Source: Escherichia coli
GTDB lineage: Bacteria > Pseudomonadota > Gammaproteobacteria > Enterobacterales > Enterobacteriaceae
Assembly (NCBI RefSeq): GCF_003334335.1
Contig: NZ_QOWQ01000017.1
Strand: one strand, 5' to 3'
DNA length: 64,000 nt
Shown: piece by piece, positions 1 through 64,000 of the stretch
Layout of the letters: each line of letters begins with the position of its first letter
Position numbering within the stretch: position 1 is the first letter of the stretch
Made by a program: the position numbers and the translations under genes
Notes under the pieces: generated by a model
The model's input: only the letters and a program-made list of their open reading frames with translations
What the model was told of the DNA's origin: nothing
Databases searched by the model: none

Positions 1-1072
1 TTGCCCGCAGTACAAAGAAGGTATGCTGGATTCCGAAGCGGCTAACTACTGGCTGCCGGTGGATATCTACATTGGTGGTATTGAACACGCCATTATGCAC
101 CTGCTCTACTTCCGCTTCTTCCACAAACTGATGCGTGATGCAGGCATGGTGAACTCTGACGAACCAGCGAAACAGTTGCTGTGTCAGGGTATGGTGCTGG
201 CAGATGCCTTCTACTATGTTGGCGAAAACGGCGAACGTAACTGGGTTTCCCCGGTTGATGCTATCGTTGAACGTGACGAGAAAGGCCGTATCGTGAAAGC
301 GAAAGATGCGGCAGGCCATGAACTGGTTTATACCGGCATGAGCAAAATGTCCAAGTCGAAGAACAACGGTATCGACCCGCAGGTGATGGTTGAACGTTAC
401 GGCGCGGACACCGTTCGTCTGTTTATGATGTTTGCTTCTCCGGCTGATATGACTCTCGAATGGCAGGAATCCGGTGTGGAAGGGGCTAACCGCTTCCTGA
501 AACGTGTCTGGAAACTGGTTTACGAGCACACAGCAAAAGGTGATGTTGCGGCACTGAACGTTGATGCGCTGACTGAAAATCAGAAAGCGCTGCGTCGCGA
601 TGTGCATAAAACGATCGCTAAAGTGACCGATGATATCGGCCGTCGTCAGACCTTCAACACCGCAATTGCGGCGATTATGGAGCTGATGAACAAACTGGCG
701 AAAGCACCAACCGATGGCGAGCAGGATCGCGCTCTGATGCAGGAAGCACTGCTGGCCGTTGTCCGTATGCTTAACCCGTTCACCCCGCACATCTGCTTCA
801 CGCTGTGGCAGGAACTGAAAGGCGAAGGCGATATCGACAACGCGCCGTGGCCGGTTGCTGACGAAAAAGCGATGGTGGAAGACTCCACGCTGGTCGTGGT
901 GCAGGTTAACGGTAAAGTCCGTGCCAAAATCACCGTTCCGGTGGACGCAACGGAAGAACAGGTTCGCGAACGTGCTGGCCAGGAACATCTGGTAGCAAAA
1001 TATCTTGATGGCGTTACTGTACGTAAAGTGATTTACGTACCAGGTAAACTCCTCAATCTGGTCGTTGGCTAA
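1..1072 (+). CDS. leuS: Leucyl-tRNA synthetase, C-terminal part (5' end lies outside window; reading frame begins at nt 2)
   Basis: Open frame from window edge to stop at 1072; translation ...[28 protein letters not shown]... matches LeuS C-terminal region. Confidence 0.93.
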
Positions 1073-1086
1073 GCGCGGGAGGAAGC

Positions 1087-1668
1087 GTGCGATATCTGGC
1101 AACATTGTTGTTATCTCTGGCGGTGTTAATCACCGCCGGGTGTGGCTGGCATCTGCGTGATACCACGCAGGTTCCTTCCACTATGAAGGTCATGATCCTG
1201 GACTCAGGCGATCCGAACGGGCCATTAAGCCGTGCGGTGCGTAACCAGTTACGTCTGAATGGTGTCGAGTTGCTTGATAAAGAAACCACGCGTAAGGACG
1301 TTCCATCCTTGCGTTTGGGTAAAGTGAGCATCGCGAAAGATACCGCATCGGTATTCCGTAACGGTCAAACAGCAGAGTATCAGATGATCATGACGGTTAA
1401 TGCGACCGTGTTGATCCCCGGCCGTGATATCTACCCGATTAGCGCCAAAGTCTTCCGTTCGTTCTTCGATAACCCGCAAATGGCGTTAGCGAAAGATAAC
1501 GAACAAGACATGATCGTAAAAGAGATGTACGACCGTGCTGCCGAACAGCTGATTCGTAAGCTGCCAAGCATCCGTGCTGCGGATATTCGTTCCGACGAAG
1601 AACAGACGTCGACCACAACGGATACTCCGGCAACGCCTGCACGCGTCTCCACCACGCTGGGTAACTGA
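1087..1668 (+). CDS. lptE: LPS assembly lipoprotein LptE (RlpB)
   Basis: 193-aa ORF, GTG start, lipoprotein signal ending ...ITAGC; recognised sequence. Confidence 0.92.
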
Positions 1669-2699
1669 TGATTCGGTTGTACCCGGAACAACTCCGCGCG
1701 CAGCTCAATGAAGGGCTGCGCGCGGCGTATCTTTTACTTGGTAACGATCCTCTGTTATTGCAGGAAAGCCAGGACGCTGTTCGTCAGGTAGCTGCGGCAC
1801 AAGGATTCGAAGAACACCACACTTTTTCCATTGATCCCAACACTGACTGGAATGCGATCTTTTCGTTATGCCAGGCTATGAGTCTGTTTGCCAGTCGACA
1901 AACGCTATTGCTGTTGTTACCAGAAAACGGACCGAATGCGGCGATCAATGAGCAACTTCTCACACTCACCGGACTTCTGCATGACGACCTGCTGTTGATC
2001 GTCCGCGGTAATAAATTAAGCAAAGCGCAAGAAAATGCCGCCTGGTTTACTGCGCTTGCGAATCGCAGCGTGCAGGTGACCTGTCAGACACCGGAGCAGG
2101 CTCAGCTTCCCCGCTGGGTTGCTGCGCGCGCAAAACAGCTCAACTTAGAACTGGATGACGCGGCAAATCAGGTGCTCTGCTACTGTTATGAAGGTAACCT
2201 GCTGGCGCTGGCTCAGGCACTGGAGCGTTTATCGCTGCTCTGGCCAGACGGCAAATTGACATTACCGCGCGTTGAACAGGCGGTGAATGATGCCGCGCAT
2301 TTCACCCCTTTTCATTGGGTTGATGCTTTGTTGATGGGAAAAAGTAAGCGCGCATTGCATATTCTTCAGCAACTGCGTCTGGAAGGCAGCGAACCGGTTA
2401 TTTTGTTGCGCACATTACAACGTGAACTGTTGTTACTGGTTAACCTGAAACGCCAGTCTGCCCATACGCCACTGCGTGCGTTGTTTGATAAGCATCGGGT
2501 ATGGCAGAACCGCCGGGGCATGATGGGCGAGGCGTTAAATCGCTTAAGTCAGACGCAGTTACGTCAGGCCGTGCAACTCCTGACACGAACGGAACTCACC
2601 CTCAAACAAGATTACGGTCAGTCAGTGTGGGCAGAGCTGGAAGGGTTATCTCTTCTGTTGTGCCATAAACCCCTGGCGGACGTATTTATCGACGGTTGA
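1668..2699 (+). CDS. holA: DNA polymerase III delta subunit
   Basis: 343-aa [16 protein letters not shown]...; start overlaps lptE stop by 1 nt. Confidence 0.93.
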
Positions 2700-2700
2700 T

Positions 2701-3342
2701 ATGAAATCTTTACAGGCTCTGTTTGGCGGCACCTTTGATCCGGTGCACTATGGTCATCTAAAACCCGTGGAAACGCTGGCGAATTTGATTGGTCTGACGC
2801 GGGTCACAATCATCCCTAATAATGTTCCTCCGCATCGTCCCCAGCCGGAAGCGAACAGCGTGCAGCGTAAACACATGCTTGAACTGGCGATTGCCGACAA
2901 GCCATTATTTACTCTTGATGAACGCGAGCTAAAGCGCAATGCCCCCTCTTACACTGCGCAAACACTGAAAGAGTGGCGGCAGGAACAAGGACCGGACGTG
3001 CCGCTGGCGTTTATTATTGGTCAGGATTCACTGCTGACCTTTCCGACCTGGTACGAATACGAAACGATACTCGACAATGCACATTTGATCGTCTGTCGGC
3101 GTCCAGGTTACCCACTTGAAATGGCGCAACCGCAATACCAGCAATGGCTGGAAGATCATTTGACACATAACCCGGAAGATCTTCACCTTCAGCCTGCCGG
3201 TAAAATTTATCTGGCTGAAACGCCGTGGTTTAACATCTCGGCGACCATCATCCGCGAACGTTTGCAAAACGGTGAATCATGTGAGGATTTATTGCCGGAA
3301 CCGGTACTGACTTACATTAACCAACAAGGCTTGTATCGCTGA
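2701..3342 (+). CDS. nadD: Nicotinate-nucleotide adenylyltransferase
   Basis: 213-aa ORF with [11 protein letters not shown] nucleotidyltransferase motif. Confidence 0.93.
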
Positions 3343-3365
3343 TACCTGTCGTTACGGAGGGCATG

Positions 3366-3977
3366 ATGCGACTGTGGTTAATTCGTCATGGTGAAACGCA
3401 AGCGAATATCGATGGTCTTTACAGCGGTCATGCGCCCACCCCCCTGACCGCGCGCGGTATTGAGCAAGCGCAAAATCTGCATACGCTGCTACATGGTGTT
3501 TCCTTTGATCTGGTTTTATGCAGTGAACTGGAACGGGCACAGCATACCGCGCGACTGGTTCTCAGTGACCGCCAGCTCCCCGTGCAAATCATACCTGAAC
3601 TCAACGAAATGTTTTTTGGCGACTGGGAGATGCGACATCATCGCGACCTCATGCAAGAAGATGCCGAAAACTATAGCGCGTGGTGCAATGACTGGCAGCA
3701 TGCAATCCCCACGAACGGTGAAGGATTTCAGGCATTTTCGCAACGTGTGGAACGCTTTATCGCAAGGCTTAGTGAATTTCAGCACTATCAGAATATTTTA
3801 GTCGTCAGCCATCAGGGTGTACTGAGTCTGTTAATCGCCCGTTTAATTGGCATGCCTGCCGAGGCTATGTGGCATTTTCGCGTTGACCAGGGGTGTTGGA
3901 GCGCCATTGATATCAACCAAAAATTCGCGACGCTACGCGTCCTCAATAGCCGTGCCATCGGGGTCGAGAATGCATGA
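3366..3977 (+). CDS. cobC: Alpha-ribazole phosphatase / phosphoglycerate-mutase family phosphatase
   Basis: ORF 3363..3977; RHGET histidine-phosphatase motif; second ATG chosen to give 203 aa. Confidence 0.88.
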   Translation: MRLWLIRHGETQANIDGLYSGHAPTPLTARGIEQAQNLHTLLHGVSFDLVLCSELERAQHTARLVLSDRQLPVQIIPELNEMFFGDWEMRHHRDLMQEDAENYSAWCNDWQHAIPTNGEGFQAFSQRVERFIARLSEFQHYQNILVVSHQGVLSLLIARLIGMPAEAMWHFRVDQGCWSAIDINQKFATLRVLNSRAIGVENA

Positions 3978-4218
3978 CTTTTCTGTTTTTTTACGGGTAA
4001 GCCGCAACGACCATTGACAGACCCGGGCAGGCTGATATTCTCCGCAGCCAGACTTTTTCCGCCAGACACGACTTTGTAGAAATTGTTTTACAAAAATGGC
4101 GATGCAATCTGCGGCGCGGGGTGGGATGATAGCCCACTTTCGAAAGCCGATTCGGCGACAATTGTCCCGAAATCGCCTCTGGTTCAGGTATACTGACAGA
4201 CCATTTTTATCTATTTGA

Positions 4219-4554
<336 letters not shown>

Positions 4555-4557
4555 TGC

Positions 4558-5025
4558 GTGAAGCTGCAACTTGTCGCCGTGGGAACGAAAATGCCGGACT
4601 GGGTACAAACCGGTTTTACCGAGTACCTGCGTCGTTTTCCGAAAGATATGCCCTTCGAGCTGATTGAAATTCCGGCCGGAAAACGCGGCAAGAATGCGGA
4701 CATCAAGCGCATACTCGACAAAGAGGGTGAGCAGATGTTGGCGGCCGCAGGCAAAAACCGCATTGTCACCCTCGATATTCCAGGCAAGCCCTGGGATACG
4801 CCGCAGTTAGCCGCTGAGCTGGAACGCTGGAAGCTGGATGGTCGCGACGTCAGTCTACTGATTGGCGGGCCTGAAGGGTTGTCGCCTGCCTGTAAAGCGG
4901 CGGCTGAGCAGAGCTGGTCGCTGTCGGCGCTTACCCTCCCCCATCCGCTGGTTCGCGTGCTGGTCGCAGAGAGTCTGTACCGGGCGTGGAGCATCACCAC
5001 CAACCATCCTTATCACCGTGAGTGA
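4558..5025 (+). CDS. rlmH: 23S rRNA (pseudouridine1915-N3)-methyltransferase RlmH
   Basis: 155-aa ORF, GTG start 4 nt after rsfS stop. Confidence 0.92.
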
Positions 5026-5055
5026 TAAGGGAGCTTTGAGTAGAAAACGCAGCGG

Positions 5056-6957
5056 ATGAAACTACAGAACTCTTTTCGCGACTATACGGCAGAGTCCGCG
5101 CTGTTTGTGCGCCGGGCGCTGGTCGCCTTTTTGGGGATTTTGCTGCTGACCGGCGTGCTTATCGCCAACCTGTATAATCTGCAAATTGTTCGCTTTACCG
5201 ACTACCAGACCCGCTCTAATGAAAACCGCATTAAGCTGGTGCCTATCGCGCCCAGCCGCGGCATTATCTACGATCGTAACGGTATCCCTCTGGCCCTCAA
5301 CCGCACTATCTACCAGATAGAAATGATGCCGGAGAAAGTCGATAACGTGCAGCAAACGCTGGACGCTTTGCGCAGCGTGGTAGATCTGACCGATGACGAT
5401 ATTGCTGCATTCCGAAAAGAGCGCGCACGTTCACACCGTTTCACCTCTATTCCGGTGAAAACTAACCTGACCGAAGTACAAGTAGCTCGCTTTGCCGTCA
5501 ATCAGTACCGTTTTCCGGGTGTCGAAGTTAAAGGCTATAAACGTCGTTACTATCCTTACGGTTCGGCGTTGACCCACGTCATCGGCTATGTGTCGAAAAT
5601 CAACGATAAAGACGTCGAACGCCTGAATAATGACGGCAAACTGGCCAACTATGCGGCAACGCATGATATCGGTAAGCTGGGCATTGAGCGTTACTATGAA
5701 GATGTGCTGCACGGTCAGACCGGTTATGAAGAGGTTGAAGTTAACAACCGTGGGCGTGTTATTCGCCAGTTAAAAGAAGTACCACCGCAAGCCGGACACG
5801 ATATTTACCTGACGCTGGATCTCAAACTCCAGCAATATATTGAAACGCTGCTGGCGGGTAGCCGCGCAGCTGTGGTAGTCACCGATCCGCGTACAGGTGG
5901 GGTGCTGGCGCTGGTTTCCACGCCTAGTTATGACCCAAACTTGTTTGTTGACGGTATCTCCAGCAAAGATTATTCCGCCTTGTTGAACGATCCGAATACA
6001 CCGCTGGTGAACCGCGCCACACAGGGGGTTTATCCTCCCGCGTCTACAGTTAAACCCTATGTGGCGGTTTCGGCATTGAGCGCCGGGGTGATCACGCGCA
6101 ATACGACGCTGTTTGACCCAGGCTGGTGGCAACTGCCAGGTTCGGAAAAACGTTATCGTGACTGGAAAAAATGGGGCCACGGGCGTCTGAATGTCACAAG
6201 ATCGCTGGAAGAATCTGCGGATACCTTCTTCTATCAGGTGGCCTACGATATGGGGATCGATCGCCTCTCCGAATGGATGGGTAAATTCGGTTATGGTCAT
6301 TACACCGGTATCGACCTGGCGGAAGAACGTTCCGGCAACATGCCTACCCGCGAATGGAAACAGAAACGCTTTAAAAAACCGTGGTATCAGGGTGACACCA
6401 TTCCGGTTGGTATCGGTCAGGGTTACTGGACAGCGACCCCAATCCAGATGAGTAAGGCACTGATGATCCTGATTAATGACGGTATCGTGAAGGTTCCTCA
6501 TTTGCTGATGAGCACCGCCGAAGACGGCAAACAGGTGCCATGGGTACAGCCGCATGAACCGCCCGTCGGCGATATTCATTCCGGTTACTGGGAGCTGGCG
6601 AAAGACGGTATGTACGGTGTTGCTAACCGCCCTAACGGTACGGCGCATAAATACTTTGCTAGCGCACCGTACAAAATTGCGGCGAAATCCGGTACCGCTC
6701 AGGTCTTCGGTCTGAAAGCGAACGAAACCTATAATGCGCACAAAATTGCCGAGCGTTTACGTGACCACAAACTGATGACCGCCTTTGCGCCATACAACAA
6801 TCCGCAAGTGGCTGTCGCCATGATTCTGGAGAACGGTGGTGCGGGTCCGGCGGTTGGTACACTGATGCGCCAGATCCTCGACCACATTATGCTGGGTGAT
6901 AACAACACCGATCTGCCTGCGGAAAATCCAGCGGTTGCCGCAGCGGAGGACCATTAA
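5056..6957 (+). CDS. mrdA: Penicillin-binding protein 2 (elongasome transpeptidase)
   Basis: 633-aa ORF with N-terminal TM anchor and transpeptidase STVK motif. Confidence 0.95.
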
Positions 6958-6959
6958 TC

Positions 6960-8072
6960 ATGACGGATAATCCGAATAAAAAAACATTCTGGGATAAAGT
7001 CCATCTCGATCCCACAATGCTGCTGATCTTACTGGCATTGCTGGTTTACAGCGCCCTGGTTATCTGGAGCGCCAGCGGTCAGGATATTGGCATGATGGAG
7101 CGTAAAATCGGCCAAATCGCGATGGGTCTGGTCATCATGGTGGTGATGGCGCAAATTCCTCCACGCGTTTATGAAGGCTGGGCCCCCTATCTCTATATCA
7201 TCTGTATTATTTTGCTGGTGGCGGTAGATGCTTTCGGTGCCATCTCTAAAGGTGCTCAACGCTGGCTGGACCTCGGTATTGTTCGTTTTCAGCCGTCGGA
7301 AATTGCCAAAATAGCCGTACCACTGATGGTTGCGCGCTTTATCAACCGCGACGTTTGCCCGCCATCGTTGAAGAACACTGGCATCGCGCTGGTGCTGATA
7401 TTTATGCCCACGCTGCTGGTGGCTGCACAGCCTGACCTGGGAACATCAATCCTCGTTGCGCTTTCCGGTCTGTTTGTACTGTTCCTCTCTGGCCTTAGCT
7501 GGCGTCTGATTGGCGTCGCAGTAGTGCTGGTAGCGGCGTTCATTCCGATTCTGTGGTTCTTCCTGATGCATGATTACCAGCGCCAGCGCGTAATGATGCT
7601 CCTGGACCCGGAATCAGACCCACTCGGCGCGGGCTATCACATTATTCAGTCTAAAATTGCTATTGGCTCCGGCGGATTACGCGGCAAAGGCTGGCTGCAC
7701 GGCACTCAGTCACAGCTTGAATTTCTCCCCGAACGCCATACTGACTTTATCTTCGCGGTACTGGCGGAAGAGCTGGGATTAGTGGGCATTCTGATTCTGC
7801 TCGCTCTCTACATTCTGCTGATCATGCGCGGGCTGTGGATAGCCGCCAGAGCGCAAACCACCTTTGGTCGCGTCATGGCTGGCGGCTTAATGCTGATATT
7901 ATTCGTTTATGTCTTCGTAAATATTGGTATGGTAAGCGGTATTCTGCCGGTTGTAGGGGTTCCGCTCCCACTGGTCAGTTATGGAGGATCGGCGCTAATT
8001 GTGCTGATGGCTGGGTTCGGGATTGTAATGTCAATCCACACCCACAGGAAAATGTTGTCGAAAAGCGTGTAA
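6960..8072 (+). CDS. mrdB: Peptidoglycan glycosyltransferase RodA (SEDS family)
   Basis: 370-aa polytopic membrane ORF immediately after mrdA. Confidence 0.95.
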
Positions 8073-8082
8073 GAGGTGCGCA

Positions 8083-9171
8083 ATGCGTAAGCAGTGGCTC
8101 GGGATCTGCATCGCGGCAGGAATGCTCGCGGCATGTACAAGCGATGATGGTCAGCAACAGACGGTAAGTGTACCGCAGCCTGCGGTATGTAACGGCCCTA
8201 TAGTTGAAATTAGCGGGGCGGACCCGCGTTTCGAACCACTGAACGCGACGGCAAATCAGGATTACCAGCGCGACGGTAAAAGCTACAAAATCGTGCAGGA
8301 TCCGTCTCGATTTAGCCAGGCGGGACTGGCGGCAATCTATGATGCCGAACCCGGCAGTAACCTGACGGCCTCTGGCGAAGCATTCGATCCGACACAGCTG
8401 ACGGCAGCCCATCCAACGCTTCCGATCCCCAGCTACGCCAGAATCACTAACCTGGCTAACGGGCGAATGATCGTGGTGCGCATTAATGATCGCGGCCCTT
8501 ACGGCAACGACCGCGTTATTTCACTTTCTCGCGCGGCAGCTGACCGTCTTAACACGTCAAACAACACCAAAGTTCGTATCGATCCGATTATTGTTGCCCA
8601 GGATGGTTCGCTTTCTGGTCCTGGTATGGCTTGTACCACAGTCGCCAAACAGACTTACGCCCTGCCTGCACCTCCCGATTTAAGCGGTGGCGCGGGAACA
8701 AGTTCAGTGTCTGGCCCGCAGGGTGACATTCTTCCGGTCAGTAATTCGACGCTAAAAAGCGAAGATCCGACCGGCGCGCCGGTAACCAGTAGCGGTTTCC
8801 TCGGCGCACCAACGACCTTAGCGCCTGGTGTACTGGAAGGCAGCGAACCGACGCCTGCGCCACAGCCCGTTGTTACAGCTCCGTCGACAACGCCTGCAAC
8901 CTCGCCTGCAATGGTGACACCGCAAGCCGTCTCGCAAAGCGCCAGCGGCAACTTTATGGTGCAAGTCGGGGCCGTAAGCGATCAGGCTCGTGCGCAACAG
9001 TACCAACAGCAACTGGGACAGAAGTTCGGCGTCCCCGGTCGCGTAACTCAAAATGGCGCGGTCTGGCGGATCCAGCTTGGCCCATTCGCCAGCAAAGCCG
9101 AAGCCAGTACCTTGCAGCAACGTTTGCAAACCGAAGCCCAATTACAGTCATTTATTACTACCGCGCAGTAG
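8083..9171 (+). CDS. rlpA: Rare lipoprotein A (lytic transglycosylase-like, C-terminal SPOR domain)
   Basis: 362-aa ORF, lipobox LAAC, Pro/Thr/Ser-rich linker. Confidence 0.93.
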   Translation: MRKQWLGICIAAGMLAACTSDDGQQQTVSVPQPAVCNGPIVEISGADPRFEPLNATANQDYQRDGKSYKIVQDPSRFSQAGLAAIYDAEPGSNLTASGEAFDPTQLTAAHPTLPIPSYARITNLANGRMIVVRINDRGPYGNDRVISLSRAAADRLNTSNNTKVRIDPIIVAQDGSLSGPGMACTTVAKQTYALPAPPDLSGGAGTSSVSGPQGDILPVSNSTLKSEDPTGAPVTSSGFLGAPTTLAPGVLEGSEPTPAPQPVVTAPSTTPATSPAMVTPQAVSQSASGNFMVQVGAVSDQARAQQYQQQLGQKFGVPGRVTQNGAVWRIQLGPFASKAEASTLQQRLQTEAQLQSFITTAQ

Positions 9172-9309
9172 CGTAAAGCAGGCATCTGATGTGTCAATTT
9201 CTGTAAATGACGTTAACAAAGTCACGCGGAAAGTCAGATGCCTGCCGGTAGTGCATTTGCTATAGTAGGGCACTTTTTTAATTCCATCACGGATGTCGTA
9301 GTTCAGACC

Positions 9310-10521
9310 ATGAATACCATTTTTTCCGCTCGTATCATGAAGCGCCTGGCGCTCACCACGGCTCTTTGCACAGCCTTTATCTCTGCTGCACATGCCGATG
9401 ACCTGAATATCAAAACTATGATCCCGGGTGTACCGCAGATCGATGCGGAGTCCTACATCCTGATTGACTATAACTCCGGCAAAGTGCTCGCCGAACAGAA
9501 CGCAGATGTCCGCCGCGATCCTGCCAGCCTGACCAAAATGATGACCAGTTACGTTATCGGCCAGGCAATGAAAGCCGGTAAATTTAAAGAAACTGATTTA
9601 GTCACTATCGGCAACGACGCATGGGCCACCGGTAACCCGGTGTTTAAAGGTTCTTCGCTGATGTTCCTCAAACCGGGCATGCAGGTTCCGGTTTCTCAGC
9701 TGATCCGCGGTATTAACCTGCAATCGGGTAACGATGCTTGTGTCGCCATGGCCGATTTTGCCGCTGGTAGCCAGGACGCTTTTGTTGGCTTGATGAACAG
9801 CTACGTTAACGCACTGGGCCTGAAAAATACCCACTTCCAGACGGTACATGGTCTGGATGCTGATGGTCAGTACAGCTCCGCGCGAGATATGGCGCTGATC
9901 GGCCAGGCATTGATCCGTGACGTACCGAATGAATACTCGATCTATAAAGAAAAAGAATTTACGTTTAACGGTATTCGCCAGCTGAACCGTAACGGCCTGT
10001 TATGGGATAACAGCCTGAATGTCGACGGCATCAAAACCGGACACACTGACAAAGCAGGTTACAACCTTGTTGCTTCTGCGACTGAAGGCCAGATGCGCTT
10101 GATTTCTGCGGTAATGGGCGGACGTACTTTTAAAGGCCGTGAAGCCGAAAGTAAAAAACTGCTAACCTGGGGCTTCCGTTTCTTTGAAACCGTTAACCCA
10201 CTGAAAGTAGGTAAAGAGTTCGCCTCTGAACCGGTTTGGTTTGGTGATTCTGATCGCGCTTCGTTAGGGGTTGATAAAGACGTGTACCTGACCATTCCGC
10301 GTGGTCGCATGAAAGATCTGAAAGCCAGCTATGTGCTGAACAGCAGTGAATTGCATGCGCCGCTGCAAAAGAATCAGGTCGTCGGAACTATCAACTTCCA
10401 GCTTGATGGCAAAACGATCGAGCAACGCCCGCTGGTTGTGTTGCAAGAAATCCCGGAAGGTAACTTCTTCGGCAAAATCATTGATTACATTAAATTAATG
10501 TTCCATCACTGGTTTGGTTAA
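9310..10521 (+). CDS. dacA: D-alanyl-D-alanine carboxypeptidase PBP5
   Basis: ORF 9238..10521; internal ATG at 9310 gives 403 aa with signal peptide [20 protein letters not shown]... and SLTK active-site motif. Confidence 0.93.
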
Positions 10522-10630
10522 AAATTAAACACTTGAAAGTGTAATTTCCGTCCCCATATACTAAGCATCAGTAAAAAACTCCCGCCTTCTGGCGGGAGTT
10601 GCTATTTAATTACGTTACGCCGGAGCTGAC

Positions 10631-10894
10631 ATGAAAACCAAACTTAACGAACTGCTTGAATTCCCTACTCCTTTTACTTACAAAGTTATGGGGCAGGCGT
10701 TACCTGAGCTGGTTGATCAGGTGGTTGAAGTGGTACAGCGCCATGCGCCAGGTGACTACACCCCAACGGTAAAACCAAGCAGCAAAGGCAACTACCACTC
10801 GGTATCTATCACTATCAACGCCACTCATATCGAGCAGGTTGAAACACTGTATGAAGAACTGGGCAAAATCGATATTGTCCGCATGGTTCTGTAA
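10631..10894 (+). CDS. ybeD: UPF0250 protein YbeD
   Basis: 87-aa ORF upstream of lipB, recognised sequence. Confidence 0.9.
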
Positions 10895-10994
10895 CTCGCT
10901 TCTCCGTTACCCGGCTCCTGGTCGGGTAACTCCCCTCTCCTCGCTGTGATATACTTTTCCCCCACTTTTACTCATTCTCCACGGAGATGCCGTT

Positions 10995-11636
10995 TTGTAT
11001 CAGGATAAAATTCTTGTCCGCCAGCTCGGTCTTCAGCCTTACGAGCCAATCTCCCAGGCTATGCATGAATTCACCGATACCCGCGATGATAGTACCCTTG
11101 ATGAAATCTGGCTGGTCGAGCACTATCCGGTATTCACCCAAGGTCAGGCAGGAAAAGCGGAGCACATTTTAATGCCGGGTGATATTCCGGTGATCCAGAG
11201 CGATCGCGGTGGGCAGGTGACTTATCACGGGCCGGGGCAACAGGTGATGTATGTGTTGCTTAACCTGAAACGCCGTAAACTCGGTGTGCGTGAACTGGTG
11301 ACCTTGCTTGAGCAAACAGTGGTGAATACCCTGGCTGAACTGGGTATAGAAGCGCATCCTCGGGCTGACGCGCCAGGTGTCTATGTTGGGGAAAAGAAAA
11401 TTTGCTCACTGGGTTTACGTATTCGACGCGGTTGTTCATTCCACGGTCTGGCATTAAACGTCAATATGGATCTTTCACCATTTTTACGTATTAATCCTTG
11501 TGGGTATGCCGGAATGGAAATGGCTAAAATATCACAATGGAAACCCGAAGCGACGACTAATAATATTGCTCCACGTTTACTGGAAAATATTTTAGCGCTA
11601 CTAAACAATCCGGACTTCGAATATATTACCGCTTAA
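10995..11636 (+). CDS. lipB: Octanoyltransferase LipB
   Basis: 213-aa ORF with TTG start. Confidence 0.92.
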
Positions 11637-11894
11637 TTCCATACATCAATGGCCCAATTTACACTGGGTCATTACTCATAATATCTGCTAATGCTTTACA
11701 TCTCCTTCGCGTTTGTATATTTTCTTTATCACTTGCAGAAATGCGGTGCCACGCCTTGCTCCGTAACTCACCCCATTGATTAACCTATTGAAATAGTTGA
11801 TTATGGTGAGCAAAAGCGTTCCGTTCCAATTAGACATAAGATTATTGTAATTTTTTAAATATTATTTTTCCATGAATAAAATTGGAGTAAGTGC

Positions 11895-12848
11895 GTGGAT
11901 AGTAATAATCAAATTGAACCCTGTTTAAGCAGAAAGTCGTCAGAAGGTAAACCACAAATATTTACAACCTTACGAAATATTGATCTTAACCTTCTGACTA
12001 TTTTTGAAGCTGTATATGTACATAAAGGGATCGTTAATGCAGCGAAAGTGCTTAATCTGCCCCCCTCGGCAATCAGTCAGTCTATTCAGAAACTGCGCGT
12101 TATATTCCCTGACCCATTGTTTATTCGCAAAGGCCAGGGTGTCACTCCTACCGCATTTGCGATGCATCTACATGAGTATATCAGTCAGGGCCTTGAGTCC
12201 ATTCTTGGCGCGCTGGATATCGAAGGAAGCTATGATAAGCAACGAACGATAACTATTGCGACCACTCCCTCGGTCGGAGCACTGGTCCTTCCTGTCATCT
12301 ATCGGGCGATTAAAACTCACTATCCGCAGCTTTTACTGCGCAACCCGCCCATCAGCGACGCGGAAAACCAACTCAGTCAGTTTCAAACCGATCTCATCAT
12401 CGATAACATGTTTTGCACCAATCGTACGGTGCAACATCATGTTCTGTTCACCGACAATATGGTGTTAATTTGCCGCGAGGGAAATCCACTACTCTCTTTA
12501 GAAGATGACAGAGAGACTATCGACAACGCTGCGCATGTACTTCTGTTACCGGAAGAGCAAAATTTCAGCGGTCTGCGGCAGAGAGTTCAAGAAATGTTTC
12601 CGGACCGGCAAATCAATTTCACCAGCTACAACATTTTGACAATCGCTGCACTGGTTGCCAACAGTGACATGTTAGCGATTATTCCCAGCCGTTTTTATAA
12701 CCTGTTTAGCCGCTGCTGGCCGCTGGAAAAACTGCCTTTTCCGTCCTTAAATGAGGAGCAAATAGATTTCTCTATCCACTACAACAAATTCAGCCTGCGT
12801 GATCCCATCCTGCACGGAGTAATAGATGTTATCCGTAATGCATTTTGA
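11895..12848 (+). CDS. ybeF: LysR-family transcriptional regulator YbeF
   Basis: 317-aa ORF, GTG start, N-terminal HTH (LNLLTIFEAVYVHKGIVNAAKVLNLPPSAISQSIQKLR). Confidence 0.88.
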   Translation: MDSNNQIEPCLSRKSSEGKPQIFTTLRNIDLNLLTIFEAVYVHKGIVNAAKVLNLPPSAISQSIQKLRVIFPDPLFIRKGQGVTPTAFAMHLHEYISQGLESILGALDIEGSYDKQRTITIATTPSVGALVLPVIYRAIKTHYPQLLLRNPPISDAENQLSQFQTDLIIDNMFCTNRTVQHHVLFTDNMVLICREGNPLLSLEDDRETIDNAAHVLLLPEEQNFSGLRQRVQEMFPDRQINFTSYNILTIAALVANSDMLAIIPSRFYNLFSRCWPLEKLPFPSLNEEQIDFSIHYNKFSLRDPILHGVIDVIRNAF

Positions 12849-13056
12849 AAAAGTATTGTTACAGCCAGATCACAGCGCAGAACGATAAAATGGCACAATC
12901 CAACAACAATTTTACATTTTCGCGACCGCTTTGGCTGCTTTCAGGTCCGTTTCAATGATATACTGCCAGTCGTTAATTCAAAAATAGTTGATAATTACAA
13001 CAATCTATTGAATTGAAACGCTTTCCTTCGTAATTCGCAACTGGAACACGCACGCT

Positions 13057-14022
13057 ATGAGTAAACCCATTGTGATGGAACGCGGTGTTAAATACCGCGA
13101 TGCCGATAAGATGGCCCTTATCCCGGTTAAAAACGTGGCAACAGAGCGCGAAGCCCTGCTGCGCAAGCCGGAATGGATGAAAATCAAGCTTCCAGCGGAC
13201 TCTACACGTATCCAGGGCATCAAAGCCGCAATGCGCAAAAATGGCCTGCATTCTGTCTGCGAGGAAGCCTCCTGCCCTAACCTGGCGGAATGCTTCAACC
13301 ACGGCACAGCAACGTTTATGATCCTCGGCGCTATTTGTACCCGCCGTTGTCCGTTCTGTGATGTTGCCCACGGTCGCCCGGTAGCTCCTGATGCCAATGA
13401 ACCAGTGAAACTGGCTCAGACCATTGCCGATATGGCGCTGCGTTATGTGGTTATCACCTCCGTTGACCGTGATGACCTGCGCGATGGCGGTGCCCAGCAC
13501 TTTGCGGATTGCATTACTGCCATTCGGGAAAAAAGCCCGCAAATCAAAATTGAAACTCTGGTGCCGGATTTCCGCGGTCGTATGGATCGTGCTCTGGATA
13601 TTCTGACTGCAACGCCACCAGATGTGTTCAACCATAACCTGGAAAACGTACCGCGTATTTACCGTCAGGTACGGCCTGGTGCAGATTACAACTGGTCGCT
13701 GAAGCTGCTGGAACGCTTTAAAGAAGCGCATCCGGAAATCCCGACCAAGTCTGGTCTGATGGTGGGACTGGGTGAAACCAATGAAGAAATTATTGAGGTA
13801 ATGCGCGACCTGCGCCGTCATGGTGTGACGATGTTAACGCTGGGGCAATATTTGCAGCCAAGCCGCCATCACCTGCCGGTTCAACGTTACGTTAGCCCGG
13901 ATGAGTTCGACGAAATGAAAGCCGAAGCGCTGGCGATGGGCTTTACCCATGCTGCATGCGGTCCGTTTGTCCGCTCTTCTTACCACGCCGATTTGCAGGC
14001 GAAAGGGATGGAAGTTAAGTAA
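13057..14022 (+). CDS. lipA: Lipoyl synthase (radical SAM)
   Basis: 321-aa ORF with CPNLAEC and CTRRCPFC cysteine clusters. Confidence 0.95.
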
Positions 14023-14052
14023 TCCTGTAATAATTACTTACATCTGTCTGAT

Positions 14053-14082
14053 AAAAAACCCGCTTTTTGAAGCGGGTTTTTT
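14053..14082. terminator. Bidirectional rho-independent terminator between convergent lipA and tatE
   Basis: Perfect hairpin aaaaaaCCCGCTTtttgAAGCGGGtttttt flanked by A-run and T-run. Confidence 0.8.
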
Positions 14083-14122
14083 GTATCGAACAAGATATTG
14101 AGGGAGCGTCCTGCTCGCCACG

Positions 14123-14326
14123 TCACTCTTTATGAGAGAGCTTTTCAGCCTGAAGATCAACGTCTGCGCCTTTTTTCGCCGCAGCATCGTCATCATTCAT
14201 CGCCTTCTTGAACCCTTTAATGGCCGCTCCAAGGTCTCCGCCCAGCGTACGTAACTTCTTAGTCCCAAACAGCAGAACGACCAGCGCCGCAACTACCAGC
14301 AGTTTGGTAATACTAATCTCACCCAT
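14123..14326 (-). CDS. tatE: Twin-arginine translocase subunit TatE
   Basis: 67-aa [36 protein letters not shown]... Confidence 0.93.
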
Positions 14327-14454
14327 AGATACCTTCTTGACATATAACCGGCAACAGAACGCGCCTTAAAAACCAGAGAATATTAACGGTCATTCGACGC
14401 GCGCACACAATAGCAATCTGTAACAAGGTGAATCAAGCGCCGAGTAAAAAAACA

Positions 14455-15248
14455 TCATAATAATTGCGGCGGCGCAAAGCGACGGTTGTTTAAGACGGGC
14501 AGTTGCGCGCGCACCTGACGCACACGTTCGGGCGTCACTTCCGCCATAATGAGTGCAGGCATTTCTGACGCTGCCGCAATGGTGACGCCAAAGGGATCTA
14601 TAATCCGGCTTTGACCGATATTTTTGTTCCCGCACTCCCCCGCCGCCACCATATAACAGGTGGTATCCAGCGCACGAGCGGCAAGCAACGTTGACCAGTG
14701 ATGCTCTTTGAGCGGCCCGCGAACCCAGGCGGCAGGAAGTACCAGGATTTCAGCTCCCTGTAATGCCTGTGCCAGCGCCAGCTCTGGAAAGCGTAAGTCA
14801 TAACAGGTCATCAGCCCGACCTTCATCCCTTCCACCTCCAGTAACGGAGCGATTTCATTACCAGCATCAACACGGCGTGATTCCTGAATGGCAAATGCAT
14901 CATAGAGATGCAGTTTGGCATAACGGGCGACGATGTTTCCTGCCTGAAGTGCCACCAGCATATTCCATGCGCGCCCCGGCGTTGAAGGAACATGAATCGT
15001 CAGAATTGTCGTCATCATGTTACGTTTACTTTCTCGCCGTAAAGTCCGAGGAATTCGCCTTCCAGCAGCTGTGCTGATTTAACCGATAGATCTGCATCAT
15101 GATCATCGCGCGCCAGCAATGCTTCCGGCAGGACAAACAGCGATACGTCGTTTTCCGCCGCCTGCGCCATCAACGAGGCACAAATCTCAGCGTTCTTTTC
15201 CCACACAGATGTAACAGCAAACTGTCCTGCGGCAACCAGCATTGCCAC
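14455..15248 (-). pseudogene. ybeM: Nitrilase/C-N hydrolase family gene split into two overlapping frames (77-aa N-terminal piece 15015..15248; 187-aa C-terminal piece 14455..15018)
   Basis: Two adjacent minus-strand ORFs in different frames that together look like one C-N hydrolase; junction ...aacATGATGacg... has stop TGA overlapping ATGATG. Confidence 0.75.
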
Positions 15249-15334
15249 CTCCTGTCAGAGTCGTAAAATTCGCCAACGACGATTATTCGGCGTTACACTT
15301 ATCACTCATACAAATCAAATAGCAGGATTTTGCA

Positions 15335-15718
15335 GTGTTACAACTTCTTTTAGCAGTTTTTATTGGCGGTGGTACGGGAAGCGTGGCGAGATGGCTGTTA
15401 AGTATGCGATTTAACCCACTGCATCAGGCGATTCCGTTGGGGACGCTGACAGCAAACCTGATTGGGGCATTCATCATAGGAATAGGATTCGCATGGTTCA
15501 GCAGGATGACGAACATTGATCCAGTGTGGAAAGTATTAATCACCACCGGATTTTGTGGCGGTCTAACAACCTTCTCAACATTTTCGGCAGAAGTGGTGTT
15601 TTTGTTACAAGAGGGCCGCTTTGGCTGGGCATTACTGAACGTTTTCGTCAACCTTCTGGGGTCTTTTGCCATGACCGCACTGGCATTCTGGCTGTTTTCG
15701 GCCTCAACCGCACACTAA
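15335..15718 (+). CDS. crcB: Fluoride channel CrcB/FluC
   Basis: 127-aa four-TM ORF, GTG start. Confidence 0.92.
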
Positions 15719-15723
15719 AGACC

Positions 15724-15754
15724 AAAAAAAACCCGCTGATTAAGCGGGTTTTGA
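15724..15754. terminator. Bidirectional rho-independent terminator between convergent crcB and cspE
   Basis: Hairpin aaaaaaaACCCGCTgattaAGCGGGTttt. Confidence 0.75.
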
Positions 15755-15771
15755 ATTCTTGCTGACGTATC

Positions 15772-15981
15772 TTACAGAGCGATTACGTTTGCAGCAGAAG
15801 GGCCTTTGGCACCGTTAGTGATTTCGAACTCTACGCGCTGACCTTCAGCAAGAGTTTTAAAACCATTAGTCTGGATTGCAGAGAAGTGTACGAACACGTC
15901 TTTGCTGCCGTCTTCCGGAGTAATGAAACCGAATCCTTTGGACTCATTAAACCACTTAACGTTACCTTTAATCTTAGACAT
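15772..15981 (-). CDS. cspE: Cold-shock-domain protein CspE
   Basis: ORF 15772..16011; internal ATG at 15981 gives 69 aa [20 protein letters not shown]... Confidence 0.93.
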
Positions 15982-16155
15982 CAAAATTACCTTTACATGA
16001 AAAATAGACACAAATGCTGTGTCGGTTACCAGTACACCAATTGTGGTACGCTTTGTCCAGTGTAACTTTACTAAAAAGTGATAAAAGTCGCGTTATTTTT
16101 GATGTTACTTATTTTAGCTATTGATTTTAAAGAAGTTACTAAAACTTCATTTGTC

Positions 16156-16716
16156 TCAAAACTGAAAGCGCATCCAGGCAAAGTACACATTGCCATTGTT
16201 GTAGGTACCCGGAATGTAGGTCATCTGAAAAGTCACTGGGCCATAACCCACGGAGGCCAATGGCAGTAGAACCGGGAGAGGGATGTAATTCCAGTTATCG
16301 CGTGCCGTTACGCCAGCGGTGAATCCCAGACCTAAATGAAAATTTTCATCCGCCAGCGGTCGCCAGGTACTTTCCCATCCGTATCCGGCAATCGGTTCCC
16401 ATTTGTTCCACGAGTCCTTAAATGCCATGGCATACAGGCCATGCCAGTTTCCTTTTTCATCCCAACGCGACAGGCCAAAACCGCCACCCCACGGTCGCTC
16501 GTTATAGCGATCGGTTTTTTCTTTGTCGTAAGCGAAACGTGCATGCCAGGTGATGGCAGGAATATATAAATCATAATGTTCAGGCTGTTGCCAGGTTTGT
16601 GCAATATTTTCTCTAAACGTTGTCATCCACTCATCTGCGTTAGCAAAAACTTTACCAACGCTGATTAACTGAATAAAAACAAAGGAAAAGATAGCGACAT
16701 ATTTACTCACGTTCAT
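16156..16716 (-). CDS. pagP: Lipid A palmitoyltransferase PagP
   Basis: ORF 16156..16740; start at 16716 gives 186 aa [14 protein letters not shown]... Confidence 0.92.
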
Positions 16717-17202
16717 TTGTGACCATAAAACATTTATCAAAAATCTACTACTAGCATAGCAAAGCTACAATTAACATAACCTTAATAGACCCAACATAAA
16801 GAATAATCTGAATAGCTGCTCTATTTATTTCCGCTTGTTCAAGTTAAATATTTCCGCGCATCGATTAAAGATGATGCGTCGTTTTCTGCGATGGGAATAG
16901 TCAAAAAAGAAAAACCAAGTCTTTTTTGATGACAAAATGCAATCAAGGAAAAATTATTTTATTTTTTAACGAGATACAACAATCATCTTAACGAAGTATA
17001 TAATATATATCGTCAACCTATGCTCATATTAGATTATTTTTTGAGCGCACAGCCGCAGCTAACACCATTGCAATTAACAAATTTGCATCAATCCACCATC
17101 AATTTGCACACATTATTATGTGATAATTGCCAACCGCTAAATATGCGTTTTGTTATCTATGTATAAAAACAGCAACTTCAATGTCTTAATGGCAGTTTTT
17201 AT

Positions 17203-17216
17203 TGATTTTAATCAGC
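17203..17216. promoter_or_regulatory. Candidate FNR-type site (TTGAT-N4-ATCAg) upstream of dcuC
   Basis: ttgattttaatcag, about 90-100 bp upstream of dcuC start codon; dcuC is known to be anaerobically induced. Confidence 0.35.
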
Positions 17217-17304
17217 ATTCATCGCCAATTTATTGGGCATATTTTTTCCTTAAGCTTTAGGAATTTTTTATTATTTACTTTGGGGCCTGGAGACAGGAAA
17301 AATT

Positions 17305-18690
17305 ATGCTGACATTCATTGAGCTCCTTATTGGGGTTGTGGTTATTGTGGGTGTAGCTCGCTACATCATTAAAGGGTATTCCGCCACTGGTGTGTTATTT
17401 GTCGGTGGCCTGTTATTGCTGATTATCAGTGCCATTATGGGGCACAAAGTGTTACCGTCCAGCCAGGCTTCAACAGGCTACAGCGCCACGGATATCGTTG
17501 AATACGTTAAAATATTACTAATGAGCCGCGGCGGCGACCTCGGCATGATGATTATGATGCTGTGTGGATTTGCCGCTTACATGACCCATATCGGCGCGAA
17601 TGATATGGTGGTCAAGCTGGCGTCAAAACCATTGCAGTATATTAACTCCCCTTACCTGCTGATGATTGCCGCCTATTTTGTCGCCTGTCTGATGTCTCTG
17701 GCCGTCTCTTCCGCAACCGGTCTGGGTGTTTTGCTGATGGCAACCCTATTTCCGGTGATGGTAAACGTTGGTATCAGTCGTGGCGCAGCTGCTGCCATTT
17801 GTGCCTCCCCGGCGGCGATTATTCTCGCACCGACTTCAGGGGATGTGGTGCTGGCGGCGCAAGCTTCCGAAATGTCGCTGATTGACTTCGCCTTCAAAAC
17901 GACGCTGCCTATCTCAATTGCTGCAATTATCGGCATGGCGATCGCCCACTTCTTCTGGCAACGTTATCTGGATAAAAAAGAGCACATCTCTCATGAAATG
18001 TTAGATGTCAGTGAAATCACCACCACTGCTCCTGCGTTTTATGCCATTTTGCCGTTCACGCCGATCATCGGTGTACTGATTTTTGACGGTAAATGGGGTC
18101 CGCAATTACACATCATCACTATTCTGGTGATTTGTATGCTGATTGCCTCCATTCTGGAGTTCCTCCGCAGCTTTAATACCCAGAAAGTTTTCTCTGGTCT
18201 GGAAGTGGCTTATCGCGGGATGGCAGATGCGTTTGCTAACGTGGTGATGCTGCTGGTTGCCGCTGGGGTATTCGCTCAGGGGCTTAGCACCATCGGCTTT
18301 ATTCAAAGTCTGATTTCTATCGCTACCTCGTTTGGTTCGGCGAGTATCATCCTGATGCTGGTATTGGTGATTCTGACAATGCTGGCGGCAGTCACGACCG
18401 GTTCAGGCAATGCGCCGTTTTATGCGTTTGTTGAGATGATCCCGAAACTGGCGCACTCTTCCGGCATTAACCCGGCGTATTTGACTATCCCGATGCTGCA
18501 GGCGTCAAACCTTGGCCGTACCCTTTCGCCCGTTTCTGGCGTAGTCGTTGCGGTTGCCGGGATGGCGAAGATCTCGCCGTTTGAAGTCGTAAAACGCACC
18601 TCGGTACCGGTGCTTGTTGGTTTGGTGATTGTTATCGTTGCTACAGAGCTGATGGTGCCAGGAACGGCAGCAGCGGTCACAGGCAAGTAA
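17305..18690 (+). CDS. dcuC: Anaerobic C4-dicarboxylate transporter DcuC
   Basis: 461-aa polytopic membrane ORF, recognised. Confidence 0.93.
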   Translation: MLTFIELLIGVVVIVGVARYIIKGYSATGVLFVGGLLLLIISAIMGHKVLPSSQASTGYSATDIVEYVKILLMSRGGDLGMMIMMLCGFAAYMTHIGANDMVVKLASKPLQYINSPYLLMIAAYFVACLMSLAVSSATGLGVLLMATLFPVMVNVGISRGAAAAICASPAAIILAPTSGDVVLAAQASEMSLIDFAFKTTLPISIAAIIGMAIAHFFWQRYLDKKEHISHEMLDVSEITTTAPAFYAILPFTPIIGVLIFDGKWGPQLHIITILVICMLIASILEFLRSFNTQKVFSGLEVAYRGMADAFANVVMLLVAAGVFAQGLSTIGFIQSLISIATSFGSASIILMLVLVILTMLAAVTTGSGNAPFYAFVEMIPKLAHSSGINPAYLTIPMLQASNLGRTLSPVSGVVVAVAGMAKISPFEVVKRTSVPVLVGLVIVIVATELMVPGTAAAVTGK

Positions 18691-18698
18691 ATAGTAAT

Positions 18699-18726
18699 GC
18701 CGGAGGCAAGTTTCCTCCGGCTTTAT
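18699..18726. terminator. Rho-independent terminator between convergent dcuC and dpiA
   Basis: Hairpin GCCGGAGGcaagtttCCTCCGGC followed by tttat. Confidence 0.65.
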
Positions 18727-18730
18727 CATG

Positions 18731-19411
18731 TCACCCACTGTGGTATATGCGTTGTGGTCTGCCAACTTTGCCGTGAACAATTTCAGCAATAATCAGATGG
18801 CGGCTGGCGCAATATTCAAGATAACGCCTGGCAGTGGTGCGGCTGATGGTCAGTGCCTGCGCCACCGTTTCTGCCGTATGTTGCACACCAGGCTCTTTAA
18901 ACAGTTTTCGCACCGCGTTTAGCGTCAAGGGGTCAATGCCGGTCGGTAGCTCGTCCTTAGGTTCACCGCGAGCATAAGCATTAAACATCTCATCAATTTG
19001 CTTCTGGCTGGCGCTATCAATACTTTCCAGCATATGTTTACGCTGGCGGAAACGGGTTAGCGTTTGCCCCAGCCGTTCATAGGCAATGGGCTTAATGAGA
19101 TAATCAAATACACCACAACGTACGGCTTCAGACACCGTTTCCATATCGCTGGCTGCAGTGGTAAACACCACGTCGCCGGGATAATGCGCCTGCACCAGTT
19201 CATGCAGTAAATTAATCCCTCTACCGTCAGGAAGATAGTTATCGAGCAAGATTAGCCCCGGCTTAAAACGCTCGATCATCATTCGGGCCTGCGCCAGATT
19301 TCCCGCCAGTAATATCTGACTGAATCCGGGAATGTGACGAATATATTCCGCATGCATCTCTGCCAGCGGCGTTTCGTCCTCAACGATCAATAGGGTTAAT
19401 GGAGCTGTCAT
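18731..19411 (-). CDS. dpiA: Response regulator DpiA (CitB)
   Basis: 226-aa ORF with receiver domain (LLIVEDE...). Confidence 0.92.
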   Translation of the reverse strand: MTAPLTLLIVEDETPLAEMHAEYIRHIPGFSQILLAGNLAQARMMIERFKPGLILLDNYLPDGRGINLLHELVQAHYPGDVVFTTAASDMETVSEAVRCGVFDYLIKPIAYERLGQTLTRFRQRKHMLESIDSASQKQIDEMFNAYARGEPKDELPTGIDPLTLNAVRKLFKEPGVQHTAETVAQALTISRTTARRYLEYCASRHLIIAEIVHGKVGRPQRIYHSG

Positions 19412-21038
19412 TAGGTTTCACTTTCGGAATATAGATTGAAAATAAGGTACCGCAGGGATCATTATCTTCGAGAGTGATAACACCACCGCAGCGCGTTACG
19501 TAGCTGGCAATCAAGTACAACCCAATGCCATGTTCACCGGGCTCGTCAGCACGCGTACTGACCCCCTGCTCAAATATTTTGTCTCGTAGAGACTCTGGAA
19601 CGCCGCAGCCCTGATCGGCGACTTCAATCACCACATCATCGCCTTCATCGCTGAGGAATAATTCAACGATCTTGTTTCCTTCATCGCTACGCAGGCTGGC
19701 TTCGAAGGCGTTATCAAGTAAATTGCCCACAATGGCTGCAAACTCGGTGCTATCCAGTCCTGGCGGCAGTTGCGAAAGCTGGCTACCGGGGACAATGATC
19801 ATTTTTAGCCCCAGTTCCCGGGCGCGCTGCACTTTACCAAAAAGCAGCCCCGCCACCTGGCGATCGGCAAACGCCTCGCGCAGGCTGTCAATAAGCTGTT
19901 GCTGGGCCTGAGACTCCCCCTGCACCATCGCCAGCACGCGATCATACTCTTTCATCTGCAACAGACCATTGAGCGTCGACATCCAATTGAGATGCTCGTG
20001 TCGCAATGTACGAAGGCTCTCAACGTATTGTTTTATTTGCGTCAGTTGCGCATTGAGGGTGGAAATTTCGTCTTTACTACGAAAGCTGATAATGGCCCCC
20101 AGCAAATCATCACCTGAACGAATAGCTTCCCGGTTGGCAATAACGCTCAGACCGTTAAAGTTCGCCACCACATCCTGACGTTTTTCATCAATCTGTTCGG
20201 TAAAGAAATCGGCGGGCCTGACCACTTCAACAATGGGTTTACCCAACCATTGCCGTCCGGGGGAACTCAGCCCCAGCATCTTTCTTGCGTTACGATTGAT
20301 GGCGGTAATGTAACCATGCGGATCCACCGCAATCAGCCCTTCATAAACCGAACTAAACAGCGCCTCTTGCTGACGGACCACGCGTGCGATTTGCTTTGGC
20401 TCCATGCCCATCATCTGCCGACGGATATGCGCGGCCAGGAACCACGACAGCAACATCAGAATCCCTAACAGCACGACAAACACACCTGCCATCGGTAATA
20501 AAAACTCAGCCCGCCAGCTATCGATTTTACTCACCAGGTAGCCAATCGACACCACGCCGATGACTTTTCCATCGTCATCAAAGATTGGCGTTTTGGCGCG
20601 CATCGCCATCCCCATTGACCCTTTCCCGGTAATGAAGTAGCTCTCCCCTTTCTCCAGCGCGCCCTGTTTGGTGAACTGCATAGGATAACCAATTTTCTCC
20701 GGATTAGGATGGTAAAGGCGGATCGAGTGCCGGTCCCCAATCACCACATAATCAAAATCGGTATCTCTTTGTAATTTGTTAGCGATGGTCGCCAGCCGTT
20801 TGTAGTCACGCGTTTTCACCGCAGAGATGACACTGTCATTGGAGGCAATAATTTTCGCCTGATTCATTGCCATGTCGCGTACATGAAGCGTTAAATAGTC
20901 CTCAAAACTGGCCGTAAAATATTGCGCCAGGGCTGCAATGACAAATATTGAGAACACCAGAATCAGCAAAAAGATACGCAGCGGAAATGCCAGTCTTTGG
21001 AAAAATGCAAACTGTTTATTCTCGTTAAGCTGCAACAT
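19380..21038 (-). CDS. dpiB: Sensor histidine kinase DpiB (CitA)
   Basis: ORF 19380..21098; start at 21038 gives 552 aa MLQLNENKQF...; overlaps dpiA start by 32 nt. Confidence 0.9.
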   Translation of the reverse strand: MLQLNENKQFAFFQRLAFPLRIFLLILVFSIFVIAALAQYFTASFEDYLTLHVRDMAMNQAKIIASNDSVISAVKTRDYKRLATIANKLQRDTDFDYVVIGDRHSIRLYHPNPEKIGYPMQFTKQGALEKGESYFITGKGSMGMAMRAKTPIFDDDGKVIGVVSIGYLVSKIDSWRAEFLLPMAGVFVVLLGILMLLSWFLAAHIRRQMMGMEPKQIARVVRQQEALFSSVYEGLIAVDPHGYITAINRNARKMLGLSSPGRQWLGKPIVEVVRPADFFTEQIDEKRQDVVANFNGLSVIANREAIRSGDDLLGAIISFRSKDEISTLNAQLTQIKQYVESLRTLRHEHLNWMSTLNGLLQMKEYDRVLAMVQGESQAQQQLIDSLREAFADRQVAGLLFGKVQRARELGLKMIIVPGSQLSQLPPGLDSTEFAAIVGNLLDNAFEASLRSDEGNKIVELFLSDEGDDVVIEVADQGCGVPESLRDKIFEQGVSTRADEPGEHGIGLYLIASYVTRCGGVITLEDNDPCGTLFSIYIPKVKPNDSSINPIDR

Positions 21039-21416
21039 TGTTTTCCTTGCGGGTTGTCCCGAGCCTCTTTGACGGATGTAATTAAAATGTTGAATCAAAA
21101 TACATAGATATTAATTATGATCGTGGCAAATTTTATTCATTAAATCAATTAAATCACTTAAACCTGCGAGTCATTTCGTAATTACATTAATTAAAAAACT
21201 TAAAATCATTAAATAAATAAAAAACCACTAACTCTATGTGAAATAAATCAAAATTTCACGCCGAAATACTCCTTAGGATGTATAGCGAAAGGAGAAAAAG
21301 ATATACCTCGATCACCCCCTTTCTCCCAAGTGAAAATAAAAGGTTATCAGTTTGCAACATTGAACAACATTCGTTGCAAATCGATAACAACATGCACCTT
21401 CAGGATACTATTTATT

Positions 21417-22475
21417 ATGTTCGGCAATGATATTTTCACCCGCGTAAAACGTTCAGAAAATAAAAAAATGGCGGAAATCGCCCAATTCCTGCATGAAAAT
21501 GATTTGAGCGTTGACACCACAGTCGAAGTATTTATTACCGTAACCCGCGATGAAAAGCTTATCGCGTGCGGTGGAATTGCCGGAAATATTATTAAATGCG
21601 TTGCTATCAGTGAATCCGTCCGCGGTGAAGGACTGGCGCTGACATTAGCCACTGAATTGATAAACCTCGCCTATGAGCGGCACAGCACGCATCTGTTTAT
21701 TTATACCAAAACCGAATACGAGGCGCTGTTCCGCCAGTGCGGTTTTTCCACGCTGACCAGCGTACCCGGCGTGATGGTGCTGATGGAAAACAGCGCCACG
21801 CGACTGAAACGCTATGCCGAATCGCTGAAAAAATTTCGTCATCCAGGGAACAAGATTGGCTGCATTGTGATGAACGCCAATCCCTTTACGAATGGTCACC
21901 GTTATCTGATTCAACAGGCTGCGGCACAGTGCGACTGGTTGCATCTGTTTTTAGTCAAAGAAGATTCTTCACGCTTCCCCTATGAAGACCGGCTGGATTT
22001 GGTGTTAAAAGGCACCGCCGATATTCCACGCCTGACTGTGCATCGTGGCTCCGAATACATCATCTCCCGCGCTACGTTCCCTTGCTACTTCATTAAAGAA
22101 CAGAGCGTCATTAACCATTGTTACACCGAAATTGATCTGAAGATTTTCCGTCAGTACCTCGCTCCCGCGCTGGGTGTAACTCACCGCTTTGTCGGTACTG
22201 AACCCTTTTGTCGCGTTACCGCCCAGTACAACCAGGATATGCGCTACTGGCTGGAAACGCCGACTATCTCCGCACCGCCCATCGAACTGGTTGAAATTGA
22301 GCGGCTGCGTTACCAGGAGATGCCGATATCCGCTTCCCGGGTACGTCAACTGCTGGCGAAAAACGATCTCACGGCTATCGCGCCGCTGGTCCCTGCAGTC
22401 ACGCTGCATTATTTGCAGAACCTGCTTGAGCACTCCCGCCAGGACGCGGCAGCTCGTCAAAAGACCCCCGCATGA
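21417..22475 (+). CDS. citC: [Citrate (pro-3S)-lyase] ligase
   Basis: ORF 21330..22475; ATG at 21417 gives 352 aa MFGNDIFTRVK... Confidence 0.9.
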   Translation: MFGNDIFTRVKRSENKKMAEIAQFLHENDLSVDTTVEVFITVTRDEKLIACGGIAGNIIKCVAISESVRGEGLALTLATELINLAYERHSTHLFIYTKTEYEALFRQCGFSTLTSVPGVMVLMENSATRLKRYAESLKKFRHPGNKIGCIVMNANPFTNGHRYLIQQAAAQCDWLHLFLVKEDSSRFPYEDRLDLVLKGTADIPRLTVHRGSEYIISRATFPCYFIKEQSVINHCYTEIDLKIFRQYLAPALGVTHRFVGTEPFCRVTAQYNQDMRYWLETPTISAPPIELVEIERLRYQEMPISASRVRQLLAKNDLTAIAPLVPAVTLHYLQNLLEHSRQDAAARQKTPA

Positions 22476-22489
22476 GAAACAGGTGAAAA

Positions 22490-22786
22490 ATGAAAATAAA
22501 CCAGCCCGCCGTTGCAGGCACCCTTGAGTCTGGGGATGTGATGATACGCATCGCCCCACTCGATACGCAGGATATCGACCTGCAAATCAATAGCAGCGTT
22601 GAGAAACAGTTTGGCGATGCAATTCGCACCACCATTCTGGACGTTCTCGCCCGCTACAACGTGCGCGGCGTACAGCTGAATGTCGATGACAAAGGCGCAC
22701 TGGACTGCATTTTACGTGCACGACTGGAAGCCCTGCTGGCACGCGCCAGCGGTATCCCGGCTCTGCCATGGGAGGATTGCCAATGA
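22490..22786 (+). CDS. citD: Citrate lyase acyl carrier protein (gamma subunit)
   Basis: 98-aa ORF. Confidence 0.92.
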
Positions 22787-23691
22787 TTTCCGCTTCGCTG
22801 CAACAACGTAAAACTCGCACCCGCCGCAGCATGTTGTTTGTGCCTGGTGCCAATGCCGCGATGGTCAGCAACTCCTTCATCTACCCGGCTGATGCCCTGA
22901 TGTTTGACCTCGAAGACTCCGTAGCATTGCGTGAAAAAGACACCGCCCGCCGCATGGTTTACCACGCGCTGCAACATCCGCTGTATCGCGATATTGAAAC
23001 CATTGTGCGTGTCAACGCGCTGGATTCCGAATGGGGTGTTAACGACCTGGAAGCCGTCGTTCGCGGTGGTGCGGACGTTGTGCGTCTGCCGAAAACCGAT
23101 ACCGCTCAGGATGTTCTGGATATTGAAAAAGAGATCCTGCGTATCGAAAAAGCCTGTGGTCGTGAACCCGGCAGCACCGGCCTGCTGGCGGCGATTGAAT
23201 CTCCGCTGGGGATTACCCGCGCAGTGGAAATCGCTCACGCTTCCGAGCGTTTGATCGGTATCGCCCTCGGTGCAGAAGACTATGTGCGCAACCTGCGTAC
23301 AGAACGCTCCCCGGAAGGAACTGAACTGCTGTTCGCACGCTGTTCCATTTTGCAGGCCGCGCGCTCTGCGGGTATTCAGGCGTTCGATACCGTCTATTCC
23401 GACGCTAACAACGAAGCCGGATTTCTGCAAGAAGCCGCCCACATCAAACAGCTGGGCTTTGACGGCAAATCGCTGATCAACCCGCGTCAGATTGATCTGC
23501 TGCACAACCTCTACGCACCGACCCAGAAAGAAGTGGATCACGCCCGCCGCGTCGTAGAAGCCGCTGAAGCCGCCGCTCGCGAAGGCCTCGGCGTGGTTTC
23601 CCTGAACGGCAAGATGGTGGACGGTCCGGTTATCGATCGCGCCCGTCTGGTGCTCTCCCGTGCAGAACTTTCCGGCATCCGCGAAGAATAA
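22783..23691 (+). CDS. citE: Citrate lyase beta subunit (citryl-CoA lyase)
   Basis: ORF 22768..23691; ATG at 22783 gives 302 aa; ATGA overlap with citD stop. Confidence 0.9.
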
Positions 23692-23701
23692 GGCAATCAA
23701 A

Positions 23702-25234
23702 ATGACGCAGAAAATTGAACAATCTCAACGACAAGAACGGGTAGCGGCCTGGAATCGTCGCGCTGAATGCGATCTTGCCGCTTTCCAGAACTCGCCAAAG
23801 CAAACCTACCAGGCTGAAAAAGCGCGCGATCGCAAACTGTGCGCCAACCTGGAAGAAGCGATTCGTCGCTCTGGTTTACAGGACGGCATGACGGTTTCCT
23901 TCCATCACGCTTTCCGTGGCGGTGACCTGACCGTCAATATGGTGATGGACGTCATCGCGAAGATGGGCTTTAAAAACCTGACCCTGGCGTCCAGCTCCCT
24001 GAGTGATTGCCATGCGCCGCTGGTAGAACACATTCGCCAGGGCGTGGTTACCCGCATTTATACCTCCGGCCTGCGTGGTCCACTGGCGGAAGAGATCTCC
24101 CGTGGTCTGCTGGCAGAACCGGTGCAGATCCACTCTCACGGCGGTCGTGTGCATCTGGTACAGAGCGGCGAACTGAATATCGACGTGGCTTTCCTCGGCG
24201 TCCCGTCCTGTGATGAATTCGGTAATGCCAACGGCTACACCGGTAAAGCCTGCTGCGGCTCCCTCGGCTATGCAATGGTTGATGCCGACAACGCAAAACA
24301 GGTCGTGATGCTTACCGAAGAACTGCTGCCTTATCCGCATAATCCGGCAAGCATTGAGCAAGATCAGGTTGATTTGATCGTCAAAGTTGACCGCGTTGGC
24401 GATGCTGCAAAAATCGGCGCTGGCGCGACCCGTATGACCACTAACCCGCGCGAACTGCTTATTGCCCGTAGCGCTGCGGATGTGATTGTCAACTCTGGCT
24501 ACTTCAAAGAAGGTTTCTCCATGCAAACCGGCACCGGCGGCGCATCGCTGGCGGTAACCCGTTTCCTGGAAGACAAAATGCGTAGCCGCGATATTCGCGC
24601 CGACTTCGCCCTTGGCGGTATTACCGCGACGATGGTTGACCTGCACGAAAAAGGTCTGATCCGCAAACTGCTGGATGTGCAGAGCTTTGACAGCCATGCT
24701 GCGCAATCGCTGGCCCGTAACCCCAATCACATCGAAATCAGCGCCAACCAGTACGCTAACTGGGGTTCGAAAGGCGCATCGGTTGATCGTCTCGACGTGG
24801 TGGTACTGAGCGCGCTGGAAATTGACACCCAGTTCAACGTTAACGTGCTGACCGGCTCTGACGGCGTACTGCGTGGTGCTTCCGGTGGTCACTGCGATAC
24901 CGCGATTGCCTCTGCGCTTTCCATCATCGTCGCGCCGCTGGTACGCGGTCGTATTCCGACTCTGGTGGATAACGTACTGACCTGCATCACCCCAGGCTCC
25001 AGTGTCGATATTCTGGTCACAGACCACGGTATCGCAGTTAACCCGGCACGTCCGGAACTGGCAGAACGTCTGCAGGAAGCGGGCATTAAAGTGGTTTCCA
25101 TTGAGTGGCTGCGCGAACGTGCGCGTCTGCTGACCGGTGAACCACAGCCGATTGAATTCACAGACCGCGTCGTTGCCGTTGTGCGTTACCGCGATGGCTC
25201 GGTGATCGATGTTGTGCATCAGGTGAAGGAATAA
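23702..25234 (+). CDS. citF: Citrate lyase alpha subunit (citrate CoA-transferase)
   Basis: ORF 23660..25234; ATG at 23702 gives 510 aa MTQKIEQSQ... Confidence 0.9.
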   Translation: MTQKIEQSQRQERVAAWNRRAECDLAAFQNSPKQTYQAEKARDRKLCANLEEAIRRSGLQDGMTVSFHHAFRGGDLTVNMVMDVIAKMGFKNLTLASSSLSDCHAPLVEHIRQGVVTRIYTSGLRGPLAEEISRGLLAEPVQIHSHGGRVHLVQSGELNIDVAFLGVPSCDEFGNANGYTGKACCGSLGYAMVDADNAKQVVMLTEELLPYPHNPASIEQDQVDLIVKVDRVGDAAKIGAGATRMTTNPRELLIARSAADVIVNSGYFKEGFSMQTGTGGASLAVTRFLEDKMRSRDIRADFALGGITATMVDLHEKGLIRKLLDVQSFDSHAAQSLARNPNHIEISANQYANWGSKGASVDRLDVVVLSALEIDTQFNVNVLTGSDGVLRGASGGHCDTAIASALSIIVAPLVRGRIPTLVDNVLTCITPGSSVDILVTDHGIAVNPARPELAERLQEAGIKVVSIEWLRERARLLTGEPQPIEFTDRVVAVVRYRDGSVIDVVHQVKE

Positions 25235-25237
25235 GCC

Positions 25238-26642
<1,405 letters not shown>

Positions 26643-26692
26643 TTATTTAAGCACTTGATAAATTTGGAAATATTAATTTTCGGAGAACCCGT

Positions 26693-28156
26693 ATGTCTTT
26701 AGCAAAAGATAATATATGGAAACTATTGGCCCCACTGGTGGTGATGGGTGTCATGTTTCTTATCCCTGTCCCCGACGGTATGCCGCCGCAGGCATGGCAT
26801 TACTTCGCTGTGTTTGTGGCAATGATTGTCGGCATGATCCTCGAGCCAATTCCGGCAACAGCGATCAGTTTTATTGCGGTTACTATTTGCGTTATTGGCA
26901 GTAATTACCTGCTCTTTGATGCCAAAGAATTAGCTGACCCAGCGTTTAATGCGCAAAAACAGGCGCTGAAATGGGGCCTGGCTGGTTTTTCCAGCACCAC
27001 GGTATGGCTGGTATTTGGCGCATTTATTTTTGCATTAGGGTATGAAGTTTCCGGGTTAGGTCGTCGCATTGCCCTTTTCCTGGTGAAATTCATGGGCAAA
27101 CGCACGCTGACGTTGGGTTATGCGATTGTCATTATCGACATTCTGCTGGCACCGTTTACACCTTCCAACACCGCGCGTACCGGGGGTACGGTTTTTCCGG
27201 TCATTAAAAACCTGCCGCCGTTGTTTAAATCATTCCCGAACGATCCGTCCGCGCGTCGTATTGGCGGCTATTTGATGTGGATGATGGTCATTAGTACCAG
27301 TCTGAGTTCGTCCATGTTTGTCACCGGTGCGGCACCAAACGTGCTGGGTCTGGAGTTCGTCAGCAAAATTGCCGGTATCCAGATTAGCTGGTTGCAGTGG
27401 TTCCTCTGCTTCCTGCCGGTTGGGGTTATCTTGCTTATCATTGCGCCGTGGCTTTCCTACGTGCTGTACAAACCGGAAATCACACACAGTGAAGAAGTGG
27501 CAACCTGGGCGGGTGATGAACTGAAAACCATGGGTGCGCTGACACGCAGAGAGTGGACACTGATTGGCCTTGTATTGCTCAGCTTAGGTTTGTGGGTATT
27601 TGGCAGTGAAGTCATTAATGCTACTGCGGTTGGTCTGCTGGCAGTTTCGCTAATGCTGGCCCTGCACGTTGTGCCTTGGAAAGACATTACCCGCTATAAC
27701 AGCGCATGGAACACACTGGTCAACCTGGCAACTCTGGTTGTGATGGCTAACGGCCTGACTCGTTCTGGTTTTATTGACTGGTTCGCCGGTACCATGAGTA
27801 CGCACCTGGAAGGATTCTCACCAAACGCAACGGTGATTGTACTGGTTCTGGTGTTCTACTTTGCACACTACCTGTTTGCCAGCCTGTCTGCGCACACCGC
27901 AACCATGCTGCCGGTTATTCTGGCCGTCGGTAAAGGTATTCCGGGCGTACCAATGGAACAACTGTGTATCCTGCTGGTGCTGTCTATCGGTATCATGGGC
28001 TGTCTGACGCCGTATGCAACCGGTCCTGGGGTGATTATTTACGGCTGTGGCTATGTGAAATCAAAAGATTACTGGCGTCTTGGCGCAATCTTCGGGGTGA
28101 TTTACATCTCTATGTTGCTGTTGGTTGGCTGGCCGATTCTCGCCATGTGGAACTAA
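26693..28156 (+). CDS. citT: Citrate:succinate antiporter
   Basis: 487-aa polytopic membrane ORF. Confidence 0.92.
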   Translation: MSLAKDNIWKLLAPLVVMGVMFLIPVPDGMPPQAWHYFAVFVAMIVGMILEPIPATAISFIAVTICVIGSNYLLFDAKELADPAFNAQKQALKWGLAGFSSTTVWLVFGAFIFALGYEVSGLGRRIALFLVKFMGKRTLTLGYAIVIIDILLAPFTPSNTARTGGTVFPVIKNLPPLFKSFPNDPSARRIGGYLMWMMVISTSLSSSMFVTGAAPNVLGLEFVSKIAGIQISWLQWFLCFLPVGVILLIIAPWLSYVLYKPEITHSEEVATWAGDELKTMGALTRREWTLIGLVLLSLGLWVFGSEVINATAVGLLAVSLMLALHVVPWKDITRYNSAWNTLVNLATLVVMANGLTRSGFIDWFAGTMSTHLEGFSPNATVIVLVLVFYFAHYLFASLSAHTATMLPVILAVGKGIPGVPMEQLCILLVLSIGIMGCLTPYATGPGVIIYGCGYVKSKDYWRLGAIFGVIYISMLLLVGWPILAMWN

Positions 28157-28188
28157 TACGTTCGCCAAACGCTGAATAAATCATCACG

Positions 28189-28221
28189 CCCGCCAGGTAA
28201 GCCCACCTGGCGGGCTTTTTT
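28189..28221 (+). terminator. Rho-independent terminator after citT
   Basis: Hairpin CGCCCGCCAGGTaagcccACCTGGCGGGCtttttt. Confidence 0.8.
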
Positions 28222-28269
28222 ATGATTTAATAGATAGTATTCAGTGTATGTATGAGTTCCACACCCATT

Positions 28270-29076
28270 ATGAAAGCATTCTGGCGTAACGCCGCGTTGC
28301 TCGCGGTTTCTCTGCTTCCCTTCTCTTCTGCCAACGCCTTAGCGTTGCAGGCAAAACAGTATGGCGATTTTGATCGCTATGTCCTGGCCCTCTCCTGGCA
28401 AACCGGATTTTGCCAGAGTCAACACGATCGAAATCGTAACGAACGAGATGAATGTCGCCTGCAAACCGAAACGACCAACAAAGCTGATTTTCTGACCGTA
28501 CATGGTCTGTGGCCAGGATTGCCTAAATCGGTTGCTGCCCGTGGTGTTGATGAACGCCGCTGGATGCGCTTCGGTTGCGCTACTCGCCCAATCCCGAATC
28601 TACCAGAAGCGCGCGCCAGCCGAATGTGTTCATCGCCGGAAACCGGATTATCACTGGAAACGGCCGCTAAACTAAGTGAAGTCATGCCAGGAGCTGGCGG
28701 ACGTTCCTGCCTGGAACGCTACGAATATGCCAAACACGGTGCCTGCTTTGGTTTTGATCCGGACGCATACTTCGGTACGATGGTACGCCTGAATCAAGAA
28801 ATTAAAGAGAGCGAAGCCGGAAAATTCCTTGCGGATAATTACGGTAAAACAGTGAGCCGCCGTGACTTTGACGCCGCCTTTGCCAAAAGCTGGGGAAAAG
28901 AGAACGTGAAAGCAGTTAAGCTAACGTGCCAGGGTAACCCTGCGTATTTGACTGAAATTCAGATCTCGATCAAAGCTGACGCCATCAACGCTCCGCTTTC
29001 TGCAAACTCATTCTTGCCACAACCTCACCCAGGTAACTGTGGCAAAACCTTTGTGATTGATAAAGCGGGTTATTAA
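28270..29076 (+). CDS. rna: Ribonuclease I (periplasmic RNase T2 family)
   Basis: ORF 28252..29076; ATG at 28270 gives 268 aa with signal peptide MKAFWRNAALLAVSLLPFSSANA. Confidence 0.92.
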   Translation: MKAFWRNAALLAVSLLPFSSANALALQAKQYGDFDRYVLALSWQTGFCQSQHDRNRNERDECRLQTETTNKADFLTVHGLWPGLPKSVAARGVDERRWMRFGCATRPIPNLPEARASRMCSSPETGLSLETAAKLSEVMPGAGGRSCLERYEYAKHGACFGFDPDAYFGTMVRLNQEIKESEAGKFLADNYGKTVSRRDFDAAFAKSWGKENVKAVKLTCQGNPAYLTEIQISIKADAINAPLSANSFLPQPHPGNCGKTFVIDKAGY

Positions 29077-29305
29077 TCATCTGATTTACAAAACACGCTA
29101 ATTCGTCTTCCATAAACCAAGGCGATTAAGATTTATACATAATGCGCTGCATTGAGGAATTCCCTGAATGTGACGCAAATCACTTCAAAGAGTGAGCAAC
29201 AGTCAGTATCATCATGTGAGTTAAACCCTCGCCGCCTGACGGTGAGGGTTTTCTTTTGGGTATGTTTATCTGCGACACTCGCAGCACCGACGACATGGAG
29301 TAAAA

Positions 29306-29716
29306 ATGTCCAGACCAACTATCATCATTAACGACCTGGATGCCGAACGCATCGATATTCTGCTGGAGCAACCCGCCTATGCTGGTTTGCCAATCGCCGA
29401 CGCGTTAAACGCAGAGTTGGATCGCGCCCAAATGTGTTCGCCAGAAGAGATGCCACACGACGTGGTGACAATGAACAGCCGGGTTAAATTCCGCAATCTT
29501 AGCGATGGCGAAGTGCGTGTGCGCACGCTGGTGTATCCGGCAAAAATGACCGATAGCAATACTCAGCTTTCCGTTATGGCTCCGGTAGGTGCCGCACTGC
29601 TGGGGCTGCGCGTTGGCGATTCCATTCACTGGGAACTTCCGGGCGGCGTTGCAACCCACCTTGAAGTGCTGGAACTCGAATACCAGCCAGAAGCTGCTGG
29701 CGACTACCTGCTTTAA
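29306..29716 (+). CDS. rnk: Regulator of nucleoside diphosphate kinase (GreA/GreB-like)
   Basis: 136-aa ORF. Confidence 0.9.
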
Positions 29717-29946
29717 TCCCATCTGCACAAGCGATAACTCGCTTTGCCCAGAGGATGCACTCGCATCCTCTTTACGCAAAATCAGCAATTTTTCCTGGTT
29801 CTCACTGTTCACTTTTGCTGCAAAATTATTCCGTTTCGTTTGTGGGAATAACCATGGCAGAAGCATTTTACATCCTGATAGGATTTCTGATTATGGCGGC
29901 GATTATCGTCATGGCTGTCCTTTACCTCGAAAACCACTCCTGACGA

Positions 29947-31185
29947 TCATATTGTTCCCCCCGGCATCGCATTCACCAGACCTGAAACCGCCTTCTGCGC
30001 CGCCTCTGCGCTTTGTGCACCGGGTACCAGAATCACCTTACGGCACTCCTCTTCACGTTTTTCGAAAATCTCATATCCCCGGGCGGCCTCTTCAAACGGC
30101 ATATAGTGGGTAACAATTTCTTCTGGTTTCAGTAATCCTTTCTCAATTAACGGTAATAATTCTCCCAGCCATGCGTGAACGTGGGTCTGTCCCATTTTAA
30201 ACGACAACCCTTTATCAAAGGCGTCGCCAAACAGGAAACCGTGAATAAATCCAGCGTAGACGCCCGGTACGCTAACAATGCCGCCACGCCTGACCGCCGC
30301 AATACACTGACGCAACGCTTTACCGCTGCTGCCCTCCAGTTTCAGGTTAGTCAGCACCGTTTCCGTGGTGCTGCCTTTCGCTTCAAAACCGACGGCGTCT
30401 ATTACTGCATCCACGCCCCGGTGACCTGCCGTTTGTTCAATAATTGACTGTGCCGGATCGCTGTCTTCATCAAAATTAATCGGGATCGCGCCGTAGCGGT
30501 CGGCGGCGAAATGCAAGCGGTAGGGATGATGATCAACAACAAAAATCTGTTCCGCACCGAGCAACCGTGCACAGGCGATTGTCAACAATCCCACAGGACC
30601 AGCACCATAGACTGCAACGCTTGAACCTTGTTGGATCTGCGCATTTTTTGCTGCCTGCCATGCCGTTGGCAGAATATCAGAAAGGAAAAGCGCTTTATCA
30701 TCTGAAAGCAAAGGCGGTACTTTAAACGGCCCCACATTCCCTTTAGGGACGCGGACATATTCCGCCTGCCCACCAGGAACGCCGCCATACAGGTGACTAT
30801 AACCAAACAATGCCGCTGGAGCTGGTATCTGTTTTTTATTGAGCGCAGCGCCTTTACCCGCATTGGTATTTTCGCAGGCGGCATATTGTTGCAATCGACA
30901 GAAAAAACAGTCGCCACAAGCAATGACGAACGGAATTACCACTCGGTCGCCTTTTTGCAAATTTTTTACGTCCTTTCCGGTTTCAACTACTTCCCCCATA
31001 AATTCATGACCAAAAATATCGCCATGTTTAACCTGAGGTATTTTGCCTCGATAAAGATGGAGGTCAGAGCCACAGATCGCCGTTGCCGTAATACGCAGAA
31101 TAATATCATCTGCCTGTTCAACGCCCGGATCGGGAACATTTTCTACCTGAACGTGATGTGGGCCGTGATAAGTCAATGCTTTCAT
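29947..31185 (-). CDS. ybdR: Zn-dependent alcohol-dehydrogenase-like oxidoreductase
   Basis: 412-aa ORF with GHEFMGEV zinc-ADH motif. Confidence 0.88.
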
Positions 31186-31405
31186 GCAACCTCCAGAGAC
31201 AGTTCAAAAAAGAGTCAGTCTTTAAGGGTAGCTATCACAGCGGGAAAACGGGCGGTACCACAGGTTTTGGGAGAATTCCTGGTGTTCAGTGAGAATATAT
31301 TCATCACAGAAACAGTTCGTAAGGAAAAAGAACCAGACAAATATCAGGGATAAATATTATAATCATGGCGAATGATTTGTTCATGATTAACAGGGAGAAA
31401 GGGTT

Positions 31406-31834
31406 ATGTATAAGACAATCATTATGCCAGTTGATGTATTTGAAATGGAATTGAGCGACAAAGCTGTTCGCCACGCTGAATTCCTCGCCCAGGATGACGG
31501 AGTTATTCATCTACTTCACGTACTACCCGGGTCAGCCAGCCTGAGCCTGCACCGTTTTGCCGCTGATGTGCGTCGTTTTGAAGAGCATCTGCAACATGAA
31601 GCACAAGAACGTCTGCAAACGATGGTCAGCCACTTCACCATCGATCCTTCCCGCATTAAACAACATGTCCGTTTTGGTAGCGTGCGGGATGAAGTCAATG
31701 AGTTGGCAGAAGAACTGGGGGCTGATGTTGTAGTTATTGGTTCTCGCAACCCATCGATTTCGACCCATCTGTTAGGTTCTAACGCCTCGAGCGTGATCCG
31801 CCACGCCAATCTGCCGGTGCTGGTTGTGCGTTAA
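31406..31834 (+). CDS. uspG: Universal stress protein G
   Basis: 142-aa [16 protein letters not shown]... Confidence 0.92.
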
Positions 31835-31850
31835 TTGCCAGAATAAGTAT

Positions 31851-31886
31851 CCCGCCCTGCCCGGAGCCATCCCGGCGGGGCTTTTT
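31851..31886 (+). terminator. Rho-independent terminator after uspG
   Basis: GC-rich hairpin (ccgcc...ggcgg) followed by ttttt. Confidence 0.6.
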
Positions 31887-31893
31887 AATGCCA

Positions 31894-31925
31894 TAAAAAA
31901 GCCGCCAGGTTTGACCCCGGCGGCT
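31894..31925 (-). terminator. Rho-independent terminator after ahpF (minus strand)
   Basis: aaaaaaGCCGCCaggtttgaccccGGCGGCt; on minus strand this is a hairpin followed by a T-run. Confidence 0.65.
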
Positions 31926-31954
31926 AAGCAATTGCAGGTGAATCTTACTTCTTC

Positions 31955-33520
31955 TTATGCAGTTTTGGTGCGAATCAGGTAGTCAAAAGCACTCAGAGAG
32001 GCTTTGGCACCTTCGCCAGTGGCGATGATGATCTGCTTGTACGGAACCGTCGTACAGTCACCCGCTGCGAACACGCCTTTCACGTTGGTTTCGCATTTCG
32101 CATCAATGATAATCTCGCCCATGCGGTTACGTTCGACTGCGCCTTCGAGCCAGTTGGTGTTCGGCAGCAGACCAATCTGGACGAAAATACCGGCCAGTTC
32201 GATGTTGTGAATATCGCCGCTGACACGATCTCGATATTCCAGACCAACGACTTTGCTGCCGTCGCCTTTCACTTCCGTGGTTTGCGCATTCAGAATAATG
32301 TCGACGTTTTTCAGGCTGCGCAGTTTGTCCTGCAGAACCTGGTCGGCTTTCATTTCTGGCGCAAATTCCAGCAGCGTTACGTGCTCAACGATACCCGCCA
32401 GGTCAATTGCCGCTTCCACGCCGGAGTTACCGCCGCCGATAACCGCTACGCGTTTACCTTTAAACAGCGGGCCGTCGCAGTGCGGGCAGTAGGTCACGCC
32501 TTTGGTGCGATACTGATCTTCGCCCGGAACGTTCATGTTGCGCCATTTTGCACCGGTCGCCACGATAATGCTGCGTGCTTTCAGTACCGCGCCAGAAGCT
32601 GTTTCAATCTGATGCAGACCACCTTCAACTGCTGCTGGGATCAGTTTGCTGGCGCTCTGGCTGTCGATCACATCAACGTCGTATTCATCAACGTGAACTT
32701 TCAGTGCGCCTGCCAGCTTCTGCCCTTCAGTCTTCGGTACAGAAATGTAGTTTTCGATATCAACGGTATCGAGGATCTGACCACCAAAACGTTCGCCCAT
32801 CAGACCGGTACGGATGCCTTTACGTGCGGAGTAAATTGCTGCCGCTGCACCCGCCGGGCCGGAACCGACGATTAATACGTCATAAGCATCACGCTTGTTC
32901 AGCTCTTCTGCCGCACGTTTTTCCGCGCCAGTATCAATTTTGGCAACGATTTCAGTCAACGTCATGCGGCCCTGACCAAACTCTTTCCCGTTTACGAACA
33001 CTGCCGGAACGCCCATCACGTTGCGATCGGTGATTTCGTTCTGGAAGGTGCCGCCGTCAATTGCAGTGTGCTTGATGCGCGGGTTCAGTACGCTCATCAG
33101 GTTCAGCGCCTGCACCACGTCCGGGCAGTTGTGGCAAGAGAGCGAGTAATAGGTTTCGAATTCAAAATCACCGTCAATATGGCGAATCTGCTCCAGCAGA
33201 GACTGCGCTTCTTTCGACGGATGACCACCGGTCCACAGCAACGCCAGTACCAGCGAGGTGAACTCGTGGCCCAGCGGGGAGCCTGCAAAACGTGGCCCCT
33301 GGTTGGAACCTGGGTTGGTGATCAGGAAAGACGGCTTACGCACCGGCAAGCTGTTATCTTCTTTAAAGGTGACTTTGTCTGACAGTTCTGCGATTTCAGC
33401 CAACAGTTCCTTGATTTCTGCCGATTTAGCGCTGTCATCCAGCGTGGCAATTAACTCAACAGGCTTGGTCAATTTCTCAAGGTAAGCCTTGAGTTGAGTT
33501 TTCATATTTGTGTCGAGCAT
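31955..33520 (-). CDS. ahpF: Alkyl hydroperoxide reductase subunit F
   Basis: ORF 31955..33550; start at 33520 gives 521 aa [16 protein letters not shown]...; two CxxC motifs. Confidence 0.93.
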
Positions 33521-33764
33521 GTTTATCTCCTGGGCTTTAAACATCATCATGCAAGCGGCCTCTGCGGCTACCTGGATGCAGCTTGCATCATGGTGCGGGG
33601 AAGAAAATCGGGTGCCGCAGCACCCGAAGAATTAGGTGAATTTCCGAAGTATTTCGCGTCAGAGCAAGGCGGCTAGCCTGTGAATCCCCGGGAGCTTACA
33701 CAAGTAAGTGACCGGGGTGAGCGGGCGACGCCAACGCCGCTATGGCGTGAAAGACGAAGGAAAT

Positions 33765-34328
33765 TTAGATTTTACCAACCAGGTCCAGAGACGGAGCCAG
33801 AGTTGCTTCACCTTCTTTCCATTTAGCCGGGCAAACTTCACCTGGGTGAGAAGCTACGTACTGTGCTGCTTTGATTTTACGCAGCAGGTCAGACGCGTCA
33901 CGGCCAATGCCTTCAGCGGTAACTTCGATTGCCTGGATGATACCCTGCGGGTCAACAACGAAGGTCGCACGGTCAGCCAGACCTTCATCTTCACGCATGT
34001 TGTCGAAGTTACGGGTCAGGGCGCCAGTCGGGTCGCCGATCATCGCATATTTGATTTTAGCGATGGTTTCAGAACTGCTGTGCCATGCTTTGTGGGTGAA
34101 GTGAGTATCGGTAGATACTGCGTATACGTCTACGCCCAGTTTCTGCAGTTCTTCGTAGTGGTCAGCAACGTCACCCAGTTCGGTCGGGCATACGAAAGTA
34201 AAGTCAGCCGGGTAGAAGAAGAAGACGCTCCAGCGGCCTTCGGTATCTTTTTCGGTGATTTCGATGAATTCGCCGTTTTTGAATGCCTGGTTTTTAAAAG
34301 GTTTAATTTTGGTGTTAATCAAGGACAT
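33765..34328 (-). CDS. ahpC: Alkyl hydroperoxide reductase subunit C (peroxiredoxin)
   Basis: 187-aa [24 protein letters not shown]... Confidence 0.95.
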
Positions 34329-34699
34329 CTATACTTCCTCCGTGTTTTCGATGAGATGTAAGGTAACCAATTTTTGCCGATTCGGCTAATGCGTTTCCAT
34401 TATCAAATCGATAAGTTTTACCTTACAACCTTCGTAAGACAACTTTGTGAACTTTGCACCGCCAGCGGCGATAAAAAGTAAAATGGCCCCCTTTCCAGGT
34501 GACCGTGTAATCTGAACTACCCTTTGGTATCTTCAGTGCCTGCCTGCAGGCTGAGGTGTTGCCCTTACAAATGCAACAACGACATGGATTACAACACCCT
34601 CATAAACAAAGGGCAATCACCTGATCTAAGCTCTTACCTATGACAGTGATAGGTTATGCCTTTTACTCGACTTTTGCACTGACTGAAAAGGACAAATTA

Positions 34700-35446
34700 A
34701 TGTTAAAAAAGATACTTTTACTGGCTCTGCTTCCTGCAATCGCCTTCGCAGAGGAACTTCCTGCTCCAGTAAAAGCGATTGAAAAACAGGGCATTACAAT
34801 CATCAAAACATTCGATGCCCCCGGAGGAATGAAAGGTTATCTCGGAAAGTATCAGGATATGGGCGTCACCATCTACCTGACTCCAGATGGTAAGCACGCT
34901 ATCTCTGGTTACATGTACAACGAGAAAGGTGAAAACCTGAGTAACACACTTATCGAAAAAGAAATTTACGCACCAGCCGGACGCGAAATGTGGCAACGGA
35001 TGGAACAATCCCACTGGCTCCTCGACGGTAAAAAAGATGCGCCGGTCATTGTCTACGTCTTCGCCGATCCGTTCTGCCCATATTGTAAACAGTTCTGGCA
35101 GCAGGCGCGCCCGTGGGTAGATTCTGGCAAAGTGCAATTAAGAACATTGTTGGTTGGGGTTATCAAGCCAGAAAGCCCGGCGACAGCAGCGGCAATTCTT
35201 GCCTCCAAAGATCCCGCAAAAACCTGGCAACAATATGAAGCCTCTGGTGGCAAGCTTAAGCTAAACGTGCCTGCAAACGTAAGTACAGAGCAAATGAAAG
35301 TGTTAAGTGACAATGAGAAACTGATGGACGATCTGGGGGCAAATGTCACGCCGGCTATCTATTACATGAGTAAGGAAAATACGCTACAACAGGCCGTGGG
35401 GTTGCCCGATCAGAAAACGCTTAATATCATTATGGGGAATAAATAA
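34700..35446 (+). CDS. dsbG: Periplasmic thiol:disulfide isomerase DsbG
   Basis: ORF 34640..35446; ATG at 34700 gives 248 aa with signal peptide [17 protein letters not shown] and CPYC active site. Confidence 0.9.
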
Positions 35447-35654
35447 AAGGTAATTCATGGATGGTTGAACTATATCCCTGCTTTTCAACCATCCTAAAAA
35501 AGCATGAATTGCTCGCTCTGCCCTAAGTGGCTGTGCTATTTTAGAAAAACTTAATCCTGAGTTAAGCAAAAAAACATAATCAATAAAAATATATACGCAA
35601 AAAACATTGATTAAGTGAATATATCATGGAAGAAAAATATAACCGGAGTAGTGT

Positions 35655-36557
35655 ATGGCCAATCTCTACGACTTGAAAAAGTTCGACTTAAATCTTCTTG
35701 TCATATTTGAGTGTATTTACCAGCATTTAAGCATTAGCAAAGCTGCTGAATCACTATATATCACCCCATCAGCCGTGAGCCAGTCGTTACAACGCTTACG
35801 TGCGCAATTTAATGACCCTTTATTCATTCGCTCAGGAAAAGGTATCGCGCCGACGACAACAGGGTTAAATCTGCATCACCATCTTGAGAAAAATCTCAGA
35901 GGCCTTGAACAAACAATTAATATAGTCAATAAGTCCGAACTAAAGAAAAACTTTATTATCTACGGCCCTCAGCTCATTTCTTGCTCTAATAATAGTATGC
36001 TGATCCGCTGCCTACGGCAAGATTCCTCTGTCGAGATTGAGTGCCATGATATCCTCATGTCAGCAGAGAATGCTGAAGAACTGTTGGTTCACCGCAAAGC
36101 CGATCTGGTGATCACCCAAATGCCAGTGATCAGCCGTTCCGTCATTTGCATGCCATTGCATACGATTCGCAATACTCTAATTTGTAGTAATAGGCATCCA
36201 CGAATTACTGACAATAGCACTTATGAACAAATTATGGCAGAAGAGTTCACCCAATTAATATCTAAATCAGCAGGGGTTGATGATATTCAAATGGAAATAG
36301 ACGAGAGATTTATGAATCGCAAAATCTCATTTCGTGGTTCCTCTTTGCTGACAATCATTAATAGCATTGCAGTTACAGATTTACTGGGAATAGTCCCCTA
36401 TGAACTTTATAATTTCTACCGTGACTTTCTTAACTTAAAAGAGATAAAACTAGAACATCCGTTACCTTCAATAAAGCTTTACATTTCCTATAATAAATCT
36501 TCTTTAAATAATTTGGTGTTCTCCCGATTTATTGACCGTCTAAATGAGAGTTTTTGA
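35655..36557 (+). CDS. ybdO: LysR-family transcriptional regulator YbdO
   Basis: 300-aa ORF with N-terminal HTH; AT-rich, low-GC coding sequence. Confidence 0.88.
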   Translation: MANLYDLKKFDLNLLVIFECIYQHLSISKAAESLYITPSAVSQSLQRLRAQFNDPLFIRSGKGIAPTTTGLNLHHHLEKNLRGLEQTINIVNKSELKKNFIIYGPQLISCSNNSMLIRCLRQDSSVEIECHDILMSAENAEELLVHRKADLVITQMPVISRSVICMPLHTIRNTLICSNRHPRITDNSTYEQIMAEEFTQLISKSAGVDDIQMEIDERFMNRKISFRGSSLLTIINSIAVTDLLGIVPYELYNFYRDFLNLKEIKLEHPLPSIKLYISYNKSSLNNLVFSRFIDRLNESF

Positions 36558-36703
36558 TATATAACTACAGACAGCTACTATAACTTTCATCTATTTATTC
36601 ACAGCGCGAATGAAAAATAAAACACTCTGCTTTACAGTGTTTACTTTATAATTAACAGACTTATCTCACTGATCACCCTGTAACGTTCAGAGAGCGTCTT
36701 CAG

Positions 36704-37924
36704 ATGTCTATTTATAAAATTCCTCTTCCGCTCAATATTCTGGAAGCTGCACGAGAGCGTATTACCTGGACACTCAACACCCTACCCCGCGTTTGTGTCT
36801 CATTTTCTGGCGGCAAAGACTCTGGTTTAATGCTGCATCTGACAGCCGAACTTGCCCGACAAATGGGCAAAAAAATCTGCGTTTTGTTTATCGACTGGGA
36901 GGCGCAATTCTCTTGCACCATTAACTATGTTCAGTCCCTGCGCGAGTTGTACACCGATGTCATCGAAGAGTTTTACTGGGTTGCGCTCCCGCTTACGACG
37001 CAAAATTCCCTTTCACAATACCAACCCGAATGGCAGTGCTGGGAACCTGATGTCGAATGGGTACGTCAACCTCCCCAAGATGCGATAACCGACCCTGACT
37101 TTTTCTCCTTTTACCAGCCAGGCATGACCTTCGAACAATTTGTACGTGAGTTTGCCGAATGGTTTTCACAAAAACGTCCGGCGGCGATGATGATCGGCAT
37201 CCGTGCGGATGAGTCCTACAACCGTTTTGTCGCCATCGCCAGTTTAAATAAACAACGTTTTGCCGACGATAAACCCTGGACTACGGCCGCACCAGGCGGT
37301 CATAGCTGGTACATTTACCCCATTTACGACTGGAAAGTGGCTGATATCTGGACCTGGTATGCAAATCATCAAAGTCTCTGCAACCCACTGTATAACCTAA
37401 TGTATCAGGCAGGCGTTCCTCTGCGTCATATGCGAATTTGCGAACCTTTTGGCCCGGAGCAACGACAAGGATTATGGCTCTATCACGTTATCGAACCGGA
37501 TCGCTGGGCTGCTATGTGCGCACGAGTCAGCGGGGTAAAAAGTGGCGGCATTTACGCCGGACATGACAATCATTTCTATGGGCATCGGAAAATCCTCAAG
37601 CCAGAACATTTAGACTGGCAAGAATATGCATTATTGCTGCTCAATAGCATGCCGGAAAAAACAGCTGAGCATTACCGCAATAAAATCGCCATTTATTTGC
37701 ACTGGTATCAGAAAAAAGGCATCGAGGTTCCACAAACCCAGCAAGGGGACATTGGCGCGAAAGATATCCCCTCCTGGCGGCGGATATGCAAAGTTTTACT
37801 CAATAACGATTACTGGTGTCGGGCATTATCATTTAGCCCCACAAAATCGAAGAACTATCAGCGTTATAACGAACGGATAAAAGGAAAACGTCAGGAATGG
37901 GGGATACTATGCAACAACGATTAA
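36704..37924 (+). CDS. ybdN: PAPS-reductase-like PP-loop protein (IbrA-like)
   Basis: 406-aa ORF; SGGKDS PP-loop motif at residues 35-40. Confidence 0.88.
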   Translation: MSIYKIPLPLNILEAARERITWTLNTLPRVCVSFSGGKDSGLMLHLTAELARQMGKKICVLFIDWEAQFSCTINYVQSLRELYTDVIEEFYWVALPLTTQNSLSQYQPEWQCWEPDVEWVRQPPQDAITDPDFFSFYQPGMTFEQFVREFAEWFSQKRPAAMMIGIRADESYNRFVAIASLNKQRFADDKPWTTAAPGGHSWYIYPIYDWKVADIWTWYANHQSLCNPLYNLMYQAGVPLRHMRICEPFGPEQRQGLWLYHVIEPDRWAAMCARVSGVKSGGIYAGHDNHFYGHRKILKPEHLDWQEYALLLLNSMPEKTAEHYRNKIAIYLHWYQKKGIEVPQTQQGDIGAKDIPSWRRICKVLLNNDYWCRALSFSPTKSKNYQRYNERIKGKRQEWGILCNND

Positions 37925-38526
37925 CGCAGGATTTAACGCAATTTCTCGCCAGCTTGCCGGAAGATGATCGCATCAAAGCGATTAATGAAATCCGCATGGC
38001 GATCCATCAGGTTAGCCCCTTTCGTGAAGAGCCAGTGGATTGCGTTCTGTGGGTTAAAAACAGCCAACTTATGCCTAATGATTACAACCCAAACAACGTG
38101 GCACCACCCGAAAAAAAACTGCTGCAAAAATCCATTGAAATAGATGGTTTTACCCAACCCATTGTGGTCACACATACGGATAAAAATGCCATGGAAATCG
38201 TGGATGGTTTTCACCGCCATGAAATTGGTAAAGGCTCATCATCATTAAAATTACGCTTAAAAGGTTATTTGCCGGTGACCTGTCTGGAAGGTACGCGTAA
38301 TCAACGCATCGCCGCGACTATTCGTCATAATCGCGCTCGTGGACGCCATCAAATCACCGCCATGTCGGAAATCGTCCGTGAACTTAGCCAGTTGGGATGG
38401 GACGATAATAAAATTGGCAAAGAGCTGGGAATGGACAGCGACGAAGTGCTGCGCCTGAAGCAAATTAACGGCCTGCAAGAGTTGTTTGCCGACCGTCAAT
38501 ATTCCCGCGCCTGGACGGTTAAATAG
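37897..38526 (+). CDS. ybdM: ParB/Srx-like nuclease-domain protein (IbrB-like)
   Basis: 209-aa ORF overlapping ybdN by 28 nt; ParB-like motifs LLQKSIEIDGFTQPIVV and IVDGFHRHE. Confidence 0.88.
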   Translation: MGDTMQQRLTQDLTQFLASLPEDDRIKAINEIRMAIHQVSPFREEPVDCVLWVKNSQLMPNDYNPNNVAPPEKKLLQKSIEIDGFTQPIVVTHTDKNAMEIVDGFHRHEIGKGSSSLKLRLKGYLPVTCLEGTRNQRIAATIRHNRARGRHQITAMSEIVRELSQLGWDDNKIGKELGMDSDEVLRLKQINGLQELFADRQYSRAWTVK

Positions 38527-39687
38527 CTAAAGCTGGCGCAGGCGTTCAGCTGCTGCCAGCAACGTCGATTCCTTCTTGGCAAAACAGAGACGAATCAGTT
38601 TATGTGGGAAGGGATCGGCGCAAAACACCGACAGCGGAATCGCCGCTACGCCGTGCTCCTGCGTCAGCCACTGGCAAAACTCAACATCATCCAGGGTAGA
38701 AACCGCGCTGTAATCCACCAGCAAAAAGTATGTACCTTCACACGGTAAAATCTCCAGCCGGCTTTCATTTAAAGCATTCACCAGAATATCGCGCTTCTGG
38801 CGATAAAAGTCCGGTAACGCAAGATAATGCTCAGGTTCTGCACGTAGCATATCAGCAAGCGCCAGCTGTGCCGGGGTATTCACCGAAAAGGTCAGATACT
38901 GATGTACCTTGCGAATTTCGGCGCTGATGGGCGCTGGCGCAACACAATAACCCACTTTCCAGCCGGTCATATGATAGGTCTTGCCAAATGAAGAAACCGC
39001 CACTGCCCGCTCACGCAGCTGCGGATGCGCCAGCACACTGGCATGGCCCTGTTGTGAAAAGTTGATGTGCTCGTAGACTTCATCGCTAATGACAAAAATC
39101 TCGTGCCCGGCGATCGCCTGCCACAAAGCGGCGAAATCAGCCTGCTGCCAGACAGTTGCACTGGGGTTATGCGGAGTGTTGAGGATCACCAGTCTGGTGC
39201 GCTCGCTTAATAATGCGGCAAATTCCTGCCAGTCAACGCGAAAATGCGGTGGTTGCAGTGCCATACGCTTCACTATTCCCCCAGAAAGCGCGATGGCGGG
39301 GGCGTAACTGTCATAGCTGGGATCAAAACAAATCACTTCATCGCCATTGCGCACCAGTGCGGTAATCGCCGCGTATAACGCTTCCGTCGCCCCTGCCGTT
39401 ACGGTGATATCGCTATCGGCATCTGGTTGATAGCCATACAAACGTTCCGTTTTCTGAGCAATCGCCTCGCGCAAGGCCTGCACGCCGGTCATGGGCGCGT
39501 ATTGGTTTGCCCCCTGTGCAACGTGGTGCGCCAGCCGCTCCTGTAAATAGCGCGGACCATCAAAATCAGGAAAGCCTTGCGACAGGTTAATCGCCTGGTG
39601 TTGCTGCGCCAGCGCGCTCATCTGGGTGAAAATAGTGGTGCCAAGTTGTGGAAGTTTGCTTTGTGGAATCAGAGGGTTATTTGTCAT
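38527..39687 (-). CDS. ybdL: PLP-dependent methionine aminotransferase
   Basis: 386-aa ORF, aminotransferase class I fold motifs (SFGKT). Confidence 0.9.
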   Translation of the reverse strand: MTNNPLIPQSKLPQLGTTIFTQMSALAQQHQAINLSQGFPDFDGPRYLQERLAHHVAQGANQYAPMTGVQALREAIAQKTERLYGYQPDADSDITVTAGATEALYAAITALVRNGDEVICFDPSYDSYAPAIALSGGIVKRMALQPPHFRVDWQEFAALLSERTRLVILNTPHNPSATVWQQADFAALWQAIAGHEIFVISDEVYEHINFSQQGHASVLAHPQLRERAVAVSSFGKTYHMTGWKVGYCVAPAPISAEIRKVHQYLTFSVNTPAQLALADMLRAEPEHYLALPDFYRQKRDILVNALNESRLEILPCEGTYFLLVDYSAVSTLDDVEFCQWLTQEHGVAAIPLSVFCADPFPHKLIRLCFAKKESTLLAAAERLRQL

Positions 39688-39795
39688 TTTTATTGTACCT
39701 GACGAAGTTGCGTGTTGAAGGCACTATAACACGATGCTAGTATTTGGCAATCAAGACGTTTAGATGTCTAAATAAAACAATAAGGACAACACAAC

Positions 39796-40884
39796 ATGCC
39801 TCACAATCCTATCCGCGTGGTCGTCGGCCCGGCTAACTACTTTTCACATCCAGGAAGTTTCAATCACCTGCACGATTTTTTCACTGATGAACAACTTTCT
39901 CGCGCGGTGTGGATCTACGGCAAACGCGCCATTGCTGCGGCGCAAACCAAACTTCCGCCAGCGTTTGGACTGCCAGGGGCAAAGCATATTTTGTTTCGCG
40001 GTCATTGCAGCGAAAGCGATGTACAACAACTGGCGGCTGAGTCCGGTGACGACCGCAGCGTGGTGATTGGCGTCGGTGGCGGTGCACTGCTCGACACCGC
40101 GAAAGCCCTCGCCCGCCGTCTCGGTCTGCCGTTTGTTGCCGTTCCGACGATCGCCGCCACCTGCGCCGCCTGGACACCGCTCTCCGTCTGGTATAATGAT
40201 GCCGGACAGGCGCTGCATTATGAGATTTTCGACGACGCCAATTTTATGGTGCTGGTGGAACCGGAGATTATCCTCAATGCACCGCAACAATATCTGCTGG
40301 CGGGGATCGGTGACACGCTGGCGAAATGGTATGAAGCGGTGGTGCTGGCTCCGCAACCAGAAACGTTGCCGCTAACCGTGCGACTGGGGATCAATAATGC
40401 GCAAGCCATTCGCGACGTCTTGTTAAACAGTAGCGAACAGGCGCTGAGCGATCAGCAAAATCAACAGTTAACGCAATCATTTTGCGATGTGGTGGATGCT
40501 ATTATTGCTGGTGGTGGGATGGTTGGTGGTCTGGGCGATCGTTTTACGCGTGTGGCGGCAGCTCATGCCGTGCATAACGGTCTGACCGTGCTGCCGCAAA
40601 CCGAGAAGTTTCTCCACGGCACCAAAGTCGCCTACGGAATTCTGGTGCAAAGCGCCTTGCTGGGTCAGGATGATGTGCTGGCGCAATTAACTGGAGCGTA
40701 TCAGCGTTTTCATCTGCCGACTACACTGGCGGAGCTGGAAGTGGATATCAATAATCAGGCGGAGATCGACAAAGTGATTGCCCACACCCTGCGTCCGGTG
40801 GAGTCCATTCATTACCTGCCAGTCACGCTGACACCAGATACGTTGCGTGCAGCGTTCAAAAAAGTGGAATCGTTTAAAGCCTGA
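39796..40884 (+). CDS. ybdH: Glycerol-dehydrogenase-family hydroxycarboxylate dehydrogenase
   Basis: 362-aa ORF, iron-containing ADH family (GVGGGALLDTAKA). Confidence 0.88.
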   Translation: MPHNPIRVVVGPANYFSHPGSFNHLHDFFTDEQLSRAVWIYGKRAIAAAQTKLPPAFGLPGAKHILFRGHCSESDVQQLAAESGDDRSVVIGVGGGALLDTAKALARRLGLPFVAVPTIAATCAAWTPLSVWYNDAGQALHYEIFDDANFMVLVEPEIILNAPQQYLLAGIGDTLAKWYEAVVLAPQPETLPLTVRLGINNAQAIRDVLLNSSEQALSDQQNQQLTQSFCDVVDAIIAGGGMVGGLGDRFTRVAAAHAVHNGLTVLPQTEKFLHGTKVAYGILVQSALLGQDDVLAQLTGAYQRFHLPTTLAELEVDINNQAEIDKVIAHTLRPVESIHYLPVTLTPDTLRAAFKKVESFKA

Positions 40885-40893
40885 CGTACAAAT

Positions 40894-41091
40894 TTAGCAG
40901 CAGCGCGCGCCGCCTTTTCCACCGTAGCGCGCGTCCTGCCGCTCACGGAAAAACTCTTCGTAGGTCATCGGCGTTTGATCGGGATGGTTAACCCGCATAT
41001 GTTCGACATAGTTGTCGTAATCAGGCATACCAATCATCAGCTTCGCCGCCTGACCTAAATATTTTCCGGCTTTTGCCAGTGAATCAAACAT
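40894..41091 (-). CDS. ybdD: Small DUF466 protein encoded downstream of cstA
   Basis: 65-aa [35 protein letters not shown]... Confidence 0.85.
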
Positions 41092-41124
41092 CTTGGCCTC
41101 CGCTAACCATGTTGCTGAAAGAGT

Positions 41125-41159
41125 GCCGGATGCGGCGTGAACGCCTTATCCGGCCTACA
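41125..41159. repeat. REP (repetitive extragenic palindromic) element
   Basis: GCCGGATGCGGCGTGAACGCCTTATCCGGCCTACA, the same sequence as at 63059. Confidence 0.85.
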
Positions 41160-41184
41160 AATGCTATCAACGCGCTCGGTCAGT

Positions 41185-41235
41185 CCCCTCGCCCCACCGG
41201 GGAGAGGGTTAGGGTGAGAGGGAACCCTGGGCACT
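41185..41235. repeat. GC-rich intergenic repeat (box C-like), copy 1
   Basis: cccctcgccccaccggggagagggttagggtgagaggg; near-identical to the units at 48594-48633 and 48658-48699. Confidence 0.6.
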
Positions 41236-41273
41236 AAGCCAACATTCGCCAACATCCCCCCCTCACTCTGACT

Positions 41274-43379
41274 TTAGTGTGCGCCTTTTGCCTGCGCCAC
41301 GATCTCCTCGACATTTTCCGGCATTGGTTCATACGGCGTTTCTTTCGCCGTTGGCTTCGGATCTTTCAATGCCGCAAGTGCCGTCTTAATCGAGAACAGT
41401 GCCAGAACCACCACGACCACCATAAAGAAGATGGTTAACCCGGCATCCAGACGGTTGTTGAACACCAGTTGCGCCAGCTGTGACTCAGTATACTGCGACG
41501 GAATATTGCCGCTGTCGATCATTGCCTGGAACTTATTAGCAATGGCCAGGAAGCCGACTTTCGCATCCGGGCTAAACGCTTTCTGCCAGCCTGCGGTCAG
41601 GGTACAAATCAGCAGCCAGGCCGTTGGTACCAGCGCCACCCAGGCGTAACGTTGACGTTTCATCTTGAACAACACCACGGCACAGAGCATCAGCGCCATC
41701 CCTGCCAGCATCTGGTTGGCAATACCAAACAGCGGCCACAGAGTGTTAATGCCGCCCAGCGGATCGACCACGCCCTGATGGAGGAAGTAGCCCCACGCCA
41801 GTACGCACAGCGCTGTTGCCAGCAGGTTAGCAGGCAGTGAATCGGTCCGCTTCAGGCCAGGAGACACCACGCCCAGCAGATCCTGCAACATAAAGCGCGC
41901 AGCACGCGTACCTGCATCCACCGCCGTCAGAATAAACAGTGCTTCAAACAAAATGGCGAAGTGATACCAGAACGCCACATCCATCATGCCGCCCAGCGCG
42001 CCGTGCAGAATGTAGGCCATCCCCACCGCCAGCGTCGGCGCACCGCCCGCACGGGAAATGATCGACTGTTCACCCACTTCGCTGGCAATCTGGTTTAGCG
42101 TATCTGGTGTAATGCTAAAGCCCCAGCTACTCACCACCTGCGCGGCAGAAGCGACCACATCCGCCGTCCCTGCCGGAGCCAGCACCGCCATCGGGCTGTT
42201 CATGGCAAAATACACGCCCGGATCGATGATACAGGCGGAAACCAGCGCCATAATCGCCACGAAGGATTCCATTAACATCCCACCGTAGCCGATAAAGCAC
42301 GCCTGCCCTTCGTTCGCCAGCATCTTCGGCGTGGTCCCAGAAGAGATCAGCGCATGGAAGCCAGACACCGCGCCACAGGCGATGGTGATAAACAGGAACG
42401 GGAACAGGTTACCGGTCCATACCGGGCCAGTGCCATCGACAAATTTGGTCAGCGCAGGCATGGTCAGCGTCGGGCGCATAATCAAAATGCCTACCGCCAG
42501 ACCGACGATAGTCCCGATTTTCAGGAAGGTAGAGAGGTAGTCACGCGGGGCCAGCAGTAACCACACCGGCAGCACCGCCGCCACAAAACCGTAACCCACC
42601 AGCATCCAGGTCAACTGCACGCCGGTAAAGTCAAAGTACGGTGCCCAGGTCGGACTTTCTGCCACCCAGCCGCCAGAGATAATGGCGAAAATCAGGAATA
42701 CCAGACCGATGACCGACACTTCGCCAATACGCCCCGGACGCAGATAGCGCAGGTAGATCCCCATAAACAGCGCCAGCGGAATGGTGAACGCAACGGTATA
42801 TGTTCCCCACGGGCTATGAGTCAGGGCTTTCACCACGATCATCGCCAGCACTGCAAGGATAATGACCATGATCATAAAGCAGGCCACCAGCGCAATCACC
42901 CCGGCGGTTGGCCCCATCTCTTCTTTGACCAGCTCACCCAGCGAGCGACCGTCACGGCGCGTAGAAACAAACAGCACCATGAAATCCTGCACCGCACCGG
43001 CGAGAACCACCCCAGCGAGCAGCCAGATCATCCCCGGCAGGTAGCCCATTTGCGCCGCCAGTACCGGCCCCACCAGCGGACCTGCTCCGGCAATGGCCGC
43101 AAAATGGTGACCGAACAGCACTTTCTTGTCCGTCGGCACATAGTCCAGCCCGTCGTTATGGCGCACCGCTGGCGTCATACGCGTCGGGTCAACCGCCAGC
43201 ACATTTTTGGCGATATACAGCCCATAAAAACGGTAAGCGATCAGATAGATACAGACCGACGCCACCACAATCCACAGCGCGTTGATCTGTTCCCCACGAT
43301 TTAAAGCAATGTATCCCAGAGCAAATGCTCCCATTACAGAGAGCACTGTCCAGACGAGGTATTTCCCTGATTTGTTCAT
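41274..43379 (-). CDS. cstA: Carbon starvation protein A (CstA-family peptide/pyruvate transporter)
   Basis: 701-aa polytopic membrane ORF, recognised. Confidence 0.95.
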   Translation of the reverse strand: MNKSGKYLVWTVLSVMGAFALGYIALNRGEQINALWIVVASVCIYLIAYRFYGLYIAKNVLAVDPTRMTPAVRHNDGLDYVPTDKKVLFGHHFAAIAGAGPLVGPVLAAQMGYLPGMIWLLAGVVLAGAVQDFMVLFVSTRRDGRSLGELVKEEMGPTAGVIALVACFMIMVIILAVLAMIVVKALTHSPWGTYTVAFTIPLALFMGIYLRYLRPGRIGEVSVIGLVFLIFAIISGGWVAESPTWAPYFDFTGVQLTWMLVGYGFVAAVLPVWLLLAPRDYLSTFLKIGTIVGLAVGILIMRPTLTMPALTKFVDGTGPVWTGNLFPFLFITIACGAVSGFHALISSGTTPKMLANEGQACFIGYGGMLMESFVAIMALVSACIIDPGVYFAMNSPMAVLAPAGTADVVASAAQVVSSWGFSITPDTLNQIASEVGEQSIISRAGGAPTLAVGMAYILHGALGGMMDVAFWYHFAILFEALFILTAVDAGTRAARFMLQDLLGVVSPGLKRTDSLPANLLATALCVLAWGYFLHQGVVDPLGGINTLWPLFGIANQMLAGMALMLCAVVLFKMKRQRYAWVALVPTAWLLICTLTAGWQKAFSPDAKVGFLAIANKFQAMIDSGNIPSQYTESQLAQLVFNNRLDAGLTIFFMVVVVVLALFSIKTALAALKDPKPTAKETPYEPMPENVEEIVAQAKGAH

Positions 43380-43499
43380 AGTTGTTATCCGTGTGCGTGT
43401 CCATAGAGATGTTACATTTTGTTTCTATAACATCTTTGTACAATTTAACAACACAGCAACCATGTAAATCGGAGTTGAAACCAATATTTAACTTAACAA

Positions 43500-43515
43500 T
43501 GTTAACTCGATCACT
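43500..43515. promoter_or_regulatory. Candidate CRP site upstream of cstA
   Basis: tgttaactcgatcact resembles TGTGA-N6-TCACA; cstA is known to be cAMP-CRP dependent. Confidence 0.3.
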
Positions 43516-43559
43516 CCGTTAACCGAGTTTTCCTGCAATCTCATCTAATTCTGTCGGGT

Positions 43560-44721
<1,162 letters not shown>

Positions 44722-44722
<1 letters not shown>

Positions 44723-45579
44723 TATTTCACCTCGCGGGAGAGTAGCTTCCACCAGGCGTCGATGGTCGGGTTTTTCGCCAGCATGACAAAGTCGATATCA
44801 CCATGCACTTTGCGCCAGCGCGCCGCCAGCGCCATCATGCGCACCGAATCCAGACCGTAGTCGATCAGGTTGTCGTCATCGAACGGTTCATCGGACTCGT
44901 CCAGCAACGGCAGGATCACCTCACGCAGCGCCGCTTTGCTGGCGGGGATAGGTGCTGGCAGTAATTCTTCAGTCATCACCACCCGGCCAGAACGTCCGGC
45001 CACATATTTCAGCGACATCAAATGCTCGTCACGGCTGAAATCGGCCAGCGCATCCGCCACCATAAACGGTTTAATATCGCGCATAAATGCGTCGGTTGCG
45101 GTGGTCATACAGCCAATGTGGGCATATACCCCGGTAATAATCAGCTGGTTACGTCCACTCTCTTTCAGCATTTGCTCCAGCGGAGAACGATGAAACGCGC
45201 TGTAGCGCCACTTCACCAGCACCGTGTCGTCGGCATCTGGCGTCAGGCGATCCACCACCTTTTGCTGTTCCGGCGAGCGGGTCAGGCCCGGCCCCCACAT
45301 ATCATTCAACAGCGCCCGATCTTCATCGCTCTGCTCTTTCGGCTGGGCGGTGTAATAAACCGGGATATTGTGCTGTTTGCAGTAGTCGCGCAGCGCAGCA
45401 ATATTCGCGATCACCTGCTCCATCATCGGGCAGTTCTCGCCCCAGAAGCTGACAAAATAGTCCTGCATATCATGGATTAACAACGCGGCACGTTGCGGTT
45501 CAAAGGCCCAGTCAACTTTATTCTGCGGAATATCGTGAGACTCCGGCAGTGCGTAAGCCTGTAATTTTGGAATAGCCAT
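44722..45579 (-). CDS. entB: Isochorismatase / aryl carrier protein
   Basis: 285-aa ORF. Confidence 0.95.
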
Positions 45580-45592
45580 CGTGTTCTCTCCT

Positions 45593-47203
45593 TCAGGCTG
45601 ATGCGCGTGACGCCAGCCACTGACGTAATTGTTTTTTATCGACTTTCCCGACCGCCGTCAGCGGAAGTGAATCCACACACTCCACGCGATCCGGTAATTT
45701 AAATTCGGCAATACCCTGTTCACGCAGGAAACGACGCACCTGCACCGCGCGCAGCGGCTCTTTTACCACCAGATAAGCGCAGCTTTTTTCGCCCATCAGC
45801 TCATCTTCCATGCTCACCAGTGCGGCGTAGATCACCGCCGGGTGGCGCAGCAGCAGGTTTTCGATCTCTTCGGCAGCGATCTTCTCGCCGCCACGGTTAA
45901 TCTGATCTTTCTCGCGCCCCTGCACGGTGATGTAACCCTCTGGATCAATAGAGATCAGATCGCCGGAACAGTAAAAACCGTTGGCATCAAAGGCGCTGGC
46001 ATTGTGCTGTGGACTTTTGTAATAGCCGCGGAAGGTGTACGGCCCGCGCGTCATCAGGCGTCCGACTTCCCCTTGCGGCAGTGGATTTCCTTCGGCATCG
46101 GCAACCCATACTTCGTCATCCGGACACATTGGGTAACCCTGGGTATGGATAATTTTCTCCGCGCTATCATCAAGTCGGGTGTAGTTCACCAGCCCTTCCG
46201 CCATGCCAAACACCTGCTGCAACTGACAGCCAATCTCAGCGGGAATACGCGCCGCAAGGGTGGCAGAAAGACGTGCGCCGCCGACCTGTAACAGTTTCAG
46301 CGAGGCAAGCTGCGCCCGGCTTTCGCCTTCGATCAGCGCCTGCAACCACAGGCTGACTGCGGGTGGCACCAGCGCGGTAACGTTAACCTGATGTTTTTCA
46401 ATCAATGGGAAACAGAGCGTGGCGCTGGGATCGGCCGCCAGAACAACCGTTCCTCCGGCAAGAAAGACGCCCAGCGATCCTGGCGAACTCATGGCGTAGT
46501 TATGAGCCGCCGGGATCGCGCACAGGTAGCGTGTCTGTTGTGTGAACTGACAAATCTCGACGCTACGACGCACGCTGTAGTAGTAGTCGTTATGAGTGCG
46601 CGGGATCAGTTTCGGTGTGCCGGTGGTGCCACCGGAAAGCTGGAAATAGGCCACTTCATCAGCAGGTGATGGCGTGGCAGTAAAATCCTCAGCCGGATGG
46701 TTAATCGCATCCTGCAAGTTATGCTCACCGCTGTCGTTGAGCAGTTGCACCACGCGAATGGAGGAATGTTCTGTGACGAAAGTATTGAGGAAATCATCCC
46801 CGCTAAACAGCGCATGTTGGCGATCGGCAATCAGCAATGCGGGTTCAATCTGGCTGGCATAGGCGTTCAGTTCACTACGCTGATGGCTGAACAACGCCAG
46901 CACCGGCGCAACGCCCAGTTTCAGCAGCGCGAAAAAGGTAATATACAATTCAGCGACGTTACCCAGTTGTACCAGCGCGGTTTCACCAGGTTTAATGCCC
47001 TGACGGCGTAAACTACACGCGAGGTTATCCGCCGCCTGATTCAGCTCCCGATAACTCAACTGTCGCTCGCCGTCGATAACCGCGATGCTGTCACTCGCAG
47101 CATGTCGCGTCAGAATGTCGGTCAGCGGCAAATCCTGCCAGTAGCCTTTTTCCCGATAGCGACGGGCAAACTCTTCCGGCCAGCGGGTGAATGGAATGCT
47201 CAT
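45593..47203 (-). CDS. entE: 2,3-dihydroxybenzoate-AMP ligase
   Basis: 536-aa ORF, adenylation-domain motifs (SGGTTGTPK). Confidence 0.95.
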
Positions 47204-47212
47204 CCTCGCTCC

Positions 47213-48388
47213 TTAATGCAATCCAAAAACGTTCAACATGGTAGAAAGTTTGACGCCTGTTTCGCGCCACTCACCCAACGGTGACGACGCAGGCACAATC
47301 CCCGCTCCGGCAAACAGACGCACCTGATTTTCCCGCAGCTTCGCGCAGCGGATGGTCACCACCCATTCGCCGTTACCTTCGCTGTCACACCAACCCACAA
47401 TGCCGCCAAACAGTTCGCGGTCGAACGGTTCCAGTTCAGCAATAACCTGGGTCGCGGCCTGATGCGGGAAACCGCTCAGCGCGGGGGTCGGATGCAGCAG
47501 ACAGGCCAGAGTCAGTGCGTTTTCTTGCGAATTCGCTTTACCTTCAAAGGGAGTTGCGAGATGCCACAGCGTCGGCGTGGTGATCAGCTGTGGAGAAGAA
47601 GGAACGTGTAACTCACTACTGCGTTCGCGCAGTACCTCTTTCATCGCCTGAGTCACCAGTTCATGTTCATGGCGATCTTTTTCTGACGCCAGCAGACGAT
47701 TACCTGCTTCGCGATCGAGCACTTCATCCGGCTGACGACGCGCGGAACCGGCTAACGGAATGGAGCTAAAACGCTCGCCGTCTTTACGTAGCAGCAGTTC
47801 CGGGCTGGCCCCCAGCAGGACGCCACCATCAGCCAGCGGAACATGGAAGTTGTAACTAACCGGGTTTTGCGCAATCAACCGTTCCAGCAATACGCCACTA
47901 TCAATGGCGGCGTCAGTGGTGATATCAATCAACCGTGACAACACCACTTTGTCGACCTGCGGCGTGGCGGTAAGTGCGGCGGCGCGGGCAACCATCTGTT
48001 CAAACGTGGTTTGCTCCGGAATTGCCTGGCGTTCCACCACATTCAGCGACTGGCTGCGGGTGAAACGGCGTGCGGAAGCTTGTTTTTCCTGACGGGAGAA
48101 CGACTGCCAGGATTCAGGAATATACAGCGACGAAGGCTGACGTGGATCGAAGGGAATCGCCCCGACCATCACCGGATTTTTGATGCCCTGCGCTTTGGCA
48201 TCGGCAAACAGCGCGGCGAGTTTTTGCTGGAAGGGACTGTCGGGCGAATCCCCGTTCACAGCCGGTTCATCGAAGCGGGCGAAACATCCTGACGTCGTAA
48301 AACTGCGGTACGGCGACATAAAGAAAAAGCGATTGGGCGCAAGTGTTGCCATGGTCTGCTGTACTTCCTCAGCCAGTGACGTATCCAT
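47213..48388 (-). CDS. entC: Isochorismate synthase
   Basis: ORF 47213..48400; start at 48388 gives 391 aa [11 protein letters not shown]... Confidence 0.93.
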
Positions 48389-48401
48389 ATCATCCTCCAC
48401 A

Positions 48402-48437
48402 AAATGATAAAGGCTTTAATAATGATTATCATTTATA
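48402..48437. promoter_or_regulatory. Fur box in the entC/fepB divergent promoter region
   Basis: aaatgataaaggctttaataatgattatcatttat resembles GATAATGATAATCATTATC. Confidence 0.75.
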
Positions 48438-48593
48438 TTTTCGGTCGCTAACCTAAAAGCAAACGCGCACTATGTCAACTCTTGAGGTAACGCAATCTGC
48501 AACTCGGGGTTGCATCTGGTTGTGGTTACAATGAAAATGAGAAGCATTATTGATGGATTCGCATAAGCGCAATGTGATGTCCTGCGCCGTTCT

Positions 48594-48699
48594 GCCCCCT
48601 CTCCCTTCCAGGGTGAGGGCTGGGGTGAGGGTTAATGTTCGCACCAGTGCTGGCTGTTCCCCTCACCCTAACCCTCTCCCCAAAGGGGCGAGGGGACGG
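48594..48699. repeat. Inverted pair of GC-rich box C-like repeats forming a long palindrome in the fepB 5' leader
   Basis: Unit 48594-48633 (gccccctctcccttccagggtgagggctggggtgagggtt) and unit 48658-48699 in opposite orientation, separated by about 24 nt. Confidence 0.7.
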
Positions 48700-48762
48700 A
48701 TTGTGCGCTTTGTCGAATTTGTCATTACGCCCTTAACCTTATTAATAACAGGAAGCTGATTT

Positions 48763-49719
48763 GTGAGACTCGCCCCGCTCTACCGCAACGCCCTTCTATT
48801 AACAGGACTTTTGCTTTCAGGAATAGCCGCAGTTCAGGCCGCTGACTGGCCGCGTCAGATTACTGACAGCCGTGGCACACATACACTGGAAAGCCAGCCG
48901 CAGCGTATTGTTTCCACCAGCGTCACCCTGACCGGCTCACTGCTGGCGATTGATGCTCCGGTGATCGCCAGCGGCGCGACCACGCCGAATAACCGCGTCG
49001 CGGATGACCAGGGCTTTTTACGCCAGTGGAGCAAGGTGGCGAAAGAACGCAAACTGCAACGGCTCTATATCGGCGAACCGAGCGCCGAAGCCGTTGCCGC
49101 GCAAATGCCGGATCTGATTTTAATTAGCGCAACCGGCGGGGATTCGGCGCTGGCACTGTATGATCAGCTTTCCACCATCGCCCCGACATTAATCATCAAT
49201 TACGACGACAAAAGCTGGCAGTCGCTGTTAACGCAACTTGGCGAAATTACCGGGCATGAGAAACAAGCGGCAGAGCGGATTGCGCAGTTTGATAAGCAAC
49301 TGGCGGCGGCGAAAGAGCAAATCAAATTACCGCCGCAGCCGGTCACTGCCATTGTCTATACTGCCGCTGCACACAGTGCCAATCTCTGGACGCCAGAATC
49401 AGCACAAGGGCAGATGCTGGAACAACTCGGCTTTACGCTGGCGAAGTTACCCGCAGGGTTAAATGCCAGCCAAAGTCAGGGTAAACGCCATGACATCATT
49501 CAGCTTGGTGGGGAAAATCTGGCTGCAGGGTTAAATGGCGAGTCACTATTCCTGTTCGCCGGTGATCAGAAAGATGCCGATGCTATTTATGCTAATCCGC
49601 TGCTCGCGCACCTGCCTGCAGTACAAAACAAGCAGGTTTATGCGCTGGGAACCGAGACGTTCCGTCTGGATTACTACAGCGCCATGCAAGTGCTGGATAG
49701 GCTTAAGGCGCTGTTTTAA
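48763..49719 (+). CDS. fepB: Ferric enterobactin periplasmic binding protein
   Basis: 318-aa ORF, GTG start, signal peptide. Confidence 0.93.
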
Positions 49720-49722
49720 GCA

Positions 49723-50973
49723 TTAACTGTCGGACGCTGTCACCTGCGGCGGCGTCTGGCGAAAATGTCGCAACTCCACCAGCACCAGCAATAACAACAC
49801 GCCGATAATCAACAAACCAAAACCGCTCGCGCTTGCGGAAGCAACCGGTGTCATCATCGCGCCCAAACCACCCAGCAGCGCCGCGCCTATGGCATCGCCC
49901 GTCACGTTCTGCGCCGTCCACAAACCGTTAATCCGCCCTAACATCGCTTCCGGGGTTTGCGTTTGCAGCATTGTGTATTGCAGCAACGAGCTGACCGCAC
50001 TCAACCAGCCGAACAGCGCCAGACAAACCACGCCTAAAATCCACATCGGCATCAGGCCAAACAGACCAATGGCGAGGAACGATCCCAGCGTGGAGAGCAG
50101 CATCAATAACCCTGGTCGCGCACTATGTGCCAGCTTCCCGCTGGTTAACGCACCAATAGCCGCGCCGAGCGGGATCGCCGCGTAGAGAAAACCAATCTGT
50201 GCCGCTGACATCTGCCAGTTGTCAGCCAGCGCCGGATACAGTACCCGCACCGCGCTCGCCATCGTCAATAAACCACCCAGCAGCGCAATCCCGCCCACCA
50301 GCGGGCTGGCAAGCAGAAAACGAAATCCTGCCAGTAATGATTTCAACGGATGCTCACGCGGCTGCGGTGGCGGTGGCAACGCCGGAAGGCTTAACAACGG
50401 TAGCAAGGTAATAAACGTGCCCGCCGCCGCCAGCCCGTAGTTCCAGGCTACGCCACCGGTCGCCAGCAATAAACCGCCAATCATGGGCGAAATCACCGAC
50501 CCCAGACGCACGGTCAACATGGTGATCGCCCCGGCCTGCATTAAGTTTTCACGCCCTACCAGTGCTGGTGTCGCCGCCAATAGCGCCGTAACGCCAAGCG
50601 ATGCGAAAAAACCATCCCATAAACCAAGTAAATAGATTGCCAGCAATGACGGCTCCGGCAGCAGTGCATTAAGGCACAGTCCAATGAAGCCAATGCCACA
50701 GGTGCCGCGCGCCAGCAAAATCACTTTTTTGCGCTCATAGCGATCCGCCAGCACACCGCCGACCATCAGGCCAACAAACATCGCGCCGCCGGTCAGCGTC
50801 ACCGAAAGCCCCACCTGCCAGGTGGAATGTGTCATCATCTGGATCTGCACCGGCACCGCGACGCCGAGCAAACCCAGAGACACAATTGAGATGAAACGAG
50901 CGAGGAATACTGCGCGAAACGCCGGGTGCGTTTTCAACAGGCTGAGGTTAAGCAGCCAGGATTGTTTATTCAT
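49723..50973 (-). CDS. entS: Enterobactin exporter (MFS)
   Basis: 416-aa polytopic membrane ORF. Confidence 0.93.
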
Positions 50974-51044
50974 TACAATGCCTTGCCATCAAATATTTTA
51001 AATACCTATTCTTAGGCTGCACATGCTAACATATCCAAATAAGA

Positions 51045-51072
51045 TCGATAACGATAATTAATTTCATTATCA
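51045..51072. promoter_or_regulatory. Fur box in the entS/fepD divergent promoter region
   Basis: gatcgataacgataattaatttcattatc. Confidence 0.75.
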
Positions 51073-51083
51073 TGGAAGTTCGT

Positions 51084-52088
51084 ATGTCTGGTTCTGTTGC
51101 CGTGACACGCGCCATTGCCGTGCCCGGATTGCTGTTATTACTGATTATCGCGACGGCATTAAGCCTGCTCATTGGGGCAAAATCACTCCCCGCTTCCGTA
51201 GTGCTGGAGGCCTTCTCCGGCACCTGCCAGAGCGCCGACTGCACCATCGTGCTCGACGCGCGGCTGCCGCGTACCCTTGCCGGTTTACTGGCAGGCGGCG
51301 CGCTTGGCCTTGCCGGGGCGTTAATGCAAACCCTCACCCGAAACCCACTTGCCGACCCCGGCTTGCTTGGCGTGAACGCCGGAGCCAGCTTTGCCATTGT
51401 GCTGGGTGCGGCGCTGTTTGGTTACTCTTCCGCGCAGGAACAACTGGCGATGGCCTTCGCCGGGGCGCTGGTAGCCTCATTGATTGTTGCCTTTACCGGC
51501 AGTCAGGGCGGCGGGCAGTTAAGTCCGGTGCGTTTAACCCTGGCGGGCGTGGCGCTGGCGGCGGTGCTGGAAGGACTGACCAGCGGCATCGCCCTGCTTA
51601 ATCCTGACGTCTACGATCAGTTGCGTTTCTGGCAAGCCGGTTCGCTGGATATTCGCAATCTACATACCTTAAAAGTGGTGCTGATCCCGGTGCTGATCGC
51701 CGGAGCAACTGCGCTATTACTGAGTCGCGCGCTGAACAGTTTGAGCCTCGGCAGCGACACCGCGACGGCGCTGGGCAGTCGCGTGGCGCGCACACAGTTG
51801 ATTGGTCTGCTGGCGATTACCGTGCTTTGTGGTAGTGCGACGGCAATAGTTGGCCCGATTGCCTTTATTGGCCTGATGATGCCGCATATGGCGCGTTGGC
51901 TGGTGGGTGCCGATCATCGCTGGTCGCTGCCCGTCACGCTACTTGCTACCCCTGCCCTGCTGCTGTTTGCCGATATCATCGGGCGGGTGATTGTGCCCGG
52001 CGAACTGCGCGTTTCTGTGGTCAGTGCGTTTATTGGTGCACCGGTGCTGATCTTCCTCGTGCGACGTAAAACGCGAGGTGGTGCATGA
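51084..52088 (+). CDS. fepD: Ferric enterobactin ABC transporter permease
   Basis: ORF 51072..52088; ATG at 51084 gives 334 aa MSGSVAVTRAIAVPG... Confidence 0.9.
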   Translation: MSGSVAVTRAIAVPGLLLLLIIATALSLLIGAKSLPASVVLEAFSGTCQSADCTIVLDARLPRTLAGLLAGGALGLAGALMQTLTRNPLADPGLLGVNAGASFAIVLGAALFGYSSAQEQLAMAFAGALVASLIVAFTGSQGGGQLSPVRLTLAGVALAAVLEGLTSGIALLNPDVYDQLRFWQAGSLDIRNLHTLKVVLIPVLIAGATALLLSRALNSLSLGSDTATALGSRVARTQLIGLLAITVLCGSATAIVGPIAFIGLMMPHMARWLVGADHRWSLPVTLLATPALLLFADIIGRVIVPGELRVSVVSAFIGAPVLIFLVRRKTRGGA

Positions 52089-53077
52089 TTTACGTCTCTC
52101 GCCGATTACTCATCACCTGTTTGCTGCTGGTTTCCGCCTGTGTGGTTGCAGGTATCTGGGGATTACGCAGCGGTGCCGTCACGCTGGAAACCTCGCAGGT
52201 ATTCGCCGCGCTGATGGGCGATGCGCCGCGCAGTATGACGATGGTGGTCACCGAATGGCGTTTACCACGCGTGCTGATGGCGCTGTTGATTGGCGCAGCA
52301 CTGGGCGTCAGTGGCGCGATTTTTCAGTCGCTGATGCGTAACCCGCTCGGCAGCCCTGACGTAATGGGCTTTAACACCGGGGCGTGGAGCGGCGTGCTGG
52401 TGGCGATGGTGCTGTTTGGTCAGGACCTGACGGCTATCGCGCTGTCAGCAATGGTGGGCGGCATTGTCACTTCGCTGCTGGTCTGGCTGCTCGCCTGGCG
52501 CAACGGCATCGACACCTTTCGGTTGATTATTATCGGTATCGGCGTTCGCGCCATGCTGGTGGCCTTTAATACCTGGCTGTTGCTGAAAGCGTCTTTAGAA
52601 ACGGCGCTAACAGCAGGTTTGTGGAATGCCGGATCGCTCAACGGCCTGACGTGGGCAAAAACCTCGCCTTCCGCACCCATCATTATATTGATGCTCATTG
52701 CCGCCGCCTTACTGGTACGCCGGATGCGCTTGCTGGAAATGGGCGATGATACCGCGTGTGCGCTGGGCGTCAGCGTCGAACGTTCGCGTCTGTTAATGAT
52801 GCTGGTTGCAGTGGTGCTTACCGCTGCGGCAACAGCGCTTGCCGGGCCGATTTCCTTTATTGCTTTAGTCGCACCGCACATTGCCCGACGCATTAGCGGC
52901 ACCGCTCGCTGGGGGCTAACCCAGGCGGCGCTATGCGGGGCGCTGTTACTGCTGGCGGCCGATCTCTGCGCCCAACAACTGTTTATGCCGTATCAACTTC
53001 CGGTTGGCGTCGTTACCGTCAGCCTCGGCGGTATTTACCTTATCGTCTTGTTAATTCAGGAGTCTCGCAAAAAATGA
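52085..53077 (+). CDS. fepG: Ferric enterobactin ABC transporter permease
   Basis: 330-aa ORF, ATGA overlap with fepD stop. Confidence 0.93.
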   Translation: MIYVSRRLLITCLLLVSACVVAGIWGLRSGAVTLETSQVFAALMGDAPRSMTMVVTEWRLPRVLMALLIGAALGVSGAIFQSLMRNPLGSPDVMGFNTGAWSGVLVAMVLFGQDLTAIALSAMVGGIVTSLLVWLLAWRNGIDTFRLIIIGIGVRAMLVAFNTWLLLKASLETALTAGLWNAGSLNGLTWAKTSPSAPIIILMLIAAALLVRRMRLLEMGDDTACALGVSVERSRLLMMLVAVVLTAAATALAGPISFIALVAPHIARRISGTARWGLTQAALCGALLLLAADLCAQQLFMPYQLPVGVVTVSLGGIYLIVLLIQESRKK

Positions 53078-53889
53078 CCGAATCAGTAGCCCGTTTGCGC
53101 GGCGAACAGTTAACCCTGGGATATGGCAAATATACCGTTGCGGAAAATCTGACTGTAGAAATACCTGATGGTCACTTCACGGCAATTATCGGGCCAAATG
53201 GCTGCGGTAAATCCACGTTACTGCGTACCTTAAGCCGCCTGATGACGCCTGCTCATGGGCATGTCTGGCTGGATGGCGAGCACATTCAACATTACGCCAG
53301 TAAAGAGGTTGCACGCCGGATTGGTCTGTTGGCGCAAAATGCTACCACGCCGGGCGATATCACCGTGCAGGAGCTGGTGGCGCGTGGACGTTATCCGCAT
53401 CAACCGCTGTTTACCCGCTGGCGCAAAGAGGATGAAGAAGCGGTAACGAAAGCAATGCAGGCCACGGGAATAACTCATCTGGCAGATCAAAGCGTGGATA
53501 CCCTTTCTGGCGGACAACGCCAGCGAGCGTGGATCGCGATGGTGCTGGCCCAGGAAACGGCAATTATGCTGCTCGACGAACCCACGACCTGGCTGGATAT
53601 CAGTCATCAGATTGATTTGCTGGAGTTGTTAAGCGAACTGAACCGCGAAAAAGGCTATACCCTGGCGGCGGTGCTGCACGATCTTAATCAGGCCTGTCGT
53701 TACGCCAGCCATTTGATTGCATTGCGGGAAGGGAAAATTGTTGCTCAGGGAGCGCCGAAGGAGATTGTCACTGCTGAACTGATTGAGCGCATTTATGGTC
53801 TGCGCTGCATGATCATTGACGATCCAGTTGCCGGAACGCCGCTTGTGGTGCCGCTCGGACGAACGGCACCTTCAACCGCAAATAGTTAA
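53074..53889 (+). CDS. fepC: Ferric enterobactin ABC transporter ATPase
   Basis: Internal ATG of ORF 52933..53889 gives 271 aa; Walker A GPNGCGKST; ATGA overlap with fepG stop. Confidence 0.93.
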   Translation: MTESVARLRGEQLTLGYGKYTVAENLTVEIPDGHFTAIIGPNGCGKSTLLRTLSRLMTPAHGHVWLDGEHIQHYASKEVARRIGLLAQNATTPGDITVQELVARGRYPHQPLFTRWRKEDEEAVTKAMQATGITHLADQSVDTLSGGQRQRAWIAMVLAQETAIMLLDEPTTWLDISHQIDLLELLSELNREKGYTLAAVLHDLNQACRYASHLIALREGKIVAQGAPKEIVTAELIERIYGLRCMIIDDPVAGTPLVVPLGRTAPSTANS

Positions 53890-55019
53890 ACTAAGTGGTC
53901 TGCCATCATGGCATCCTGTTTTCTGGATGCCATCGCATAGCGCAACAGCACGCCACCACAAGCCACCATCCCGCCGATCAACGCGGAAAGGATCACAATA
54001 ATCGCCTTACCCGGACCGTCTTTTTTCACTGGCAATGACGGGCTTAACTGATATTTAAACGGCGTAAAATTCACATCGTTGACATGTGCTTTTGTTAATT
54101 GCTCGACAAGATACTGCCGATTACGTAATTCACCGTTCAGTTCCGCAACGTCAGTGACCGCTTTTTCTATTTCCAGTTTGCGTTCAATACCGTCTGCACC
54201 GAGAGAAATAGAAAAATCGGGGTCATCTTTAACGGCCTGACCATTACTGTAAACGGGCTTTTTAATTCCTGCCGCGTTGGCAATGTCGAGTGAATAATTG
54301 AGGCGCTGAATGTTTGCATCAAGTTGATTTTTCGTTTTAATGCGATCCTGAGCCAGTTTTTCTTTTTCAAACTGGGTTTTGATCTCCAGTTTATTACGGA
54401 CGTTTTCTAGCGACTCTTTCACCACCAACGTAGAGATATAATCGATATACCCGCTCAAAACGGTCTGCGCCTCTTCACTGGTTGGCGCGGTAAAACTTAG
54501 CGTCCAGGAGGTATACAGTGACGGTTCATCTTTTTTCTTACTGGCATTGTCATCAACCGCTTTCATTTTTTCGCTCAATGCGACAATTGCGCGATGCAAA
54601 TCCAGTTCGTCGATTTTCGCCTCTTTTAATTGGTCCATCACATAAGGTGATGAACGCAGGTACTCTTCCAGCAAGCTAACCGACTGAAACTTCTTGATAA
54701 ACAGGTTAAATGCTTCTGTACGATCAATTTTGATATCCAGATCCAGCACACGAAGCTTAGTGAATGATTTCTCCAACTCTTGCCACTGAACAGGTTCTGG
54801 AGGCGTGACAACCGCCGCGCTGGTCCATTTTTGCGGCAGGATGAAAGAGATCAGCAAGCCTGCGCAGGCAAACGCAAAAACGACCGCCATGACCGTTTTT
54901 TTGGCCCGCCATAAAACTGAGATTAGATTAAGTAAATCAATTTCATTATTACTGGGCGACGCCAGAGGATAATCGGGAAAATGAGCGTCACTTCCCTGTT
55001 TAATATTCAGTGATGACAT
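53886..55019 (-). CDS. fepE: Polysaccharide co-polymerase-like protein FepE (O-antigen chain-length regulator family)
   Basis: 377-aa ORF with N- and C-terminal TM segments. Confidence 0.92.
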   Translation of the reverse strand: MSSLNIKQGSDAHFPDYPLASPSNNEIDLLNLISVLWRAKKTVMAVVFAFACAGLLISFILPQKWTSAAVVTPPEPVQWQELEKSFTKLRVLDLDIKIDRTEAFNLFIKKFQSVSLLEEYLRSSPYVMDQLKEAKIDELDLHRAIVALSEKMKAVDDNASKKKDEPSLYTSWTLSFTAPTSEEAQTVLSGYIDYISTLVVKESLENVRNKLEIKTQFEKEKLAQDRIKTKNQLDANIQRLNYSLDIANAAGIKKPVYSNGQAVKDDPDFSISLGADGIERKLEIEKAVTDVAELNGELRNRQYLVEQLTKAHVNDVNFTPFKYQLSPSLPVKKDGPGKAIIVILSALIGGMVACGGVLLRYAMASRKQDAMMADHLV

Positions 55020-55184
55020 GGGGTATAACCTGAAAATGAGTCCAATAGGGGGAAATCTCCACGGCGCTCACTTTACCAGTTGGTGATAATTATCCGAAGC
55101 TGAAGTTTGTAAATTCCTTCCACTGAATGCAACATTCACTCTATTTAAGAGAAATATTCATCAAACCTATAAATCAAACAAATA

Positions 55185-55221
55185 AAAAACCCATAATTAT
55201 TTTCTGTAATTATGGGTTTAT
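55185..55221 (-). terminator. Rho-independent terminator after entF (minus strand)
   Basis: aaaaaaCCCATAATTAttttctgTAATTATGGGttta; on minus strand a hairpin followed by a T-run. Confidence 0.75.
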
Positions 55222-55234
55222 AAATAATATTAAT

Positions 55235-58200
55235 TTACCTGTTTAGCGTTGCGCGAATAATCGGCCCAATTTTTTCAAACGTCCCTGGAGAGATAATATC
55301 CACATGCGCACAATCCTGACGATAGATATCCAGCTCCGCTATCCACGGCGACCAGGCGCGTTCGGGACTCATACCTTCCTGAAGTGTGCGTTCAGCAACA
55401 AACAGCGTCGCTTTACCGTCAAACGGTACGCTATGAGCAGTCGTCAGCAGGCGCACAGCATCAGCGTAGTTGCCTTCAATGGTGGTAAACAACTCCGTTG
55501 AAGTACTTCCCTGCTGTGCTGCCAGGAAGGCCTCGCGTTCGCGGTTAATCTCCGCCAGCACTTCCGGGTCCAGACCATTAGCTTCTTTTTCCTGCCAGTT
55601 TTGCGTTTCTGGCGGCCAGGTATCCAGCAAGCCAAGAAATGCCACCTGTTCGCCACGGGCACGCAGTCGCGCCGCAATACCCTGCGCCAGCGTACCGCCA
55701 AGGGAATACCCCAGCAGGTAATAAGGGCCATGCGGTTGTTGTTCAAGTAACGTTGCCAGATGCGCTTCGCAGACTTCATCCAGGTTTGCCGCCGTCTGCA
55801 TGGGGCCATTGGGGCGCGGTGACTGAATGCCGATAATCGACCATTGTGGATCGAGATAACGCGAGAGCACGCTGAACTGCCAGGCAAAACCGGACGCAGG
55901 ATGGAAACAAAACAGCGTCGGGCCATTACCTTCACGCAACGGCAGAATGGTTTCGAATCCCATACGGCGGGTGCTGTCTTCTTCAGCATCAATAATCGTT
56001 GCCAGTTTGGCGACGGTTGACGCAACCATCACCTGCCCCGGCGTCACCTGACGGGCAAACTGCCGACTTAACTGCGCTGCCAGTTTCATTGCCAGTAGCG
56101 AATGACCGCCAAGCGCGAAGAAATCAGCGTCAGCATCCTGCACGTCACACCCCAGCAACGACGAGAATGCCGCGGCGATAATCGTTTCACTGCCCGCTTT
56201 CGGCGCACGCCCAGGCGCTTGTGCCTTCAGTTCAGGCAACGGTAAGGCTTTGCGATCCAGCTTGCCGTTGGCGCTAAGTGGCAACTGCGGCAGTTGCAGC
56301 AGAACGACTGGCACCATATGCGGCGGCAATGTTTCACGAAGCTGCGCCTGCAATGCGCTGGTATCCAACGGCAGGCCCGATTGCGATACCAGATAGCCCA
56401 CCAACTGACGCGCATCACCACCAGTGGCTGCCGCTTGGTTAATCACACAGGCGTGGGTAACGGCTTGTTCGACATCCGGCAGCGCCTGCATCACGCGATC
56501 GATTTCGCCCAGTTCAATACGCTGCCCGCGAATTTTTAGCTGATCGTCACTGCGCCCGAGGTACTCCACCGCGCCGTTATCCAGCCAGCGGGCAACGTCT
56601 CCGGTACGGTACATCCGTTCACCAGGAGCAAAAGGATCGGCAATAAAGCGGCTGGCGGTCAGATCGGGTCGTCCAAGATACCCCTGCGCCAGTTGAATAC
56701 CGGTGAGATAGAGATCTCCCGCCACACCCGGCGGCACCGGATGCATCATCGCATCAAGAATACGCAGGCCCGTGTTCCACACCGGATAACCAATCGGCAC
56801 ACTGCTGCCGCGCACCTGTGCCAGTTCCTCGCCAAAAGCCGGATACCAGCTGACATCTACCGCCGCCTCCGTCGGGCCATATAGATTATGCAACGGCGCG
56901 CCAGTTAACTGTTGCCATTCGCGGCATAAATCAGCCGGTAAGGCCTCACCACTACAGAAAACCTGTTTCAACGTCGCGCAACTCTGGCGAGCGGTTTGCG
57001 GCGTCAGCGAGGCAACAAACGCCGCCAGCATCGACGGCACAAAGTGCGTGGTCGTTACGCCATATTCGGCAAAGAATTGCTGCATAGCGAGCGGGTCGCG
57101 GTGCGCTTCCGGTTCAGCCATCACCAGTTTTGCCCCTGCGATAAACGGCCAGAAAAACTCCCACACCGAGACATCAAAACTGCACGGCGTTTTTTGGGCA
57201 ACGACATCTTCGCCTGTAAGCGGATAATGATTTTGCATCCAAAGCAGGCGGTTGACGATAGCCGTCTGCCCGACCATTACCCCTTTCGGCCTGCCGGTGG
57301 AGCCAGAGGTAAAGATGATATAAGCCGTGTGATGCGGTTGTGAAAGTTGCAGCGGCGCACTGCCCTGCGGTGTAAGCGGGGCGTTATAGCAAAGGTTGGT
57401 TAAATCTGGAACATCGGCAAAGCGCGGCAGTTGATCGTCGGTGGTGATTAACAGCGACGGACGCGCATCTTCTAGCATCATTTTCAGGCGATCGTCCGGA
57501 TAACCGGTATCCAGCGGTAGCCAGGCCGCACCTGCTTCAACAATCGCATGGAGTGCCAGGGTCAAAAAGACCGAGCGCGGTAGTGCCACCGCCACGCTGT
57601 CCCCTGGTTTAACGCCGCGCTCACGCAGCAGATTCGCCAGCGCCACCACCTGCTCGCGCATTTCCCGATAGCTGAACAGGTAACGCGCATCTGCCAGCGC
57701 CGGAGCATCCGGTGTTTTTGCCGCTTGTTCTGCCACCAGCGCGCTAAGCGTGGTTTCTGGAATCTCAACCTGAGTGGCGTTGAGCTGCGCCAGCTGCGCA
57801 TACTCACCTGGCAGCATAATATCGACATCGCCGCACAACAGCGCCGGATCCGCGGCGAACTGGGCAATCAGCATTTTCAGGCGTTCAGCATGCTGGATTA
57901 ACGTTGGCTCATCGTAACGCTGTTTATTGGCGAGGATCTCAATACTCAAATCACCGTGTACATCCGGGAACAGGGCCAGTTCAAGGTCATTAACCGGACC
58001 GGTTGCCAGGGTATGGGTTTGCGCCTGAACATCAGGAATATCCAGTTGGTAATCAAATACCTTGATATTGAGTACCGGACCAAACAGCGGTTCATCACCT
58101 GCCGCTCGCCCGCTGTCACGGACAATTTGTTCGGCATCGTAACGTTGATGACGACGCATTTTTTTCAGTTGTGCTGCCAGTCGGGTTGCCAGTTCCGGCA

Positions 58201-59116
58201 GCGTTTCTTGCGCCGCAATGTGAATACCCAACGGCAAAACGTTGAGCACGGGTCCGGTAGCCGTCAGCGCCGCCGAGCCCAGTCGACGCATAAAGATAAA
58301 TCCGGCGGCGTAGTCCATACGATTGCACAATCGCCCCAGCCACAAGGCTGCCAGCGCAAGGGCTAAATCGGTACGCTGCACACCTGAAAGTTGCGTAGCC
58401 AGCTGGCGGAATTCCCCGTCGGTAAATTCCAGTTTCAGGCGCAGAATATCTGCCGAGGCGCTGCGCCCCGGTAAAGGTGCCGGAGAAAGTGACGCGGGCG
58501 GCGGCAGTTGACGACGCTGTTCTGCCCAGAATGCCGCATCACGCTGCCAGGCTTCGCTTTCGCGGTATTGCTGGTACTCTTCCACTACATCAGCGAAAGG
58601 CGTAAATGGCGAAGCAGGCGTTGGTTCGCCACGCAGCCATGTGCAGTAAATATTGGCGATCTGGCGGGTAATGGCCGGGAAACTAAAGCCATCGACCAGC
58701 AAATGGTGATAACGCTGATACCAGTACCAGCGGTTATCCGCCACCTGTATCAGCTGATGAAAGACCAGTGGTTTACCGCTATCGACGCGCAGATCTTGTT
58801 GCAAATCCGCCTGCATTAATGCCTGCGCAGTACCGTGCGGATCAATGTTGGTTCGTAGGTCGATAATTTCTGGCAGTTCGAACGTCAGCGCATCATCGAC
58901 CCACTGCCAGACTTCGCCGTTATCTTCCGTAAAACGCATCCGCAGCGTATCTGCTTGCGCTAGTCCGGCAACCACCGCGCGGGCCAGTAATGGCGAATCA
59001 ACCTCTCCGGTTAACTCAACGTAATGCGCCACGCTCCAGGCGGAGGGTAATTCTGACAGTTTTTCTGCCATCCAGATGCCGGGCTGTGCGGCGACCAAAG
59101 GTAAATGCTGGCTCAT
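55235..59116 (-). CDS. entF: Enterobactin synthase component F (NRPS: C-A-PCP-TE)
   Basis: ORF 55235..59254; start at 59116 gives 1293 aa MSQHLPLVAAQPGIWMAEKL... Confidence 0.93.
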   Translation of the reverse strand: MSQHLPLVAAQPGIWMAEKLSELPSAWSVAHYVELTGEVDSPLLARAVVAGLAQADTLRMRFTEDNGEVWQWVDDALTFELPEIIDLRTNIDPHGTAQALMQADLQQDLRVDSGKPLVFHQLIQVADNRWYWYQRYHHLLVDGFSFPAITRQIANIYCTWLRGEPTPASPFTPFADVVEEYQQYRESEAWQRDAAFWAEQRRQLPPPASLSPAPLPGRSASADILRLKLEFTDGEFRQLATQLSGVQRTDLALALAALWLGRLCNRMDYAAGFIFMRRLGSAALTATGPVLNVLPLGIHIAAQETLPELATRLAAQLKKMRRHQRYDAEQIVRDSGRAAGDEPLFGPVLNIKVFDYQLDIPDVQAQTHTLATGPVNDLELALFPDVHGDLSIEILANKQRYDEPTLIQHAERLKMLIAQFAADPALLCGDVDIMLPGEYAQLAQLNATQVEIPETTLSALVAEQAAKTPDAPALADARYLFSYREMREQVVALANLLRERGVKPGDSVAVALPRSVFLTLALHAIVEAGAAWLPLDTGYPDDRLKMMLEDARPSLLITTDDQLPRFADVPDLTNLCYNAPLTPQGSAPLQLSQPHHTAYIIFTSGSTGRPKGVMVGQTAIVNRLLWMQNHYPLTGEDVVAQKTPCSFDVSVWEFFWPFIAGAKLVMAEPEAHRDPLAMQQFFAEYGVTTTHFVPSMLAAFVASLTPQTARQSCATLKQVFCSGEALPADLCREWQQLTGAPLHNLYGPTEAAVDVSWYPAFGEELAQVRGSSVPIGYPVWNTGLRILDAMMHPVPPGVAGDLYLTGIQLAQGYLGRPDLTASRFIADPFAPGERMYRTGDVARWLDNGAVEYLGRSDDQLKIRGQRIELGEIDRVMQALPDVEQAVTHACVINQAAATGGDARQLVGYLVSQSGLPLDTSALQAQLRETLPPHMVPVVLLQLPQLPLSANGKLDRKALPLPELKAQAPGRAPKAGSETIIAAAFSSLLGCDVQDADADFFALGGHSLLAMKLAAQLSRQFARQVTPGQVMVASTVAKLATIIDAEEDSTRRMGFETILPLREGNGPTLFCFHPASGFAWQFSVLSRYLDPQWSIIGIQSPRPNGPMQTAANLDEVCEAHLATLLEQQPHGPYYLLGYSLGGTLAQGIAARLRARGEQVAFLGLLDTWPPETQNWQEKEANGLDPEVLAEINREREAFLAAQQGSTSTELFTTIEGNYADAVRLLTTAHSVPFDGKATLFVAERTLQEGMSPERAWSPWIAELDIYRQDCAHVDIISPGTFEKIGPIIRATLNR

Positions 59117-59331
59117 TGTGCCTCCTGCAACTGGGTAAAATTCGTCGGTGTCAGAGTACGCCAGTGGGCTTCCAGCCACTGCTGGCAGGACGCCTGTGAC
59201 TGCGGCTGACACACAATGTCCCAGCCTGCCGGTAAGACGCATTGTTGCGGCCACAGACTGAATTGCCCCTGCGCATTGCGCAATATGTAAAACGCTCCCT
59301 GCGGATCATCGAAGGGATTACTGAATGCCAT
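59113..59331 (-). CDS. ybdZ: MbtH-like protein
   Basis: 72 aa MAFSNPFDDPQGAFYILRN...; stop overlaps entF start (ATGA). Confidence 0.9.
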   Translation of the reverse strand: MAFSNPFDDPQGAFYILRNAQGQFSLWPQQCVLPAGWDIVCQPQSQASCQQWLEAHWRTLTPTNFTQLQEAQ

Positions 59332-59333
59332 AT

Positions 59334-60536
59334 TCAACTCCTGTCATGGAAAAGTGGTTGCCAGAGGTCGATTAGCCCCTGCATCAAGCCACCGCGCCAA
59401 CAAAGCGCATCATGTCCGCCGTCAACCTGACGCCAGAAAATGGATTCTTTTATGGGGTGTAATTGCGCATACAGCGCCTGATTGGCCCGCATGATCATCG
59501 GCTCGCGAATACCCGCTTCCAGCACAATGCGCAGACCTTCGGCGCTAACTTCACCAGCTTTTAGCTTTTCAAGTAACACGCCCTCTTGCTGCCCGCCCCG
59601 ATGCGGCCACCAGTACGATCCTGACTGGCTTAATACACAGCCAAAGCGTTCAGGCCAGTGCAGTCCGGCATACAGCGCGGAAAGCCCACCAAAACTCTGC
59701 CCGGCAACCACGGTGCGATCGGCACGATCGCTAAAAGGGGCAATAGCTTTCACCAGGGGTAATAACTCTTGCTGTACTGCGAGCCAGAAATCCGCATTAC
59801 ACGGCAGTTCGTGGGCGCGGTGCGTGGTGTCGATAGCGTCGATCAACACATACACGGCGGGAGGAAGTTGCTGACGATGGGTCAGCGAAGTCAGCACTGG
59901 CCAGACGGGCATACTTTGCGCCCAAAATTCGCCATCGAGCAAAACTGCCAGCGGGCGTTCTTCTGCTGTTGCATCGCCGGTGGTAAAAATCCATACACGC
60001 CGTGACTTTTTCAACCGTTCACTTTTCCAGATAATTTCTTTGGCAGGTATTTCTGGCGCTTGCGGACAATCCCATCCCGGTTGCAGAGGCGCTTGCGGCA
60101 TTTCGAGTGCAGAAACAGCGTGCCCTCGCCCGCCTTTCCAGCTTTGTAGGTTCAGCGGATCGGCTATCGCCTGGGGTAATAGTTTTCGCCAGCCTTCGCG
60201 CAATTCGAGGCGATCGGGGGATGGTACAGAAAAAATGTCATCGCGTTCGGTGGGAATAAAGCAGTAGCTGCCGCGCCAGTTGGCATTGAGTTGTGTCGTC
60301 CACTGCCAGACGTTAGTGCCTGCAATTCGCTGCATCGACTGGGGCTGGCTGTTCTGATGGTGATCGGTCACACCAGTGATGTAGACCCATACGCGCTTTA
60401 TCGTCGAGTATTCTTCAGAACCTTGGGGATCACGCCACCAGAAAGTGACCTCAAACATTTCGTCATTCAGACGCTGCCATTCCGGGCCATGTTTCGACTG
60501 CCACCAGCTCTCACTTCCTACTTTTAACGCCGTCAC
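59334..60536 (-). CDS. fes: Enterochelin (ferric enterobactin) esterase
   Basis: 400-aa ORF with GQSFGG esterase motif. Confidence 0.9.
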   Translation of the reverse strand: MTALKVGSESWWQSKHGPEWQRLNDEMFEVTFWWRDPQGSEEYSTIKRVWVYITGVTDHHQNSQPQSMQRIAGTNVWQWTTQLNANWRGSYCFIPTERDDIFSVPSPDRLELREGWRKLLPQAIADPLNLQSWKGGRGHAVSALEMPQAPLQPGWDCPQAPEIPAKEIIWKSERLKKSRRVWIFTTGDATAEERPLAVLLDGEFWAQSMPVWPVLTSLTHRQQLPPAVYVLIDAIDTTHRAHELPCNADFWLAVQQELLPLVKAIAPFSDRADRTVVAGQSFGGLSALYAGLHWPERFGCVLSQSGSYWWPHRGGQQEGVLLEKLKAGEVSAEGLRIVLEAGIREPMIMRANQALYAQLHPIKESIFWRQVDGGHDALCWRGGLMQGLIDLWQPLFHDRS

Positions 60537-60582
60537 ACCATAACCCCATGTTTACTGTGCAATTTTTCATTGATTGCAGAAA

Positions 60583-60620
60583 TATATTGATAATATTATT
60601 GATAACTATTTGCATTTGCA
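60583..60620. promoter_or_regulatory. Fur box(es) in the fes/fepA divergent promoter region
   Basis: atattgataatattattgataactatttgcatttgc with tandem GATAAT repeats. Confidence 0.8.
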
Positions 60621-60778
60621 ATAGCGTAATGGCGCGCCGTGGGAAGCGCGGACATTAATTAACCAACTGCACTGCGTGTCTTTCAGGATCAAAGGTTTTC
60701 GCGGTAGCGGGATGCGTCGTGTTGATGACGACCATGCCCGACAGTTGCAATTCGTGGCAAAAATGCAGGAATAAAACA

Positions 60779-63019
60779 ATGAACAAGAAGATTCATTCCC
60801 TGGCCTTGTTGGTCAATCTGGGGATTTATGGGGTAGCGCAGGCACAAGAGCCGACCGATACTCCTGTTTCACATGACGATACTATTGTCGTTACCGCCGC
60901 CGAGCAGAACTTACAGGCGCCTGGCGTTTCGACCATCACCGCAGATGAAATCCGCAAAAACCCGGTTGCCCGCGATGTGTCGGAAATCATCCGTACCATG
61001 CCAGGCGTTAACCTGACCGGTAACTCCACCAGTGGTCAGCGTGGGAATAACCGACAGATTGATATTCGCGGTATGGGTCCGGAAAACACGCTGATTTTGA
61101 TTGACGGCAAGCCGGTAAGCAGCCGTAACTCGGTGCGTCAGGGCTGGCGTGGCGAGCGCGATACCCGTGGTGATACTTCCTGGGTGCCACCTGAAATGAT
61201 TGAACGTATTGAAGTTCTGCGTGGTCCGGCAGCTGCGCGTTATGGCAACGGCGCGGCGGGCGGCGTGGTTAACATCATTACCAAAAAAGGCAGCGGCGAG
61301 TGGCACGGCTCCTGGGACGCATATTTCAATGCGCCAGAACATAAAGAGGAAGGTGCCACCAAACGCACTAACTTTAGCCTGACCGGTCCGCTGGGCGACG
61401 AATTCAGCTTCCGTTTGTATGGCAACCTCGACAAAACCCAGGCTGACGCGTGGGATATCAACCAGGGCCATCAGTCCGCGCGTGCCGGAACGTATGCCAC
61501 GACGTTACCAGCCGGGCGCGAAGGGGTAATCAACAAAGATATTAATGGCGTGGTGCGCTGGGATTTCGCGCCATTGCAATCGCTGGAACTGGAAGCAGGT
61601 TACAGCCGCCAGGGTAACCTGTATGCGGGCGACACCCAGAATACCAACTCCGATTCCTATACCCGCTCGAAATATGGCGATGAAACCAACCGTCTGTATC
61701 GCCAGAACTACGCGCTGACCTGGAACGGTGGCTGGGATAACGGCGTGACCACCAGCAACTGGGTGCAGTACGAACACACCCGTAACTCGCGTATTCCGGA
61801 AGGTCTGGCGGGCGGTACCGAAGGGAAATTTAACGAAAAAGCGACACAGGATTTCGTCGATATCGATCTTGATGACGTGATGCTGCACAGCGAAGTTAAC
61901 CTGCCGATTGATTTCCTCGTTAACCAGACGCTGACGCTGGGTACGGAGTGGAATCAGCAACGGATGAAGGACTTAAGTTCCAACACCCAGGCACTGACCG
62001 GAACGAATACCGGTGGCGCTATTGATGGCGTGAGTACCACCGACCGTAGCCCGTATTCAAAAGCAGAAATTTTCTCGCTGTTTGCCGAAAACAACATGGA
62101 GCTGACTGACAGCACCATCGTAACGCCGGGGCTGCGTTTCGATCATCACAGTATTGTCGGCAATAACTGGAGCCCGGCGCTGAACATATCGCAAGGTTTA
62201 GGCGATGACTTCACGCTGAAAATGGGCATCGCCCGTGCTTATAAAGCGCCGAGCCTGTACCAGACTAACCCGAACTACATTCTCTACAGTAAAGGTCAGG
62301 GTTGCTATGCCAGCGCGGGCGGCTGCTATCTGCAAGGTAACGATGACCTGAAAGCAGAAACCAGCATCAACAAAGAGATTGGTCTGGAGTTCAAACGCGA
62401 CGGGTGGCTGGCGGGCGTCACCTGGTTCCGTAACGATTATCGCAATAAGATTGAAGCGGGCTATGTGGCTGTAGGGCAAAACGCAGTCGGCACCGATCTC
62501 TATCAGTGGGATAACGTGCCGAAAGCGGTGGTTGAAGGTCTGGAAGGATCGTTAAACGTACCGGTTAGCGAAACGGTGATGTGGACCAATAACATCACTT
62601 ATATGCTGAAGAGTGAAAACAAAACCACGGGCGACCGTTTGTCGATCATCCCGGAGTATACGTTGAACTCAACGCTGAGCTGGCAGGCACGGGAAGATTT
62701 GTCGATGCAAACGACCTTCACCTGGTACGGCAAGCAGCAGCCGAAGAAGTACAACTATAAAGGTCAGCCAGCGGTTGGACCGGAAACCAAAGAAATTAGT
62801 CCTTACAGCATTGTTGGCCTGAGCGCGACCTGGGATGTGACGAAGAATGTCAGTCTGACCGGCGGCGTGGACAATCTGTTCGACAAACGTTTGTGGCGTG
62901 CGGGTAATGCCCAGACCACGGGCGATTTGGCAGGGGCCAACTATATCGCCGGTGCCGGGGCGTATACCTATAACGAGCCGGGACGTACGTGGTATATGAG
63001 CGTAAACACCCACTTCTGA
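60779..63019 (+). CDS. fepA: Ferric enterobactin outer-membrane receptor (TonB-dependent)
   Basis: ORF 60719..63019; ATG at 60779 gives 746 aa with signal peptide MNKKIHSLALLVNLGIYGVAQA and TonB box DTIVVTA. Confidence 0.95.
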   Translation: MNKKIHSLALLVNLGIYGVAQAQEPTDTPVSHDDTIVVTAAEQNLQAPGVSTITADEIRKNPVARDVSEIIRTMPGVNLTGNSTSGQRGNNRQIDIRGMGPENTLILIDGKPVSSRNSVRQGWRGERDTRGDTSWVPPEMIERIEVLRGPAAARYGNGAAGGVVNIITKKGSGEWHGSWDAYFNAPEHKEEGATKRTNFSLTGPLGDEFSFRLYGNLDKTQADAWDINQGHQSARAGTYATTLPAGREGVINKDINGVVRWDFAPLQSLELEAGYSRQGNLYAGDTQNTNSDSYTRSKYGDETNRLYRQNYALTWNGGWDNGVTTSNWVQYEHTRNSRIPEGLAGGTEGKFNEKATQDFVDIDLDDVMLHSEVNLPIDFLVNQTLTLGTEWNQQRMKDLSSNTQALTGTNTGGAIDGVSTTDRSPYSKAEIFSLFAENNMELTDSTIVTPGLRFDHHSIVGNNWSPALNISQGLGDDFTLKMGIARAYKAPSLYQTNPNYILYSKGQGCYASAGGCYLQGNDDLKAETSINKEIGLEFKRDGWLAGVTWFRNDYRNKIEAGYVAVGQNAVGTDLYQWDNVPKAVVEGLEGSLNVPVSETVMWTNNITYMLKSENKTTGDRLSIIPEYTLNSTLSWQAREDLSMQTTFTWYGKQQPKKYNYKGQPAVGPETKEISPYSIVGLSATWDVTKNVSLTGGVDNLFDKRLWRAGNAQTTGDLAGANYIAGAGAYTYNEPGRTWYMSVNTHF

Positions 63020-63058
63020 TGCTAACGTCAGATTGTTGACAAAGTGCGCGTCGTTCAT

Positions 63059-63157
63059 GCCGGATGCGGCGTGAACGCCTTATCCGGCCTACAAAAATCT
63101 TGCCAATTCAATATATTGCAGGACCATGTAGGCCTGATAAGCGTAGCGCATCAGGCA
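63059..63157. repeat. BIME: two REP elements in inverted orientation downstream of fepA
   Basis: GCCGGATGCGGCGTGAACGCCTTATCCGGCCTACA at 63059-63093 and tgtaggcctgataagcgtagcgcatcaggca at 63127-63157. Confidence 0.85.
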
Positions 63158-63193
63158 GTTTTGCGTTTGTCATCAGTCTCGAATATGGTCGAT

Positions 63194-63814
63194 ATGAAAA
63201 CTACGCATACCTCCCTCCCCTTTGCCGGACATACGCTGCATTTTGTTGAGTTCGATCCGGCGAATTTTTGTGAGCAGGATTTACTCTGGCTGCCGCACTA
63301 CGCACAACTGCAACACGCTGGACGTAAACGTAAAACAGAGCATTTAGCCGGACGGATCGCTGCTGTTTATGCTTTGCGGGAATATGGCTATAAATGTGTG
63401 CCCGCAATCGGCGAGCTACGCCAACCTGTCTGGCCTGCGGAGGTATACGGCAGTATTAGCCACTGTGGGACTACGGCATTAGCCGTGGTATCTCGTCAAC
63501 CGATTGGCATTGATATAGAAGAAATTTTTTCTGTACAAACCGCAAGAGAATTGACAGACAACATTATTACACCAGCGGAACACGAGCGACTCGCAGACTG
63601 CGGTTTAGCCTTTTCTCTGGCGCTGACACTGGCATTTTCCGCCAAAGAGAGCGCATTTAAGGCAAGTGAGATCCAAACTGATGCAGGTTTTCTGGACTAT
63701 CAGATAATTAGCTGGAATAAACAGCAGGTCATCATTCATCGTGAGAATGAGATGTTTGCTGTGCACTGGCAGATAAAAGAAAAGATAGTCATAACGCTGT
63801 GCCAACACGATTAA
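63194..63814 (+). CDS. entD: Enterobactin synthase 4'-phosphopantetheinyl transferase
   Basis: ORF 63044..63814 begins inside the REP elements; ATG at 63194 gives 206 aa MKTTHTSLPFAGHTL... (alternative ATG at 63185). Confidence 0.88.
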   Translation: MKTTHTSLPFAGHTLHFVEFDPANFCEQDLLWLPHYAQLQHAGRKRKTEHLAGRIAAVYALREYGYKCVPAIGELRQPVWPAEVYGSISHCGTTALAVVSRQPIGIDIEEIFSVQTARELTDNIITPAEHERLADCGLAFSLALTLAFSAKESAFKASEIQTDAGFLDYQIISWNKQQVIIHRENEMFAVHWQIKEKIVITLCQHD

Positions 63815-63924
63815 TTGACAACATCTGGTACGATTCGCCCGCAGCCATCACTGACCACGGGCGAAAGTGTAAAGCAGGTGCCTTACCATCCTGACCTGAC
63901 AACCGGATATGCGGGGATTACTCC

Positions 63925-64000
63925 CATAAGCGCTAACTTAAGGGTTGAACCATCTGAAGAATGCGACGCCTCGGTGCCTCGTTAAGACGATGCCTCGCGT
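63925..64000. mobile_element. Possible terminus of an IS186-like (IS4-family) insertion sequence, truncated by window end
   Basis: cataagcgctaacttaagggttg resembles what I recall as an IS186 inverted repeat; K-12 has an IS186 copy next to entD. Not verified. Confidence 0.3.

Follow-up and report, generated by a model that had tools for sequence, protein, structure and literature searches.

We analysed a window of 64,000 nucleotides of Escherichia coli DNA, in which ybeM lies on the minus strand between tatE and crcB, with lipA, cspE and pagP also in the neighbourhood, and this set of genes marks the region as E. coli. Two minus-strand open reading frames had been reported here in a preliminary description of the sequence, and both are found in the ORF listing, one of 77 aa that opens with GTG (15015..15248) and one of 187 aa that opens with ATG (14455..15018). 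The upstream frame ends in GTA ACA TGA and the downstream frame begins ATG ATG ACG, the two ORFs having in common the four nucleotides ATGA at 15018..15015. For the upstream ORF, the frame and the stop that had been described are correct, but the start is not: the true start of ybeM is ATG 15242, and GTG 15248 can be set aside. The Shine-Dalgarno sequence AGGAGG overlaps this GTG, whose first base is the final G of the motif. ATG 15242 stands at a proper spacing from AGGAGG, with a pairing energy to the anti-Shine-Dalgarno of -11.6 kcal/mol, and it is also the codon at which RefSeq begins the gene. With this start the N-terminal product has 75 aa, not 77. A scan for promoters and terminators gave counts that were not above those of shuffled sequence, and none usable for ybeM. 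The features of the locus are collected in Table 1.

Table 1. Features of the ybeM locus and its neighbours, in window positions.
Feature	Position	Strand	Evidence or remark
ybeM pseudogene, whole	14455..15242	-	788 nt (intact: 789 nt, 262 codons); agrees with the RefSeq 'frameshifted' CDS of strain 300709 and with b4581
Shine-Dalgarno AGGAGG for ATG 15242	15248..15253	-	Sequence; anti-Shine-Dalgarno duplex -11.6 kcal/mol
Codons 1-66, native frame, with catalytic Glu40 (GAA, 15125..15123)	15045..15242	-	Same as intact alleles
1-nt deletion site	15043..15044	-	Alignment: G between these bases absent relative to intact CTCGGAC-G-TTTACGG
Nine out-of-frame codons, then premature TGA 15017..15015	15015..15044	-	Translation; NCBIfam profile positions 66-75 unmatched
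Downstream 187-aa ORF, residues 76-262 of the intact protein	14455..15018	-	Starts at internal Met76-Met77
lipA	13057..14022	+	
tatE	14123..14326	-	
crcB	15335..15718	+	

The two ORFs had been proposed to be the N- and C-terminal parts of one C-N hydrolase, and profile searches bear this out, since the pieces occupy complementary spans of the same families. Against Pfam CN_hydrolase (PF00795), the N-terminal piece aligned to model positions 2-44 with an E-value of 0.022, a weak match when taken alone, and the C-terminal piece to positions 86-255 with an E-value of 1.3e-32, a significant match of the kind expected for the nitrilase superfamily. Against NCBIfam NF033621 (de_GSH_amidase), the two pieces matched profile positions 2-65 (85.3 bits) and 76-260 (344.6 bits), while positions 66-75 were matched by neither. 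Unlike intact YbeM, a single 262-aa ORF whose YPE3 allele scored 452 bits, each of the window pieces falls below the curated cutoff of this family (355 bits), with the loss of profile positions 66-75; by descent the gene thus belongs to NF033621, but its encoded products do not. A weak match to NF007757 (PRK10438 amidohydrolase; 58 bits, cutoff 249) concerns a family different from that of ybeM.

Intact ybeM is the E. coli orthologue of Nit1, a 262-aa amidase of the nitrilase superfamily. RefSeq and NCBIfam name the intact allele 'deaminated glutathione amidase' (WP_000959109.1), and an exact look-up of the 262-aa protein returned the UniProt entry YBEM_ECO57, "Deaminated glutathione amidase". 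The 2017 Nit1 paper of Peracchi and colleagues in PNAS is said to have also reported active E. coli homologues. In the alignment with PDB structures, residues 5-255 of the intact protein, nearly the whole query, matched the Nit domain of NitFhit (1EMS) within one chain (E 3e-29). The catalytic triad of NitFhit, which we take from the structural literature to be Glu54/Lys127/Cys169, aligns with E40/K110/C147 of YbeM. The Glu-Lys-Cys triad is conserved in this alignment and annotation assigns the same reaction to Nit1 and YbeM; the homology to the Nit domain of NitFhit is distant, and the copy in the window is broken and presumably without activity. Nit2 (omega-amidase; PDB 2W1V and 4H5U), which belongs to the same superfamily and has the same fold, also matched intact YbeM, with E-values of 3e-22 to 1e-26.

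In the window the triad is not carried on one polypeptide. Glu40 is encoded by the 75-aa ORF, and Lys110 (AAA, 14916..14914) and Cys147 (TGT, 14805..14803) by the 187-aa ORF. Because the Glu is parted from the Lys and the Cys, and because both pieces lack residues 67-75, the pieces are predicted to yield no full-length product and no active enzyme.

An alignment to intact orthologues had been proposed as a check on the locus, and it locates the indel. We aligned the window with the allele of strain 300709, which RefSeq labels 'frameshifted', and with two intact 789-nt alleles from strains YPE3 and P31. The alignment contains a single gap: where the intact alleles read CTCGGACGTTTACGG, the window and strain 300709 read CTCGGAC-TTTACGG. 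The missing G falls in codon 67 (CGT to C-T), between window positions 15044 and 15043 and 26 nt upstream of the TGA. The preliminary description had seen the signature of a frameshift at the junction of the two ORFs, where the TGA does overlap an ATGATG in another frame, but the lesion that shifts the frame lies upstream of that stop. Codons 67-75 of the window read LYGEKVNVT instead of RLRRESKRN, and the ATGATG at the head of the second ORF corresponds to Met76-Met77 inside the intact protein. Except for the missing G and one synonymous SNP of the window, the coding sequence is the same as that of intact YbeM (YBEM_ECO57; WP_000959109.1; NF033621), with which the window shares both protein family and genomic context. 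Between the frameshifted allele of 300709 and the intact allele of YPE3, the missing G is the sole difference across 821 aligned nt, with zero substitutions, which makes the lesion young in comparison with the divergence of the alleles. The absence of further decay would fit a young pseudogene, with no positive sign of relaxed selection.

This defined indel, together with the 'frameshifted' label in RefSeq and the listing of ybeM as pseudogene b4581 in MG1655, supports the earlier reading of the locus as a frameshift pseudogene. We consider it very likely that ybeM in the window is inactive through the inherited loss of a single G in codon 67, and that the loss is tolerated because the gene is dispensable. 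Translation from ATG 15242 would give 66 native residues and 9 wrong ones before it stops at the premature TGA. The other 187 codons would be left in the -1 frame, which by chance opens with the internal Met76-Met77, and it is this internal pair that makes the locus resemble two overlapping genes. The lesion would be a true inherited mutation, common to a large natural clade within E. coli to which K-12 belongs, and its tolerance would follow from the dispensability of a metabolite-repair activity, as eukaryotic knock-outs and a second lesion in E. coli (see below) lead us to infer. An ATGA overlap of stop and start can support termination-reinitiation, and the 187-aa fragment might be made.

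Of 5,426 complete E. coli genomes, 5,425 contain the ybeM locus, under the name "deaminated glutathione amidase". A probe of 80 nt, with the deletion at its centre, was 100% identical in 859 of these 5,425 genomes (~16%), and the lesion is both heritable and reproducible, being also curated in MG1655. Among the carriers are laboratory strains and strains isolated from river water, human stool and farm environments, and they come from many labs and hosts. The other ~84% of complete genomes had no exact match to the deletion-allele probe, and nearly all of them differ from it at at least one position; intact status was inspected in YPE3 and P31, which have single 262-aa ORFs with the extra G. 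The statement that K-12 carries ybeM as a pseudogene and other E. coli strains have it intact therefore holds for MG1655 (b4581) on the one hand and for YPE3 and P31 on the other. Some matches to the locus were unusual. Strain UTME-9 (NZ_CP157110.1) has a much more divergent ybeM region, with 92.8-94.6% identity and the annotation 'nitrilase-related carbon-nitrogen hydrolase'; in NZ_AP041809.1 the locus was matched in two places that cover only 84% of the query; and plasmids account for two of the locus matches.

A comparison of the window with MG1655 over 4,001 nt gave 4 differences, at 13416, 14815, 15133 and 15145. At 15133 and 15145, MG1655 encodes Ala, and both the window and the intact alleles Val (V37A and V33A, respectively). 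The difference at 14815 leaves Gly143 unchanged (GGT to GGG, a synonymous change) and is private to the window: none of the 5,426 complete genomes has it, and none matched a 901-nt query at 100%. The best 16-kb matches of the window scored 29538 bits, an estimated two or so mismatches short of perfect. The window thus resembles MG1655 in the 1-nt deletion of ybeM (b4581), in the two ORFs, in the neighbours crcB, tatE and lipA and in the annotation as a frameshifted pseudogene, and differs from it in lacking the V33A and V37A changes of the N-terminal piece and in having its private synonymous change. Judged by sequence, it comes from a close relative of K-12 MG1655 that shares the lesion, and not from MG1655 itself.

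The K-12-type allele is present in 365-368 complete genomes, and a probe that also spans the deletion shows that these carry the lesion. About 490 genomes carry the window-type, that is, non-K-12-type, frameshifted allele, and the ybeM pseudogene is therefore not a peculiarity of K-12. The lesion is a natural polymorphism, older than the K-12 sublineage and present in a wider natural clade. Within the K-12 sublineage, V33A and V37A lie 12 nt apart and next to the catalytic Glu40, and no intermediate with either change alone was seen in a spread sample of genomes. The pair could be drift after inactivation, or the product of one multi-base event; with two nonsynonymous and zero synonymous changes, the K-12 differences in ybeM are too few to interpret.

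A functional two-piece protein and a programmed frameshift had been kept in reserve in the preliminary description, and neither found support, there being no recoding signal and only a weak Shine-Dalgarno sequence for the second ORF. In the first of these readings, the 75-aa and 187-aa products, the second made by reinitiation at the ATGA, would form an active or regulatory amidase. The overlap of stop and start as ATGA would suit it, as would the fact that every catalytic residue is still encoded on one or other piece, and the allele is common (16% of complete genomes) without further decay. However, residues 67-75 are absent from both pieces and the N-terminal piece ends in 9 unrelated residues, and the sequence ahead of the second ORF pairs weakly with the anti-Shine-Dalgarno (-3.1/-2.7 kcal/mol, compared with -11.6 at the true start). 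Further, no naturally bipartite orthologue was found among those examined, the intact alleles and the PDB homologues being single chains, the ATG-ATG is no more than the codons for Met76-Met77 inside the intact chain, and the youth of the allele accounts for its undecayed state. We therefore regard a split enzyme as very improbable, and hold equally doubtful the broader proposal that the frameshift allele is alive, with the reinitiated 187-aa fragment either joining the 75-aa piece as a split amidase or acting alone as a substrate-binding or regulatory remnant.

Less probable still is programmed recoding, by which a -1 ribosomal frameshift or transcriptional slippage would restore some full-length protein. 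The 64-nt zone 15078..15015 is indeed open in both frames, and a -1 shift within it would rejoin them, but it contains neither an in-frame X XXY YYZ heptamer nor a homopolymer run of four or more bases, and no Rfam family matched within the ybeM locus. The surrounding sequence is the same in intact alleles apart from the G, and the context therefore did not evolve for shifting. Nor is the two-frame layout conserved, since ~84% of complete genomes are without the exact deletion allele and the inspected YPE3, P31 and PDB homologues are single ORFs or chains. Finally, a sequencing or assembly artefact, with the G really present and ybeM intact in this strain, is scarcely credible: single-base indels are the commonest assembly error and the private SNP at 14815 is in no complete genome, but the deleted base lies outside any homopolymer (GAC-G-TTT), and the identical allele in 859 independent complete assemblies, including that of MG1655 with its curated pseudogene, cannot be an assembly error.

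The frameshift in codon 67 is not the only lesion of ybeM. A second, independent 1-nt deletion, GATGGC[G]CAGG, lies near codon 26 (~window 15166) in alleles in which the G of codon 67 is present. This deletion gives a called form of 242 aa starting MCLVDGQAAEND (P0003), which is on 275 contigs and falls in the database cluster of the C-terminal piece, and the allele was found in 9 complete genomes; a third lesion may lie behind a form of 215 aa (P0002). Independent inactivations support the dispensability of ybeM. Nit1-type enzymes hydrolyse deaminated glutathione, a side-product of transaminases, and the loss of Nit1 has been reported to do no harm in mice, yeast and Arabidopsis (PMC7041631), which makes loss in E. 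coli plausible. Taken with this analogy, the E. coli alleles suggest that the Nit1-type glutathione-repair amidase is dispensable in this organism.

The frameshift pseudogene of ybeM is already known and curated. RefSeq flags the CDS of strain 300709 as pseudo, and exact look-ups returned the 187-aa piece as the UniProt entry 'PUTATIVE PSEUDOGENE: Putative protein YbeM [E. coli K-12]' and the K-12 version of the 75-aa piece as "Putative protein YbeH" (YBEH_ECOLI). A literature search on ybeH found nothing informative on expression. In MG1655, ybeM has been used as a neutral 'pseudo gene' site for chromosomal integration (PMC4788846, PMC7242477). To this our analysis adds the precise placement of the indel, a corrected start, the frequency of the allele and its carriers outside K-12, the split triad and the second independent lesion.

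Other observations were made at and around the locus. An out-of-frame ORF of 56 aa inside ybeM (14823..14993, minus strand) begins MFLQRRGAH, and the same peptide has been reported to cause filamentation when a 29-bp fragment of UTI89 ybeM is overexpressed from pBAD24 (PMC6206680). An NsrR ChIP peak has been tied to ybeM in K-12 and CFT073, the latter strain also showing down-regulation of ybeM under NO stress (PMC5320621); the region of the window relevant to this peak, comprising the 5' region of ybeM and the crcB-ybeM intergenic sequence, is ~14900..15330. In the cspE region (15724..16200, minus strand), the Rfam cspA thermoregulator RF01766 was matched with 124.8 bits (gathering score 78), although the search range clips its 5' end.

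The importance of the finding is small, since curation of the reference genome already covers the pseudogene, which is a routine neutral site for integration. The ybeM lesion is nevertheless a natural polymorphism, carried by ~16% of complete genomes, and not an oddity of laboratory K-12. If the amidase is dispensable, as suggested above, K-12 would offer a natural null background for studies of deaminated-glutathione metabolism.

Follow-up and report, generated by a model that had tools for sequence, protein, structure and literature searches.

yldA, a known small-protein gene downstream of rnk in Escherichia coli, and its possible kinship with yoaI

Introduction

Does the 230-bp gap between rnk and the convergent gene ybdR in Escherichia coli encode a protein, and if so, which one and with what role? 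The question was raised by an initial annotation, made from the raw sequence, of a 64,000-nucleotide stretch of E. coli DNA (the window). It pointed to an ATG at 29854 that opens a 29-codon hydrophobic frame in this gap, likened the product to small membrane proteins with a single transmembrane segment, and allowed that the frame could have arisen by chance. The start codon, the frame and the size of the gap are all borne out by the sequence. The features of the locus are listed in Table 1.

Table 1. Features of the rnk-ybdR region, with positions in the window
Feature	Position	Strand	Basis or remark
rnk	29306..29716	+	upstream same-strand neighbour in every ortholog examined
GC-rich hairpin aGAGGATGC-ACTC-GCATCCTCt, then TTT	29750..29771	+	RNA fold; downstream of rnk
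Diverged haplotype block, contains yldA	~29774 to at least 31405		left breakpoint immediately 3' of the rnk hairpin
tgtgggaataacc	29841-29853	+	directly precedes the yldA ATG
Weak Shine-Dalgarno-like GGGAA	29844..29848	+	5 nt upstream of the ATG; putative function
yldA coding sequence, 29 codons + TGA	29854..29943	+	sequence/ORF, RefSeq annotation, NF041476, PF23689
yldA ATG	29854-29856	+	opens the frame
Conserved core A-I-I-V-x-A-V-L-Y-L-E, codons 16-26	29899..29931	+	allele pN/pS; motif also in unconstrained profile search
Codon of invariant Glu26	29929-29931	+	ends the conserved core
yldA TGA	29941-29943	+	
Gap between the yldA and ybdR stops	29944-29946		3 nt
ybdR	29947..31185	-	convergent; found in roughly half of the other genera as well as in the K-12-type haplotype

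Identity of the reading frame

The frame reads MAEAFYILIGFLIMAAIIVMAVLYLENHS and is identical to E. coli K-12 b4734 (YP_009518757.1, WP_000796528.1). In MG1655 b4734 lies at 643330-643419, and its position between rnk and ybdR is the same as that of the window ORF. In a megablast search with positions 29700-29960 against 5,426 complete E. coli genomes, the DNA matches of 100% identity carry the RefSeq label 'yldA: small membrane protein YldA'. Two curated family models cover the product from end to end. The NCBIfam equivalog NF041476 (YldA) aligns residues 1-29 to profile positions 1-29 of 29 with 57.9 bits against a cutoff of 45 (E 7e-16), and the Pfam family PF23689 ('YldA-like') matches over model positions 1-29 of 29 with 72.8 bits (i-E 1.4e-20), a score obtained with a 33-aa N-extended form of the protein. 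The 29-aa sequence in Table 1 of VanOrsdel et al. (2018, PMC6001520) is likewise identical to the window product. In that study YldA was detected in MG1655 grown in rich medium, by immunoblotting of a chromosomal C-terminal SPA tag. The epitope-tagging check that had been proposed for this frame is therefore already in the literature. For yldA, the literature yielded no initiation-complex peak from ribosome profiling.

The 29-codon ORF is, with a probability of about 0.9, the known gene yldA (b4734), which is translated into a protein of 29 residues that is predicted to cross the inner membrane once. The reading of the frame as a genuine gene for a single-TM small membrane protein has held up, on the strength of the annotation, the published SPA-tag detection, the family models and the codon-level conservation described below. 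The implied novelty has not: the ORF had not been recognised as an annotated gene, and it is on record as yldA, b4734. The gene is named, its product was detected in 2018 and curated family models for it exist, so that nothing is left of its value as a discovery. The case does show that a reader of raw sequence is able to pick out a genuine small-protein gene.

Locus layout and expression

Just downstream of rnk, the RNA is predicted to fold into a GC-rich hairpin that is probably a leaky rnk terminator. Only three T's follow the stem; for this reason the hairpin was not flagged in a terminator scan, and read-through from rnk is plausible. Scans of both E. coli haplotypes (see below) found no sigma-70-type promoter upstream of yldA and no canonical terminator after it. 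Inspection of the upstream alignment by eye gave nothing convincing in the way of PhoB, PhoP or sigma-E type sites. [quoted passage not shown] Expression of yldA would probably proceed via read-through of the weak hairpin or via an unrecognised promoter, and in the K-12 haplotype it would overlap convergent ybdR transcription.

The stem of the rnk hairpin (29750-29771) has the same sequence at 28 of the 29 orthologous enterobacterial loci, and its loop is variable. Terminator stems usually covary and do not stay identical.

A purine block (GGGGA, GGGA or GGAA) occupies the same position in most orthologs, 5-8 nt upstream of the start, and corresponds to the weak Shine-Dalgarno-like sequence of the window. 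A conserved translational-control hairpin was considered for this region and rejected; the ribosome-binding region is paired in many single folds, with partners that differ from one to the next. RNAalifold, applied to 29 orthologs over positions -62 to +15, returned no consensus structure, and a search of 29600-30100 against Rfam gave no match at E up to 1. At the 3' end, the convergence with ybdR is as first described, and the distance of 4 nt then given to the ybdR stop becomes 3 nt between the two stop codons, a difference in counting.

Conservation across the Enterobacteriaceae

A profile search of 1.84 billion representative proteins identified 49 relatives, with a near-invariant AIIVxAVLYLE motif and a mostly basic tail. 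A degenerate DNA pattern built on this motif and applied to one genome per species matched 55 loci, 30 of them in the Enterobacteriaceae: Escherichia, Citrobacter, Enterobacter, Lelliottia, Phytobacter, Buttiauxella, Huaxiibacter, Pseudenterobacter and one further isolate. All 30 are syntenic, lying downstream of rnk and followed, where the DNA reaches, by convergent ybdR, uspG or both. Genera that lack ybdR still keep yldA. Salmonella and Klebsiella gave no match to the degenerate pattern, a result that does not amount to absence of the gene.

The other 25 matches fall in unrelated phyla and look like chance, not YldA. Among them, a peptide of the form GA[VI]xAV[IL]Vx[AS]VLY[LF]EE recurs in matches from Bacteroidota, Planctomycetota and Butyricicoccus MAGs (loci L005, L016, L024, L039, L041 and L057), in frames of varied length. 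The peptide probably comes from some conserved gene read antisense or out of frame, and it is treated here as unrelated to YldA.

A length of exactly 29 codons is common to all 29 complete copies from the Enterobacteriaceae, which represent at least 8 genera. They start with ATG, or with GTG in Buttiauxella, and several have an in-frame stop 8-13 codons upstream of the start, which supports the annotated yldA start. Columns 16-26 of the ortholog set are restricted by the search pattern, which accounts for part of the invariance in them; the residues E3, I7 and F/Y11 lie outside the pattern and are conserved too. Among the 29 orthologs the numbers of variable columns at the three codon positions are 17, 16 and 28, and the mean pairwise pS is 0.61 versus a pN of 0.22 (pN/pS ~0.35). 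Stops interrupt the other two frames of the same strand in most of the 29 orthologs, frame +1 in 27 and frame +2 in 21 of them. Judged from these substitution patterns, YldA is under purifying selection at the protein level. Frame conservation and a comparison of synonymous with non-synonymous change were among the checks proposed with the initial annotation, and both come out in favour of a protein-coding gene, with the frame kept and pN below pS across the enterobacterial orthologs.

Two haplotypes in E. coli

Two yldA alleles between them account for approximately 5420 of the 5,426 complete E. coli genomes, and the gene is single-copy (median of 1 place per genome). They belong to two deeply diverged haplotypes of the region from rnk to uspG. 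The K-12-type haplotype, with ybdR, is present in 3603 genomes. In the remaining haplotype (1816-1818 genomes) ybdR is missing and yldA, encoding MSEALGITAFYIFIAAIIVAAVLYLEQRW, is followed directly by uspG; the corresponding region of this haplotype is represented by locus L002, 2575-2872. The two haplotypes are identical up to the hairpin just after rnk and diverged from there on. The ybdR-less allele is also found in E. albertii, E. marmotae and cryptic Escherichia.

The alleles share 49 of 90 nucleotides (46% nucleotide divergence) and 14 of 29 residues, with no indel and with the frame kept. Differences at the three codon positions number 10, 9 and 20, and over codons 14-26 pS is 0.87 versus a pN of 0.115. 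The helices differ at most N-terminal positions, and the tails read ENHS and EQRW. These alleles constitute a natural series that could be used for experiments in E. coli.

In one 67-aa database protein (P0031), codons 1-19 of the ybdR-less allele are fused in frame with upstream sequence of the K-12 type, followed by the complete K-12 allele. Its structure suggests a recombinant haplotype junction in some assembly.

Hydrophobicity and topology

The 2.5-kb stretch around yldA contains 41 ORFs of at least 20 aa, so a length of 29 codons is by itself within chance expectation. The composition is not. The six frames of the 64-kb window hold 373 ATG-initiated ORFs of 20-60 aa, and of these yldA has the highest Kyte-Doolittle mean over its best 19 residues, at 2.97 versus 2.61 for the runner-up. 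Its hydrophobicity exceeds chance, in agreement with the early remark that the composition is unlike that of flanking intergenic sequence. The runner-up, MWWMLLLLVVGWLVVWAIVLRVWRQLMPCITV (32 aa; 40487-40585, + strand), lies inside hcxA (ybdH) on the same strand and is presumably a chance ORF in an alternative frame.

These results bear on the proposal that yldA itself is a chance open frame whose annotation has been propagated by similarity. The abundance of short ORFs nearby, the weak ribosome-binding site and the lack of a detected sigma-70-type promoter upstream would fit such a frame, as would the poor correlation between sORF annotation and detection reported in PMC6001520. Set against this are the detection of the tagged protein in the same study, a fixed length in at least 8 genera, codon-periodic substitution with pN well below pS, a frame kept through 46% divergence, and a hydrophobicity unmatched among the small ORFs of the window. 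Together these refute the chance reading, and we give it next to no credence.

Within the membrane, YldA probably adopts an N-out/C-in orientation. This topology is predicted because the N-terminus is acidic (M-x-E) and the tail mostly basic, and it matches the predicted topology of YoaI, discussed below. The tail is E-R-H-W in 22 of 27 distinct YldA orthologs. The ENHS tail of K-12 YldA contains no Arg or Lys, which makes the positive-inside argument weaker for this allele. No fractionation data for YldA were found in the literature.

Convergent transcription and antisense readings

With 3 nt between the stops, transcripts of ybdR probably run antisense through yldA, and the pair has been described as a convergent excludon (PMC12288877). 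This arrangement raises two alternatives to a conventional protein function. Small size and hydrophobicity, as in YldA, resemble those of type I toxins, and YldA might accordingly be a toxin-like membrane peptide held in check by antisense RNA from convergent ybdR transcription. Overexpression of YoaI, a relative of YldA, delays growth (PMC11429745), which would be in keeping with such activity. The gene, in turn, behaves unlike a toxin locus, being single-copy and strictly syntenic, neither mobile nor duplicated, and its SPA-tagged product is made in rich medium. No toxin family was matched in NCBIfam. No dedicated antisense partner with linked conservation was found; ybdR, the sole candidate source, is often absent where yldA stays, as in the 1816-1818 E. 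coli genomes and many genera without it, so the proposed antitoxin is dispensable. A toxin of this type is very improbable.

The second alternative places the function in the RNA, with transcription through yldA interfering with ybdR and the peptide incidental. The frequency of the convergent overlap among MG1655 RNA-seq samples speaks for such interference; selection on the amino-acid sequence and retention of yldA in genomes without ybdR speak against an incidental peptide. We regard a purely RNA-level role as no more credible than a toxin. Interference at ybdR-yldA may exist in addition to a protein role; it cannot account for the conservation. Because of amino-acid-level selection, single-copy strict synteny and retention without ybdR, the data agree poorly with all three of these readings, whether chance ORF, type I toxin or pure excludon.

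The same tail-to-tail arrangement is seen at yoaI, which is 0 nt from yeaK in E. coli and Cedecea (yoaI at 6079-6183 of locus L003 and 4001-4138 of locus L060, respectively), as compared with the 3 nt between yldA and ybdR (window 29941-29949). Both pairs are given as convergent excludons in PMC12288877. The layout common to the two genes may be a coincidence or a shared regulatory arrangement.

Relationship to YoaI

All 12 YldA sequences compared with the NCBIfam models (both E. coli alleles and ten diverse orthologs) match NF041475, the YoaI equivalog, as their second-best model, with 19-35 bits and E-values of 1e-8 to 1e-3. The alignments have a constant offset of +5 and reach the C-terminus in 12 of 12; in 10 of 12 they place YldA 3-29 on YoaI 8-34. 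The NF041475 cutoff of 45 bits is not reached by the window allele (22.5 bits) or by any of the 11 other sequences (19-35 bits). By these profile scores YldA is a relative of the YoaI equivalog family and not a member. None of eight natural small membrane proteins used as controls matches the YldA or the YoaI model.

In the reverse direction, E. coli YoaI (from K-12) scores weakly on the YldA model NF041476, at 14.1 bits, and matched no Pfam family, PF23689 included. YoaI of Cedecea reaches 38.4 bits on the YldA model, and a PF23689 match for it is also precomputed. The identity of this Cedecea protein as YoaI rests on the NCBIfam model (68.9 bits) and on synteny between yeaL-like and yeaK-like genes. 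A protein homology search with the 45-aa Cedecea YoaI returned the query itself alone. A custom HMM made from 27 distinct YldA orthologs gives YoaI 16.5 bits and 9 natural small membrane proteins at most 2.4 bits each, and the YoaI score was reached by 0 of 5000 full shuffles and by 0 of 5000 core-only shuffles in which both glutamates were fixed.

The +5 register places YldA Val22 and Glu26, both invariant in YldA, on YoaI Val27 and Glu31, and the position of YoaI Ser26 is occupied by the invariant Ala21. In YoaI, Ser26, Val27 and Glu31 are invariant, and the substitutions E31A and E31Q abolish binding and activation of EnvZ (Vellappan et al., PMC11429745). YoaI is PhoB-regulated and induced by low Mg2+, and YldA is not mentioned in the YoaI paper (PMC11429745). 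We lean towards a shared ancestry of YldA and YoaI, with a superfamily pattern E-x-L-I-I-T...V-x-[A/S]-V-L-x-[L/I]-E-R suggested by the aligned sequences, in a comparison limited by the fact that similarity arises by convergence more easily in a short hydrophobic helix than in soluble proteins.

Proposed function

A literature search found no experimental account of a function, a partner or a membrane localisation for YldA, and none of the neighbouring genes encodes a membrane protein that would point to a partner. The resemblance to YoaI offers a tentative model. In this model the YldA helix would associate laterally with a larger inner-membrane protein, as that of YoaI does. Its partner would most plausibly be a sensor histidine kinase, with which YldA would make contact at the cytoplasmic face, between the invariant juxtamembrane Glu26 (the counterpart of YoaI Glu31) and basic residues of the kinase, and thereby tune signalling. 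By analogy with YoaI, binding of this kind, dependent on Glu26, is conceivable but falls well short of being the expected outcome. A more specific version, in which YldA is an unrecognised YoaI paralog whose Glu26 serves to modulate a two-component sensor kinase, EnvZ or a different one, is a little more speculative still; if it holds, the two alleles could give E. coli phylogroups different signalling set-points.

The main rival to kinase modulation is an accessory role, in which YldA would belong to a transporter or respiratory complex as an additional subunit, or would stabilise it, much as in AcrZ-AcrB, KdpF-KdpABC, CydX-CydAB or MgtS-MgtA. Transporters and membrane enzymes are the partners of most of the single-pass small proteins that have been characterised in E. 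coli. Kinase targeting is just one of several classes of action in a review (PMC12648545), and the YldA helix is mostly unlike that of YoaI, so that the kind of partner need not match. Opposed to this are the neighbours of yldA, which are rnk, ybdR and uspG, with no adjacent gene for a transporter or membrane complex in any genus, and the fact that YoaI, the only detectable relative of known function, targets a kinase. An accessory role of this kind is a serious but doubtful alternative, about on a level with YoaI-like binding through Glu26.

Comparison with known systems

The general logic of a small membrane protein that binds and modulates a sensor kinase, as proposed for YldA, is known from MgrB-PhoQ, SafA-PhoQ and MzrA-EnvZ (PMC11429745, PMC12648545). 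MgrB, SafA and MzrA are unlike YldA in that they have 47-127 aa and periplasmic or cytoplasmic domains, and no sequence similarity between them and YldA was detected. Compared with the YldA already on record (K-12 b4734; UniProt YLDA_ECOLI; NF041476; PF23689), the window gene shows no difference of any kind and is yldA itself.

The closest comparison is with YoaI (E. coli b1788, 34 aa; NF041475). YoaI differs in having 5 extra N-terminal residues and a helix that departs from the YldA helix at most positions. Its gene is found at the yeaK-yeaL locus in E. coli and Cedecea, whereas every genome examined has yldA downstream of rnk. Both proteins consist of a single-pass helix between two glutamates 23 positions apart, and in both the glutamate that is functional in YoaI lies 4 residues from the C-terminus. 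They have in common E3/E8, I7/I12, F11/F16, A15/A20, V19/V24, V22/V27, L23/L28 and E26/E31 (YldA/YoaI). T8/T13 and R27/R32 are shared with YoaI in most other YldA orthologs, the K-12 allele having L8 and N27. Each of the two genes lies tail-to-tail against its neighbour. This specific and reciprocal relationship, which includes the residue required for EnvZ activation in YoaI, gives a testable functional lead for YldA.

Follow-up and report, generated by a model that had tools for sequence, protein, structure and literature searches.

What do the proteins of the ybdO-ybdN-ybdM locus of Escherichia coli do, and on what molecule do they act? The locus was analysed within a window of 64,000 nucleotides (the whole stretch of DNA studied, from contig NZ_QOWQ01000017.1). 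The initial annotation had read it as a LysR-type regulator gene followed by two overlapping genes for a PP-loop enzyme and a ParB/Srx-like protein. The three open reading frames, the SGGKDS motif of YbdN and the 28-nt overlap of ybdN and ybdM were confirmed (Table 1), and both ParB/Srx motifs named for YbdM, LLQKSIEIDGFTQPIVV and IVDGFHRHE, were found. An in-frame ATG at 37909 is an alternative start of ybdM and would leave an overlap of 16 nt instead of 28. The -28 arrangement also occurred in the homologues of ten other Enterobacteriaceae loci.

Table 1. Features of the ybdO-ybdN-ybdM locus, with positions in the window.
Feature	Position	Strand	Details
ybdO = citR; LysR-type repressor of ybdNM	35655-36557	+	300 aa; 38.5% GC
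ybdN; putative IbrA-type PP-loop enzyme	36704-37924	+	406 aa; 47.6% GC
ybdM; IbrB-type ParB/Srx + HTH protein	37897-38526	+	209 aa; 46.8% GC
dsbG-ybdO intergenic; citR promoter/operator region	35447..35654	+	32% GC; CitR ChIP-exo peak reported upstream of citR-ybdNM (PMC9068703)
ybdO-ybdN intergenic; presumed ybdNM promoter	36558..36703	+	34% GC
ybdN/ybdM overlap, 28 nt	37897..37924	+	read directly from sequence
PP-loop SGGKDS, YbdN residues 35-40	36806..36823	+	conserved in alignment of 58 family members
PAPS-reductase-family nucleotide-binding domain, YbdN residues 30-234	36791..37405	+	Pfam 1.2e-13
DUF3440 helical domain, YbdN residues 237-384	37412..37855	+	Pfam 5e-23
DGFHR, YbdM residues 103-107; predicted GxxR nucleotide-binding box of ParB/Srx fold	38203..38217	+	
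TIRHNRARGRH motif, YbdM residues 141-151	38317..38349	+	helix + loop in model
C-terminal helix-turn-helix, YbdM residues 153-196	38353..38484	+	

The three genes had been described as AT-rich. This held strongly only for ybdO and for the intergenic regions on both sides of it; against a mean of 51.8% GC for the window, ybdN and ybdM were lower by just 4–5 points and comparable to dsbG (46.9%). The pair lies between ybdO and ybdL in the window, with ahpCF and dsbG directly upstream of the locus. Rfam gave no RNA element in the locus (the sole match, STnc70, lies upstream of dsbG), and promoter and terminator scans of the locus did not exceed the shuffled expectation.

YbdO scored 467 bits against the CitR equivalog model NF047710 (cut-off 400) and is encoded upstream of ybdNM; judged by sequence and position, it is CitR. 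The regulator is LysR-type, as annotated, but it is not anonymous: it is the published repressor of ybdNM (PMC9068703). The repression is already known from ChIP-exo and RNA-seq, and deletion of citR raised ybdN by log2 5.5 and ybdM by log2 2.5 (PMC9068703). The operon has been shown to be held almost silent by CitR. The cys regulon rises along with ybdN in the deletion strain, and citR itself is described as H-NS regulated (PMC9068703). A LysR gene was found upstream of the pair in eight Enterobacteriaceae loci.

The ybdO gene falls into two ancient allele classes in E. coli (dS 1.96, dN/dS 0.033). Between them, the dsbG-ybdO intergenic region was 74.5% identical and the ybdO-ybdN intergenic region 69%; conservation of the latter between genera was absent. 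An imperfect inverted repeat at 36609-36653 was considered as an operator or loading site and rejected. It is missing from the second E. coli allele and from other genera, and therefore no operator could be assigned in 36558-36703.

The pair itself was present in 5421 of 5426 E. coli genomes and is hence part of the core genome. The dN/dS was 0.04–0.06 for ybdN and ybdM and 0.03–0.06 across the three genes, which means strong purifying selection. Based on this presence and these ratios, ybdNM is functional in E. coli.

All three proteins matched their families at levels well above chance. Structure prediction, proposed earlier as a check, gave the PP-loop fold in the YbdN model and the ParB fold in the YbdM model. 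For YbdN, the model and the Pfam matches to PAPS_reduct and DUF3440 confirmed a predicted PAPS-reductase-family PP-loop domain followed by DUF3440. The SGGxDS loop on a Rossmann-like alpha/beta fold places the protein in the PP-loop ATP pyrophosphatase superfamily. Among 58 family members, G37, K38 and S40 of the loop were invariant, and S35, G36 and D39 were conserved in at least 94%. D64, E66, W113, W119, R167, S171 and D214 were invariant or nearly so, and a family-specific insert carries the invariant W110, W113 and W119. A conserved cysteine column was not found in the YbdN family: the best column was 83% Cys, with Ala in E. coli. Only residues 30–234 of the structure model aligned to solved structures. 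In the model comparison, this domain was nearest to FAD synthase and CysD, and these two and CysH were nearer than the tRNA enzymes. Single-sequence searches of solved structures gave marginal matches only for both proteins; profile searches confirmed CysD/FAD synthase for YbdN and Noc/ParB for YbdM, with nothing nearer.

YbdM was confirmed in its model as a predicted ParB/Srx domain followed by an HTH (Pfam ParB_N 3e-4; PHROG 2159 4e-69), and its alpha/beta fold and GxxR box place it in the ParB/Srx superfamily. In the DGFHR box, D103, G104 and R107 were invariant and H106 was conserved in more than 90%. In alignment it corresponds to GERR of Noc and ParB but has Phe where these have Glu. DGFHR may also resemble the DGQHR signature of DndB; the NCBIfam search gave no DGQHR-domain match. 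In TIRHNRARGRH, which spans part of a model helix (residues 134–148) and the following loop, R143, N145, R146, A147, G149 and H151 were invariant. All three ParB N-domain boxes were recognisable and invariant in the family, and the HTH was nearly invariant across phyla. The model stops after the HTH at 209 aa, and a C-terminal dimerisation domain is absent. A ParB-type CTP clamp was rejected as an identity for YbdM (DGFHR rather than GERR, no dimerisation domain, no loading site found). The likeness to sulfiredoxin, part of the initial description, held for the fold and failed at the catalytic Cys of GCHR, where YbdM has Phe105 (the column is 78% Phe); YbdM as a sulfiredoxin was rejected. YbdM also matched the ParB domain at the N-terminus of phage DNA methyltransferases (PHROG 498; PADLOC MTase_II). 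ParB/Srx folds include small-molecule kinases too (SbnI, SerK).

The coupling of the two genes is conserved far beyond E. coli. Of 78 genome loci, drawn from many phyla, 76 had a ParB-like gene adjoining the ybdN homologue, as did 70 of 75 viral contigs, so that the neighbourhood check proposed earlier bore out a coupled pair. Intergenic distances within the pair were mostly -28 to +15 nt, and most of the 76 pairs had an overlap or a gap below 20 nt. The carriers were phages (temperate and lytic), plasmids, pathogenicity islands and many bacteria, and the pair was also found in a MAG labelled Candidatus Prometheoarchaeum. A natural IbrA-IbrB fusion was not found among five long homologs. The identities of the two partners to E. 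coli YbdN and YbdM correlated across loci (r = 0.88), but this was left out as evidence of interaction because the correlation may mirror shared phylogeny.

A frequent neighbour was a small SNF2-type ATPase with conserved Walker A, DES box and motif VI. Its gene lay immediately upstream in 17 of 61 loci outside the enterobacteria and in four of seven phages inspected; among 71 viral contigs, 15 had one no further than 2.5 kb away. In most loci, E. coli included, no SNF2 gene was nearby. A 136-aa accessory protein recurred in Bacteroidota and matched no Pfam, PHROG or NCBIfam family, and PHROG 16123 was a neighbour in four loci. With these and the LysR gene of enterobacteria set aside, only unrelated housekeeping genes stood nearby. 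Fusobacterium phage phiFN37 carries a ParB-like + TGT pair as well as an IbrAB-type module.

The initial annotation had called ybdNM paralogous to ibrA/ibrB, and the data agree. IbrA and IbrB of E. coli ECOR-9 were reportedly described by Sandt, Hopper and Hill in 2002 as activators of prophage eib genes. They share the two-gene order of ybdNM, a PAPS_reduct + DUF3440 gene followed by an overlapping ParB-like + HTH gene. The assignment was made from Pfam, PHROG 2302, 15645 and 2159, database names and the pairing in 76 of 78 loci; on these sequence features ybdNM, with its PAPS_reduct + DUF3440 gene upstream of a coupled IbrB-like ParB/HTH gene, belongs to the IbrA/IbrB family. The source databases name the proteins ‘IbrB-like’ (YbdM) and ‘IbrA family prophage gene co-activator’. 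A second, ibrAB-type pair was present in 2142 of 5426 E. coli genomes (39%), and the second pair in other enterobacteria showed ~58–60% protein identity. While ybdNM belongs to the core chromosome, where it occupies a fixed site and has a LysR repressor of its own, the ibrAB-type copies are accessory: they lie in IS-rich islands or on plasmids, beside PerC and FaeA/PapI-type regulators and without a LysR gene, and these regulator cassettes adjoin fimbrial and autotransporter genes. Activation of eib by ibrAB is credited to Sandt 2002 in two citing papers, where the effect is given as enhanced Eib expression (PMC6008420, PMC7649339). A literature search turned up no biochemical work on any IbrA/IbrB family member.

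Our leading reading, possible but short of probable, is that ybdNM came from mobile elements and encodes a machine of two subunits that is directed to DNA, adenylylates with ATP and alters DNA readout. YbdN and YbdM would form a complex, which YbdM would put on DNA while binding a nucleotide. YbdN would then adenylylate an oxygen of the bound target with ATP, releasing PPi, by a chemistry modelled on that of CysD on sulfate, FAD synthase on FMN and the tRNA PP-loop enzymes on a base; sulfur or redox chemistry would not be involved. The target would most likely be DNA itself, with the mark or an intermediate altering its reading. In enterobacterial islands, silenced AT-rich acquired genes might be switched on, by analogy with the effect of ibrAB on eib. 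In phages, often with the adjoining SNF2 translocase, the phage genome would be marked or remodelled.

In CysD and the PAPS domain of eukaryotic-type FAD synthase the PP-loop is likewise intact, and both transfer an adenylyl group to an oxyanion without the help of cysteine. They differ in their small-molecule substrates, in having no ParB partner, DUF3440 or SNF2 neighbour, and in lacking the tryptophan-bearing insert of YbdN. DpdA/DpdB of 7-deazaguanine DNA modification and the phage ParB-domain DNA methyltransferases also combine a ParB-like part with an enzyme that modifies DNA, again on mobile elements; the partner in ybdNM appears from its sequence to be a PP-loop ATP pyrophosphatase rather than a transglycosylase or methyltransferase. 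The link to DNA is drawn from the SNF2-type neighbours and the YbdM match to the methyltransferase ParB domain. Of the nucleic-acid role proposed earlier, a DNA-directed function gained support from the ATPase adjacent to many relatives, while nothing in the analysis supported a nuclease. Several points weigh against a DNA-directed function: the SNF2 gene is missing from most loci, which makes the link to DNA indirect; a near-invariant HTH is unusual for a sequence-specific DNA binder and fits RNA, a protein partner or the DNA backbone as a universal target equally well; the YbdM fold is shared with small-molecule kinases; and the nearest structural relatives of YbdN use small molecules.

The invariant ParB boxes could instead belong to a non-covalent counter-silencer. 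YbdM/IbrB would act as VirB or KorB do: a DNA binder of ParB type, switched by a nucleotide, it would remodel AT-rich DNA covered by H-NS and turn on transcription. The part of YbdN/IbrA would be accessory, either in producing, editing or sensing the nucleotide ligand or in loading its partner, and the DNA would stay unmodified. This agrees with the only published phenotype, the activation of prophage eib as relayed by citing papers (PMC6008420, PMC7649339), which recalls the activator-type behaviour of KorB, VirB and Noc, with the reported H-NS regulation of citR (PMC9068703) and with the setting of the ibrAB cassettes among PerC-family and FaeA/PapI regulators by fimbrial and autotransporter genes. 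We nevertheless regard it as rather unlikely. YbdM differs from these switches in its missing dimerisation domain, the Phe for Glu in box II, its obligate enzymatic partner and an HTH that is nearly invariant across phyla, though host DNA targets would differ. An intact PP-loop under strong purifying selection, with both genes retained, is unexpected for a purely structural accessory, and the module also occurs in Firmicutes and Bacteroidota phages. H-NS is not known from Firmicutes and Bacteroidota. The YbdM surface, nearly invariant across phyla, would suit a universally conserved target, and this could be an RNA: the pair might adenylylate and modify, for example, a tRNA anticodon-loop base, like TilS, TtcA, TtuA and MnmA. 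It would in this way alter how acquired or phage genes are decoded, or else serve tRNA repair or protection in infected cells. Enhanced Eib expression, as cited (PMC6008420, PMC7649339), would be compatible with this. RNA modification is nonetheless improbable, as SNF2 partners are double-stranded-DNA translocases, the ParB + HTH architecture is typical of DNA binders, the N-domain of YbdN is nearer to CysD, FAD synthase and CysH than to tRNA enzymes, and Pfam found no THUMP, PUA or other RNA-binding domain in YbdN or YbdM.

The idea of DNA modification came partly from the likeness to DndB/DndC, and a phosphorothioation-type system of sulfur modification or defence, akin to DndBC, SspD or BrxP of BREX type 4, was weighed. 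As in Dnd, a ParB/Srx-superfamily gene stands next to a PAPS-reductase-family PP-loop gene, DndB being described as a ParB-superfamily protein (PMC12839542), and the joint rise of ybdN and the cys regulon (PMC9068703) points the same way. Sequence matches to DndC and BrxP, which also point this way, were weak. PADLOC-DB v2 gave only three sub-threshold matches for the locus proteins, among them DndC (2e-5, 21.8 bits) and BrxP (1e-4, 18.5 bits over 70 residues), and the NCBIfam DndC model TIGR03183 reached 22 of the 290 bits required. Conserved Cys residues and Fe-S motifs are absent from the family, whereas DndC, BrxP and SspD are marked by Cys motifs or clusters (PMC12839542); what the family has instead is DUF3440, joined in many loci by an SNF2 partner. 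No cysteine desulfurase (dndA), dndD/dndE, Ssp, restriction or Brx/PglZ genes stood beside any locus, the window neighbours being ybdO and ybdL, and the module is species-core and carried by phages too. Membership of Dnd and of BREX type 4 was accordingly rejected, the suggested resemblance to defence modules was not upheld, and phosphorothioation is highly improbable. A toxin-antitoxin pair, as guessed for Listeria lmo1309/lmo1310 by a TASmania guilt-by-association call (PMC7020466), is scarcely credible. The small size of the two genes, their overlap, their frequent occurrence on mobile elements and a 10% loss of growth rate on YbdM over-expression (PMC8764527) would fit; conservation of both proteins across phyla far beyond usual TA pairs, no match to a known toxin or antitoxin family, the frequent three-gene unit with the SNF2 ATPase and a 1–2% fitness gain, not toxicity, on deletion of ybdM alone (PMC8764527) do not. 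Just as hard to credit is a role in sulfur metabolism or thiol repair, with YbdN as a true PAPS reductase or viral organosulfur AMG, or YbdM as a sulfiredoxin for the neighbouring AhpC. It draws on the product name of YbdN, ‘phosphoadenosine phosphosulfate reductase’, on a viral CysH clade with DUF3440 counted as a sulfur AMG (bioRxiv 2021.01.05.425418) and on ahpCF and dsbG upstream. Yet the NCBIfam CysH models gave 25–35 bits against cut-offs of 154–254 (TIGR02057 34.8 vs 254, PRK02090 34 vs 154), there is no conserved Cys to serve as the CysH nucleophile, and a strict CysH was rejected. Moreover, YbdM has Phe105 at the sulfiredoxin Cys, the ahpCF/dsbG synteny is limited to Enterobacteriaceae, and the obligate partner is a DNA-binding-type protein.

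A wider proposal can also be made, though we consider it doubtful. IbrA/IbrB, with the optional SNF2 ATPase and the 136-aa accessory domain, might be an unrecognised class of enzymatic DNA marking by cysteine-independent ATP adenylylation, different from methylation, phosphorothioation and deazaguanine insertion. Carried by phages and plasmids, it would have travelled throughout Bacteria and reached mobile elements of archaea as well; Enterobacteriaceae and Listeria would have domesticated it, turning it into a silent operon of the core genome that serves as an epigenetic switch over acquired genes.

The pair ybdNM is among the few deeply conserved core gene pairs of K-12 with clear enzymatic signatures and no known substrate, and in pathogenic E. 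coli the module sits beside virulence regulators and adhesin operons. The comparison provides experimental handles in the invariant residues, the SNF2 partner and citR derepression. Knowing the function would account for the effect of IbrAB on immunoglobulin-binding adhesins, and it would fix the widespread misnaming as ‘PAPS reductase’, through which viral copies are counted as sulfur-metabolism genes. If the DNA-marking proposal is true, it would mean a new chemistry among DNA modifications and epigenetic switches.

The window is E. coli chromosome, in which the gene order, read together with the annotation of matching genomes, is ahpF, ahpC, dsbG, ybdO, ybdN, ybdM, ybdL, ybdH, ybdD and cstA. 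The three open reading frames, the SGGKDS motif of ybdN, the two motifs quoted for YbdM and the 28 nt overlap between ybdN and ybdM were all found where the initial annotation had placed them. The overlap is reduced to 16 nt if the true ybdM start is the in-frame ATG at 37909. The three genes had also been described as low in GC relative to their neighbours. This was only partly right: it applied to ybdO and its flanking intergenic regions, while the GC contents of ybdN and ybdM are close to that of dsbG. Two further features were observed: an Rfam match to the enterobacterial sRNA STnc70 between ahpC and dsbG (42.7 bits vs. a gathering score of 40, E 2.9e-6), and a YbdO paralog 23 kb upstream (30% identity, tblastn), which is presumably YbeF.

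Features of the ybdO-ybdN-ybdM region, their positions in the window and their GC content
Feature	Position	Strand	GC content	Remark
ybdO	35655-36557	+	38.5%	ORF
ybdN	36704-37924	+	47.6%	ORF
ybdM	37897-38526	+	46.8%	ORF
SGGKDS motif (ybdN)	36806-36823	+		read in the sequence
Allele-class region	35240-36840			spans ybdO with the intergenic regions on either side, plus ~130 nt at the start of ybdN
Intergenic regions flanking ybdO			32-34%	
dsbG			46.9%	
STnc70	34473-34566	-		sRNA, Rfam match
YbdO paralog	11895-12848			tblastn match
Whole window			51.8%	

All three genes had initially been listed as being of unknown function. This no longer describes YbdO, which has already been explained as CitR: it scored 467 bits against the NCBIfam CitR equivalog (cut-off 400). 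A CitR ChIP-exo peak lies upstream of citR-ybdNM, citR is under H-NS control, and deletion of citR strongly derepressed the pair, with log2 changes of +5.5 for ybdN and +2.5 for ybdM (Rodionova et al. 2022, PMC9068703). Alongside ybdNM, the whole cys regulon (cysDNC, cysJI and cysAWU) was up by log2 +2 to +2.8; expression of the flagellar regulon increased as well (PMC9068703, Table 1). A LysR gene beside the module was found in Enterobacteriaceae only, and the synteny with ahpCF/dsbG was equally local.

YbdN comprises a PAPS_reduct domain (residues 30-234) and DUF3440 (237-384; both Pfam), the latter with no detectable relative. In a 58-sequence alignment of the family, G37, K38, S40, D64, E66, W113, W119, S171, D214 and Y230 were invariant. 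No cysteine column was conserved: the best one was 83% Cys, with Ala in E. coli. The AlphaFold2 model was confident (pLDDT 90.2, pTM 0.86). On the basis of the domains, the invariant PP-loop residues, the missing cysteines and the model, YbdN is predicted to act as an adenylyl-transferase-type ATP pyrophosphatase with its PP-loop intact. A thiol-dependent reductase or Fe-S sulfurtransferase was ruled out because no Cys column is kept in the family.

In the YbdM model (pLDDT 89.5), a helical hairpin at the N-terminus is followed by a ParB/Srx domain and then by an HTH of three helices; structure prediction, which the initial annotation had proposed, bore out the ParB/Srx fold. YbdM was the better conserved partner across phyla (~48% vs. 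~32% identity for YbdN), and 23 columns were invariant among 63 homologs, including the NxYNPN box, DGFHR, the RHNRARGxH box and HTH residues. In a proteomic study, in which it was termed 'completely uncharacterized', YbdM was 29-fold more abundant in cells with plasmid pUUH239.2 (PMC8764527). A long form of IbrB (~380-400 aa) with a C-terminal extension of ~170 aa occurs in ~19 viral contigs (L121-L153) and in one further locus (L027, 5860-7032). Its gene lies upstream of that of IbrA, i.e. in reversed order. It shares the N-terminal helical hairpin and, among the relatives examined, comes nearer to E. coli YbdM than any other form from outside the Enterobacteriaceae (53-58% identity).

Scanning one genome per species yielded 79 loci. 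The comparison of gene neighbourhoods, also suggested initially, showed that the pair is kept: of 78 loci, 76 have a ParB-like gene after the IbrA-like gene, and in most of these the two genes overlap or lie <20 nt apart. The loci belonged to Proteobacteria, Bacteroidota, Firmicutes, Verrucomicrobia, Lentisphaerae and a MAG labelled Candidatus Prometheoarchaeum. Moreover, a homolog was present in 224 GenBank phage records, and the pair was retained in 70 of 75 evaluable IMG/VR contigs. The nearest non-enterobacterial relatives were on viral contigs, at 45-55% identity to YbdN and 53-58% to YbdM.

The versions in actinophages matched only the first ~250-265 residues of YbdN. In Arthrobacter phage Laroye (L003, 226-8295) and Mycobacterium phage Pipefish (L007, 1-5341), they had ParB-like genes on both flanks and terminase genes directly downstream, with a methyltransferase too in Laroye. 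Fusobacterium phage phiFN37 (L008, 10748-12033) has another ParB-like gene, which immediately precedes genes for a queuine tRNA-ribosyltransferase (DpdA-like) and a queuosine-precursor transporter, giving this phage two different ParB and enzyme pairs within 5 kb.

A recurrent neighbour was a small SNF2-type ATPase (~390-480 aa; PHROG 62; Pfam SNF2-rel 1e-10) with Walker A, DES box and motif VI kept. Of 61 non-enterobacterial loci, 17 had its gene as the immediate upstream neighbour. The gene was adjacent or nearby in four of seven phages that we inspected, and 15 of 71 viral contigs carried it no more than 2.5 kb away. In 22 Bacteroidota loci (L029 and 21 others), a 136-aa protein took the place of SNF2 directly upstream of the IbrA-like gene; it had no Pfam, PHROG or NCBIfam match. 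One Chitinophaga locus (L082) carried both, with the 136-aa gene between the SNF2 and IbrA-like genes, and in three viral contigs (L154, L157 and L158) the 136-aa domain was fused to the C-terminus of SNF2. The module probably includes the 136-aa protein as a fourth component. The remaining neighbours were unrelated genes, and no SNF2 or 136-aa homolog was found within the window.

Within E. coli, 5421 of 5426 complete genomes had the ybdNM locus, and both genes showed strong purifying selection (dN/dS 0.039 and dS 0.27 for ybdN; 0.060 and 0.10 for ybdM). The locus is dispensable, because strain ET120 (L005) lacks it after an ISKpn26-associated deletion from inside ybdO to entF. Insertions in the region were also seen in strains LAU-OXA (IS1) and CFS3292 (ISApl1 and IS1B). 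ybdO and both intergenic regions fell into two deeply diverged allele classes, the second of which occurred in about one third of the complete genomes. Between classes, ybdO was 80% identical in nucleotides and 89% in protein (dS 1.96, dN/dS 0.033), compared with a dS of 0.10-0.27 in the flanking genes. The divergent allele looks ancient or imported and held by purifying selection, rather than decaying.

Paralogs of the ibrAB type were found in 2142 of the 5426 genomes (39%), some plasmid-borne; a Citrobacter copy lay on a conjugative element. Citing papers describe IbrA and IbrB as activators of prophage eib genes (PMC6008420, PMC7649339). All nine contexts inspected (L088-L092 and L173-L176; E. 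coli islands and plasmids) were on plasmids or in chromosomal accessory-gene regions, most of them near IS elements. In four, ibrAB stood at the end of chaperone-usher fimbrial operons with FaeA/PapI (and PapB) regulators. A PerC-family regulator gene was directly downstream in four, and a cassette of a hypothetical protein (214 aa), IbrA, IbrB, the PerC-family regulator and hypothetical proteins recurred in four. In island L173, TerB-domain, ATPase and helicase genes adjoin the cassette.

We found no biochemical work on any IbrA/IbrB family member in the literature searched. The obligate coupling of the pair, an intact ATP pyrophosphatase site without cysteines, the ParB/Srx and HTH partner, a DNA translocase that is often encoded nearby, carriage on mobile elements, domestication under selection and repression by CitR lead us to infer, tentatively, a two-subunit, DNA-directed, adenylylating machine, the action of which would alter how DNA is read. 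The main rival is a non-covalent counter-silencer like VirB or KorB with an accessory enzyme. The PerC and PapI contexts of the ibrAB paralogs and their eib phenotype fit such a protein; YbdM, however, has no dimerisation domain, its HTH is invariant and the catalytic site of its partner is conserved, and we regard this reading as rather unlikely. The invariant surface of YbdM would also suit a universal target such as RNA, which we consider improbable.

A toxin-antitoxin system would fit poorly with the effect of deleting ybdM alone, which gave a small fitness gain and not toxicity (PMC8764527). Known families were rejected: for Dnd, Ssp and BREX-4, scores were sub-threshold and both conserved cysteines and partner genes were absent; YbdN scored far under the cut-off for CysH, the true PAPS reductase, and lacks its catalytic cysteine; and YbdM has Phe105 where the catalytic Cys of a sulfiredoxin should be. 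The initial observation was real and accurately described, and its interpretation is supported in part. The regulator, CitR, is already explained. We would class the YbdN/YbdM enzyme pair as a variant of its own within the group of modules in which a PP-loop enzyme is coupled to a ParB/Srx protein, outside Dnd, BREX and sulfate assimilation.

Follow-up and report, generated by a model that had tools for sequence, protein, structure and literature searches.

The small protein encoded directly behind the pyruvate transporter gene cstA is probably a functional partner of that transporter: the evidence, taken together, favours a role for YbdD as a protein, a cytoplasmic accessory or regulator that CstA needs for full activity in vivo, with the two repeats between the genes as dispersed elements occupying a permissive site. 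The locus lies in a window of 64,000 nucleotides of Escherichia coli DNA (the whole stretch that was analysed), and its features are collected in Table 1. As the original prediction had described, a 701-aa CstA-family ORF is followed by a co-oriented 65-aa DUF466 ORF, an arrangement confirmed by the ORF listing, by Pfam and NCBIfam, and by the annotation of MG1655; the 182-nt spacing given for the two is exact (41092-41273). Both ORFs are on the minus strand, which the original prediction did not mention.

Table 1. Features of the cstA-ybdD locus, in window coordinates.
Feature	Position	Strand	Basis
ybdD, 65 aa, DUF466 (YbdD/YjiX family)	40894..41091	-	ORF listing, Pfam PF04328
Shine-Dalgarno GGAGG of ybdD, 5 nt before the ATG	41097..41101	-	Sequence reading; invariant columns in all E. 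coli gap variants aligned
REP element, palindrome 41125-41154, ending 22 nt before the ATG of ybdD	41114..41158	-	Inverted repeat; second copy; naRNA4
BoxC/TMECO-like GC-rich dispersed repeat	41163..41240	.	Copy number; comparison with published consensus
Stretch of about 33 nt immediately following the stop codon of cstA	41241..41273	-	Invariant in all six aligned E. coli gap variants
cstA, 701 aa, pyruvate/H+ symporter, CstA family (TC 2.A.114)	41274..43379	-	ORF listing, Pfam, NCBIfam, MG1655 RefSeq annotation; transport from PMC7730263 and PMC5847655

The assignment of CstA to its family rests on full-length profile matches above a curated cutoff. The protein aligns through residues 33-596 with the complete model of Pfam PF02554 (positions 1-560 of 560; E = 7e-257), and over residues 1-701 with the NCBIfam equivalog for the pyruvate/proton symporter, NF011590, at 1583 bits (cutoff 1188). 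Furthermore, over 2901 nt the cstA-ybdD stretch shows 100% identity to E. coli K-12 MG1655, in which both genes are annotated, and is thus the same locus, without any difference, as the constitutive pyruvate uptake system (b0598-b4512) studied by Hwang et al. in 2018. CstA is a pyruvate/H+ symporter (PMC7730263), and proton-coupled pyruvate uptake by the very same protein was also described in PMC5847655. A profile search for diverse relatives of CstA returned almost exclusively Providencia sequences, at 88-89% identity, and a sequence search of solved structures gave no match for either CstA or YbdD.

The second element of the original prediction, that a transporter followed by a small protein is a conserved pairing, holds up well when co-occurrence is counted. 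A CstA-family gene was found immediately upstream of the DUF466 gene, in the same orientation, at 75 of the 82 loci that could be evaluated; at the other seven no cstA lay within 5 kb, and six of these belong to Gilliamella. In the window, ybdD likewise stands directly downstream of its CstA-family gene, with the gap of 182 nt, whereas the median gap outside Escherichia is 56 nt, and overlapping genes are frequent there. In metagenomic homologues that are 40-47% identical, the cstA and DUF466 genes overlap or are separated by 3 nt, which suggests translational coupling. The pairing itself adds nothing new, as it has already been published: in three bacteria, DUF466 genes show cofitness with cstA-like genes, and C. 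basilensis requires DUF466 to grow on pyruvate (10.1101/072470).

The original prediction also held that the role of the small partner was not settled, and suggested measuring transport in the presence and absence of ybdD. As regards mechanism this statement stands, but as regards function it is out of date, since that experiment has been published: deletion of ybdD reduces pyruvate uptake to 20% of the wild-type level, confers resistance to 3-fluoropyruvate, and is not additive with deletion of cstA (PMC5847655, Hwang 2018). A triple transporter mutant regains growth on pyruvate with plasmid-borne cstA alone; because this mutant presumably retains chromosomal ybdD and yjiX, the rescue leaves the need for YbdD undecided.

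YbdD is matched as a whole protein by Pfam PF04328 (Sel_put/DUF466), with an E-value of 1.8e-30 over model positions 2-61 of 61. The predicted protein is soluble and has three helices: the AlphaFold2 model (pLDDT 82) contains helices at residues 2-19, 25-35 and 44-56, followed by a flexible, Gly-rich tail of low pLDDT that ends in Arg-Cys-Cys, and the sequence has a GRAVY of -0.80 with no 19-aa hydrophobic window and no transmembrane segment. A Foldseek comparison of this model with the PDB gave no match with an E-value below 4. The family motif, G-x-P-D-Y-x-x-Y-x-x-H followed by H-P and a C-terminal Cys-Cys (or Cys-Sec), is present in full. Among 57 diverse homologues, Gly21, Tyr25, Tyr28, His31, His36, Cys64 and Cys65 are invariant, and with Pro23, Asp24 and Pro37 they make up the set of positions that are invariant or at least 90% conserved. 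YbdD is 72-100% identical across the gamma-, alpha- and epsilonproteobacteria, and this identity, together with the invariant residues, argues for selection on YbdD as a protein; judging from this conservation, the selection is purifying and very strong.

The C-terminal residues also link YbdD to the KCU-star selenoproteins of Campylobacter and Helicobacter (NF033934), which share with it both the Pfam family and the position of the reactive residues at the C-terminus. However, the selenoproteins end in Cys-Sec, whereas the 3' end of ybdD reads CGC TGC TGC TAA and encodes Arg-Cys-Cys rather than the Lys-Cys-Sec, with UGA and a SECIS element, that defines KCU-star proteins, and YbdD scores only 70 bits against the NF033934 cutoff of 85. 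In C. jejuni the homologue is translated, and its amount rises as stationary phase approaches. Vicinal Cys-Cys or Cys-Sec pairs at the C-terminus act as swinging arms in mercuric reductase (MerA) and thioredoxin reductase. By analogy, the tail of YbdD might similarly present a putative reactive dithiol, or a selenylsulfide in its relatives, at the end of a flexible arm, although neither enzyme is related to YbdD in sequence or fold. The Sec variant of the DUF466 family, and its comparison with thioredoxin reductase, were described in PMC4607533.

As noted in PMC5847655, cstA-ybdD resembles other loci in which a small gene adjoins, and is co-expressed with, the gene for a monocarboxylate transporter, namely yjcH-actP in E. 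coli, mctB-mctC in Corynebacterium and PftAB in Bacillus. Yet the products of mctB and yjcH are small membrane proteins (PMC5847655), whereas YbdD has no membrane segment; and unlike accessories of this type, ybdD lies downstream of its transporter gene and its product carries the invariant C-terminal cysteine pair. A closer counterpart is btsT-yjiX, the paralogous locus of an inducible pyruvate/H+ symporter in E. coli, in which a CstA-family transporter gene again precedes a DUF466 gene on the same strand. BtsT is about 62% identical to CstA (63% in the protein alignment), and YjiX is 73-75% identical to YbdD. The two loci differ in their spacing and in what follows: btsT and yjiX are separated by 49 nt and yjiA begins 10 nt after yjiX, whereas ybdD instead meets the convergent gene hcxA 9 bp away.

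Together, these observations are consistent with a mechanism in which YbdD would be made from the same locus as CstA, from its own strong ribosome-binding site, and would then, as a protein, serve CstA as the accessory or regulator that it needs to be fully active in vivo. YbdD would most likely bind the transporter on its cytoplasmic side, and the flexible Cys-Cys tail (Cys-Sec in Campylobacterales) may serve as a reactive element that either senses redox state or binds metal. The two gap repeats, REP and BoxC-like, would have landed in a permissive site and, where a strain carries them, would at most adjust the expression ratio of cstA to ybdD. No test of a physical interaction between CstA and YbdD was found in the literature. 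In an AlphaFold2 model of a CstA-(GGGGS)6-YbdD fusion, built from 13 paired rows plus unpaired rows with only 16 CstA sequences and yielding no inter-residue error map, YbdD gained no confidence: in its N-terminal helix the values dropped from 78/81 to 40/59, and its tail stayed at 56-57, with CstA itself at a mean pLDDT of 72.8 and below 50 at residues 308-353. As there is no contact or error map, this result gives no support for docking but does not refute it.

Both repeats named in the original prediction are real. The REP palindrome has 14-nt arms of 86% complementarity, an identical 34-mer copy stands at 63059-63092 (0 copies expected by chance), and the element matches Rfam naRNA4 at 38 bits, which is below the gathering score. 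Per E. coli genome, queries containing it match a median of 35-39 places, and it thus has the properties of a REP: an imperfect, extragenic palindrome of about 35 nt with many copies per genome. The GC-rich repeat is similarly dispersed, occurring at 13 places in the median E. coli genome, and contains a BoxC/TMECO-like triplex-type motif, CCCTCGCCC-CACCG-GGGAGAGGG-TTA-GGGTGAGAGGG, at 41186-41222 on the plus strand, antisense to the mRNA. It agrees with the published BoxC/TMECO blocks one, two and the start of the third, after which there is a 2-nt insertion. The strict BoxC/PIT/TMECO triplex pattern (CCCTC[GT]CCC, N3-6, GGGNGAGGG, N3, GGGNGAGGG; PMC4666352) is absent from the gap but has two canonical copies at 48597-48694, and a version of it with a shortened third block matches 41186-41218. 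Because its third block reads GGGTGAGAGGG, the gap repeat is, on sequence comparison, a degenerate relative of BoxC/TMECO and not a canonical member. A 50-codon ORF that spans the gap (41103-41255) was rejected as a gene, as it consists of the repeats and shrinks to 3 codons wherever these are missing.

Two alternative explanations concern the repeats and the ybdD phenotype. The repeats could form a regulatory device that sets a low YbdD:CstA ratio, by stabilising the cstA mRNA and acting as a partial barrier for ybdD, and both the position of the REP hairpin, 11 nt upstream of the ybdD Shine-Dalgarno sequence, and the presence of both repeats in three quarters of E. coli genomes would fit some regulatory role. 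However, while 4071 of 5426 complete E. coli genomes have a K-12-like gap, 1189 (about 22%) lack both repeats and some others carry only one of them, the natural gaps in E. coli including lengths of 182, 142, 127 and 112 nt; gaps in other genera are short or non-existent, that of the paralogous btsT-yjiX is 49 nt long, the fold energy of the gap is unexceptional (z = -1.15), and BoxC/PIT elements had neither promoter nor terminator activity in earlier work, as summarised in PMC4666352, where they are instead linked to local genomic variability. We therefore regard such a device as highly improbable, and the suggestion in the original prediction that the repeats tune differential expression is unsupported as a feature of the pair. 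Since they are dispersed, are missing from about 22% of genomes, and leave YbdD identical in all five of the gap-variant strains examined, the REP and BoxC-like elements are not integral to cstA-ybdD: they are strain-variable, junk-like insertions, which can be ignored in the design of constructs because natural strains lack them. It is also very unlikely that a cis effect accounts for the ybdD phenotype of E. coli, with the deletion changing the cstA transcript at its 3' end, CstA expression falling as a result, and the YbdD protein being dispensable. No complementation was reported in PMC5847655, and the genes appear to share a transcript, as a scan of the gap found neither a sigma-70-like promoter nor an intrinsic terminator, with overall counts no higher than in shuffled sequence; REP elements, moreover, are known to affect the stability of upstream mRNA. 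Yet the REP and BoxC-like elements lie upstream of ybdD and would survive its deletion, three other bacteria show cofitness between transposon insertions in DUF466 genes and cstA-like genes, and the 72-100% identity of a 65-aa protein across proteobacterial classes, with its invariant residues, points to selection on the protein itself.

A further alternative concerns the partner that YbdD serves, and arises from a new lead suggested by the DUF466 loci, namely that the operon frequently continues into a gene for a YjiA-like COG0523 GTPase. Such a gene, full-length and with an intact P-loop and CxCC motif, lies directly downstream in 39 of 87 DUF466 loci, and in E. coli it completes the three-gene arrangement btsT-yjiX-yjiA. 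In the window there is no cstA-DUF466-COG0523 module, hcxA being the gene that comes after ybdD, and given the GTPase continuation elsewhere, E. coli cstA-ybdD looks, from gene order, like a trimmed three-gene module. YbdD might then mainly serve a metal-chaperone GTPase of the YjiA type, as a Cys/His metal or redox client or as an adaptor, with an indirect effect on pyruvate uptake and with the adjacency to cstA explained by the whole three-gene set being a starvation module. Besides the frequency of the GTPase gene and the btsT-yjiX-yjiA cluster, this would be in keeping with the six Gilliamella loci, which have DUF466 and the GTPase but no cstA nearby, with the invariance of His31, His36, Cys64 and Cys65, and with S. 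Typhi yehUT mutants, in which all three genes drop together (PMC3875573). Nevertheless, a GTPase gene is missing from the cstA-ybdD locus of K-12, and deletion of ybdD there is as strong as deletion of cstA and non-additive with it; adjacency to CstA (75/82) is more constant than adjacency to the GTPase (39/87); and deletion of yjiA had no phenotype under 14 chelators (PMC10763504). We thus consider it unlikely that a GTPase is the principal partner. Quite improbable, too, is a combined scheme in which DUF466 is a Cys-Cys/Cys-Sec swinging-arm switch whose tail has its metal or redox state loaded or reset by the GTPase, through His31, His36, Cys64 and Cys65, and in turn gates the transporter, with an ancestral three-gene module from which E. 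coli cstA-ybdD lost the GTPase.

The preferred reading therefore remains that of YbdD as a partner of CstA. Pyruvate uptake through CstA and BtsT is relevant to overflow metabolism, to chemotaxis and to the intracellular growth of Salmonella, and partners of the YbdD type are among the most conserved bacterial microproteins still without a mechanism. Should the swinging-arm scheme prove true, the orphan GTPase YjiA would gain a client, and pyruvate scavenging would be tied to metal or redox status.

The cstA and ybdD reading frames lie on the minus strand with 182 nt between them (41092-41273), and the pair is flanked by entH upstream and by a convergent hcxA downstream. A 2901-nt stretch spanning both genes is 100% identical in E. 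coli K-12 MG1655, and likewise in many other strains; at the matching MG1655 stretch, RefSeq names the genes cstA (pyruvate/proton symporter CstA) and ybdD (YbdD/YjiX family protein). The large protein belongs to the CstA family (Pfam PF02554, E 7e-257) and exceeds the cutoff of the NCBIfam CstA equivalog (1583 bits, cutoff 1188), while the small protein is a Sel_put/DUF466 member (PF04328, E 1.8e-30). YbdD does not reach the NCBIfam KCU-star selenoprotein model (70 bits, cutoff 85), as expected, since ybdD ends in TGC TGC TAA and thus encodes a terminal Cys-Cys instead of Cys-Sec. The original prediction agrees with the ORF list, the sequence, Pfam and NCBIfam in the positions and lengths of the two genes, the distance between them, their shared orientation and the names of their families. 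The stop codons of ybdD (minus) and hcxA (plus) are 9 bp apart (40884-40896), which leaves no room for terminators between them, and the two transcripts must therefore overlap; the ybdD/hcxA pair appears among the excludons in PMC12288877.

Features of the cstA-ybdD region and repeat copies elsewhere in the window
Feature	Position	Strand	Remark
cstA	41274-43379	minus	701-codon ORF (ORF list and raw sequence)
ybdD	40894-41091	minus	65-codon ORF (ORF list and raw sequence)
REP palindrome, 14-nt arms	41125-41154		in cstA-ybdD gap; inverted-repeat search
GC-rich BoxC-like dispersed repeat	41163-41240		in cstA-ybdD gap; median 13 places per E. coli genome
Exact 34-nt copy of gap REP	63059-63092		chance expectation, none
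Canonical BoxC/TMECO copy	48597-48631	plus	sequence of TMECO 8 (PMC4666352)
Canonical BoxC/TMECO copy	48660-48694	minus	sequence of TMECO 7 (PMC4666352)

A scan with a DUF466 alignment, taking one genome per species, gave 80 loci, and exact-protein look-ups of metagenomic homologues (40-47% identical) added 7 more, for a total of 87. Upstream sequence of 400 nt or more was available at 82 loci; at 75 of them a CstA-family gene lies directly upstream on the same strand, a co-occurrence count that bears out the predicted conserved pairing. The median gap in these 75 loci of other taxa is 56 nt, and many gene pairs are 1-26 nt apart or overlapping. In distant homologues, the cstA-like and DUF466 genes overlap by 4-8 nt or are separated by 3 nt, a spacing that suggests translational coupling there. 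No CstA-family gene was found within 5 kb at 7 DUF466 loci, six from Gilliamella (L042, L049, L056, L057, L062, L064) and one from Moellerella (L069), whose DUF466 genes share 75-85% identity with ybdD. The Gilliamella copies lie between a divergent murA and a COG0523 GTPase gene, and the orphan copy of Moellerella has an EamA-type exporter gene on one side and efp on the other.

Published genetics places both genes in pyruvate transport. A transposon screen for 3-fluoropyruvate resistance yielded cstA as well as ybdD, and pyruvate uptake fell to 13%, 20% and 25% of wild type upon deletion of cstA, ybdD and both genes, respectively (Hwang et al. 2018, PMC5847655). Hwang et al., who make no mention of complementation of the deletions, concluded that a single constitutive system for pyruvate transport is made up of CstA and YbdD, and stated that a direct interaction has yet to be tested, with two-hybrid analysis as one option. 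For DUF466, the preprint of Price et al. (10.1101/072470) draws on cofitness with cstA-like genes in three bacteria and on a pyruvate-specific phenotype in C. basilensis. A study that nowhere mentions ybdD characterized CstA itself as a symporter of pyruvate and H+ under the control of CRP, Fis and CsrA (Gasperotti et al. 2020, PMC7730263). The statement that the role of the small partner is unsettled is thus half right, because the genetics, including a transport assay with and without ybdD, has been published (PMC5847655), but the mechanism and physical contact have not.

YbdD is a soluble protein (GRAVY -0.80, zero hydrophobic 19-residue windows) that is 72-100% identical across gamma-, alpha- and epsilon-proteobacteria, which is extreme conservation for 65 residues. 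Residues G21, Y25, Y28, H31, H36, C64 and C65 are invariant in the family-wide alignment, and conservation reaches 90% or more at P23, D24, P37, F47 and R55. An AlphaFold2 model from a 57-sequence alignment (mean pLDDT 82) places helices at 2-19 (amphipathic), 25-35 and 44-56, followed by a Gly-rich tail (57-65) modelled with low confidence; Foldseek returned no similar solved fold for this model, and no solved structure matching CstA or YbdD by sequence was found. We infer that the two histidines, together with the Cys-Cys that ends the flexible tail, could fit a metal site or else a redox-active arm. The homologues from Campylobacterales end in Cys-Sec (Cravedi et al. 2015, PMC4607533; 2022 preprint 10.1101/2022.07.06.499078), and this points to a redox or soft-metal function for the final residue. 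In C. jejuni, the homologue Cj0916c is translated, and its level rises towards stationary phase.

Docking was investigated with AlphaFold2 on a CstA-(GGGGS)6-DUF466 fusion, using 13 paired fusions plus unpaired homologues, the CstA sequences numbering only 16 and being 59-88% identical to E. coli CstA. CstA itself was only moderately predicted in the fusion (mean pLDDT 72.8, pTM 0.73). With these 16 CstA sequences and an output holding no inter-residue error, YbdD gained no confidence relative to the protein alone: pLDDT was 40 against 78 over the first ten residues of its N-terminal helix, 59 against 81 over the second ten, and 57 against 56 over the C-terminal tail. The fusion model thus lends no support to a CstA-YbdD complex, yet does not refute one.

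The gap between the genes holds two repeats, which the original prediction proposed might modulate differential expression. Rfam naRNA4, which derives from REP elements, matches the gap REP at 38 bits, under its gathering score of 59.5. The core of the BoxC-like element, CCCTCGCCC-CACCG-GGGAGAGGG-TTA-GGGTGAGAGGG (plus strand, 41186-41222), agrees with the BoxC/PIT/TMECO intrastrand-triplex motif (PMC4666352) in blocks 1 and 2 and the start of block 3. The strict published TMECO pattern matches both canonical copies, which form an inverted pair, and misses the gap site because block 3 there carries a 2-nt insertion; with block 3 shortened, the pattern matches all three sites. Read along the mRNA, the REP hairpin stops 22 nt short of the ybdD ATG and 11 nt short of its GGAGG Shine-Dalgarno sequence. 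The gap as a whole has an unexceptional predicted folding energy (z = -1.15), and a consensus scan of the gap found neither a sigma-70-like promoter nor an intrinsic terminator. A 50-codon ATG ORF (41103-41255, minus) spans both repeats, follows a G-run Shine-Dalgarno-like site and terminates 11 nt ahead of the ybdD start; since it is reduced to 3 codons where the repeats are missing, it was rejected as a gene and is their by-product.

Each gap architecture was queried against 5426 complete E. coli genomes and counted where at least 80% of the query was covered, a criterion that causes slight overlap between the classes. The K-12-like arrangement with both repeats (182 nt, 181 in O157) occurs in 4071 genomes, REP alone (127 nt) in 268, the BoxC-like element alone (142 nt) in 484 and neither (112 nt) in 1189. 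In an alignment of six gap variants each repeat is cleanly present or absent, while about 33 nt after the cstA stop and the ybdD Shine-Dalgarno sequence and start are constant; YbdD is identical (WP_000460431.1) in 5/5 variant strains retrieved. The segment directly 3' of the cstA stop (41241-41273, AAAGTCAGAGTGAGGGGGG...) is the same in all six, and everything downstream varies. Strains 1410D004 and 25POL (L002:440-470, L003:440-470), which have neither repeat, carry another short hairpin at the same gap position, GCCCTC-N9-GAGGGC followed by ATTTGT, which may be ancestral or may be a further small insert. Earlier work, summarized in PMC4666352, found neither promoter nor terminator activity for BoxC/PIT elements; PMC4666352 itself ties them to local sequence variability, which the strain variation at this gap fits. 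With both repeats absent from 1189 of 5426 genomes, and shorter gaps elsewhere, the idea that repeat regulation belongs to the system is not supported: the repeats are not part of it, and modulation by them cannot define the pair. REP elements are mRNA stabilizers, and modulation of the cstA:ybdD ratio is for this reason possible in carrier strains.

A GTPase gene also frequently accompanies the family. At 39 of the 87 DUF466 loci, the next downstream gene on the same strand encodes a full-length YjiA-like COG0523 GTPase with its P-loop (GFLG[AS]GKT) and CxCC metal-binding motif intact (L019, L026, L029, L037, L039, L042, L047-L050, L052-L058, L061, L062, L064, L066, L068, L070-L086). The taxa of these loci include Pseudomonas, Aeromonas, Edwardsiella, Orbaceae and Gilliamella, Wohlfahrtiimonas, Sulfurospirillum, Plasticicumulans, a Hyphomicrobiales MAG and a few Enterobacteriaceae. 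Each of the six Gilliamella loci lacking cstA retains both DUF466 and the GTPase (6/6), the gap being 18 nt in L049. Three database proteins (P0189, P0197, P0229) start as DUF466 and frameshift into the N-terminal P-loop of a YjiA-like GTPase (...LLTGFLGAGK...); they are artefacts of assembly or gene calling, but independently show the tight spacing of the two genes.

In E. coli K-12, this arrangement occurs solely at the paralogous locus btsT-49 nt-yjiX-10 nt-yjiA (L087:3910-5080), where the first gap is 49 nt, in contrast to 182 nt at cstA-ybdD, and where the GTPase gene absent from the window's pair is present. All three genes drop in S. Typhi yehUT mutants (-6.5, -4.0 and -2.3 log2; PMC3875573). 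Since the GTPase is common at DUF466 loci and in K-12 is confined to the paralogue, cstA-ybdD looks, from gene order, like a shortened form of a three-gene module. A search for papers naming both yjiA and yjiX, which did not include the key YjiA papers, found only a genome announcement, and we do not claim novelty for the link.

The best explanation is that YbdD is a cytoplasmic accessory or regulatory partner, co-expressed with CstA and needed for full pyruvate uptake, an accessory role that we regard as fairly probable; its Cys-Cys tail is likely the reactive element, with a chemistry that is speculative. The cstA-ybdD pairing was already known, and the only mildly novel element is the frequent link between DUF466 and COG0523 GTPase genes.

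Follow-up and report, generated by a model that had tools for sequence, protein, structure and literature searches.

A catalogued BoxC repeat pair at the core of a 186-bp block in the fepB leader of about half of Escherichia coli genomes

Introduction

The control region between the divergent genes entC and fepB of Escherichia coli contains two GC-rich repeat units in opposite orientation, which raise the question of whether the palindrome they form serves the iron-uptake gene fepB or is an ordinary repeat transcribed with it. An earlier note on a 64-kb stretch of DNA (the window, here always at its full length) had proposed that the pair folds in the fepB leader and could affect mRNA stability or translation. 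The repeat family, both fepB copies and the long structured fepB leader are already in the literature, and the only increments of the present analysis are a 51% insertion polymorphism, its polarity and a composite subfamily of the repeat.

Repeat copies in the window

Searching the window with the pattern GGGNGAGGGNNNGGGNGAGGG at no more than 2 mismatches gave exactly three matches, compared with 0.01 copies per window expected by chance from shuffles, and three or more matches occurred in none of 100 shuffles. The three-copy repeat claimed by the earlier note is real and non-random. The features concerned are the following.

41114-41155, minus strand: REP element beside the third copy; partial match to naRNA4 (REP-derived), 38.2 bits, gathering score 59.5
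41160-41275, plus strand: third copy, a degenerate composite in the cstA-ybdD spacer
41200-41220, plus strand: match 1 to GGGNGAGGGNNNGGGNGAGGG, 1 mismatch
entC, minus strand, ending at 48400: divergent from fepB
48611-48631, plus strand: match 2 to GGGNGAGGGNNNGGGNGAGGG
48660-48680, minus strand: match 3 to GGGNGAGGGNNNGGGNGAGGG
48763-49719, plus strand: fepB coding sequence, GTG start, 318 aa

The pair at 48 kb lies where it had been placed, between the Fur box (48533-48551) and the fepB GTG at 48763. Its inner inverted repeat has arms at 48591-48631 and 48660-48700, each of 41 nt, 76% complementary and 28 nt apart. The entC-fepB control region (48300-48900) is the E. coli K-12 version, with 701 compared bases identical to those of MG1655. 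Only the copy on the minus strand has the core exactly as quoted in the earlier note, gggagagggttagggtgaggg; its plus-strand counterpart is GGGTGAGGGCTGGGGTGAGGG, and the 41-kb copy, carrying a 1-nt insertion, reads GGGTGAGAGGG.

The third copy is made up of a type A unit (41185-41222, with the 1-nt insertion), spacer-like sequence and the remnant of an inverted second unit. It matches the G-half of the pattern with 1 mismatch and fails the strict consensus expression because of the 1-nt insertion. The description of a REP next to this copy is borne out by the sub-threshold naRNA4 match and by the high repetition of the region, which has a median of 37 megablast places per E. coli genome and is highly repeated in every genome. 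The cstA-ybdD spacer (41050-41330 compared with L095) is itself variable: in strain 1579 it is 70 nt shorter, another small hairpin replaces the REP, and the BoxC remnant is collapsed.

REP/BIME elements resemble the fepB pair in being GC-rich, intergenic, palindromic enterobacterial repeats that often form inverted pairs. However, their consensus is unrelated to that of BoxC, their usual place is at 3' ends, RAYT transposases mobilise them, and they lack the triplex-type mirror architecture of BoxC. The name RU-3 of Delihas 2007 (103 bp) was considered for the pair and rejected, as it denotes REP/BIME sequence and not BoxC.

Identity with BoxC, PIT and TMECO

The published TMECO consensus is 5'-CCCTCNCCC-N3-6-GGGNGAGGG-N3-GGGNGAGGG-3' (Holder et al. 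2015, PMC4666352), and a regular expression for it matches 48597-48631 on the plus strand and 48660-48694 on the minus strand. The plus-strand fepB unit is base for base entry #8 of Table 1 in that paper (MG1655 624,676-624,641), the minus-strand unit is likewise entry #7 (MG1655 624,579-624,614), and the supplement gives fepB and entC as their neighbours (PMC4666352). The same source equates TMECO with the BoxC of the 1990s, studied by Bachellier et al., and with the PIT element of Hoyne and Maher, from 2000 and 2002. Because the copies match #7 and #8 and the names are equated, the tentative name box C was right, and the unit is a standard, well-catalogued repeat.

MG1655 has 23 TMECO copies, including five inverted pairs; type A units have TTA as the second loop and type B units a CCG-like second loop, and pairs are always A+B and inverted (PMC4666352). 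The fepB pair follows this arrangement, with TTA (and a mismatch) in the minus-strand type A copy and CTG in the plus-strand copy, catalogued as type B. In a 2008 survey, BoxC was listed among the known stem-loop families of E. coli, with a 56-bp unit and 32 copies. Copies elsewhere in the genome confirm the dispersed family that the earlier note had supposed: megablast of the fepB intergenic region finds a median of 6 places per E. coli genome, and all BoxC copies examined are intergenic.

Rfam 15 contains no family for the repeat. Applied to 40500-49500, it gives for the hairpin only spurious microRNA-precursor matches far below threshold, and at the gathering threshold it has no matches at the sister loci or the E. 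whittamii locus. The MG1655 RefSeq annotation has no BoxC repeat feature at any locus examined.

The repeat unit itself shows no difference from BoxC/PIT/TMECO: the fepB pair has the same C/G/G three-block architecture, the inverted A+B arrangement, an intergenic position and variation between strains. What is added here is that the pair sits inside a 186-bp block with extra inverted arms, that three such pairs make up a composite subfamily of about 150 nt, and that the strain difference at fepB is an insertion rather than a deletion.

The 186-bp block

The fepB feature is an inverted BoxC pair (type B plus type A) at the core of a 186-bp imperfect palindrome, whose parts are as follows.

48548-48571, no strand assigned: left outer arm, 24 nt, 71% complementary to 48704-48727
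48550-48735, no strand assigned: 186-bp insertion with the repeat pair as its core, from alignments of filled and empty alleles
48597-48632, plus strand: type B BoxC/PIT/TMECO unit, TMECO #8, CCCTCTCCC-TTCCA-GGGTGAGGG-CTG-GGGTGAGGG-T
48633-48658, no strand assigned: spacer between the units, 26 nt, with its own small hairpin CCAGTGCTGG; conserved at ygfF-gcvP and alx-sstT
48659-48694, minus strand: type A BoxC/PIT/TMECO unit, TMECO #7, CCCTCGCCCC-TTT-GGGGAGAGGG-TTA-GGGTGAGGGG, with one mismatched triplet
48704-48727, no strand assigned: right outer arm, similar to the sequence that borders the ygfF and alx composites on the right (consensus TTGTCAT)

The junctions read GCATTA/TTGATGG on the left and CGCCCTTA/ACC on the right, with a TTA repeat on both sides of the block, and the boundaries are ambiguous by these 3 nt. 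An inverted-pair palindrome was correctly recognised in the earlier note, but its size of about 100 nt was too small, as with the outer arms included the palindrome measures about 175 nt.

The pairs at fepB, ygfF-gcvP and alx-sstT are 80 to 84% identical over about 152 nt, spacer and flanks included. Beyond the BoxC units they have in common a spacer of 26 to 29 nt and, on the right, about 40 nt of flanking sequence. In eight single copies of type A, the shared sequence outside the unit is limited to some 12 to 15 nt upstream of it, and some of them also carry the first 10 to 25 nt of the spacer. The extended outer arms are found only at fepB; the other pairs fold over the core of about 100 nt only.

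Two of these sister loci show further variation. At alx-sstT, some strains (E. coli P31_YH1_02.21, L011:150-800) have a GC-rich insert of about 430 bp that replaces the BoxC composite. The ygfF-gcvP composite (L006:423 compared with L012 and L013) lies at the exact edge of a larger presence/absence region that includes ygfF; in strains such as IHE3034 and NT1W22, which have neither ygfF nor the repeat, bglA adjoins gcvP.

Distribution and polarity

Leaders were compared between strains by searching 5426 complete E. coli genomes for the intergenic region with megablast. The entire block is present in 2755 of these (51%) and missing as a unit from the rest, so that the comparison of fepB leaders suggested in the earlier note separates strains with the block from strains lacking it. 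Its left (46-nt) and right (45-nt) parts each occur in exactly 2755 genomes and at the fepB locus only. The filled allele is uniform, the left arm being at least 99% identical in 2690 of the 2755 genomes, which could reflect recent spread or purifying selection. Among sampled loci the only length classes seen were 121, 307 and 301 nt, corresponding to the empty allele, the filled allele and the filled allele with a 6-bp deletion.

The 6-bp-deleted form, found in about 1 in 30 to 40 sampled genomes, is exemplified by E. coli RM6927 (L003:518-615), in which the type A unit lacks CCTAAC. With these 6 bp one G-block is gone, and therefore the TMECO pattern and the triplex potential are lost while the hairpin is kept.

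Outgroup comparison used fepB loci from 80 other Enterobacteriaceae species, and TMECO was found upstream of fepB in none of the 80. In about 70 of them the distance from the Fur-box motif AATGAGAAGCATT to the fepB start is 25 to 29 nt, as in the empty E. coli allele, and this short empty leader occurs in E. albertii, two other Escherichia lineages, Citrobacter, Salmonella, Enterobacter and Klebsiella. Since the short leader extends across the outgroups, it is ancestral and the K-12 state is an insertion. Next to the junction, empty E. coli alleles have the ancestral ACTTCA, and filled alleles and E. whittamii have the derived ACCTTA; the empty alleles therefore are not excision products. The presence/absence polarity at fepB is one of insertion, not deletion. 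E. whittamii carries the same insertion with the same junctions and ACCTTA, its centre collapsed to a single short hairpin, which points to one old insertion that would be common to the two species by descent or recombination.

These results bear on the proposal that the block is a hotspot of DNA instability, in which a triplex or cruciform stalls replication and the strains with an empty site are deletion products. A deletion-prone reading was favoured for TMECO loci generally by Holder et al. (PMC4666352), who reported that TMECO loci vary more between strains than control loci and that TMECO oligonucleotides form a stable intrastrand purine-motif triplex in vitro. Internal deletions of pairs do occur, namely the 6-bp variant at fepB, the collapsed E. 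whittamii version, and a 75- to 76-bp deletion between direct CCCTCTCCC repeats that collapses the alx-sstT sister pair; the suggestion in the earlier note that the repeat is a substrate for recombination or deletion is upheld by these cases. However, the empty state is ancestral, being common to E. albertii, the two other Escherichia lineages and about 70 of the 80 species, the empty E. coli alleles have the ancestral junction haplotype rather than the insert-linked one, and no triplex protection was detected in vivo (Holder et al., PMC4666352). The instability of the element is real, but it leaves the main presence/absence polymorphism unexplained. Deletion polarity is largely refuted for that polymorphism, and the hotspot proposal as a whole is very improbable.

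Other insertions are found around fepB. The fepB leader of Citrobacter amalonaticus S646 has an 88-bp insert (L032:1378-1465) at the corresponding site, preceded by GCATTAA and followed by AATAACAGGA. This insert was considered as a relative of the E. coli block and rejected as unrelated, its local alignment score falling within the shuffle distribution. The stretch from the Fur box to the AU-rich tract may be one that tolerates insertions or attracts them. At the other end of the gene, a single type-B-like BoxC/TMECO unit lies within about 75 nt 3' of the fepB stop in eight of nine species of Enterobacter, Lelliottia, Leclercia and Silvania (at 2472-2504 in each of L034, L042, L052 and L061, and at L071:2532-2564, L075:2457-2489, L078:2512-2544 and L090:2481-2513). 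In Leclercia adecarboxylata NCTC13032 (L022:2957-2991) the unit is about 500 nt downstream of the stop. This 3'-end unit is a different, apparently old BoxC insertion.

Promoter, Fur operator and leader control elements

Whether the block could affect fepB depends on its position relative to the elements listed below.

48510-48538, plus strand: inferred fepB promoter, TTGCAT-N17-GAAAAT, conserved in 14 of the 16 outgroup species displayed, in seven genera
48527-48557, no strand assigned: Fur operator, DNase footprint of Brickman et al. 1990 as tabulated in PMC2189734, Table 3
48533-48551, no strand assigned: core 19 bp of the fepB Fur box, matching the consensus at 15 of 19 positions in both alleles
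48736-48762, plus strand: ancestral leader part present in both alleles, with the AU-rich tract TTATTAATAAC, the Shine-Dalgarno sequence AGGAAG and the RyhB site; conserved in the outgroup leaders displayed

The 14 species with TTGCAT-N17-GAAAAT include E. albertii, two other Escherichia lineages and members of Citrobacter, Salmonella, Enterobacter, Klebsiella and Leclercia. A scan with the consensus promoter misses this element, the -35 hexamer of which matches at 3 of 6 positions. In the work of Hook-Barnard et al. 2007 the fepB leader is reportedly 217 nt long, and from this length and the conservation of the promoter we infer a transcription start near 48546. With that start, the insert would begin at about +5, and the ancestral and filled leaders would measure 31 and 217 nt, respectively.

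If NC_000913.2 and NC_000913.3 are offset by 777 bp, as the mapping of the footprint assumes, the insert supplies the last 8 bp or so of the Fur footprint, so the two alleles could bind Fur differently. RyhB pairs at the fepB Shine-Dalgarno sequence, its sole favourable site in the 5' untranslated region (PMC4666370), and the positive effect of the leader is credited, in the account of Hook-Barnard 2007 given in PMC7769764, to an AU-rich translational enhancer adjoining the Shine-Dalgarno sequence. The enhancer, the Shine-Dalgarno sequence and the RyhB site are all downstream of the insert and present in both alleles.

Translation from within the block is a further conceivable link to fepB. 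A 69-codon open reading frame with a TTG start (48550-48759, plus strand) runs through the entire insert and reaches its TGA stop 3 nt short of the fepB GTG, an arrangement that would suit a small upstream reading frame coupled to fepB translation. It has no Shine-Dalgarno sequence, however; its start would be about 4 nt from the 5' end and inside the stem, and the frame is a by-product of the palindromic repeat and absent from half of the strains. The likelihood of such coupling is close to nil, and the frame is probably meaningless.

Predicted folding of the leader RNA

The long stable stem-loop claimed by the earlier note for the fepB leader is recovered by folding, and in a larger form.

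48551-48725, plus strand: predicted single long RNA hairpin of the fepB leader, about 175 nt

The 106 nt named in that note fold at -64.4 kcal/mol (z -5.1). The whole 186-bp block gives -91.3 kcal/mol (z -6.77, about -6.8), with none of 200 shuffles as stable, and the leader of the empty allele gives -9.8 kcal/mol (z -0.1). Folding of the full leader is dominated by the same 48551-48725 hairpin.

Partition function calculations put the unpaired probability of the Shine-Dalgarno sequence at 0.33 in the filled allele, versus 0.37 and 0.19 in two empty alleles, and that of the start codon at 0.39, versus 0.34 and 0.44. An intrinsic terminator or attenuator was rejected: the base of the stem is AU-rich and followed by UUACGCCCUUAACC, and there are no terminator-like sites in 48380-48800. 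Accessibility is similar in both alleles and there is no terminator, and the hairpin is therefore predicted to be insulated from translation initiation. The influence on mRNA stability or translation that the earlier note had envisaged is not favoured by these models, in which accessibility is unchanged and no terminator is present, nor by the lack of the block in about half of E. coli and about 70 of the 80 species.

Two other structures can be drawn from the same sequence. The sense strand at 48611-48631 (plus strand, GGGTGAGGGCTGGGGTGAGGG) contains a canonical motif of four G-tracts, GGGUGAGGGCUGGGGUGAGGG, which might form an RNA G-quadruplex in the leader and block ribosomes or nucleases; a quadruplex was also considered, as a DNA competitor, by Holder et al. 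(PMC4666352). Yet a fully complementary C-rich arm follows 30 nt downstream in the same RNA, so the motif is expected to be masked in a hairpin of -64 to -91 kcal/mol. Holder et al. set out to exclude a quadruplex, and circular dichroism and NMR indicated a triplex in vitro (PMC4666352). A quadruplex acting in the leader is scarcely credible. The DNA triplex, for its part, is irrelevant to the fepB RNA, because purine-motif triplexes do not form in RNA (PMC4666352).

A more serious proposal is that the hairpin has been co-opted as a cis-regulator of the fepB mRNA, either as a 5' stabiliser against RppH and RNase E or as an RNase III substrate that yields a processed leader, in which case carrier strains would control enterobactin uptake differently at the posttranscriptional level. 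Stem-loops near the 5' end are known to stabilise E. coli mRNAs, and the hairpins of ERIC and Correia/NEMIS elements change the stability of mRNAs or undergo RNase III cleavage, an analogy that lends the proposal some support. The fepB hairpin is predicted to be very stable and to form autonomously, beginning some 5 nt from the inferred 5' end; if that end is right, the hairpin has only about 5 unpaired nt before it, a distance near the range in which such stem-loops stabilise mRNAs, and a real effect on half-life is possible. By analogy it may be likened to the stabilising stem-loop of the ompA 5' untranslated region, a stable hairpin near the mRNA 5' end, although the fepB hairpin is far longer and has about 5 unpaired nt before it. 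The high uniformity of the filled allele across 2755 genomes and the retention of the outer stem in E. whittamii despite its collapsed centre would also fit co-option.

Several observations weigh against it. The block is absent from 49% of E. coli and from about 70 of the 80 other species of Enterobacteriaceae, it includes none of the known control elements, and predicted accessibility of the ribosome-binding site is unchanged. The E. whittamii hairpin has a z of only -1.4, not significant against shuffles, for a segment folded without the first 12 nt of the left outer arm. PIT elements had neither promoter nor terminator activity and no in vivo effect or function in earlier tests (PMC4666352). 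A regulatory role of the hairpin through 5'-end protection, RNase III processing or altered Fur binding is possible, but co-option as a whole is rather unlikely.

Mobility of the composite

The block also has traits of a miniature inverted-repeat element (MITE): it is 186 bp long with only mechanical open reading frames, it is present or absent between strains, and its empty site is ancestral. Its ends consist of arms of 24 nt that are 71% complementary, with TTA at both junctions; the arms are known from fepB only and the junctions from one pair. In these respects it may be compared with ERIC/IRU, YPAL and Correia/NEMIS, which are likewise small, non-coding, multi-copy imperfect palindromes, variable between strains, inserted in untranslated regions and co-transcribed as a long hairpin, and a 3-bp direct repeat (TTA) borders the fepB insert. 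The difference is that the terminal arms at fepB do not recur in other E. coli copies, the other pairs being palindromic over the core of about 100 nt only. A full MITE model, with the outer arms as shared termini, is unproven for the same reason. We know of no partner transposase or autonomous insertion sequence for BoxC. TMECO elements show no association with transposons, phages or plasmids (PMC4666352).

The broader claim that BoxC A+B pairs are the core of a mobile palindromic element of about 150 to 190 bp that duplicates TTA, and that one of its insertions altered the decay or processing of fepB mRNA, is improbable. If it were true, carriers of the block, about half of E. coli, would differ from the remaining strains in their regulation of enterobactin uptake.

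Most probable history of the block

The block is most probably a derived BoxC composite insertion in the fepB leader, a selfish or passenger sequence with little or no effect on FepB output. The insertion would date to an ancestor common to about half of present-day E. coli and to E. whittamii. It would have placed the block at the border of the Fur operator, some 5 nt past the point where fepB transcription starts, and would have lengthened the fepB leader from 31 to 217 nt. Transcribed with fepB, the block would fold alone into one long hairpin that leaves the AU-rich enhancer, the Shine-Dalgarno sequence, the RyhB site and the GUG start free, so that its effect on FepB would be at most a modest change in fepB mRNA decay. 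As DNA, the block is somewhat unstable locally.

The identity of the catalogued repeat, the boundaries of the block, its frequency, the direction of the change and the fold prediction come directly from the analyses above. Folding in vivo would follow the prediction, and near-neutrality is suggested by the dispensability of the block across strains together with the fold predictions. Because it is a catalogued repeat carried by only about half of the strains, the block is ordinary and probably dispensable.

Significance

As a discovery, the fepB BoxC pair matters little, and its value is limited to two modest points. The insertion polarity at fepB, as judged from alleles and outgroups, qualifies the published view that TMECO loci differ between strains through deletion by instability, at least for the fepB locus. 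In addition, the near 50:50 presence and absence of a 5'-untranslated-region hairpin in an iron-uptake gene provides a natural experiment, with and without the element, on the effects of BoxC hairpins in E. coli.

Follow-up and report, generated by a model that had tools for sequence, protein, structure and literature searches.

The window, the 64-kb stretch of Escherichia coli DNA analysed here, ends shortly beyond entD. A spacer of 110 nt separates the entD stop codon, which ends at 63814, from the 23-bp repeat CATAAGCGCTAACTTAAGGGTTG, matched exactly on the plus strand at 63925-63947. The initial annotation had likened this sequence to the terminal inverted repeat of IS186 and had placed its start about 110 bp downstream of entD. 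Both statements hold, and the match to the end of the IS186/IS421 element of MG1655 covers every one of the 76 visible bases, 63925-64000 (100% identity; positions 4526-4601 of the MG1655 locus record L001). With up to three mismatches allowed, CATAAGCGCTAACTTAAGGGTTG had no second match in the window. The features at this end of the window are listed below with the basis for each.

63194-63814, plus strand: entD, intact, 110 nt upstream of the IS end (RefSeq annotation of the identical sequence and ORF list).
63834-63865, minus strand: hairpin with a 14-bp stem between entD and hokE, presumably where the hokE transcription unit originally ended (inverted repeat and fold).
63876-63883, minus strand: putative stranded fold-back (fbi-like) element of the hokE mRNA, AGGCACCU (AGGTGCCT) (predicted fold).
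63911-63924, unstranded: left part of the palindromic target GCGGGG-ATTACT-CCCCGC, split by the insertion (empty-site alignment).
63915-63924, unstranded: left copy of the target-site duplication, GGATTACTCC (12-nt direct repeat around the MG1655 element).
63925-63947, unstranded: 23-bp terminal inverted repeat CATAAGCGCTAACTTAAGGGTTG (exact match, unique in the window).
63925-64000, minus strand: first 76 bp of IS186/IS421, transposase-distal (3') end (identity to L001 4526-4601).

RefSeq starts entD at the ATG at 63194, giving 206 aa. The mechanically called entD ORF (63044-63814) begins at a GTG at 63044, spans the REP region and encodes 256 aa. The fepA-entD spacer at 63030-63170 consists of REP-like palindromes, with gccggatgcggcgtgaacgccttatccggcctac and another copy of it, and the sRNA ES036 was matched by Rfam at 63094-63135 with a marginal score (40.5 bits; gathering score 37.6). 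Elsewhere in the window, Rfam models matched an rnk leader (29152-29260, plus strand; 125 bits), a cspA-type thermoregulator 5' region (15724-16166, minus strand; 124 bits) and, marginally, the sRNA STnc70 (34473-34566, minus strand; 42.7 bits, gathering score 40). Downstream of entD, an ORF at 63815-63985 (56 aa, TTG start) was rejected as spurious, as it crosses the junction from the 3' untranslated region of the toxin gene to the end of the IS.

Host background of the window

An origin of the window in K-12 itself was rejected. Over the 25 kb from 39001 to 64000, the window carries 52 differences from MG1655 and 5 from LR-29-1, its nearest relative; the source strain is K-12-like but not K-12. 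Most of the MG1655 differences (47 of 52) are clustered in entF, at 55967-57542. This 1.6-kb stretch of entF has the appearance of a recombination tract. Two further closely spaced differences from the MG1655 record fall in fepA, at 60983 and 60985; at one of these positions LR-29-1 agrees with the window.

The complete element in related genomes

A junction search was performed with window positions 63400-64000 against 5,426 complete E. coli genomes, and exact matches were obtained in many strains, MG1655 among them. The gene order in MG1655 is fepA, entD, a minus-strand gene annotated as 'IS4-like element IS421 family transposase' and hokE, in agreement with the statement in the initial annotation that K-12 carries an IS186 copy adjoining entD. 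LR-29-1 likewise has entD, the IS4-like IS421 transposase and hokE, and its complete element is identical. The RefSeq product name and the 'IS186/IS421 insL' of the literature denote the same element.

In MG1655 the element occupies L001 4526-5864, or 1,339 bp when the ambiguous bases at its ends are counted in. Its 23-bp inverted repeats are perfect, and a 12-nt direct repeat, GGGATTACTCCC, stands on either side of it, the two copies spaced 1,349 nt apart. The length of the element may be taken as 1,337, 1,338 or 1,339 bp, since G and C occupy the ambiguous positions in every target examined. Published descriptions give 1,338 bp (PMC3562002), or 1,338 bp with an 11-bp duplication, one published duplication being GGGGTGCCCCC (PMC12102499). 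The perfect reverse complement of the window repeat closes the element in the five repeat-bearing loci examined (L001, L002, L004, L007 and L008), all of which hold an element of 1,338 or 1,339 bp. At the hokE site this partner repeat is present in MG1655, LR-29-1 and KFu022, and in the source DNA its position lies beyond the window edge.

A full-length transposase gene was found at four of the five loci, the fifth copy, next to hokC, being annotated as frameshifted. That copy (L007 1799-3136, hokC/mokC, MG1655 record NZ_CP032667.1) is 1,338 bp long, whereas the two other MG1655 copies have one base more; a sequencing error or a genuine mutation of that laboratory stock may lie behind its frameshift. 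The intact transposase has 370 aa and a minus-strand gene whose stop codon, in MG1655 and LR-29-1, lies 172 bp into the element and so outside the window, for which reason the window shows the transposase-distal end. The protein matched the NCBIfam IS4 model NF033592 (133 bits, cutoff 115) and Pfam DDE_Tnp_1 (PF01609; E = 3.6e-26), and it contains the Y-x2-R-x3-E-x6-K signature as YRLRWQIELAFKRLK. The second inverted repeat about 1.3 kb downstream, the target-site duplication beyond the element and the downstream transposase ORF that the initial annotation had proposed to look for were all located in MG1655 and LR-29-1, genomes with the same junction, the ORF being of the IS4 family. Its view that the window ends inside a mobile element is likewise supported by the full element at that junction in both strains. 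Every testable defining feature of IS186 was found, either in the window or in near-identical relatives.

Since only 76 bp are visible, we infer the completeness of the element in this genome from its relatives, and a full IS186 very probably continues beyond the window edge, with high but not complete certainty. The same limit leaves room for a truncated or solo IS186 end, a remnant of deletion or of recombination between copies, since the window stops 76 bp in and completeness is not directly visible; IS copies can mediate deletions, and the hokC copy in the MG1655 record is itself annotated as frameshifted. We nevertheless consider such a remnant improbable. In LR-29-1, only five differences away over 25 kb, the element is complete and hokE follows it. 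Among the 5,426 genomes, the window-type junction was found in 1,727 and the far junction, on the hokE side, in 1,741, and from these almost equal counts copies at the hokE site are nearly always two-ended. Scarcely credible is a resemblance by chance, or a different element with an IS186-like repeat such as a non-autonomous derivative. The initial comparison had concerned the 23-nt repeat alone, but the identity reaches well past it, 53 of the 76 matching bases being internal to the repeat, and the 23-mer appeared in 0 of 100 dinucleotide-preserving shuffles of the window even with up to three mismatches allowed; these two results together rule out a chance match, as far as the window reaches. 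The presence of a 1,338- or 1,339-bp element at all five repeat-bearing loci also speaks against an unrelated element. We put at roughly 95% the probability that the window ends 76 bp into a copy of IS186 (IS421 in RefSeq naming) whose target was the hokE hairpin.

This insertion is the same as that annotated in K-12 as IS186A/insL1 (synonym IS421, IS4 family), and the finding is already known. The two share the 76 bases, the 23-bp repeat, the entD-hokE site, the orientation and the target duplication. No difference was seen in the element itself, whereas the host background differs from that of MG1655.

Target site of the insertion

To predict the empty site, the element was cut out together with one of the two duplication copies, which gives ...ATGCGGGGATTACTCCCCGCACAACGG... 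at the junction. Exact matches to a 255-nt reconstruction of this site were found in many genomes, and the genes annotated there, directly under the match, are entD and hokE. The target is GCGGGGATTACTCCCCGC, the palindrome GCGGGG-ATTACT-CCCCGC (GGGG-N6-CCCC), and the duplication is GGATTACTCC, with a length of 10-12 nt depending on whether bases 63914 and 63925 are assigned to the duplication or to the element. All three MG1655 copies of IS186 lie in GGGG-N6-CCCC with the same cut geometry. The copy beside hokC has GGCGGGGAGTGATCCCCGCC as its target, and the target of the copy in the pdeA-nupC spacer (L008 1261-2599) is CCGGGGAATTATCCCCGG, a terminator-like hairpin. This third copy sits in AAAAAAACCGGGGAATTATCCCCGGCTTTTTT, which resembles an intrinsic terminator that acts in both directions.

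An independent event at the same position was found in KFu022, where an identical element is inserted in reverse orientation at hokE. The same target SNP (ATTGCT) is present in both duplication copies of this strain, which shows both that the duplication is real and that the insertion event was independent. The K-12 hokC/gef copy of IS186 offers a close comparison, as it occupies the homologous hairpin just past the hok stop codon, with the same cut geometry and with the reading frame split from fbi. The hokC locus is, however, a paralogous one, and the MG1655 element there is opposite in orientation relative to the hok gene. Recurrent IS186 insertion at a single GC-rich site in both orientations, as at hokE, is also described for the lon promoter hot spot (PMC3045373). 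The locus differs: at lon a promoter is hit, at hokE a hairpin of the toxin mRNA's 3' untranslated region.

Predicted effect on the hokE transcript

The type I toxin gene hokE is annotated beyond the IS in the relatives, on the minus strand and convergent on entD. Its stop codon lies 11 to 21 nt from the IS, according to how the duplicated bases are counted. The Rfam sok family (RF01794) matched L001 6030-6185 with 84 bits against a gathering score of 59, in MG1655 sequence outside the window, and marks the hokE leader. The initial annotation had described the entD 3' region as an IS junction; the junction is present, and the interrupted DNA belongs to the hokE toxin locus rather than to entD. 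The spacer at 63815-63924 is the stranded 3' end of the hokE transcript, read on the minus strand. A scan of 62900-64000 for promoter and terminator consensus sequences found none, and the hairpin at 63834-63865 lacks a T-run and so does not qualify as a canonical T-tailed terminator.

The hokE transcript was rebuilt without the IS and folded, and hokC was treated likewise. In the rebuilt hokE fold, the target palindrome forms a hairpin just past the stop codon. In the minimum-free-energy structure the 5' end, GGGUGCCU, is predicted to pair with AGGCACCU, which lies close to the 3' end (pair probabilities 0.89-0.999), and the 14-bp-stem hairpin comes next. The rebuilt hokC transcript showed the same predicted closure between its 5' and 3' ends. 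When the IS was left in place, the predicted pairing of the hokE 5' end was replaced by pairing to IS sequence.

On the basis of these folds, the long-range pairing of GGGUGCCU with AGGCACCU is probably the hokE counterpart of the tac/fbi interaction, by which full-length hok mRNA is held closed and is not translated before processing of its 3' end (PMC9841398). For hokC/gef in K-12, IS186 downstream of the coding region has been described as disrupting fbi and normal processing (PMC3562002). From the predicted structures and by analogy with R1 hok and hokC, we infer that IS186 would disable the normal folding and processing of the hokE mRNA. None of the papers in the literature collection searched describes the hokE-IS186 junction directly. 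According to Pedersen and Gerdes in 1999, the hokA, hokC and hokE genes of K-12 are reportedly inactivated by nearby IS150 or IS186.

A second type of insertion sequence was observed at this locus. In KFu022 and Combat13F7 (L002 4186-5098 and L003 1888-3255), an IS150 lies about 100 bp upstream of hokE, at the position of the sok/leader region in MG1655. The locus has accordingly been hit by two IS types, sometimes both in one genome.

Occupancy of the hokE site among E. coli genomes

The 76-nt end was present in 2,144 of the 5,426 complete genomes, a collection that is not a random sample of the species, with a median of 3 and a range of 1 to 22 copies per genome; 740 of its places were on plasmids. 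This multi-copy pattern is as expected of a mobile repeat, and the presence or absence of IS186 varies among strains. In addition to the window-type junctions, IS186 in reverse orientation was found at the same hokE position in 286 of the 5,426 genomes. By simple addition, the hokE site is filled in about 2,013 of the 2,144 IS186-bearing genomes (~94%), and the hairpin is occupied in one orientation or the other in about 37% of the complete genomes. In most of the other genomes the site is empty; the empty form was counted in up to 3,647 genomes, a figure taken as an upper bound because the empty and filled counts together exceed the genome total, and one that probably includes paralogous hokE copies. 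The hokE hairpin is a recurrent hot spot of IS186.

Discussion

In the mechanism proposed here, a DDE transposase would recognise the 23-bp terminal inverted repeats of IS186, an IS4-family element of about 1.34 kb, and the element would enter GGGG-N6-CCCC palindromes with duplication of about 10-11 bp of target. At this locus the target was the GC-rich hairpin just past the hokE stop codon. The transposase gene is co-directional with hokE, and it is this arrangement that leaves the transposase-distal end in the window. The insertion puts about 1.35 kb between the hokE reading frame and the 3' part of its transcript, which is the 110-nt stretch from entD to the IS and includes the fold-back element that would otherwise pair with the 5' end of the hokE mRNA.

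The main significance of these observations lies in annotation. The 110 nt after entD are a stranded piece of the hokE toxin locus and not entD 3' sequence, and because the window ends in a repeat, assembly or mapping across its edge is ambiguous. The only mildly new element is quantitative, namely the ~37% occupancy of the hokE hairpin in both orientations. Filling of the hokE site in ~94% of IS186-bearing genomes, together with the K-12 copy in the homologous hokC hairpin, is the reason for a more tentative reading, in which the hairpin after the hok stop codon would be a specific, recurrent landing pad for IS186 and the relationship more than incidental. Under this speculative proposal, insertions may have been selected as disarming chromosomal Hok toxins, or hok 3' untranslated regions may serve as harmless safe havens that keep IS186 seeded in lineages. 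The hokE hairpin is a clear natural example of target-specific IS insertion beside a toxin gene.
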